A stretch of DNA of 32,774 bases from Oscillospiraceae bacterium (GTDB lineage Bacteria > Bacillota > Clostridia > Oscillospirales > Ruminococcaceae), in assembly GCA_900768675.1 (NCBI GenBank), contig CAAGDT010000045.1, forward strand, positions 1 through 32,774. The letters run 5' to 3'. Every line of letters starts with the position of its first letter. Within the stretch, counting starts at the first letter, position 1. Below the pieces are notes generated by a model. The model had not been told where the DNA came from. It was given only the letters and a program-made list of their open reading frames with translations, and ran no database searches. This document shows positions 1 to 32,774 of this stretch, one piece after another. The position numbers and the translations under genes were made by a program.

Positions 1-20
1 CTTGCATATTTTCCGCCATC

Positions 21-129
21 TTGCACAAAAACTCCTTGACGTGCGTGGTCTCCCCCTGCGGGGGAGGTGTCACGAAGTGACAGAGGGGCTGACCGACAGA
101 CCAGCACGCCTGCGTCGCTTTTTGTACAA
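21..129. repeat. Nested palindromic REP/MITE-like intergenic element
   Basis: Outer arms TTGCACAAAAA (21-31) and TTTTTGTACAA (119-129) have 1 mismatch. Inner hairpins are CTCCCCC-tgc-GGGGGAG (50-66) and TGTCAC-gaa-GTGACA (68-82). Confidence 0.6.
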
Positions 130-184
130 CCTGACGAAAAATCTGACTGCGTAATCGCACGACAATAATTATGCGGTATTGCCC

Positions 185-1288
185 TTATAAAACCGAGTCA
201 AGATATTCGGTCAGCGCTTCAAGGGAGAACGCCTGATAATATACTGCGTTGTTTTCGTAGGTGGTTGTGGTTACGCTGTAGTCAACAAGGCTGTTGGGGA
301 AGGTATCAAGCAAATCATCTCTTGAGTGTATCCGCAGATAAGCGCAGGGCGCTGTTTCTCCTGTTTCCTCGTTAATAACGCTGTCGTAAATATCGCAGAG
401 GAAGAATTCCCTGATTATGATAATGCCCTCGGAGGAAATCTCCGCAGTACAGAGAATACGGTCTCCCTCGGCGTAGCAGGGATTAGCGAAAAGCTGGCTG
501 CTTTCGTCTCCGAAGAATACCGCTACTGCGGGTATGCTTGCGTCTGTTACGGGGACGAACATATTGCCCCAGCCCTCGTTAATTGTTATTTTGTAGCAGG
601 AAATGGGGACAGCACTGTTTTTCGCAATTTCGCTTACCCCGTCTATTTCGGAAAATTCGTCCTTGTTAAAGCGGCTGTTTATTGTAAGGCTCAGTATTGA
701 AAGACTTCCGCCTTTAACCTTTACGGCGATATCATCCATACTATAATAGGGCATATCCGCATTACTTACAGAAAACTCATCGTATGCCGAAACAGCGGCT
801 CTCAAATCGGAGGAGGGGTATACGGGGCAGGGAGGAGTGATACTGTATAAATCCCCGTGGCTGCTCTCGGTTGATACTTTTGCCTCGGTAATACTGTATG
901 CTGCGCCGGAAACAAGAGGAGCTTCCGCCTCGGTTTCAGCGTATGGGATTACGGCTTCCGCAGTGGTTGTTGCTTCGTAAGCGCCGAAGGCTGCGGGCTG
1001 TAATGCAGCGGTTTCAGCGGTTGTCTGCCCGGAGTCTGCCGACCTGCCGCCGCTTAAGGGCGATTGATTTACAGAGCTTGTTTTAACACCGCCGTCAATT
1101 CCGAAAATTATTACCGCAGCAGAAACAAGGCAGATAGCTGCCGCCATACCGCCGTAGCGGACTGCGTTCATAAATATACGTGGCTTTGGCTTTTGCACCT
1201 GCTCCCTCATCATAAGGGATACTTTATCCAAAAGCTCGGGACTCGGAGTTATCCTGTCAATGTCTTTATGCAGTTGTTCTCTAAACAT
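185..1288 (-). CDS. Putative anti-sigma factor (single TM, extracellular domain)
   Basis: ATG at 1288 follows SD AAAGGAG and overlaps the ECF sigma stop. Short cytoplasmic N-terminus, one TM (GGMAAAICLVSAAVIIFGI), Ala/Thr/Glu-rich linker and a C-terminal extracytoplasmic domain. This is the classic ECF/anti-sigma arrangement. Confidence 0.7.
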   Translation of the reverse strand: MFREQLHKDIDRITPSPELLDKVSLMMREQVQKPKPRIFMNAVRYGGMAAAICLVSAAVIIFGIDGGVKTSSVNQSPLSGGRSADSGQTTAETAALQPAAFGAYEATTTAEAVIPYAETEAEAPLVSGAAYSITEAKVSTESSHGDLYSITPPCPVYPSSDLRAAVSAYDEFSVSNADMPYYSMDDIAVKVKGGSLSILSLTINSRFNKDEFSEIDGVSEIAKNSAVPISCYKITINEGWGNMFVPVTDASIPAVAVFFGDESSQLFANPCYAEGDRILCTAEISSEGIIIIREFFLCDIYDSVINEETGETAPCAYLRIHSRDDLLDTFPNSLVDYSVTTTTYENNAVYYQAFSLEALTEYLDSVL

Positions 1289-1796
1289 CGAATTCAACTC
1301 CTTTCAGCGATTCCTTAAGTATAGCCCGTGCACGGGAAAGTCTTGCTTTGACGGCGGATTCCGAGGAATTTGTGGCTCTTGCGATTTCCGCTACGGTCAT
1401 ATCCTCGTAGTAGAAGAGATAAACGGCTGTTCTGTACTTGTCCGAAAGCTTCATTACTGCACCAAGAACGTCGGAGCGGGTATCGGAGGCGGCAAGACCG
1501 CTGTCGCAGCCGCCGCTGTCTGTATCCTCCACGGAAAAGTCACGGTGACGGTTCCAGGCGCTTGTCAGAAAGGATTTCGAGCAGTTTATCGTGATTTTTA
1601 TAAGCCACGCCTTGCGGTGCTCCTCGTCGTTATAGGTCTTATCCGCCTTTATATAGCGGAGAAAGACCTCCTGCAATATATCGTCTGCATCGTGGGTATT
1701 CCCTACCCGCGAATAGGCAAGACGGTACACCATATCAGCGTATTTTCGCATTACCTCGTCAAAGCTTTCCCTTGTGACCAAGGAAAGTTCTGTCAT
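1281..1796 (-). CDS. ECF (sigma-70 group 4) RNA polymerase sigma factor
   Basis: 171 aa. Region 2 motifs DADDILQEVFL and KAWLIKITINCS; region 4 motifs YYEDMTVAEIA and SESAVKARLSRAR. Confidence 0.95.
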   Translation of the reverse strand: MTELSLVTRESFDEVMRKYADMVYRLAYSRVGNTHDADDILQEVFLRYIKADKTYNDEEHRKAWLIKITINCSKSFLTSAWNRHRDFSVEDTDSGGCDSGLAASDTRSDVLGAVMKLSDKYRTAVYLFYYEDMTVAEIARATNSSESAVKARLSRARAILKESLKGVEFDV

Positions 1797-1806
1797 TATT
1801 CGGTTT

Positions 1807-1893
1807 CCCTTACCTTTCTGCGAATTGCCGCCGCGGTAAGGGGGAGCGGCGGACAGTCCGCATCATAAGCTCTTATAATACTATCCGCAGAAA
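1807..1893 (-). promoter_or_regulatory. Structured 5' leader of the ECF sigma gene with anti-SD (candidate translational switch)
   Basis: Stems 1893-1883/1825-1815, 1881-1873/1868-1860 and 1852-1846/1834-1828. Loop sequence CCCUUACC (1842-1835) is complementary to the SD region GGUAAGGG (1814-1807). Confidence 0.45.
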
Positions 1894-1929
1894 TCAGCTG
1901 TATATTCCTGCTTTCAGTATCGGCTTCAA

Positions 1930-1964
1930 TAATAACACTGCGTAACCCGATAAAAGGTTACGCA
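1930..1964 (-). promoter_or_regulatory. Candidate ECF-type promoter with an overlapping 9-bp inverted repeat
   Basis: Minus strand GTAACCTTTT-N13-GTGTTATTA, with the same two boxes at 4383-4412. Perfect IR TGCGTAACC-N8-GGTTACGCA at 1939-1964. Confidence 0.45.
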
Positions 1965-1997
1965 ATATTTCTTGTTTTTTTAAAAATTTACGGTTAT

Positions 1998-2966
1998 TTA
2001 TTCAATAACTTCTATATTTTTGATAACTCCGTTGGAGAAGCTTACTCCGAACTGGTCGGACCATTCGATAAGCATACCGCTGAAGGTTATCCTTACTTTC
2101 TTTGAGCAGCTTTCCTGTCCTCCGTCAACAGCGGTATTTACTTCTGCATTATCAGCGTAATTCTCGTAAAGGTTGCCGCAGCGGAAGCGGGGAGAGTCGG
2201 TAAAGAGGGAAATGCCCTCCCCAAGCTCTGAGTAATCGTTCAGTAGGAAGAAATCGGGAATTCCCTGGGTTCCTCTGTCCGAAAGTTCCGGGTGGGGCAT
2301 ATCCTTGTAGGAGCTGTCGGGGAAGAAGAAAATATCGCCTGCGGTTACTGCATACTGATCGTCCCGGAAGAAGCGGATTGTTCCGGTAAGGGTAACGTCC
2401 TCGGTAATCTCGATTGTATTCGACATAGGATAAGCGATTAAATTGCCCTCTTCGTCGTTATATATACTGATTATGGAATGAACGGAATTGATGGTATGAC
2501 CGCCGAAGCTGTCCCCTGCCCTGACAGGCTTATAGCCCTCCGGCGTTACATATTCGCCGCTGTACTCGTAATTTTCCGCATCGAAAAGCCCGGGGTCTGT
2601 GATGCTGTCGTAATAGGTTCCGGTTGCGGGGCGGGCAAAGGCTAAGTCGTATTCAAGATAGTACTCCGTTTTGTTTGAAGCGTCCTCTGCATAAACCTCT
2701 GTACCGTCGGGAGCTGTCCATACAAGGGTTTTGCCCTCGTTGTCGGGTGCTGCTGTTTCCTCGGCGGTTGTTGTGGTTTCGGCGGTTGTAGTTTCCGCTG
2801 TTGTTTCTTTTGTGGCAGTAGTTTCTTCTGCGGCTGTTGTGGTTTCAGCGGCGGGTGTGGTGGTTGTGCCTTCCGTTGTTTCGGCGGTATTTCCGCCGGT
2901 TGAAGAACAGCCTGCGGCGGAGAGGATTGCTGCAAGTGCGAGAATGAGTGATATTGATTTTTTCAT
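1998..2966 (-). CDS. Lipoprotein with Thr/Glu/Ala-rich linker and unknown C-terminal domain
   Basis: Start reassigned to MKKSISL (ATG 2966, SD GAAAGGAAG). Signal peptide with lipobox-like LSAAG-C, then repeated ETTTA/ETTA linker. Confidence 0.85.
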   Translation of the reverse strand: MKKSISLILALAAILSAAGCSSTGGNTAETTEGTTTTPAAETTTAAEETTATKETTAETTTAETTTTAEETAAPDNEGKTLVWTAPDGTEVYAEDASNKTEYYLEYDLAFARPATGTYYDSITDPGLFDAENYEYSGEYVTPEGYKPVRAGDSFGGHTINSVHSIISIYNDEEGNLIAYPMSNTIEITEDVTLTGTIRFFRDDQYAVTAGDIFFFPDSSYKDMPHPELSDRGTQGIPDFFLLNDYSELGEGISLFTDSPRFRCGNLYENYADNAEVNTAVDGGQESCSKKVRITFSGMLIEWSDQFGVSFSNGVIKNIEVIE

Positions 2967-3060
2967 AACGTTTCTTCCTTTCTGAGCCTGTTGGCTCTTG
3001 TGGTATGGTTTTGGTGGGGTTGGTGGGGATTGTGGAGGGGGCGCCCTGCGCCAGCTCGGC
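2851..3060. repeat. Direct repeat copy 1 (leader + signal peptide), paired with 3942-4151
   Basis: Aligns ungapped at offset 1091. The non-coding part 2967-3060 vs 4058-4151 differs at 2 of 94 nt. Confidence 0.95.
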
Positions 3061-3166
3061 TTACAGGGCGCGCCCATTTTTGCGGCGGAACACTTAAGCG
3101 TTCCGCCTTACCGCAGTCTTTTCCTGTTTTACTATTCGCAAAAATAATAGCAAATCTGCCTGTATA

Positions 3167-4057
3167 TTATTCCTCCGCAAATCCATAATCGCCGATTTTC
3201 CATTCCGCTCCGTCAAATGAAACGGTATAAATAATATCCCTGCTTTCAAGAGGCTCATCCGCAGCGCCGATTATATACGGGTTTCCTCCTTCCGGGTGGC
3301 ACAGCGCTCTTAACGTGATTTTATCCGGACTTTTTTCAAGCACGGTTATTTTCTCTCCGAAATTAACCCACTTGCCGTCGTCAATTGCAAAAGTATTTCC
3401 CGTAAGCGCTTCGGCAGGAATTTTGTCAACGTAAATCAGCTTTAAAATCCCGAAGAAACCTAGATATTCCTTTTCTTCGGCAGGCTTTTTTGAATATGTA
3501 AAATCCGGCTGATTTTTCGGTATGCCGCCGTGATTCGTTTCACAGTATTCGTACATAATTTCGGGGGACTGAGTATCAATCACATAGACCGTAGTTTCTC
3601 CCATAATCGTTGTAACGAGATAAGCGCAGCTTTCATCGCAGTAGATATCATTCAGCGTATAAAATCCGGGGCTGAAGGTGCTACCCGAATAGTAAAACTC
3701 GGGGTTTTCGGGCGCAGCCCCGCTCTCGTCAACCCAGCTGCCGTAAAAATACTTTTCAAAAACCTCAAAATCCTTCTCGTCAACAATGCTTTCGCCCGTA
3801 TAGTTGATTATATCGCTGCCCGCAGCCGACTGCTGCGCCTTTACGTTTTCTTCTGTCGTTTCTTTGGTTGCAGCAGTCGTTTCAGCGGGCGCTGTGACCT
3901 GTTCGGAAATTGCGTTTCCTATGATTTCTATGCTTTCTGCGGCGGTTGTGGTGGTTGTGCCTTCCGCTGTTGCAGTTGTGTTTCCGCCGGCTGAAGAACA
4001 GCCTGCGGCTGAGAGGATTGCCGAAAGTGCGAGGATTAGTGATATTGATTTTTTCAT
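3167..4057 (-). CDS. Lipoprotein with Thr-rich linker and unknown C-terminal domain
   Basis: Start reassigned to MKKSISL (ATG 4057, same SD as the paralog). Lipobox-like LSAAG-C. The mature domain is not visibly similar to that of 1998-2966. Confidence 0.85.
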   Translation of the reverse strand: MKKSISLILALSAILSAAGCSSAGGNTTATAEGTTTTTAAESIEIIGNAISEQVTAPAETTAATKETTEENVKAQQSAAGSDIINYTGESIVDEKDFEVFEKYFYGSWVDESGAAPENPEFYYSGSTFSPGFYTLNDIYCDESCAYLVTTIMGETTVYVIDTQSPEIMYEYCETNHGGIPKNQPDFTYSKKPAEEKEYLGFFGILKLIYVDKIPAEALTGNTFAIDDGKWVNFGEKITVLEKSPDKITLRALCHPEGGNPYIIGAADEPLESRDIIYTVSFDGAEWKIGDYGFAEE

Positions 4058-4151
4058 AACATTTCTTCCTTTCTGAGTCTGTTGGCTCTTGTGGTATGGT
4101 TTTGGTGGGGTTGGTGGGGATTGTGGAGGGGGCGCCCTGCGCCAGCTCGGC
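3942..4151. repeat. Direct repeat copy 2 (leader + signal peptide)
   Basis: Paired with 2851-3060. Confidence 0.95.
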
Positions 4152-4256
4152 GAAGCCGAGCGCGGTTTTCCTGCGGCTTTGCCGCAGGAAAACCGCCAAA
4201 GCTTAAGCTTTGGCGGCGCAGGGCGCGTCTTTGGCGGAACGCTTAAGCGTTCCGCC
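4132..4256. repeat. Cluster of perfect palindromes (REP-like cruciform)
   Basis: 12-bp IR 4132-4143/4215-4226 encloses hairpins 4145-4161, 4162-4196 (16-bp arms) and a 24-bp palindrome at 4193-4216. A further 24-bp palindrome at 4233-4256 has a one-mismatch copy at 3084-3107. Confidence 0.85.
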
Positions 4257-4320
4257 GCCCGCTGCTGATAGTCTGTAAAAGCCCGCTTAATCAAGCTTTT
4301 GTATACATCTTATTTGCCTA

Positions 4321-4349
4321 ATTATAGCATTACTGCGGGGTAAAGTCAA
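4321..4349 (-). promoter_or_regulatory. Sigma-A promoter for the lipoprotein genes
   Basis: Minus strand TTGACT-N17-TATAAT with extended -10 TG. Confidence 0.75.
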
Positions 4350-4382
4350 CATAATTACGCCGCAGATTTCTGCCTTCACTCT

Positions 4383-4412
4383 TAATAACACCTTTTTAGA
4401 CCAAAAGGTTAC
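4383..4412 (-). promoter_or_regulatory. Candidate ECF-type promoter
   Basis: Minus strand GTAACCTTTT-N11-GTGTTATTA (AAC-N17-TGTT). The same boxes lie upstream of the ECF sigma gene. Confidence 0.5.
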
Positions 4413-4512
4413 ATTTTTCTTAAAATTTATTCCCATTTCCCGCCCTCGGTTACAGTTTTGCCCGATTACACCTTATTTTCACAAAAATTTCACCAAATAT
4501 TCAAACTAAAGC

Positions 4513-4539
4513 TAAAGTTCGGAGGATTTCTGCCGATAT
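4513..4539 (+). promoter_or_regulatory. Sigma-28 (FliA/SigD) promoter
   Basis: TAAA-N15-GCCGATAT, an exact sigma-28 consensus, directly upstream of flgM. Confidence 0.9.
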
Positions 4540-4594
4540 AACAAATACAGAGCAATATCCGCGCTTCCATTCCATTGTAAAGGAGTTGACAGTA

Positions 4595-4873
4595 ATGGAG
4601 ATTAAAAATTTACAGGCAAGCTCGATAAACGCTTACAGAAAGCTTACCAGAACAACTGCGGTTAAAAAGAATACCGCCGCTGCAAAGGAAGCGGTGAATA
4701 CCGATAAGGTTGAATTTGACTTCGGACGCTATCTTGACGCAGCTAAGGCTAATGCTGCTTCAGGCGCTGATTCTGCTGCTTCGGCAGACAGACTTGCAGC
4801 TCTTGCCGAGAAATATGCGGGAGATAACTGCCCCGTAACGGCTGAGGATACGGCTGACGCTATGTTTTTCTGA
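4595..4873 (+). CDS. flgM: Anti-sigma-28 factor FlgM (divergent)
   Basis: ATG 4595 follows AAGGAG. 92 aa with DKVEF and C-terminal DRLAALAEKY...PVTAEDTADAM resembling FlgM. Lies before flgN/flgK behind a sigma-28 promoter. Confidence 0.75.
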   Translation: MEIKNLQASSINAYRKLTRTTAVKKNTAAAKEAVNTDKVEFDFGRYLDAAKANAASGADSAASADRLAALAEKYAGDNCPVTAEDTADAMFF

Positions 4874-4892
4874 TTAACGGAGGTGAAGGGAA

Positions 4893-5369
4893 ATGACGGT
4901 ACAGACTGCTGTAAAGGTTATAGCCTTTATGGAAAAATACAATAAGCATTTTGAGGAGCTCTGCGCCTTTGTTTCCGAAAAAAAGGCAAAGGTTATCGCC
5001 GACGAGCTGACCTGGCTTTTAGATTCACTCAATGTTGAGCAGAAATTCGTTATGGAGGGCAACGACCTTGAAGCAAAGCGGCTTGCGCTTTTTGAGGAGC
5101 TGGGTCTTTCCGGTGCAAAGGCAAAGCAGCTTTTAGAGGAATGTCCCGAAGAGTACAAGGCGAAATTTGCCCTTGAATGTCGGAGAATGGAGCAGAGCGT
5201 TGATTTTATCAAGGCTACAAATGCGGATATTATTGAAATAATAGAAAGAAAACTGTCAATTCAGGAGAAGCTTGCAAACAGAAGCCCCTCTACCGTCCAG
5301 ACCTACAACGGCAAGGGTACAAAGGTTACAAAGCATAACACATCGGGCGGCTTTTTCGGAGAGGTATAA
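4893..5369 (+). CDS. flgN: Flagellar export chaperone FlgN
   Basis: Helical 158 aa protein (LEAKRLALFEELGL...IKATNADII...TYNGKG) between flgM and flgK. SD GGAGGTG. Confidence 0.8.
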   Translation: MTVQTAVKVIAFMEKYNKHFEELCAFVSEKKAKVIADELTWLLDSLNVEQKFVMEGNDLEAKRLALFEELGLSGAKAKQLLEECPEEYKAKFALECRRMEQSVDFIKATNADIIEIIERKLSIQEKLANRSPSTVQTYNGKGTKVTKHNTSGGFFGEV

Positions 5370-5425
5370 AGGCATAAGGCAGTAAACAGGCTTTAATAAG
5401 GCAATACCGGAAGGATTGATTATAT

Positions 5426-7036
5426 ATGCGTTCATCATTTTTAGGCTTTGAGGTTTCAAAGCGGACAATACAGCTTTCTCAGAAAGCCCTTGATATTACG
5501 GGAAGCAACCTTTCCAACGCAAAGACCGAGGGCTATACAAGGCAGAGAATTGATATAGGTTCAAGCTACTTAAGCAAATATTCCTACTGGCAGTCCACCG
5601 CCTCCCGTATGACCCTTGCGGGACAGGGAGCGCAGGGCTTCGGTGTTGACCAGATAAGAGACCCCTACATAGATAAGCGCTACCGTGAGTCTGCCTGCTA
5701 CGTTGCAGAGTACAGCACCAATGTAGACGTGCTGAAAGAGGTTGAAAACGTACTGGACAATATCGACAGCGAGGGACTTACAGCAAGCCTCGATGAGTTC
5801 AAGAAGGCGCTTTCCACCTACGCAGAAAAGCCTTACAGCGAGGAATATGCAAGTATCGTAAGAAACCAGGCGTACAATATCACAAACCTTCTTCATTCCT
5901 ACAAGACCGACCTTGAAGCCCTTAAGGAAACAAACCTTGAGGCGCTGGAGGCTTCCGTTGACGAAACAAACGACATTATCGACCAGATAGTTGAATACAA
6001 CAAGTCCATTGTAAAGGAATACTCCGTTATGGCTTCCGGAAAGCTTGCAAACGGCGAGTCCGTTACAGGCTCCTACGGTCCCAACGAAATGCTTGACGCC
6101 CGAAACCTTCTTCTTGACGAGCTTGCCTATAAGGGCAACATCACGGTTTACGACAACCCTGACGGTTCGGTAAAGGTACTTATGGACGGTGTTGAGATTA
6201 TAAACGGCGAAAAGTACGAGCACCTTTATATGAAGGGCAGCACCAAAAAAGACGAGGAATATTCCTCCGAACTGCTAAGAGATTATTACGCTTATGATGC
6301 AGCAGTGCTTCGCTGGACCTCCGGCGATGACGCAGTGCTTAAATCCGGTGAGCTTAAGTCCTACGTCAATGTACTTAACGGCAACGGCGTTTACAAAACT
6401 GGCTACCAGAACGACTATTACGGAATACCCTACTACGAGTCCACAATAAACGCTTTTGCAGATACCTTTGCAAACTTTATGAACCGCTTTAACGGCGCTG
6501 TTGATGAGAACAACAACGTAATCGACAAGGACCGCCTGCTGTTCTGCACAAAGGAATACAACGAGGGTACGGAAAGCTACGAAGACCTGGATATGACCGC
6601 AGACAATATAAGAATTGCCAACGCATGGATGGAAAAGGCAACAATGTTAGGCGAGGTAAAGAACGAGAATACGGGAGCTTGGTCATTAAGTCTTGACGGC
6701 GACCATATCAACCAGCTTATAGTACAGATTGACAGCAAGTCAATGTCCTTCGGCGGAAAGGGCGACTACGAGGGTACGATTTACGACTACCTGCTCTTTA
6801 TAAATAACCGCTTAGGACAGAACATAGAATACAACAAAAATCAGTACGACTCGGCATTTGCCACCTCGGAAGCGCTGCTTGACAGCAGGGACGCAGTTTC
6901 GGGAGTTTCCGAAACCGAGGAGGGCATCAATATGCTCACATACCAGAACTGGTACAACGCAAGCTCAAGAATGATGACGGCAATGGATGAGGCGCTGGAC
7001 CGCCTTATAAACAATACCGGAAAGGTAGGTCTGTAA
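5426..7036 (+). CDS. flgK: Flagellar hook-associated protein 1 FlgK
   Basis: N-terminal ALDITGSNLSNAKTEGYTRQR and C-terminal RDAVSGVSETEEGINMLTYQNWYNASSRMMTAMDEALDRLIN. Confidence 0.95.
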   Translation: MRSSFLGFEVSKRTIQLSQKALDITGSNLSNAKTEGYTRQRIDIGSSYLSKYSYWQSTASRMTLAGQGAQGFGVDQIRDPYIDKRYRESACYVAEYSTNVDVLKEVENVLDNIDSEGLTASLDEFKKALSTYAEKPYSEEYASIVRNQAYNITNLLHSYKTDLEALKETNLEALEASVDETNDIIDQIVEYNKSIVKEYSVMASGKLANGESVTGSYGPNEMLDARNLLLDELAYKGNITVYDNPDGSVKVLMDGVEIINGEKYEHLYMKGSTKKDEEYSSELLRDYYAYDAAVLRWTSGDDAVLKSGELKSYVNVLNGNGVYKTGYQNDYYGIPYYESTINAFADTFANFMNRFNGAVDENNNVIDKDRLLFCTKEYNEGTESYEDLDMTADNIRIANAWMEKATMLGEVKNENTGAWSLSLDGDHINQLIVQIDSKSMSFGGKGDYEGTIYDYLLFINNRLGQNIEYNKNQYDSAFATSEALLDSRDAVSGVSETEEGINMLTYQNWYNASSRMMTAMDEALDRLINNTGKVGL

Positions 7037-7100
7037 TCAGGTCGGCGATAACCCGCCATCTGCTTCGTAAGCTGCATCTGACGGCTTCTCGCCGCCTTGA
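7034..7100. repeat. Imperfect palindromic intergenic repeat (short copy)
   Basis: TAATCAGG..G.CGATAA.C..CCATCTGCTTCGT...GCATCTG.CGGCTTCTCG.C.CC.TGA is shared with 14027-14138. Confidence 0.8.
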
Positions 7101-7138
7101 AAGTTTATTGGCATTTATCTATTACAGGAGGTTTTCCT

Positions 7139-8932
7139 ATGAGAATAGCAGGCAGCACAGTCCGCAGAAATTATCTTAAAAACTACGAGAGAAACTACTC
7201 CGACAAGTACGAGTCCGAGCAGAAAATATCCACATACCGCCAGTTCCAGCGGGCAAGCGAAAACCCCATAAATGCTGCCAAGGCTTTAAGAGTAAGAAAG
7301 TCTATTGCGGAAATAGAAACAAGCCAGAAGAACCTTAAATCCGCTTCTTCAATCTACCAGGCGGCGGAATCCTCTATGATGACCTTGTCCGAGATTATCC
7401 AGAACACTTACGAAAAGCTTGTTGAGGGCGCACACGGAACAAGAAACCAGGACGACCTTGAAATTATCGCAAAGGAAGTTGACAACTACGCCGAGGAGAT
7501 GATACAGTCCCTTAACGTAAACGTTTCCGACAGAAGAATTTTCGGCGCTCTCAATAACGAAACCGTTGCGTTCAAGATTGAAACCTCCGCCACAGGCGAT
7601 AAGTTCGTAACCTATAACGGAGTTGCGGTAAACTCCTCCTCCGACCCCCAGAGCTTCCCTTACAGCGGCACCTCTTACCTTGATATCGGCATAGGAATGT
7701 CGGTTGATAAGAGCACAAGCAGAATTGACGACCAGACCGCCCTTCCCATAACCTTCAACGGTGCGGAATGTACGGGCTGCGGCGTTACAAACAGAACTGC
7801 GATGATTTACCTTGACTCCGTAGTACCCGGTAATGCATACAAAATAAACGTTTCCGCAGGCGGACAGTCCAAGACAATTGAATTTAACGGCGGCGATACA
7901 AAGGAAGCTACTGTTGATAATATAAACGCAGCCTTAAAGCAGGCGTTTCAGGTCACTCCCGAAATAAGCGCCGACGGTACTATAAAGTACCTTGATAATA
8001 TCGAGGGCTACACGGGAACAGAGGTAAGAAACTACGAAAATGCTTCAATCGACGGTACTCCCGCTCTTGATATTGCTTCCCTTAAGGCGGATACCTACTA
8101 TTCTCTTGAAATAACCGCAGGAGAAAAGACAAGGGTTATCGACTTTATGGGCAGCGACAATATAAACACAACCCTTGACAATATAAGAACAGCTCTTAAT
8201 GATAAGTTCGGCGAGGACGCCCCCGAAATCTACTCCGACGGTATTTTCCTTGACGTTAATGGAAATCCCGCAGCAGTAAAGAACTGCTCCGACTATACAA
8301 ACAACGTAAGCTTTACCGCTGAGGGAAATATGGATTTAGCGGCGCTTACTCCCGGCGAGCAGTACACCGTAAACGTAAACGGCGTTAAGGTTTCCTTTGC
8401 GGCAGGAGCTGACGTGGACGAAACCGTAAAGAATATCAACGAGCAGTTCGCAAAGGACGGAATTTTCGGCGAGATAAACGTTCCTTATGTTGACCAGAAC
8501 GGAACGCTTATATATGACGGCGTTGATACCTCAATCGTTATAAGAAACGAGGAGTCCGCTTCAAATCAGCTTGAATTTTCCGAAATAGAGGGCTACTCAA
8601 AGAACATAATGCAGCTTATCCTTGACTCTGCAAAGGCGCTCAGATCAGGCGACCAGGACCTTGTTGCAAGATACGCCGACAAGATATACGCAGCTCAGAG
8701 TTCTCTTTCGATTGCAATTGCCGAGCTTGGTACAAACGATAAGTTTATCGAGTTCAACGAGGAAAGAACGGCTGACATACTCATAAATTTACAGGAAACC
8801 CAGAACGATATAGAAATTACCGATATGCCTTCGGAAATTACGAACTGGAAGGTGCTTGAAGCGGTTTATAACGCAACCCTTCAGATGGGCTCCTCGGTGC
8901 TTTCAATGTCAATCTTCGACTACATAAAATAA
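7139..8932 (+). CDS. flgL: Flagellar hook-associated protein 3 FlgL (enlarged)
   Basis: ATG 7139 follows AGGAGG. Flagellin-family N-terminus (QFQRASENPINAAKALR) and C-terminus (YNATLQMGSSVLSMSIFDYIK). Follows flgK. Confidence 0.9.
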   Translation: MRIAGSTVRRNYLKNYERNYSDKYESEQKISTYRQFQRASENPINAAKALRVRKSIAEIETSQKNLKSASSIYQAAESSMMTLSEIIQNTYEKLVEGAHGTRNQDDLEIIAKEVDNYAEEMIQSLNVNVSDRRIFGALNNETVAFKIETSATGDKFVTYNGVAVNSSSDPQSFPYSGTSYLDIGIGMSVDKSTSRIDDQTALPITFNGAECTGCGVTNRTAMIYLDSVVPGNAYKINVSAGGQSKTIEFNGGDTKEATVDNINAALKQAFQVTPEISADGTIKYLDNIEGYTGTEVRNYENASIDGTPALDIASLKADTYYSLEITAGEKTRVIDFMGSDNINTTLDNIRTALNDKFGEDAPEIYSDGIFLDVNGNPAAVKNCSDYTNNVSFTAEGNMDLAALTPGEQYTVNVNGVKVSFAAGADVDETVKNINEQFAKDGIFGEINVPYVDQNGTLIYDGVDTSIVIRNEESASNQLEFSEIEGYSKNIMQLILDSAKALRSGDQDLVARYADKIYAAQSSLSIAIAELGTNDKFIEFNEERTADILINLQETQNDIEITDMPSEITNWKVLEAVYNATLQMGSSVLSMSIFDYIK

Positions 8933-8967
8933 CTTCGGCGCAAAGCTCGTGAAAGGAGCGATAGGTT

Positions 8968-9600
8968 ATGGTAGAAAGTAATCTTCTCGATATTACCTCG
9001 GTACCGATTAAGGTAGAGATAAATATTAAAAAGGGCGAATTTGTAAACCCGAAGGCGGGAAATCCCGACCTTGCCCTTAAAATGGATATTAAGACTACCC
9101 CCGGAAAGCTTAAAATCCAGTCCGAGCCTACGAAAATCAATATCGACACCTATGCTGCCCGTTCAAGTATGGGCTACGGTCATTACAACAACGGCGACCT
9201 TATCAAGAAGGAGTCGGAAAAGGGCTTTTCCGTTGCCTACGAGGGCACAGCAAGGATAGTAAACGAGGGAAATCAGCTTGTCCGCGGCGCTTCCCCAGCC
9301 CAGATTGCGGCGCAGAACAACCGTGCAGGTCAGACAATCCAGACCGTTATGGAGTTTCTCCCGAAAACAGGCGCAGACGTAACCTTCGACAAGGGCGTGC
9401 TCAACATCAACTACGAGGTGGGTGACGTTGGAATAGACTGGGAGAACGCAGCGGCGATACCCTTTGAATATACCCCCGGCAGGGTTGAATTTCAGGTAAC
9501 CCAGATGCCAAGCGTGGAAATTGAGTATACCGGCGACCCGATATACGTTCCGGCACGTTCAGACCCGGATTATCAGCCCACGCTTGACGCAAGAGGCTGA
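8968..9600 (+). CDS. Conserved flagellar-operon protein (DUF6470/YviE-like)
   Basis: Lies between flgL and fliW. Motifs KINIDTYAARSSMG and PSVEIEYTGDPIYVP. SD AAAGGAG. Confidence 0.7.
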   Translation: MVESNLLDITSVPIKVEINIKKGEFVNPKAGNPDLALKMDIKTTPGKLKIQSEPTKINIDTYAARSSMGYGHYNNGDLIKKESEKGFSVAYEGTARIVNEGNQLVRGASPAQIAAQNNRAGQTIQTVMEFLPKTGADVTFDKGVLNINYEVGDVGIDWENAAAIPFEYTPGRVEFQVTQMPSVEIEYTGDPIYVPARSDPDYQPTLDARG

Positions 9601-9629
9601 TGCACAAAAAGCAGGAAAGGGATTTTGAT

Positions 9630-10067
9630 ATGATTACTGTTGAAACAAGAGATTTTGGTGCAGTTGACGTAGAGGAAAGCGCAGTTTTTGAATTTCCAAA
9701 CGGAGTTTATGCCTTTGAGGAGGATAAGAGATTTGCTCTTTTAAGCCCTTTGGGTGCAGGAATTTATCCTATGTGGCTTCAGTCCATGGATACCCCTTCT
9801 CTTTGCTTTATAGTTTTCGACCCTGTTCTTATAGACGACTCCTTTACCGTTGTCCTTTCCGACAGCGAGAAAAGCCTTATCGGCGTAAAGGAGGATTCCG
9901 ATATACGCAGTCTTGTTATTGCAAGAGTGCCCGAGAACTATAAGCAGACAACAGTAAATATGAAGTCCCCGATTATAATAAACACAAAGAACAATAAGGC
10001 GGAGCAGGTTATCCTGCCTCTCGATTATCCCTTCCGCCTTCCTATCTATGAGCAGGAGGTGGTATAA
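9630..10067 (+). CDS. fliW: Flagellar assembly factor FliW
   Basis: ETRDFG, FPNGVYAFE, WLQSMDTPSLCFIVFDP and TVNMKSPIIIN motifs. Immediately precedes csrA. Confidence 0.93.
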   Translation: MITVETRDFGAVDVEESAVFEFPNGVYAFEEDKRFALLSPLGAGIYPMWLQSMDTPSLCFIVFDPVLIDDSFTVVLSDSEKSLIGVKEDSDIRSLVIARVPENYKQTTVNMKSPIIINTKNNKAEQVILPLDYPFRLPIYEQEVV

Positions 10068-10294
10068 TGCTTGTCGTTACAAGAAAAACCGAGGAAAGCG
10101 TTATTATCGCCGATAATATCGAAATCGTGGTGCTTGAGGTCAGCAAGGACAGGGTGAAGCTTGGAATTACTGCACCTAAGGACGTAAAAATTATAAGAAA
10201 CGAGCTGAGGAATACCCAGGAATCCAACCTTGAGGCCTCCAAGGCAGTTTCAAAGGTGGCAATTACCGCTCTGCTGGAAAACGCCAAGAAGTAA
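10067..10294 (+). CDS. csrA: Carbon storage regulator CsrA
   Basis: MLVVTRKTEESVIIADNIEIVVLEVSKDRVKLGITAPKDVKIIRNEL. TAATG coupling with fliW. Confidence 0.96.
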   Translation: MLVVTRKTEESVIIADNIEIVVLEVSKDRVKLGITAPKDVKIIRNELRNTQESNLEASKAVSKVAITALLENAKK

Positions 10295-10315
10295 TTTTCG
10301 AAAGGATTTGATACT

Positions 10316-13102
10316 ATGGCTGACAATAAGATAAGAATGAGCGGTATGAATTCGGGACTTGATACCGAAAGTATCATCAAGGCTCTTACCGCAAACAGCA
10401 AGCTTAAAATTACAAAGCAGGAGAGAAATATCCTTAAGTATCAGGCTCAGCAGGAAGCCTACCGTGACGTTATCTCGAAGCTTACCGATTTAAAGAAAAG
10501 CTACTTTGATATTCTGAAAAAGGACTCCTACCTTGCAGGCGGTACTATGTGGAACAAGTACTCCGCAAAAACCCTTGTTGACGGTACAGAGAAGAATATT
10601 CAGGGTGTAGCAATTTCCACCACAATCAATTCAGCGGCGGGAAACTATAAGGTTAAGGTAAATAAAACCGCTACCCAGTCGAAAATTACGGGAAGCTCCT
10701 TAAGCGACGGCGCAAAGATTGACGCAGGCGCACTTACAAGCGGCGAAAGCTACGGAATTACCGTAACAGTAGGCGAAGATACAAAGAATATCACCTTTAC
10801 GGCAGGCGACTCCGCCGAGGAAACCATAAAGAACATCAACGACAAGCTTTCCGAAGCCTACGGAGAAAGCAATTCCTCTGCGGCAGGCGGCAGCAAGGGA
10901 CTTGTATACGTTGACGACAGCGGAAAGTTCGTTTCCCGTGCAGGCAAGGGCATTTCCATTTCCGGAATAGGTACTATGACCGGCACAAATACCCTCGACC
11001 TTTCGGGCATCAAGACCGGCTCCAACACCCTTACCTTCCAGGCGGGCGAGGAGGTTGTAAATGTTTCCTTCCAGACCCTTTCCTCCGACTATTTCAGTGA
11101 GATTTTCGACGAGGACGGAAATATAAAGGATGACGCAGACGAGGAGAAGGTTGCCCTTTACAATCAGATAAAGGACGACTACGTTGAGTCAAAGAAGTAC
11201 GAGGAATATACTGCTTGGGCAGAGAGCGCAACAGAGGACGAAAAGCAGGAGCTTCTGGATAAGACCTTTGTTAAGGCGCAGGAGGTTCACTACAATAAAT
11301 ATCTTGATAAGTTCTTAAGCGGCAAGTACGACGAGTACAAGGCTGAGGGCGGAGACGAGGATTACGATACCTGGAAGGCTGCAAACTACGTTGATAAGGA
11401 CGAGAATAACGCTCTTTACAAGGAATTTGCTGCGGATTACTACGACGTAAAGCTTACCGACGAGCAGAAGGCTGCAAGAGAAGCGGAGCTTGATACGTTC
11501 CTGCATGAAAAATACGCAGAGGCGCAGGCTGACGGAGAAACCGCTGAATTTGAGGACTGGAAGGCTGCGAACTTCAAGGATAAGGACGTAAATAACGCTC
11601 TTTATGCCGAGTTCAAGGCGATTGACGACGAAAAATACCCTACCCATATCGGCAAGGAGCTTGATAAGGACGCATGGAGCGTTGTTACCTATAACGAGTA
11701 CAGCGCATACAAGGAAGAGCTGGGTTCTGTAAGCGAGGATAACCTTACAATTACCCGGCAGAACATCGTTGACCACTATAATGCAACCAGCATAAAGAAC
11801 AGCATAGGCTCTCTTGAAACAGCATCGGGCGTTAAGTTCAGCGTAGAGATAAACGGCGGCTCAGCAGTTGTAACCGCAGAGGATAAGGAGGGCAACGCTC
11901 AGAACATTTCCGTTACCTCCGCAGCGGGCAGCACAAATAACTTCGGTGCAACAGCTGCCACAACCTCAATTTCACAGATTTCAAACACCACAACTCTTGC
12001 AAACTTAGGAATTGACGCTGACGAGGATGGCAATTACAATTTCACCATTAACGGCGTTGATTTCAGCTTCAGCGGCGATACTACCGTCAATGAAATGATG
12101 AAAAAGGTAAACGGCTCGGACGCGGGAGTAAAAATGGCGTACTCCTCCCTTGAAAATGCATTCACCGTAACCTCCACCGAGTATGGCACGGGAAGCAGGG
12201 TAGATATAAGCGCAGACGGACAGGGGCTGCTTGCGGGAATAGGACTTATGGCAGGTTCAAGCTACTCCGCAGGCACAAACCTTGAGGTTGAGATAAACGG
12301 AAGAATCCTTGAAAGCGACGGAAATTCGATTGAAGCTGACGGCACAACCTTCACCTTTACCGAGGGCAGCGAGGGTACTGAGTTTACCGTAAATATCGAA
12401 AAGGATACCGCAGCTATTGCAGATACTATAAAGGGCTTTGTTGAGCAGTACAACAAGGCGATAAAGGAGATTTACGAATATTTAGACCAGGAGCCTGAAA
12501 AGAAATATTATTTTCTTGCAGACGCCGATAAGGAAGACCTGGAACTGACCGAAAAGCAGGAGGAGCAGTGGGAGGAAAAGGCCAAGAAGGGCGTAATCTA
12601 CCACGACTCCACCATAACCGCAGCTATGACCAGCTTAAGAACCGCTCTCATGGGAGCTGTTGAGGGCGCAGACGGTAAGGCTTTCTCTCTTGCTTCCTTG
12701 GGCATTACCACAGCCACCGACTATAACGAGCACGGAAAGCTGATGATAGACGAGGATAAGCTTAATGCCGCAATTGCATCAAACAGCGACGATATTGCAA
12801 AGCTGTTCTCCGACAAGGAAAACGGCATAATGAAGAAGTTTGCCGATGCTCTTGATGGTGCAGTAGGCACTACCGGCGACAAGGGTACTCTTATCAACAA
12901 GGCAGGTCTTGCAACCGGCTCAACCGCCAAGGAAAACGAGATTTACGAGCTTATCAAGAGAACCACTCAGAAAATATCCTCTCTCACCGAGAGATACGAA
13001 AACGAGCAGGACAGACTCTGGAAGAAGTATTCCGCTATGGAAAAAATGCTTTCCTCCCTTAACAGCCAGCAGTCCTCATTTATGTCATATTTCCAGGGCT
13101 GA
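10316..13102 (+). CDS. fliD: Flagellar filament cap protein FliD (enlarged, 928 aa)
   Basis: N-terminal SGMNSGLDTESIIKAL and C-terminal IDEDKLNAAI...RLWKKYSAMEKMLSSLNSQQS. Precedes fliS. Confidence 0.93.
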   Translation: MADNKIRMSGMNSGLDTESIIKALTANSKLKITKQERNILKYQAQQEAYRDVISKLTDLKKSYFDILKKDSYLAGGTMWNKYSAKTLVDGTEKNIQGVAISTTINSAAGNYKVKVNKTATQSKITGSSLSDGAKIDAGALTSGESYGITVTVGEDTKNITFTAGDSAEETIKNINDKLSEAYGESNSSAAGGSKGLVYVDDSGKFVSRAGKGISISGIGTMTGTNTLDLSGIKTGSNTLTFQAGEEVVNVSFQTLSSDYFSEIFDEDGNIKDDADEEKVALYNQIKDDYVESKKYEEYTAWAESATEDEKQELLDKTFVKAQEVHYNKYLDKFLSGKYDEYKAEGGDEDYDTWKAANYVDKDENNALYKEFAADYYDVKLTDEQKAAREAELDTFLHEKYAEAQADGETAEFEDWKAANFKDKDVNNALYAEFKAIDDEKYPTHIGKELDKDAWSVVTYNEYSAYKEELGSVSEDNLTITRQNIVDHYNATSIKNSIGSLETASGVKFSVEINGGSAVVTAEDKEGNAQNISVTSAAGSTNNFGATAATTSISQISNTTTLANLGIDADEDGNYNFTINGVDFSFSGDTTVNEMMKKVNGSDAGVKMAYSSLENAFTVTSTEYGTGSRVDISADGQGLLAGIGLMAGSSYSAGTNLEVEINGRILESDGNSIEADGTTFTFTEGSEGTEFTVNIEKDTAAIADTIKGFVEQYNKAIKEIYEYLDQEPEKKYYFLADADKEDLELTEKQEEQWEEKAKKGVIYHDSTITAAMTSLRTALMGAVEGADGKAFSLASLGITTATDYNEHGKLMIDEDKLNAAIASNSDDIAKLFSDKENGIMKKFADALDGAVGTTGDKGTLINKAGLATGSTAKENEIYELIKRTTQKISSLTERYENEQDRLWKKYSAMEKMLSSLNSQQSSFMSYFQG
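11303..11620 (+). repeat. Intragenic tandem duplication in fliD (62-codon period)
   Basis: TGGAAGGCTGCAAAC...GATAAGGAC...AATAACGCTCTTTA at 11372 recurs at 11558 (186 nt apart). LDxFL codons at 11303 and 11489. Confidence 0.85.
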
Positions 13103-13161
13103 TTTAAGGCAGCGCTGACATTCGTACAGGATATTGCCTTCAGAAAGGAACGGTCATTGTT

Positions 13162-13527
13162 ATGAACAACGCTTATGCGGCTTATAAAAAGCAGTCTATT
13201 TCTACCCTTACTCCTATGGAAATCGTAGTAAAGCTTTACGACGAGGCGGAGAAGCAGATGAATCTTGCTATAATAGGAATTGAGGGAAAGAATTACGAAG
13301 CGGCGAATAATTCCCTTAAAAAGACTCAGGATATTGTTAACGCTCTGCGTTCCGTACTTGATATGGACATCGAGCTTTCAAAAAATCTTGACGCTCTTTA
13401 CGACTTTTTCAACAGGCAGCTTGTTACTGCAAACGTAAAAAAGGACGTAGCAATCATAAAGGAGCTTATCCCTATGTTTGCTGAACTCAGGGACGCTTTT
13501 TCACAGGTTGCGGCTATGCCCAAATAA
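13162..13527 (+). CDS. fliS: Flagellin chaperone FliS
   Basis: AYKKQSISTLTPMEIVVKLYD...LSKNLDALYDF...ELRDAF. Confidence 0.95.
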   Translation: MNNAYAAYKKQSISTLTPMEIVVKLYDEAEKQMNLAIIGIEGKNYEAANNSLKKTQDIVNALRSVLDMDIELSKNLDALYDFFNRQLVTANVKKDVAIIKELIPMFAELRDAFSQVAAMPK

Positions 13528-13543
13528 GTCGAAAGGCGGAGAA

Positions 13544-14029
13544 ATGACTAACGAGATAAAAAACCGCATTATTGAGGTTATGGGAGAAATCGGCGTGCTT
13601 ATAGAAAGCTACTCCGCCGATACCTCCGGGATACTTACCACCGACATTGACGAAACCCTTGAGGATATAATCGCCCGCAGAGAAGTAACCCTTTCGCAGA
13701 TAGGCGAAAAGCGGGCTGAAATCGACAGGCTCAGGGAGGAATGTACCCCCGAGGAAAGCACGGTTATACATAAGATTATAACCAACGGTCATATTCCCTT
13801 GGGCATTTCAAGGGAGCTTCGGGAAATACATAAAGCGGCTGTAAAAATGCGGTCGGTTTATATTTCCGCCGCCGAAAAGGATAAACAGGCGGCTCTTCGG
13901 GTTGACGCAAGGGTAAAGGAGCTGAGAACTCAGCTTGAAGCCCTTCAGGACGACAAGAAGAAGATTGATTTTTATTCCAACAATAAATTAACCGATAATA
14001 AAGGCGGCTCATTCGACAGCCACCTGTAA
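13544..14029 (+). CDS. Helical flagellar-operon protein (FlgN/FliT-like chaperone)
   Basis: ATG 13544 follows GAAAGGCGGAG. 161 aa helical protein at the fliT position, with a C-terminal GGSFD tail resembling that of the FlgN in this window. Confidence 0.55.
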   Translation: MTNEIKNRIIEVMGEIGVLIESYSADTSGILTTDIDETLEDIIARREVTLSQIGEKRAEIDRLREECTPEESTVIHKIITNGHIPLGISRELREIHKAAVKMRSVYISAAEKDKQAALRVDARVKELRTQLEALQDDKKKIDFYSNNKLTDNKGGSFDSHL

Positions 14030-14138
14030 TCAGGCTGACGATAAACCACCATCTGCTTCGTCGACCACATAATGGCAGGCACAAAGCCTAGCCATTATGC
14101 GGTTTCCTCGCATCTGGCGGCTTCTCGTCACCCTGATT
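14027..14138. repeat. Imperfect palindromic intergenic repeat (long copy)
   Basis: Same arms as 7034-7100 plus an inner hairpin CATAATGGC...GCCATTATG (14068-14099). Confidence 0.8.
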
Positions 14139-14170
14139 GATTATTAATATCGGTTAAAAGGAGTTTTACT

Positions 14171-14965
14171 TTGCTTATTGATTCCCACGCACACGCATTT
14201 GCAGACAGTATTGCAGAACGGGCGGTTGAAAAGCTTAAGGCTACCGCTAATGTTCCTGCATACACAAACGGCACGATAAAGGACGCAGACAGAGTGCTCG
14301 CAAGCTGCGGCGTAGACTACGCCGTACTTCTGCCTGTTGCCACAAAGCCTACCCAGCAGACTACTATAAATAACTGGGCAAAGGAAGAATACAAGGGACG
14401 CTTTATCTCCTTCGGCACGGTTCACCCCGCCGCAGAGGACGCAGTTGATGAAATCGGGCGGATAAAGGAGCTTGGCTTAAAGGGCGTAAAGCTTCATAAC
14501 GACTATCAGGGCGTTTTTATTTTCGACGAAAGATGTATTCCGATTTATAAGCGCTGCGAGGAGCTTTCCCTCCCCGTTGTTTTCCACATGGGCTACGACC
14601 CCGTTTCTCCCCTTGTTCACCGTGCTATGCCCTACGACCTTATCGAGCTTTCGGAAAAATTCCCGAAGCTTAAGATTATTGCAGCCCACATGGGCGGTAT
14701 GTACGCATGGGAGTCGGTTTACAAGTATATTGCAGGCAGAAAGAATATCTACCTTGATACCGCTTTTGTTGCAGGATATATAGACCCGGGAATTTTTGCG
14801 GAAATCGTAAGAAAGCACGGTGCAGACAGAGTTCTTTTCGGAAGCGACCTGCCCTGGAGCAGCCCCGATATGGAGGTTGAGCTTATCGAAAACTCGCCCT
14901 TTACCGACGAGGAAAAGGAACGGATTTTCTGGAAGAATACGGCTGAGCTTTTAGAGCTGTTCTGA
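14171..14965 (+). CDS. Metal-dependent amidohydrolase (TIM barrel, Amidohydro_2-like)
   Basis: TTG start after AAAGGAG. Motifs IDSHAH, GVKLH, FHMG, AAHMGG and VLFGSDLPW. Confidence 0.9.
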   Translation: MLIDSHAHAFADSIAERAVEKLKATANVPAYTNGTIKDADRVLASCGVDYAVLLPVATKPTQQTTINNWAKEEYKGRFISFGTVHPAAEDAVDEIGRIKELGLKGVKLHNDYQGVFIFDERCIPIYKRCEELSLPVVFHMGYDPVSPLVHRAMPYDLIELSEKFPKLKIIAAHMGGMYAWESVYKYIAGRKNIYLDTAFVAGYIDPGIFAEIVRKHGADRVLFGSDLPWSSPDMEVELIENSPFTDEEKERIFWKNTAELLELF

Positions 14966-15071
14966 CAGGCGCAGCAGTATATATTTATATGCTTTTTCAA
15001 CAAGTTTTTCGCCGGTTTTTGTCCGAATAAGACAGAAATCGGCGTTTTTGCTGCAATTTTGTATGTATATA

Positions 15072-15100
15072 TTGACATATTATGGAATACAGTGTATAAT
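15072..15100 (+). promoter_or_regulatory. Sigma-A promoter
   Basis: TTGACA-N17-TATAAT, a perfect consensus. Confidence 0.85.
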
Positions 15101-15198
15101 CGGAAATGTAAGTATTAGTCCTTTACTGCAATAAGACAAGGCGGACAGCCTGCCGGCAATAACGGATTAATAAATAATTATGGTGGAGGAAAACCAAT

Positions 15199-15666
15199 AT
15201 GGACAATTATCAGCAGCCCCAGCAGTACCAGCAGCCCCAGCAGTATCAGCAGCCCGGTTTTGCACCGGCATTACAGCTCAAGACCAACAGAAGTCTTGTA
15301 AAGTACATTCTTTTGTCGCTGATTACCTTCGGGATTTACGGATTAGTTGTTATGTCCTCAATTTCATCGGACATCAACTATATCGCCAGCAGATACGACA
15401 ACAAGAAAACAATGCACTTCTGCCTGCTCGCCTTTATTATCGGACCGCTCACTTTTGGGATTGGAATACTTGTGTGGTATCACAAGATTTCTGACCGTAT
15501 CGGCAACGAGCTCAGAAGAAGAAATATTGATCTCAAGTTCAACGCTTCTACCTTCTGGCTCTGGAATGTATTAGGTTCCTTTATTATAGTAGGACCCTTT
15601 ATCTACTTCCACAGACTGTTCAAGGCTATGAACTTACTTGCAGCAGACTACAATGTAAGAGGTTGA
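15199..15666 (+). CDS. DUF4234-like membrane protein with Gln/Pro-rich N-terminus
   Basis: RSLVKYILLSLITFGIY motif, three hydrophobic segments and SD GGAGG. N-terminal YQQPQQ repeats are encoded by an 18-nt tandem repeat at 15208-15255. Confidence 0.8.
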   Translation: MDNYQQPQQYQQPQQYQQPGFAPALQLKTNRSLVKYILLSLITFGIYGLVVMSSISSDINYIASRYDNKKTMHFCLLAFIIGPLTFGIGILVWYHKISDRIGNELRRRNIDLKFNASTFWLWNVLGSFIIVGPFIYFHRLFKAMNLLAADYNVRG

Positions 15667-15687
15667 TTCCGGAATACATAACGGCGA

Positions 15688-15714
15688 AAAACGGGGCAGA
15701 TTTCTGCCCCGTTT
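15688..15714. terminator. Intrinsic terminator hairpin between convergent genes
   Basis: AAAACGGGGCAGA-t-TTCTGCCCCGTTTT. A second hairpin AAAAGCC...GGCTTTTT follows at about 15727-15766. Confidence 0.8.
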
Positions 15715-15770
15715 TCATTTTGCGGCAAAAGCCACCTTTGGCATTTCTGTCAGAGGCGGCTTTTTTGCTG

Positions 15771-16352
15771 TCAGCAGAGTATGGGCTGTATCTGCTTTCC
15801 TTCAAGAGCAGCAGAAAGTGCGGCGGGAATCTGCCCGAAATCCCCCATAAGGGAGGTGGGCTTACCCTTGCAGTCGTCCTGCAATACAGGCACGAAAAAG
15901 TAGTTTTTGTAGTTCATAAGGGAGAAAATGTTCTTGGCGGAGCCTGCAAGAGCGTCGTTTGTGGCGATATTCAGCACCACGGCGCCGCCGTTTCGCAGGT
16001 GGCTTTTTACTGCCATTGTAACCGCCGTATCAGTTATACTTGCCGCAAGCTTAGCCAGCGTATTCCCCGTGCAGTTCGCCACCAGCATAACGTCCGTTAT
16101 TTTTTTCGGACCTATGGGCTCTGCGTCCTCGATTGTGTGGATAATTTCCCTGCCGCATAGGCTTTCAAGCCGCTTTATATGCTCTTCTGCCCTTCCGAAG
16201 CGGGTATCAAGGCTGTAGGCGTTGAAGGACATTATCGGAATTACGTCGCAGCCCAGCTCCAGCAGGTTTTCAAGCGCCGCAAAGCTTTTAGAAAACGTGC
16301 AGAAGGAGCCGCATAAGGCGAATCCCACCCTTTTACCCTTAAGACTAAGCAT
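15771..16352 (-). CDS. spoVFB: Dipicolinate synthase subunit B
   Basis: GFALCGSFCTF, DTRFG, AEPIGPK, CTGNTLAKLA, MAVKSHLRN and KPTSL motifs. Confidence 0.95.
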   Translation of the reverse strand: MLSLKGKRVGFALCGSFCTFSKSFAALENLLELGCDVIPIMSFNAYSLDTRFGRAEEHIKRLESLCGREIIHTIEDAEPIGPKKITDVMLVANCTGNTLAKLAASITDTAVTMAVKSHLRNGGAVVLNIATNDALAGSAKNIFSLMNYKNYFFVPVLQDDCKGKPTSLMGDFGQIPAALSAALEGKQIQPILC

Positions 16353-17196
16353 CTGCAACGCCCCTTTCTGCAATTATATTTCCGATTGTGTCGGCAATTA
16401 TATGCCCCGCCGTAATCGGGGCGGTTTTTCCCGGAAGGCTTCTTGCCCAGATAAGCTTAATACCCCTGTCTGCGGCAAGCCCCTCGTCCTCTGCGCTAAG
16501 AACCGACGCAAGCTCGATAAAAAGCGCACCGGTTTTAATGAGAGTAAGCCGCTTCCTGTCAAAAATCATGGCGGGAACGGTGTTTATAATAATGTCTGCC
16601 TTTTTTATTGCAGTATCAAGCTCCCCCGGGGTATTGAAATTAACGGGCTTTGCTCCGTAGGCTTCTATCCATGCCAAATCCCCGTACTTTCGTGCAGCGG
16701 CGCTTACCTTTGCACCTAAGGCGGAGAAATATCTTACAAGAAGCTTCCCTATTCTTCCAAAGCCCGTGATAAGCACTTCTGCACCAAAAAGGGTAACAGG
16801 AAGCTCCCTTATCGCAATTTCAACAGCTCCCTCAGCGGTCGGAACAGCGTTTTTAACCGCAAGCTCCTCCCGTTCAAAGTAGTTCACAAGTGAAAATCCG
16901 TTTTTAAGGCAGGTTTCTTTAAGGGCGGAAAATTCCTTGCTTGTAAATACCGTGCCGCCCTTTTTTACCATTTTTTCCAGTATGTCAAACCCGGGCGGCG
17001 CCGATTTAAGTAGGGGGCAGTTTATATGAACGCCGTCCACGCTTGCGGGAAGCGGCAGGACAGCATAATCGGAAAGGCTTTCGGGCAGCTTTTCACCTTC
17101 GGCTATTCCGAAGGAGGTGCAGCTGTACCGCTGTCCAAGCTTTTCCGCCGCATAAATGCTGCGGCTGTCGCCGCCTATAAAAATAAAGCTTTTCAT
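16345..17196 (-). CDS. spoVFA: Dipicolinate synthase subunit A
   Basis: GGDSR, NAVPTAEGA, GFGRIG, INTVP and SLPGKTAPITAG motifs. Overlaps spoVFB. Confidence 0.93.
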   Translation of the reverse strand: MKSFIFIGGDSRSIYAAEKLGQRYSCTSFGIAEGEKLPESLSDYAVLPLPASVDGVHINCPLLKSAPPGFDILEKMVKKGGTVFTSKEFSALKETCLKNGFSLVNYFEREELAVKNAVPTAEGAVEIAIRELPVTLFGAEVLITGFGRIGKLLVRYFSALGAKVSAAARKYGDLAWIEAYGAKPVNFNTPGELDTAIKKADIIINTVPAMIFDRKRLTLIKTGALFIELASVLSAEDEGLAADRGIKLIWARSLPGKTAPITAGHIIADTIGNIIAERGVADA

Positions 17197-17252
17197 ATAT
17201 ATATCAATCCTTTCCGACATCTGTCGCTATACGGAATAAATATCTGTTGTGA

Positions 17253-17281
17253 TATATTATGATAAAAGCTATGATTTTGTG
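17253..17281 (-). promoter_or_regulatory. Candidate mother-cell sigma-K promoter
   Basis: Minus strand cACA-N16-CATAATATA. spoVF is sigma-K dependent in Bacillus subtilis. Confidence 0.55.
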
Positions 17282-17301
17282 AATGGACAGGACATAAAAA
17301 A

Positions 17302-17326
17302 TTCCCCTGCTGTATAAGCAGGGGAA
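17302..17326 (-). terminator. Intrinsic terminator
   Basis: TTCCCCTGCT-gtata-AGCAGGGGAA, followed by a T-run on the minus strand. Confidence 0.7.
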
Positions 17327-17533
17327 ACAGTCTGTCGCTAAACCCTGAAAACAGGGTTTAGCTTAATGAATAATGAATAGTGAATAGTGAATAAATGTGG
17401 TGTGCCCTTCGGGCGCGGATTTTGAAATAATGCTTTTCCAAATCAATCGGCGAAGCCGATACCACAACTGTCAATTGTCAACTGTCAACTTTCAATATTC
17501 TTTTCTTGTCGAAAAGACTTTTCGACAAGCTGT
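17327..17533. repeat. Composite palindromic element with heptamer arrays (MITE/REP-like)
   Basis: Imperfect terminal IRs ACAGTCTGTCG / CGACAAGCTGT, hairpins at 17337-17362 and 17505-17529, and (RTGAATA)x4 and (YTGTCAA)x3-4 arrays flanking a three-hairpin core. Confidence 0.7.
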
Positions 17534-17542
17534 ATTGCGGTT

Positions 17543-18199
17543 TTATAGGGCTTGTCCCTGATTTACTGCACTTTCCGCAGTAAAGGTAACCTTGTTCTTC
17601 AGCAGGTCGGCTACAATTTCCTGCCCGTCCTCGGTCATTGAGGTTCCCATATAAAGGAAGCCGGCTTCGGGAGTGTTGAAAAATGCGTAGAAAACGGTGG
17701 CGGATTTCGACTCGTAGTAGCAGTCAATTGAGTAATAAAATATTCCCCGCCTTGTATCGAAAACTCCGCTGCTGCCGCCTGTAACTGCGGCGCCTGCGCT
17801 CCTGAGAACCTTCTTGCTGTATTCAAGCATATAGGACATTGTGGATTCGTTCAGCTCGCTTGCAGTAAGGGGAGAGTTAAGCTTTGTAAAGCTTGTCATA
17901 ATACCGGGCTTCAGCATTATCAGTATTGTGCTTCCATCCTCGTCTTCGGCGGAAAAGTCGCTGATTCCGAATCTCTGGGAGTACTTCGGCGGTATATTTT
18001 CCAGACCCTGACCCGTTAAATAAACCCACTTGTCTGTCATATCAACCTCAATGCCCGCAGAGGTATTCGTATAGCGGTCATTCAGGAAAACTCCGCCTGT
18101 GCGGTAATCGATCCTGTTGTTGCCAAGGTTTGTGGTGATGTAGAAGGCAAGACCGCCGTAAACCACCAGAAACAGGAATAACCATATTATTTTCTTCAT
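17543..18199 (-). CDS. Hypothetical membrane-anchored/secreted protein
   Basis: Start MKKIIWLFLFLVVYGGLAFYI (ATG 18199, SD GAAGGGAG), 19 nt downstream of valS. Confidence 0.7.
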   Translation of the reverse strand: MKKIIWLFLFLVVYGGLAFYITTNLGNNRIDYRTGGVFLNDRYTNTSAGIEVDMTDKWVYLTGQGLENIPPKYSQRFGISDFSAEDEDGSTILIMLKPGIMTSFTKLNSPLTASELNESTMSYMLEYSKKVLRSAGAAVTGGSSGVFDTRRGIFYYSIDCYYESKSATVFYAFFNTPEAGFLYMGTSMTEDGQEIVADLLKNKVTFTAESAVNQGQAL

Positions 18200-18218
18200 T
18201 TTCTCTCCCTTCGGCCGC

Positions 18219-20855
18219 TCACTTAAGCGCAGCAATAGATTCGTTAATTTTCTTCATCTTCTCTTCCGCCTTAGCAAGCTTAACCCGCTCGTTTTCAATC
18301 TGCTGTGCGGGAGCCTTTGAGAGGAAGCCCTGATTGTTGAGCTTTGCAGAAAGGAAGTCGATGTCCTTTTGTGCTGCCTTCTTTTCCTTTTCAAGGCGCT
18401 GTAATTCCTTTTCGGTATCAACCAGCTCTCCTAAGGGCATAAATACTCTTGCCGCCGCAGTAACAACAGTTACCATTCCGTCTCCTGCGGTAATATTTTC
18501 GGCAATTTCCGTTTCGCCCGCACCTGCAAGCTTTTCAAAGAATACCTTGCATGAGCTGAAAAGCTCTGTATCCTTTGTTTCGATATGCATTGTTACCTTC
18601 TTTGAGGGCGGAACGTTAAGCTCGTTGCGCTGTGCTCTTACTGCCTTTATAGCGTCGATTATCTTTGAGAATGCGGTTTCGTCGCTGCTGAAATCAAGGG
18701 CTTCGCAGTATTCGGGCCACTTTGAAATCATAATGCTTTCGGGCTGGTCCACTACGGGCATTGACTGCCATATTTCCTCTGTAATAAAGGGCATAAAGGG
18801 ATGTAATAGCTTTAAAACGCCCTGCATTACATAAACGAGAACATTCTGCGCAGCCCGTGCGGTTTCGCCGCCTGCGGCAATACGGGGCTTTGTAAGCTCG
18901 ATATACCAGTCGCAGTAAACGTCCCAGATAAAGTCGTAAAGCTTGCCTATTGCAATACCAAGCTCAAAGCTTTCGATATTGTCGGTAACTTCCTTGATAA
19001 GCTTATTGTAAAGGGAGAGTACCCACTTGTCCTCGATAGGAAGGCTTTCGGGAAGGACAGCCTTTTCCATATCCTCGGGCAGGTTCATAAGTATATATCT
19101 TGAAGCATTCCAGAGCTTGTTTGCAAAGTTTCTTGCGGCAGTAACCTTTGTGGTTGTCCAGCGCATATCGTTTCCGGGGCTGTTTCCTGTTACAAGAGCA
19201 AGACGGAGTGCGTCTGCGCCGTATTCGTCGATAATCTCCAGCGGGTCAACGCCGTTGCCTAAGGACTTACTCATCTTTCTTCCCAGCTCGTCCCTTACAA
19301 GACCGTGGATAAGAACGTGCTCAAATGGCTTTTCGCCGGTATGCTCAAGTCCCGAGAAAATCATTCTTGCAACCCAGAAGGGGATAATATCGTAGCCTGT
19401 TACAAGGGTGTTTGTGGGGTAGAAGTACTTTAAGTCCTCGGTTTCGTCCGGCCAGCCTAAAGTTGAGAAAGGCCATAGGGCGGAGCTGAACCAGGTATCA
19501 AGGGTATCCTCGTCCTGCACCATAGGCTTACCGCACTTGGGGCATACGGAAACGGGGGTTTCGCTTATAAGCTCGTGACCGCATTCCTCGTTGGTGCAGT
19601 AGTAGGCGGGGATACGGTGACCCCACCAGAGCTGACGGGAAATACACCAGTCACGGATATTTTCCATCCAGCGCAGATAGGTATTTTCAAAGCGCTTGGG
19701 AACGTATTTAAGCTCGCCGCTTTTTACAACCTCAATTGCAGGCTCAGCAAGCTGCTTCATAGCTACAAACCACTGCTTTGAGCATTTCGGCTCAACTACG
19801 GTGTGGCAGCGCTGGCAGGTGCCTACGTTATGAACGTGGTTTTCTACCTTTACGAGCAGTCCCTGCGCTTCCAGGGCGGCAACCATAGCCTTTCTTGCCT
19901 CGTAGCGGTCCATTCCCGCATACTTTCCGCCGAACTCCTTGTTTATAGTTGCGTCGTCGTTCATTACGTTGAGAACGGGGAGGTTGTGTCTTAAACCTAC
20001 CTCGTAGTCGTTGGGGTCGTGGGCAGGAGTAATCTTAACTACGCCTGTTCCGAAGTCCATTTCAACGTATTCGTCAGCAATAATCGGGATTTCCCTGTCG
20101 GTAAGGGGAAGCTTTACCATCTTGCCCACAATGTCCTTGTAGCGCTCGTCCTTGGGGTTAACTGCAAGGGCGGCATCGCCTAAAAGGGTTTCGGGACGGG
20201 TGGTTGCAATCTGAACAAAGCCGCTTCCGTCGGATAAAGGATAGTTGATATGCCAGAAGTGACCCTCCTGCTCCTCATATTCGCACTCAATATCGGAAAT
20301 AGAGGTCTTACAGTTAGGGCACCAGTTTATGATTCTTTCGCCATGGTAGATAAGTCCCTTGTTGTAAAGGTCGATAAATACCTTCTGTACAGCCTTAGAG
20401 CAGCCCTCGTCAAGGGTAAAGCGCTCTCTGTCCCAGTCGCAGGAGGAGCCCAGCTTTTTCAGCTGGTCTACGATACGTCCGCCGTAAACTCTTTTCCATT
20501 CCCATGCTCTTTCGAGGAAGCCATCTCTGCCTATATCGTCCTTTGTAACTCCGTCAGCCTTCATAGCTGCAACGATTTTAGCTTCTGTTGCAATAGAGGC
20601 GTGGTCGGTACCGGGAAGCCAGAGGGCAGCGTAGCCCTGCATACGCTTGGTACGGATAATAATGTCCTGTAAGGTGTTGTCGAGAGCGTGACCCATGTGA
20701 AGCTGTCCTGTAATATTGGGCGGGGGAATAACGATTGTATAGGGCTTCTTTTCCGGGTCTCTTTCTGCGTGGAAGTACTTTTTTTCCTCCCAGTTCTTAT
20801 ATATGCGCTCCTCAAATTCCTTGGGCGCATAGGTTTTTGCCAGTTCCTTCTTCAT
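18219..20855 (-). CDS. valS: Valyl-tRNA synthetase
   Basis: [33 protein letters not shown] and a C-terminal coiled-coil arm. Confidence 0.98.
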
Positions 20856-20886
20856 TTCATTGTTCCTTTCGCTTGTGTATAAATTA

Positions 20887-22671
20887 TTATTTTACAATAA
20901 GTTGGTTGTAAAGCTCCTCGCTTGGATTAACGAGAATTGTCTTATTGTTGGTAAATATCACCATTCCCGGCTTTGCTCCGTTTGGCTTTTTAACGTAGCG
21001 GGCAAGGGTATAGTCAACGGGAATTTTCGTTCCGTTTCTTGCCTTTGAGCAGTAGGCTGCAAGGGTCGCCGCTTCTACAATCGTATTATCGGGAATTTCC
21101 TTTCCCTCGGTAACGATAATTGCGTGAGAGCCTGCTATATTCTGTGTGTGCAGCCACATATCCGTACCCTTGGCGGTTTTTAAGGTCAGCCTGTCGTTCT
21201 GGTAATTGTTCCTGCCCACAAGTATTTCAAAGCCGTCGCTTGAGCGGAATTTAAGGGGCGGTAAAGGCTTCGGGGATTTCTGTCCGCCGCCCTTTGCTTC
21301 CTTTGCTCCACGCAGATAGCCCGTTTCGGTAAGCTCCCTTTTTATTTCCGAAAGCTCAGCCTCGCTTCCTGCGCCGCTGCCTATTCTGCTGGCGGCGTCG
21401 AAAACGCTGTCGATATATAGAAGCTCCTTTTCGCCCTGTTCTATAAGCTTTGACAGCATTTTTTCCGCTGTGTCAAGCTTCTTGTACTCTGCGTAGTATT
21501 TTTGTGCATTAGCCGAGGGCGAAAGCCGCACATCAAGGCTTATAGTCCTTTGTCCGCCGTTTATATAGTCATCAACGGTTATAGCGTTCATACCCTTTTC
21601 CATACGGTAGAGATTGGCGCTTAAAAGGTCGCCGCAGACTCGGAAATCATCTCTTTCGGAGCAGTTTGCAAGCTCCTGCCGCTGAAGCCCTAATTTACGG
21701 GAAATCCTCTCGTATATGTTCATTATATTTTTCAGCAGGTCGCCGGAACGCTGCTTTATGCGGTCTGCATCAGCCCTGCCGCCGAAAAACTTATCAAGGA
21801 GGAGCGAGGGGCTGTCCCAGCGGGTTTCGGTCATTTCCGAGCCGTACTGGTTTACGGGAACAAAGCAGAAATCCTTGGGCTTTCCTGTCCGTTCCGCTAC
21901 CATTGTGCAGCCCGTTCCGCTTTTCATATAAGCGGCGCTTTGCTTTAAGAAGAATATCAGCTTGTCGGTTCTGTCGGGGGTAAGCTCCTTTACGGTAACG
22001 TCAACGTCCTTAGCGCAGGCGTAGGCACATTCACGGGCGAATATGGGGGAAATGCCCTCGAAAATCGCCATAAGCGCCTTTGAGAGCCGCATTTCGCCGT
22101 AGCTTGCTAACTGCACCTCAAAATCAGAAAAATCATATTCAAGCAGGCTTATCCGCTTTTCACGGGGCGGCGGCTCGTAGAAAACTCCCGGGAGAATCCG
22201 CCGCACGGAGGAAATATCGTCGGTTATCCGCTTTACGCTGTCGATAACCCGCCAGCCCTCCGCCGTTTTCGTCATAAGTATTATATTGCTGTGCTTTCCC
22301 ATTATCTCGGCGGCAATCCTGTTTTCGCAGAGGTCGCCGATTTCGTTGGTGCACTCAAAATCAAGGTTAATTATACGCTCAAGCCCGTCCTGGGAAATTC
22401 CCGTAAGCCGTCCGCCCTGTAAATGCTTACGCATAAGCATACAAAGCATAGGAGGCTGCTTCGGGTTTTCGGGAGAGGCGGCGGTAAGGGAAACCCTTGC
22501 CGCAGAGGAATCCGCCGAAAACAGGATTTTCTCTGCTCCGCCGAAGGTGCGTATTGTTATTATAAGCTCGTCACGGGAGGGCTGGTGGATTTTGTCCACT
22601 CGTCCGCCTACAAGCCTTCTGTCAAGCATTTCCTGCATAACGCAGTGAAGAAATGCGCCGTCAAGGGACAA
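20887..22671 (-). CDS. rqcH: Ribosome quality control NFACT protein RqcH (FbpA family)
   Basis: [50 protein letters not shown] and VDYT...[10 protein letters not shown] motifs. Confidence 0.93.
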
Positions 22672-22704
22672 AATATCACCTCGTTCCGTTCTGCTTTAAA
22701 AGCG

Positions 22705-23484
22705 TTATATGTATTTGCAGGGGTCGCTCATACTTAGCGGTATGAAGATTTCCGCCTCCGGGAAGCTTTCCCGAAGCTTATCCATAAACATTCCGCAGAC
22801 TATGCTTTCCGTGCCGTAGTGACCTGCGTCAATAACGGTAAGTCCGGCGTTTTTGGCGTCCACGAAGCCGTGGTGCTTTACGTCGCCGGTAATTATTGCG
22901 TCAATTCCCTTTTCGATACAGGTGTAGATTTCATCGTTTCCTGCACCCGAACAAAGAGCAACCCTTTCAATAGTCTTTCCCCCGTCGCAGTACCGCACGG
23001 TGTTGCAGCCGAAGGCTTTCTTTGTGTTTTCCGCAAGGTAGTCGGCGTTTATACCGAAGTCAAGCCTTGCAATCCTGCCATATCCTACGTTTTCCTTTTC
23101 GTGAATAAGGTGCAGTACCGGCGCATCGGCGGGATTTCCGAAGCCCATAAGCTCATACATCATATCGCTTATTCCGCCCCTCGCCATATCAACGTTGGTA
23201 TGGGCGCAGATAGCGGCGATATTGTACTTTATGAGCCGGTATACAGGGCTTGTTTCGTCCAGGGAGCGTATTTTGTTGAAAATTACAGGGTGGTGGGAAA
23301 CAATAAGGTCGGTTGCGGTTTTCGCACACTCCTCCACAATTTCGTTTGTTATATCAAGGCAGACGGCAATTCTGCTTACTTCCTTTTTCCTGTCGCCCAC
23401 AAGAAAACCTGCGTTGTCGAAGGAGTCCTGAAGCTTAAAGGGAGCAAAGCTGTTTATACAGTCAAAAATTTCCTCTGCAAGCAT
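22705..23484 (-). CDS. Nif3-like (DUF34) dinuclear metal center protein
   Basis: DNAGFLVG, SHHPVIF, HTNVD, TGDVKHH and DAGHYGTE motifs. Confidence 0.93.
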   Translation of the reverse strand: MLAEEIFDCINSFAPFKLQDSFDNAGFLVGDRKKEVSRIAVCLDITNEIVEECAKTATDLIVSHHPVIFNKIRSLDETSPVYRLIKYNIAAICAHTNVDMARGGISDMMYELMGFGNPADAPVLHLIHEKENVGYGRIARLDFGINADYLAENTKKAFGCNTVRYCDGGKTIERVALCSGAGNDEIYTCIEKGIDAIITGDVKHHGFVDAKNAGLTVIDAGHYGTESIVCGMFMDKLRESFPEAEIFIPLSMSDPCKYI

Positions 23485-23498
23485 AATTTCCGTCCTTT

Positions 23499-24098
23499 CT
23501 AATCAATGAGTTTTTTGTAATCAGGATTGCCCTTTGAGAGCTTTAAAAGCCGCTTTTTTACGCTTTCGGCGTATTCGGGGCTTTCGTTCTTTCCGAAAAA
23601 GGCAAACTTTTCTTCGATTTCGGTCTTAATGCCCGTATATTTTACAAGCATTACGGTATAGATTTTCCCCGCCGCCTTTGCAGCTTCCTCCCGCTCAATT
23701 TCAAAGCCGTTTTTGTACAGTTCTCTTCTGAGAACTTCGGCTTTGGTCATAGGCTGGAGGATAAAGCGGGTGTCGGGGGTTATGAAGCGGCACTCCGTTA
23801 CAATTCTTGCAATAAGCTCTCCGCCCATTCCTGCCACAATAATATCCTCGCAGGGCGGCACGCTTTCAAGTCCGTCGGACTTTATAAGCTTTATAGAGTC
23901 TCCCGCCCCGTATTTTGCAACAGTAGCCGCCGCAGCTTCAAGGGGTCCCTCGTTTATGTCGCAGGCGATAATATCCCCCGCTCCCGCTTCCCGAAGATAA
24001 CAGGGAAGCAGGGCGTGGTCGGTTCCTACGTCGCATATCCTGCGGTTTAGCCGCACCATTTTCGCAATTGCGGCAAGGCGGGGGTCAAGCCTTATCAC
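23499..24098 (-). CDS. trmK: tRNA (adenine(22)-N1)-methyltransferase TrmK-like
   Basis: DVGTDHALLP, DINEGPL, SDGL, AGMGGELI and ILQPM motifs. Adjacent to nif3 as usual. Confidence 0.88.
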   Translation of the reverse strand: MIRLDPRLAAIAKMVRLNRRICDVGTDHALLPCYLREAGAGDIIACDINEGPLEAAAATVAKYGAGDSIKLIKSDGLESVPPCEDIIVAGMGGELIARIVTECRFITPDTRFILQPMTKAEVLRRELYKNGFEIEREEAAKAAGKIYTVMLVKYTGIKTEIEEKFAFFGKNESPEYAESVKKRLLKLSKGNPDYKKLID

Positions 24099-24295
24099 TT
24101 GTTTACTGCTTCATTCAGCTTCTTTACAAGAGCGTCAGCGTCAGCGCCGTGAACAGCGCAGGCTTCTGCAACGGTTTCGCCTCTTGCGGAGGGGCAGCCG
24201 AGGCAGTGCATTCCCATTTCAAAGAAATAGGGAGCAGCAGCTTCGCCGTGTGCGTCAAGAATATCGCCGATGATTGTATCCTTTGTGATTTCCAT
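24095..24295 (-). CDS. DUF1858 domain protein (hydrid-cluster-associated redox disulfide domain-like)
   Basis: ITKDTIIGDIL...GMHCLGCPSARGETVAEACAVHG. Confidence 0.88.
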   Translation of the reverse strand: MEITKDTIIGDILDAHGEAAAPYFFEMGMHCLGCPSARGETVAEACAVHGADADALVKKLNEAVNK

Positions 24296-24358
24296 TTTAA
24301 AGTCCTTCTTTCACGGATATTTGCCTGTCGTTAGTATATAATGACAGGCTATTTCTTT

Positions 24359-24387
24359 ATTATATATCATTTTGCAGGAAATTACAA
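24359..24387 (-). promoter_or_regulatory. Sigma-A promoter for the DUF1858-trmK-nif3-rqcH-valS operon
   Basis: Minus strand TTGTAA-N17-TATAAT. Confidence 0.6.
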
Positions 24388-24458
24388 GAGCAAAACGGGG
24401 GATTTCGGGGAAAAAATCAGAGAAAATGATGTTGTGCGGGGTTTGGGTCTGCTTTTGG

Positions 24459-24487
24459 TTGACTTTGTTGGTCTGACGTGGTATAAT
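24459..24487 (+). promoter_or_regulatory. Sigma-A promoter
   Basis: TTGACT-N17-TATAAT with extended -10 TG. Confidence 0.75.
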
Positions 24488-24517
24488 AAACCAAAAATAC
24501 CGATTGGAGGAATAAAA

Positions 24518-24733
24518 ATGGCTGATAAGGAAGAAATTAAAACCGAAGAAGAAAAAGAGGACGAAAAACAGGCTAATTATATGGCAGTTGGTATGTGTAT
24601 CGGAGCTGCAATAGGCGGAGTCGCAATGTGTATTCTTGCCTTTACCGGCAATATCCTATGGGGCGGCGTGTGCCTTGGCGGCGGGTTAATCGGCGGTATG
24701 CTTATAGGATTGGCTGTTCCGAAGAAGAAGTAA
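24518..24733 (+). CDS. Small Gly-rich two-TM membrane protein
   Basis: ATG 24518 follows GGAGG. 71 aa with an acidic N-terminus, GxxxG-rich helices and a PKKK end. Confidence 0.75.
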   Translation: MADKEEIKTEEEKEDEKQANYMAVGMCIGAAIGGVAMCILAFTGNILWGGVCLGGGLIGGMLIGLAVPKKK

Positions 24734-24751
24734 ATTCCGAACCATTGTTGA

Positions 24752-24787
24752 AATAACCCGAAAAGTACAAAAGCTTTTCGGGTTATT
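24752..24787 (+). terminator. Intrinsic terminator-like hairpin
   Basis: AATAACCCGAAAAG-N8-CTTTTCGGGTTATT. Confidence 0.7.
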
Positions 24788-24870
24788 ATTATCTTCGCCT
24801 ACTATCGCCCTGCTCCTGCCCCCAAAAGGGCATTTTCCATAAACTTTCACCAAAAATTCTTGTAAAAGCA

Positions 24871-24899
24871 TTGAAAAAGGAACAAATTTAGTGTATAAT
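24871..24899 (+). promoter_or_regulatory. Sigma-A promoter
   Basis: TTGAAA-N17-TATAAT. Confidence 0.7.
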
Positions 24900-24963
24900 T
24901 ATGAGGATACTATATTATTGGTATTTTATATTCCCGCCGAGGGCGGAAAAGGAAAGGTACTAT

Positions 24964-27900
24964 ATGTTACATATCGGTCTTGACGTAGGTTCAACAACGG
25001 TAAAAATCGCCGTTATCGACGACAACGGAAAATTTGTATATAAAAATTATCAGAGGCACTACTCGGATATAAAGAAAACCCTTGCAGAGGTGCTTCTCGG
25101 AGGGCTTTCAGCAGTAAGCGAGGATACTGTTACTATTGCAGTAACAGGCTCCGGCGGAATTTCTGCTGCAAAATGGCTTGAAATCCCCTTCTTTCAGGAG
25201 GTTTCGGCGGGTGCGGCAGCAATTGAAGCCTTTATCCCTCAGACGGATATTGCAATCGAGCTTGGCGGCGAGGACGCTAAGATAACATACTTAAAGGGCG
25301 GACTTGAGCAGAGAATGAACGGCTCCTGCGCAGGCGGTACAGGCGCTTTTATCGACCAGATGGCGGCGCTTTTAAATACCGACATTACGGGACTTAACGA
25401 GCTTGCAAAGGACTATGAAACTATCTACCCCATAGCCTCCCGCTGCGGCGTTTTCGCAAAGAGCGATATTCAGCCGCTTTTAAACGACGGTGCAAAGAAG
25501 TCGGACGTTGCCGCTTCTATCTTTCAGTCTGTCGTAAATCAGACTATAAGCGGACTTGCCTGCGGTAAGCCCATAAGAGGAAGAGTCGCTTTCCTGGGCG
25601 GTCCTCTTTTCTACCTGTCGGAGCTGAGAAAGCGCTTTATTGAAACTCTTGGCTTAAAGGACGACGAAATTATCTTCCCGCCTGACGCTAATCTTTTTGT
25701 TGCAGCAGGTGCAGCCCTCGCAGACAACAGGGCTGAGGTAAAGACTGCTGAGCTTAAGGAAAAGATTGCTGCCCTCGGAAGCATTACCGTTCACGAGGTT
25801 GAGCGTCTTGCGCCCCTTTTCAAGGACGAGGCGGAAAAGCAGGCGTTTATTGAACGTCACTCAAAAAATGTCGTACCAACAGCAGATTTGTCGAAGCACA
25901 GCGGAAAATGCTATCTCGGTATAGACGCAGGCTCTACAACTACAAAAGCCTGCCTTATAAACGAAAAGGGAGAAATCCTTTATTCCTACTACAACAATAA
26001 CTTAGGCGACCCGCTGAAATCCGTTATCGGCATTTTAAAGGAGATATATTCTCTCCTGCCCAAAGACGCATATATCGCAAAGGCAACTGCCACCGGCTAC
26101 GGCGAGCATCTCATAAAAGCGGCGCTGGGGGTTGACTTCGGCGAGATTGAAACAATGGCGCACTACAAGGCGGCGGAGAAAATCCTCCCCGGAGTTGAGT
26201 TTATCCTTGACATCGGCGGTCAGGATATGAAGTGCATGCGGGTAAAGAACGGGGAAATTCAGAGTATTCTGCTGAATGAGGCTTGCTCCTCCGGCTGCGG
26301 CTCCTTTATCGAGAATTTTGCCGGCGCTCTTGGTATGACAAGCAGAGAATTTGCAAAAATCGGTCTTGAAGCGGAGCACCCTGTTGACCTTGGCTCACGC
26401 TGTACCGTATTTATGAACAGCCGCGTAAAGCAGGCGCAGAAGGAGGGCGCTTCCGTTGCGGATATTTCCGCAGGACTCAGCTACTCCGTAGTAAAGAACG
26501 CCCTTTTCAAGGTTATCAAAATCCGTGACCCTAAGGCTATGGGCGAAAAGATAATCGTTCAGGGCGGAACCTTTATGAACCAGTCGGTTTTAAGGGCATT
26601 CGAGCTTGCCTGCGGCAGAGAGGTTGTACGCCCCGACAAGGCAGGACTTATGGGCGCTTACGGAAGTGCCCTTGTGGCTTTGCAGCGTGACGACGGACAG
26701 GGCTCAACCATTTCAAAGCTTGACGCACTTGAAAACTTCACAATAGAAAAATCCACCGCCCGCTGCGGCAGATGTTCAAACAACTGCCTGCTTACAATAA
26801 GCAAGTTTGCAGACGGAAAGCGGTTTATTACCAATAACCGCTGCGAAAGAGGCGCAGGAACAGGCGCAGGAAAGGCAACCCTGCCAAATATGTACGACTA
26901 CAAGTACAAGCGGCTGTTTGATTACAAGCCCCTGCCCGAAGAAGAGGCAAAAAGAGGAGTTGTGGGACTTCCGAGAGTTCTCGGAATGTACGAAAACTAC
27001 CCATTCTGGTTTACATTCTTTACCGCCCTCGGCTACAGCGTAAAGCTTTCCCCGAAGTCATCAAGGGATATTTACGATATGGGTATTGAAACAATGCCCT
27101 CGGAGTCGGTTTGCTATCCTGCGAAGCTGTCCCACGGACATATTGTTTCTCTCCTTAACGACGGAGTAAAGTTTATTTTCTACCCCTCTCTTACCTACGA
27201 AATGGACAACGGCGGAAAGGGCGACAACCACTATAACTGCCCTGTTGTAGCAACATACAGCGAGGTTATAAAGAACTCCGTGCCGGAGCTTCGGGACGGG
27301 GATGTAAGGTTTATGAACCCCTTCCTGCCTATATACGATAAAAAGGCTATGGCAAGGCGGCTTGTTGAGGAGTTTGTGCCTCTCGGAATAAGCGGCGAGG
27401 AAATCGGAGAAGCCCTTGCAAAGGCTTACGCTGAGGACGCTGCCTTCAAAAAGGATATACGCAAGGAAGGCGAGCGCATCTTAAAGCTCCTTGACGAAAC
27501 AGGCGGAAAGGGTATCGTTCTTGCGGGCAGACCCTACCACGTTGACCTGGAAATCAACCACGGAATCCCCGAAATGATTAACGGCTACGGTTTTGCGGTG
27601 CTTACCGAGGACAGTATTGCCCACTTAGGCGAGCTGCCCCGCCCCATAAGAGTAGTTGACCAGTGGATGTACCACAACAGGCTTTACAATGCCGCAGGCT
27701 TTGTTGGCAAGCGGAAAAACCTGGAGCTTGTGCAGCTGAACAGCTTCGGCTGCGGACTTGACGCAGTTACTACCGACGAGGTTCAGGAGATTTTACAGGG
27801 CTTTGGAAGAATGTACACCCTGCTCAAAATAGACGAGGTTAATAATTTAGGCGCAGCCAGAATAAGACTCCGCTCTCTGATTTCCGTTATGGAGGAGAGA

Positions 27901-29244
27901 GAAAGAAACGGCTATACCTCCGACAGCAGCTATACCGGCTATCAGAAGCCGCCGCTGTTCACAAAGGAAATGCGGGACAGATACACAATTCTTGCTCCCC
28001 AGATGGCGCCCTATCACTTCGAATTCCTTGAAAGCGCATTCAACTATTCGGGCTATAACCTTGTAATTCTTAAGGATTACAGCAAGAAGGTAGTTGATAC
28101 AGGTCTTAAATACGTCAATAACGACGCCTGCTACCCCTCTATTCTTGTTATCGGTCAGCTTATGAACGCTCTTGAAAGCGGGCAGTACGACCTTAGCAAG
28201 ACAGCTCTGCTGATTACCCAGACAGGCGGTGCCTGCCGTGCCACAAACTATATCAGCATGATTAAAAAGGCGCTGGCGGACGGCGGCTACGGGGATACTC
28301 CCCTCCTGTCCCTTAACTTTAACGGAATGGAAAAGCAGCCCGGCTTTAAGATTACTCCCGCTCTTGCGGTGAGAGCATTTATGGGCGTAGTTTACGGCGA
28401 CGTTATCTGCCGCTGTCTGTACCGCGTCCGTCCCTATGAGGCGGAAAAGGGAAGCGCAGACAGGCTTTACGAAAAGTGGAACAAGTATCTGCGTGAAGAC
28501 CTTAAGCATATCAGCTTCAAGCGGTACAAGAACAACATAAGGAAGATTGTTGAGGAATTTGACGCACTGCCGACACTTGATATTGTAAAGCCCCGTGTTG
28601 GTATTGTAGGCGAAATCCTCGTAAAGTACAATCCTATTGCAAACAACGACGTTGTAAGCTTTGTTGAGCAGGAGGGCGCAGAGGCGGTTGTTCCCGACCT
28701 TATGGGCTTTATCTACTTCTTCTGCGACCACGCAAATTCAAGAAAGGAATTTCTTACCGTTTCCGGCGCAAGACATTTCTTCAGCAACAAGGCTATACAG
28801 CTTATTCAGTGGCTTGAAAAGCCCTATTTTGAGGCAATAAAGGGCACAAAGTTCGGCGAATTTATGAAGATTTCCGAGATGAGAAAGCTGGTTGAGGGAA
28901 TAGTTTCGACCTGTAATATTGCAGGAGAGGGCTGGTTCCTGTCGGCGGAAATGCTGGAGCTTATGGAAGAGGGCGTAAACAATATTATCTGTATGCAGCC
29001 CTTTGCCTGCCTGCCCAACCACGTTACCGGAAAGGGAGTTATCGGAGAGCTTCGCAGAAGAAACCCGGAGTCCAACATTATTGCGGTTGACTACGACCCC
29101 GGCGCTTCCGAGGTAAATCAGATTAACCGCATAAAGCTTATGCTTACCCAGGCTGTACGGCAGATTAAGAACAAGAATAATGCGCCTATTGCTCCTGCCG
29201 CAGAGGTTAAGGACGATTATTCCGAGCTGCTGAGCGTAAATTAA
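24964..29244 (+). CDS. Fused CoA-substrate-specific enzyme activase (two BadF/BcrA-type ASKHA domains + DUF2229/2-hydroxyacyl-CoA dehydratase-like region)
   Basis: Two GxDxGSTTxK motifs, [61 protein letters not shown] and QPFACLPNH. Start reassigned to ATG 24964 after GGAAAGG. Confidence 0.9.
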
Positions 29245-29274
29245 AATAATGTAAATAAAATTTACATAAAACTA

Positions 29275-29303
29275 TTGACAATTTGACGATATTATGCTAT
29301 TAT
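29275..29303 (+). promoter_or_regulatory. Sigma-A promoter
   Basis: TTGACA-N17-TATTAT with extended -10 TG. Confidence 0.65.
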
Positions 29304-29366
29304 AATGATACGGTAAATTTTATTTACACAAAAGTAAAGCCGTAAGAACGAAAGGACGGAATTTAT

Positions 29367-30323
29367 ATGTCAGAAATAAAATTTTCAACAGGCTCTTCCT
29401 CTAAGCCCGCTTCGGGCGGCGACGGAAAGAAATACGGAAAAATCGTTGCAATTGTTGTTATTCTTTTTATTGCATTAGTGGTGCTGTTCAACTGCTTCAC
29501 TATCGTAAACGAAGGCTTTATCGGCGTTAAGTACCGCTTTGGTCAGATTGTAAACGACAGCCTTACCGCAGGTCTTAACTTCCGTATCCCCTTTGTGGAG
29601 GAAATCGAGCAGGTTGATATAAGACAGCAGGTTTACGCTACCACCACCGACGCTTACACCAGCGATACCCAGACGGTACAGGAGCTTAGCCTAAAGCTTA
29701 ACTACTCCTACGATAAAAGCAAGCTTTCCTCCCTTATAAGAGAGGTTGGTATCTCAAACGTTGAGACAAAGCTTTTAGTTCAGAACGTAGCTAAGATTAC
29801 CAAGAACGAAATCGGTAAGGTAAAGGCTGAGGAGCTTGTACAGTCCCGTGCGGACATTCAGCAGAAGATTGAAAACAGCCTTACTCCTATCCTTGCCCAG
29901 AACGGCATTATTGTTGAAGCCTTTGCAATTGAAAATCTTAGCTTTGACGACGCCTTCGAGTCCTCTATACAGGCAAAGGTAATCGCTGCTCAGGACGCTC
30001 TCAAAATGGAGAACAAGACCAAGGAAAAGGAAGAGGAAGCAAAGCAGATTGTTATTCAGGCGCAGGCTGAGGCAGACAGCCGCAAGCTTACCGCAGACGC
30101 ACAGGCTTACGCAATCGAGGTAGTACAGGAAAAGCTTGAAAACAGCCCCAACTACATCGAGTACCTTAAAATAACCAACTGGAATGGCGTACTGCCCCAG
30201 GTTATCGGGGACGGGGTAAACCCCTTTGTAGTACTTGAAGCAGACAGCACAAATGCTGCCGCAAACGGTACTGCAAACAGAAGCAATAACGTCAATAACA
30301 ATGAGGTTGTTGTAACAGAATAA
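29367..30323 (+). CDS. SPFH/prohibitin (band 7) family membrane protein
   Basis: N-terminal TM, GVKYRFG, GLNFRIPFVE, coiled coil AQAEADS and WNGVLPQV. Confidence 0.92.
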   Translation: MSEIKFSTGSSSKPASGGDGKKYGKIVAIVVILFIALVVLFNCFTIVNEGFIGVKYRFGQIVNDSLTAGLNFRIPFVEEIEQVDIRQQVYATTTDAYTSDTQTVQELSLKLNYSYDKSKLSSLIREVGISNVETKLLVQNVAKITKNEIGKVKAEELVQSRADIQQKIENSLTPILAQNGIIVEAFAIENLSFDDAFESSIQAKVIAAQDALKMENKTKEKEEEAKQIVIQAQAEADSRKLTADAQAYAIEVVQEKLENSPNYIEYLKITNWNGVLPQVIGDGVNPFVVLEADSTNAAANGTANRSNNVNNNEVVVTE

Positions 30324-30337
30324 AAGAACAAAAAAAT

Positions 30338-30380
30338 AAGGCTGAGCCGGGCGTTTTTGCGCCGGGCTTAGCTTTGTTTT
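30338..30380 (+). terminator. Imperfect terminator hairpin
   Basis: AAGGCTGAGCCGGGCG...CGCCGGGCTTAGCTTT followed by GTTTT. Confidence 0.5.
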
Positions 30381-30393
30381 AAGGCAATATTGT

Positions 30394-32766
30394 ATGGAAA
30401 GGAAATTATCCCTAATGGACTATAACGAGCTGAAAAAAGCGGCGCTTGAACGGTATTTTTCAAGGACAAACCCCCAGCAGAGAAAGGCGATTTTTAAAAC
30501 TGACGGCGCTGTTCTTATTATTGCAGGAGCAGGAAGCGGGAAAACCACGGTTCTTTGTAACAGAATTGCAAATCTCCTGCTTTTCGGCGACGCTTATGAG
30601 AGCAGCTATGTGCCGCCCATAAGCGCAGACGATATGCAGTTTCTTCGGTTTTACGCCGAGGGAAAATACCCCGACTCCCACGAGGTTATCTGTCATCTCT
30701 CCGACGTTATCGGTCATAACAGAGCAAAGCCCTGGAAAATTCTTGCGGTTACCTTCACAAACAAGGCTGCCACCGAGCTTAAGGACAGGCTTTCGGCTAT
30801 GAACGCTCCTGCGGGAGAGGTATGGGCGGCTACCTTTCATTCCTCCTGCGTTAAAATCCTTCGAAGAAGCATTGAGGCTATCGGTTACAGAAGCAATTTC
30901 GTTATCTACGATACAGACGACAGCAAGCGGGTTATAAAAGCCGTTATGGAGTCCCTTAATATCTCGGAAAAGACCTTCAGCCCCAAGGTTGTTATGAACG
31001 CGATTTCACGGGCGAAGGATAAGCTTATCCCGCCGGATAAATTCCCTGTTTCCTACGGGGATAAGCCGGATTTTCAGCTATCCGCAATACGGGAAATGTA
31101 TATCGAGTATCAGAAAAGGCTTAAAGCTTCAAATGCTCTTGATTTCGACGATATTATTATGAAAACCGTTGAGGTTTTAAAGGCAGACCCCCAGGTTTTA
31201 AGCTACTGGCAGAGCCACTTCGACTATGTAATGGTTGACGAGTATCAGGATACAAATATTGCCCAGTACGAGCTTGTAAAGCTGCTTTCGGGAGGAAAGG
31301 GCAATCTCTGCGTTGTAGGCGACGAGGACCAGTCTATCTACCGATTTCGAGGCGCTACAATCGAGAATATCCTGTCCTTTGAAAAGGAGTTCGACAGCGT
31401 TGTTATAAAGCTTGAGCAGAACTACCGTTCCACCGAAAATATACTGAACGCCGCAAATGCAGTTATAAAGAACAACACCCAGCATAAGGAAAAGAAGCTC
31501 TGGTCAGAGCTTGGGGAGGGAGAAAAGATAAAGGCGTACCGCTTTACCGATGAGCAGGCGGAGGGCGCTTTTGTTGCAGCTGAGATACTTGCCGCAAAGG
31601 CAAAGGGCGGAAAATTCAGCGATAACGCTATCCTTTACCGCAACAACTCCCAGTCCCGAAGCTTAGAGCTTGCCCTTAGCAAGACTGCAATCCCCTATAA
31701 AATCGTAGGCGGTACGAAGTTCTACGACCGCAAGGAAGTAAAGGACGCTCTTGCTTACTTAAGCGTAATCTGCGACCCCTTTGATACCGTGCGGCTTTCC
31801 CGTATCATAAACGAGCCGAAAAGAAGTATCGGCGGGGTTACATGGCAGGAAATCGAGCGGATTTCCCTTTCTCTGGGCATTAGCTGCGTTGAGGTTATGG
31901 AGCGCTGCGAGGAGTTCGTTTCCCTGTCCAAAAAGGCGAAGGTGCTTAAGCCCGTGGGGCAGATGTTCCGTGAGCTTTCGGAAACTGCGGAGGAACGGGA
32001 TATAACCGCTGTTTTTGACGATATTATGGAGCAGTCCGGCTATATGAATATGCTGCTGACTCAGGGGGAAGAGGGACAGACCCGGATTGAGAACATAAAG
32101 GAACTTAAATCCTCCATGATAACCTTTACCGAGGAAAACGAAAACGCAAGCCTTTTTGACTTTTTACAGCAGGTTGCCCTTATCTCCGACCTTGACAGCT
32201 ACGACAGCACCTCCGACCGTGTTTCCCTTATGACAATGCACGCCGCAAAGGGACTGGAGTTTGAGCGGGTATTTATCGTTGGCGCAGAGGAAAATATCTT
32301 CCCCTCATACAGAAGTCTTGCAGACGCCTTTGAGCTTGAAGAGGACAGGCGGCTTTGCTATGTTGCAATAACAAGGGCGAAAAGGGAGCTTTTCATTACC
32401 ACCGCTCAGAGCAGACTTCTCTACGGACAGACCCAGCATAACAGGGTTTCCCGCTTTGTGGGAGAGATACCTTCGGAATATATCGAGTACGAGGATAAGA
32501 CGAAGGGTATGTCGGGAGGCGGTTACTCAAAGCCCCGTACAGCCGACAGCGGCTACCTGCAAAGGCATACTGCACCTAAATCGGAAGAAGCGGCGGAAGT
32601 ACAGAGCTTTTCGGCGGGAGAGCGTATTCATCACAGGACCTTCGGCGACGGAACAGTGCTTACAGCAATGCCGCTGGGGAACGATACTCTGCTTGAAATA
32701 AGCTTTGATACCTCCGGAACGAAGAAGTTAATGGCTAAATTCGCAAAAATTTCTAAAATTTCATAA
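30394..32766 (+). CDS. pcrA: ATP-dependent DNA helicase PcrA/UvrD
   Basis: AGAGSGKT, TFTNKAA, VDEYQD, GDEDQSIYRFRGA, LEQNYRS, TMHAAKGLEF and YVAITRA motifs plus a C-terminal Tudor-like tail. The start may instead be ATG 30415. Confidence 0.96.
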   Translation: MERKLSLMDYNELKKAALERYFSRTNPQQRKAIFKTDGAVLIIAGAGSGKTTVLCNRIANLLLFGDAYESSYVPPISADDMQFLRFYAEGKYPDSHEVICHLSDVIGHNRAKPWKILAVTFTNKAATELKDRLSAMNAPAGEVWAATFHSSCVKILRRSIEAIGYRSNFVIYDTDDSKRVIKAVMESLNISEKTFSPKVVMNAISRAKDKLIPPDKFPVSYGDKPDFQLSAIREMYIEYQKRLKASNALDFDDIIMKTVEVLKADPQVLSYWQSHFDYVMVDEYQDTNIAQYELVKLLSGGKGNLCVVGDEDQSIYRFRGATIENILSFEKEFDSVVIKLEQNYRSTENILNAANAVIKNNTQHKEKKLWSELGEGEKIKAYRFTDEQAEGAFVAAEILAAKAKGGKFSDNAILYRNNSQSRSLELALSKTAIPYKIVGGTKFYDRKEVKDALAYLSVICDPFDTVRLSRIINEPKRSIGGVTWQEIERISLSLGISCVEVMERCEEFVSLSKKAKVLKPVGQMFRELSETAEERDITAVFDDIMEQSGYMNMLLTQGEEGQTRIENIKELKSSMITFTEENENASLFDFLQQVALISDLDSYDSTSDRVSLMTMHAAKGLEFERVFIVGAEENIFPSYRSLADAFELEEDRRLCYVAITRAKRELFITTAQSRLLYGQTQHNRVSRFVGEIPSEYIEYEDKTKGMSGGGYSKPRTADSGYLQRHTAPKSEEAAEVQSFSAGERIHHRTFGDGTVLTAMPLGNDTLLEISFDTSGTKKLMAKFAKISKIS

Positions 32767-32774
32767 TAAAATCC

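Follow-up and report, generated by a model that had tools for sequence, protein, structure and literature searches.

The window, i.e. the whole 32,774-nt stretch of DNA analysed here, carries on its minus strand a gene for an ECF sigma factor (Table 1), as the earlier note on this DNA had supposed; a Pfam scan found Sigma70_r2 and Sigma70_r4_2 in its product. The ORF that overlaps its stop codon has an N-terminal helical domain, a hydrophobic segment and a variable extracytoplasmic part and matched no Pfam or NCBIfam model; from its position and this layout we infer that it encodes an anti-sigma factor. A homologous anti-sigma-like gene lies immediately 3' of the sigma gene in the orthologous loci, many of which are divergent from flgM-flgN-like genes (FlgN recognised by Pfam). 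A sigma2+sigma4 protein, a membrane partner and an upstream AAC-type promoter together make up the layout of an autoregulated ECF/anti-sigma operon. On the plus strand of the window lies a flagellar operon (4586-13102) with a sigma-D-like promoter at 4513; its FlgN was confirmed by Pfam, and we take ORFs of this operon to be flgM-, flgK-, flgL-, fliW-, csrA- and fliD-like.

Table 1. Coordinates of the genes, signals and predicted RNA helices of the sigma locus in the window.
Feature	Position	Strand	Details
Putative membrane anti-sigma factor ORF	185..1288	-	367 aa; 8-nt overlap with the sigma stop
ECF sigma gene	1281..1796	-	171 aa, conserved N-terminal extension; Pfam PF04542 and PF08281
Anti-sigma gene SD	1298..1305	-	strong; within the sigma 3' end, 9 nt before its own ATG
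H3, 8-bp hairpin (predicted)	1765..1787	-	codons 4-11; 1787-1780 with 1772-1765; +10 to +32
A-rich linker and SD region (S2 3' strand)	1807..1818	-	linker 1818-1815, SD region 1814-1807; 10 nt to ATG
Anti-SD (S2 5' strand)	1835..1842	-	in S1 loop, flush on inner stem
S1 hairpin (predicted)	1819..1862	-	outer stem 1862-1857/1824-1819; inner stem (P3) 1852-1846/1834-1828; 11-nt loop 1845-1835
H1, 5' hairpin (predicted)	1887..1911	-	1911-1904 with 1894-1887; occupies the 5' strand of the earlier P1
ECF-type promoter	1933..1961	-	-35 at 1961-1956, 17-nt spacer, -10 at 1938-1933
Helices of the earlier note		-	P1 1893-1883/1825-1815; P2 1881-1873/1868-1860; P3 1852-1846/1834-1828; state-B 1888-1881/1856-1849

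Orthologues of the sigma factor at E <= 1e-40, one apiece, were found in 67 of the 108 genomes of the genus. The set of homologues comprised 210 loci, which were reduced to 155 distinct ones by dropping duplicates and one locus without a start, and a quick protein tree of 112 of these placed the window sigma within a 44-row clade (SH-aLRT 94). A DNA tree of 50 rows supported the sub-branches and left the branch order and the placement of the outgroup open.

An ECF-type promoter, with an AAC-containing -35, a 17-nt spacer and a GTGTTA -10, lies 5' of 41 of the 44 clade genes. In the window it would set +1 near 1927 and give a leader of about 131 nt; the transcript would thus start 5' of the element described below, with the whole of it inside, and not downstream of about 1850, the case that the earlier note had named as damaging to its proposal. 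The promoter motif has three matches in the genome, against none for the reversed control, and one or two per genome in five relatives, one of them always before the sigma gene. The promoter is probably read by its own sigma factor, an arrangement reported as the rule for about half of ECFs (PMC8103513). The other two genomic matches (C59:12993 and C175:1228) lie before a gene for a GH5 glycoside-hydrolase lipoprotein and one for another lipoprotein, which has two Ig-like (Big_14) domains. These targets hint at a small cell-surface regulon; the targets of the motif differ among relatives.

Several further features of this neighbourhood were noted. A second copy of the ECF-type promoter, with a 15-nt spacer, lies at 4412-4386 (minus strand) 5' of two lipoprotein genes; in close relatives the promoter of the sigma gene sits directly beside flgM, at the site that matches this copy, which is possibly a remnant predating the insertion of the lipoprotein genes. 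The leaders of these two genes (2966-3060 and 4057-4151, minus strand) are 98% identical over 95 nt; in both, an unstructured C/A-rich tract precedes the SD and related palindromes lie upstream, and there are no further copies in the genome. The spacer of the sigma promoter lies within a 9-bp inverted repeat (1939-1964) that is absent from most orthologues. Sigma-70-type promoters inside the leader were at chance level (three sites against 1.5 +/- 1.3 expected), and a search for terminators on either strand gave only the promoter palindrome, with no U-tract after a stem.

The earlier note had proposed that the leader switches between a three-way junction formed by P1, P2 and P3 (state A) and an alternative, state-B helix. 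All of its named helices, and the anti-SD, are present in the sequence. State A is the minimum free energy (MFE) fold of 1780-1910 (z = -2.57; 1 of 200 shuffles was as stable), and in this respect the proposal stands; in the full leader it is minor, with probabilities of 0.06 or less for P1 and P2. The state-B helix likewise has a probability of 0.06 or less in the full leader between 25 and 42 C, though it does occur in the MFE fold of L043. Both states as drawn are minor because H1 takes the 5' strand of P1 once the leader begins near 1927; H1 has a pair probability of 0.96-1.0 in the full leader and is the earliest hairpin to form in co-transcriptional snapshots, and leaders of the L067, L070 and L023 types have a 5' hairpin of other sequence. 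The three-way junction and the state-B helix were seen only in L013, L014 and L043, whose sigma factors are 96-100% identical. P1 and the pseudoknot, which the earlier note had allowed to form together, are mutually exclusive, since the SD starts at the base of P1 without a linker and the constraint on pseudoknot loop lengths forbids such an arrangement.

The conserved element is smaller than this proposal: it consists of a hairpin whose loop holds an anti-SD, with the SD just 3' of it, in a compact stretch of about 55 nt. The loop anti-SD (1842-1835) is an exact 8-bp complement of 1814-1807, 10 nt before the ATG at 1796, a match equalled in 1 of 200 shuffled versions of the upstream leader (p 0.01), and the computed geometry of this pairing within the S1 loop is that of an H-type pseudoknot, so the earlier note had this part of the structure right. 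It had also proposed two alternative folds; two of nearly equal stability are computed here. In the nested model at 37 C, S1 has a probability of about 0.6 and the anti-SD:SD helix one of about 0.4 for three of four transcript lengths; in a transcript cut at 1776, i.e. without half of H3, the values are 0.95 and 0.05. When pseudoknots are allowed, the pseudoknot of the window leader is computed to lie 1.8 kcal/mol below the open hairpin. The actual competition, as modelled, is between a zipped hairpin that leaves the SD free and a pseudoknot that hides it.

The stretch is single-copy in the genome (next match E 0.12), i.e. not a repeat element, and the earlier note's failure to recognise a known family agrees with Rfam (release 15), which gave no match in the window at the gathering threshold. 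Below threshold, four matches in 1700-2050 all lay upstream of the leader, and none of five matches in 12 loci fell within a leader. Control by an upstream ORF was considered and rejected: four of the 18 leaders described next have no upstream ATG, and frames and lengths differ in the others. In the window leader an unconserved 18-codon Arg-rich ORF ends inside the SD region.

Eighteen distinct leaders, chosen by eye, have a common layout of S1 stem, loop anti-SD, short A-rich linker and SD. For 16 of them the complement is longer than in at least 95% of shuffles (the others are L049, p 0.075, and L024, p 0.43), and among 23 other promoter-bearing clade leaders only one passes the same test. 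A detector requiring at least six perfect S2 pairs over the SD core, at least five S1 pairs and bounded loops, and written after the examples had been seen, matched 16 of the 44 loci of the clade and none of the 111 other homologues. In the genome it matched 5 of 2142 ORFs, and the window locus ranked first of the 2142 and was the sole one with S2 of eight or more. A fixed pattern run over 400 genomes of the family gave eight matches against 13 for the reversed control; it allowed a spacer of at most 9 nt and thus missed the window's own copy, and one of its eight matches, before a 72-codon ORF, passed the detector. Seventeen further loci of the genus comprised 12 duplicates of known leaders and five new leaders without the element.

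Two further sets of non-coding stretches were also noted. The leaders of L068, L125 and L134 have insertions of 100-200 nt between promoter and SD, palindrome-rich in L068 and L125, and the one in L134 leaves the downstream pseudoknot module intact. In L223, L226 and L230, which belong to different genera, there are similar non-coding stretches that contain an internal complementary pair and have a shared motif upstream; they are unrelated to the ECF leader and gave no Rfam match.

The anti-SD and the SD change jointly at five positions (-1, with three pair types, -2, -3, the first A and +1), the covariation in orthologues that the earlier note had asked for. The MAFFT alignments A1 and A2 place the two strands out of register, and the pair-count tool was thus not used for S2; covariation was instead read from a per-sequence register table anchored on the SD core, with the register fitted to each sequence. 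When anti-SDs and SDs were permuted among six lineages, the native pairing came first among the 720 permutations, with 34 pairs where the mean is 23.8. The fitted register makes this permutation test favour structure, and the background counts given above weigh more. A stem at the S1 position, differing in sequence, is present in all 18 element-bearing leaders and in four leaders that lack the anti-SD loop while keeping linker and SD (L018, L045, L046 and L016). A 22-row branch has a different short leader, and 26 of the 44 close orthologues lack the anti-SD and retain the same operon. Invariant columns are confined to the linker and the SD, with no conserved unpaired nucleotides outside the SD region. 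On this comparative evidence the anti-SD:SD helix is very probably under selection, and the leader holds what we take to be a real, lineage-limited RNA element with covariation. That it was ancestral and then lost is only a parsimony guess, because the DNA tree leaves the deep forks open.

Pseudoknot energies were calculated with a Dirks-Pierce-like penalty whose value is assumed, to about +/- 3 kcal/mol. With this penalty the pseudoknot was predicted to be more stable than the open hairpin by 0.9-8.6 kcal/mol in 17 of the 18 leaders, the exception being L024, which has 5 bp only and a pseudoknot 8.3 kcal/mol above the open hairpin; the states were within about 5 kcal/mol of each other in 13 of 18. 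The 18 models have an S1 of 7-12 bp, an S2 of 5-11 bp and loops L1 of 1-8, L2 of 0-5 and L3 of 5-12 nt, and are of H-type, i.e. with interleaved stems, feasible loops and the SD in the second stem. The anti-SD lies flush on S1 (L2 = 0) in 10 of the 18 best models, and in most long-stem lineages the outer stem must unzip before the pseudoknot can form. Some closed folds also pair the S1 5' strand with the beginning of the coding sequence, in a manner that differs among lineages. Nested structures alone give the initiation region an ordinary opening cost, 6.7 kcal/mol where the genome median is 7.5; the medians are 6.8 kcal/mol for element-bearing and 8.1 for other clade leaders, and calculation over a shorter span reverses the direction (9.3 against 6.9). 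Because this cost is ordinary, repression would depend on the pseudoknot term and hence on the assumed penalty.

A further hairpin, H3, is predicted in the early sigma codons in every one of the 44 clade rows, two of them with a shortened form, and also in nine outgroup rows, and its 5' strand is predicted to be able to pair with the SD as well. Codons 4-5 and 11 are nearly invariant (43/44, 42/44 and 43/43), whereas among 92 conserved columns further on 4 reach 95%. Over 60 rows 76.3% of cells pair, compared with 71.0% when shuffled; the covariation score, 0.247 where shuffling gives 0.174, was reached by 0 of 500 shuffles and is the best of all slides. In the same rows the count of doubly changed pairs was not above that in shuffles and RNAalifold returned no H3 consensus; single-sequence recoding tests were weak (p 0.01-0.37 in the clade). 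H3 is probably real, with moderate support that falls short of proof.

The reading that we favour, with a probability of roughly 0.55, is that the leader is a cis-acting translational damper that holds an autoregulated sigma factor below its anti-sigma factor. The sigma gene would be transcribed from its own ECF-type promoter, presumably with positive feedback. In the nascent RNA, H1 and the S1 hairpin would fold first and the SD would emerge free; the loop anti-SD would then capture the SD, in most lineages by unzipping the outer stem, and the resulting H-type pseudoknot (or a nested hairpin close to it in energy) would keep the 30S subunit from binding. Translation of sigma would be confined to a minority or short-lived open form, and the anti-sigma factor would be translated from its own stronger SD, so that anti-sigma would be in excess and the loop would not fire by itself. 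The observations behind this model are the sequence, its conservation and covariation, the promoter motif and the SD strengths, and its folds and energies are computed; the start site, autoregulation, repression, kinetic order and purpose are what it proposes. The anti-sigma SD is stronger than the sigma SD in 42 of 43 clade loci, as scored on an assumed 16S tail, none having been found in the assembly. Against the damper, this strong SD falls within conserved codons of the sigma gene and also occurs in leaders that lack the element. Variable loops and repeated absence suit a tuning device better than a binding pocket. Also counting against the damper are the zipped outer stem, whose retention in several lineages exceeds what a plain damper needs, the absence of the element from 26 of 44 relatives with the same operon, and the 5-bp helix of L024 with its unfavourable computed pseudoknot.

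That retained outer stem, together with the near-equality of the two states, both in the pseudoknot energies and in the nested model, would be expected of a switch in which a protein, a small RNA, an ion or temperature tips the balance between the zipped hairpin (ON) and the pseudoknot (OFF), a reading that we consider possible, if unlikely. A candidate cue is free CsrA: two ORFs at 9600-10294 in the divergent flagellar operon, picked out by eye and offered as a lead only, are presumably fliW and csrA. However, the S1 loop has no GGA, no unpaired nucleotides outside the SD region are conserved, and 26 of 44 close orthologues do without the element. The computed temperature response is also small: between 30 and 42 C the energy difference between pseudoknot and open hairpin shifts by 0.4 kcal/mol in the window leader and by at most 2.5 in 11 of 12 leaders tested, with the penalty assumed it never crosses zero between 20 and 50 C in any of the 12 models, and the nested probabilities are flat (a temperature jump in L015 stems from the choice of another geometry). 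If such a switch did exist, it would give the ECF system a second, RNA-level input independent of the membrane anti-sigma factor, through a fold conserved in shape and not in sequence.

It is doubtful that the hairpin alone matters, for protection or spacing of the mRNA 5' end, with the anti-SD a by-product of template switching between nearby inverted repeats. Template switching can imitate compensatory change, stem and A-rich linker persist without the anti-SD in the four leaders named above, and the nested opening costs are ordinary. Against this, the complement follows the SD across four deep branches despite diverging neighbour letters, the anti-SD sits in the loop with linkers that suit a pseudoknot, and the background contains only 5 such arrangements in 2142 ORFs and none in 111 homologues.

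The earlier note had also considered a ligand or temperature as the input. Nothing points to either: sequence varies both in the loops and in the S1 stem, 26 of 44 close orthologues lack the element, and the computed balance is nearly flat with temperature. In topology the element equals the small H-type metabolite riboswitches of the preQ1-I, SAM-II and NAD+-II-like classes, in which a ligand locks the SD helix (PMC3905878; PMC8632094, pnuC motif). We regard a member of such a class as very improbable: there was no Rfam match in the window or in nine orthologous loci, L1-L3 vary in length and sequence among lineages without a conserved pocket, whereas ligand pockets are described as the most conserved part of riboswitches (PMC7266159), and an S2 of 6-11 bp would be stable without ligand. 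A metabolite riboswitch or a thermometer is unlikely because the loop sequence is not conserved and the computed temperature dependence is weak. The earlier note's model as drawn, with state A exchanging with the state-B helix, has scarcely any likelihood left, since its helices are minor in a leader that starts at 1927 and confined to three genomes, even though state A is the MFE fold of the shorter segment and the state-B helix occurs in that of L043.

The damper model can be compared with several described systems. As in preQ1-I of T. tengcongensis, SAM-II and pnuC/NAD+-II (PMC3905878, PMC8632094), a hairpin loop would pair with the SD to give an H-type pseudoknot, but here there is no conserved pocket and no Rfam match, the SD helix is longer (6-11 bp), an outer stem competes and the gene is regulatory rather than metabolic. 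At the E. coli rpsO/uS15 and alpha operon/uS4 operators a pseudoknot likewise lies at the regulated gene's ribosome-binding site, though these are described as binding the RNA-binding product of the operon through conserved motifs (PMC10931766); no such protein or motif was identified here. RNA thermometers such as ROSE and fourU share the anti-SD pairing and the slight sequence conservation, but are described as simple hairpins melting at weak SD pairs (PMC8346122), whereas the pairing here is perfect Watson-Crick with a computed balance near temperature independence. In the maturation leader of MS2 (Levivirus) a metastable hairpin is described as delaying an SD-blocking helix: it first captures an upstream SD complement, which pairs with the SD later, so that translation is possible for a short time (PMC4615214). 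There the complement is paired within the metastable stem and the RNA ends up as a nested cloverleaf, whereas here a loop exposes it and a pseudoknot is the predicted closed form.

The closest likeness in outcome would be to Streptomyces SigR-RsrA, for which damped sigma translation and a separate anti-sigma ribosome-binding site (RBS) are reported to give an excess of anti-sigma (PMC5472188). An overlapping anti-sigma gene that has an RBS of its own 9 nt upstream is common to both; low translation of the ECF factor would be shared under the damper model, and the excess reported for SigR-RsrA is, in our case, suggested by SD strengths. SigR is damped through a GTC start codon and IF3 according to the same report, whereas the present gene has an ATG start and RNA structure is proposed instead. 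In the titles and abstract openings of the literature searched there was no pseudoknot on an ECF leader; the supplement of PMC11109978 may list motifs outside Rfam.

The element has a narrow range, i.e. part of one genus of uncultured gut Oscillospiraceae, and L018, L045, L046 and L016 are natural loss variants that provide ready controls. It is invisible to searches for nested structure and to sequence profiles, which suggests that other elements of similarly limited lineage range escape notice. Accounts of ECF systems usually centre on anti-sigma release and transcriptional feedback, and the means by which sigma stays below anti-sigma are understood in few cases, SigR among them. If the damper model is correct, an SD pseudoknot with covariation would solve the problem of the sigma/anti-sigma ratio at the RNA level, on the leader of an ECF gene.
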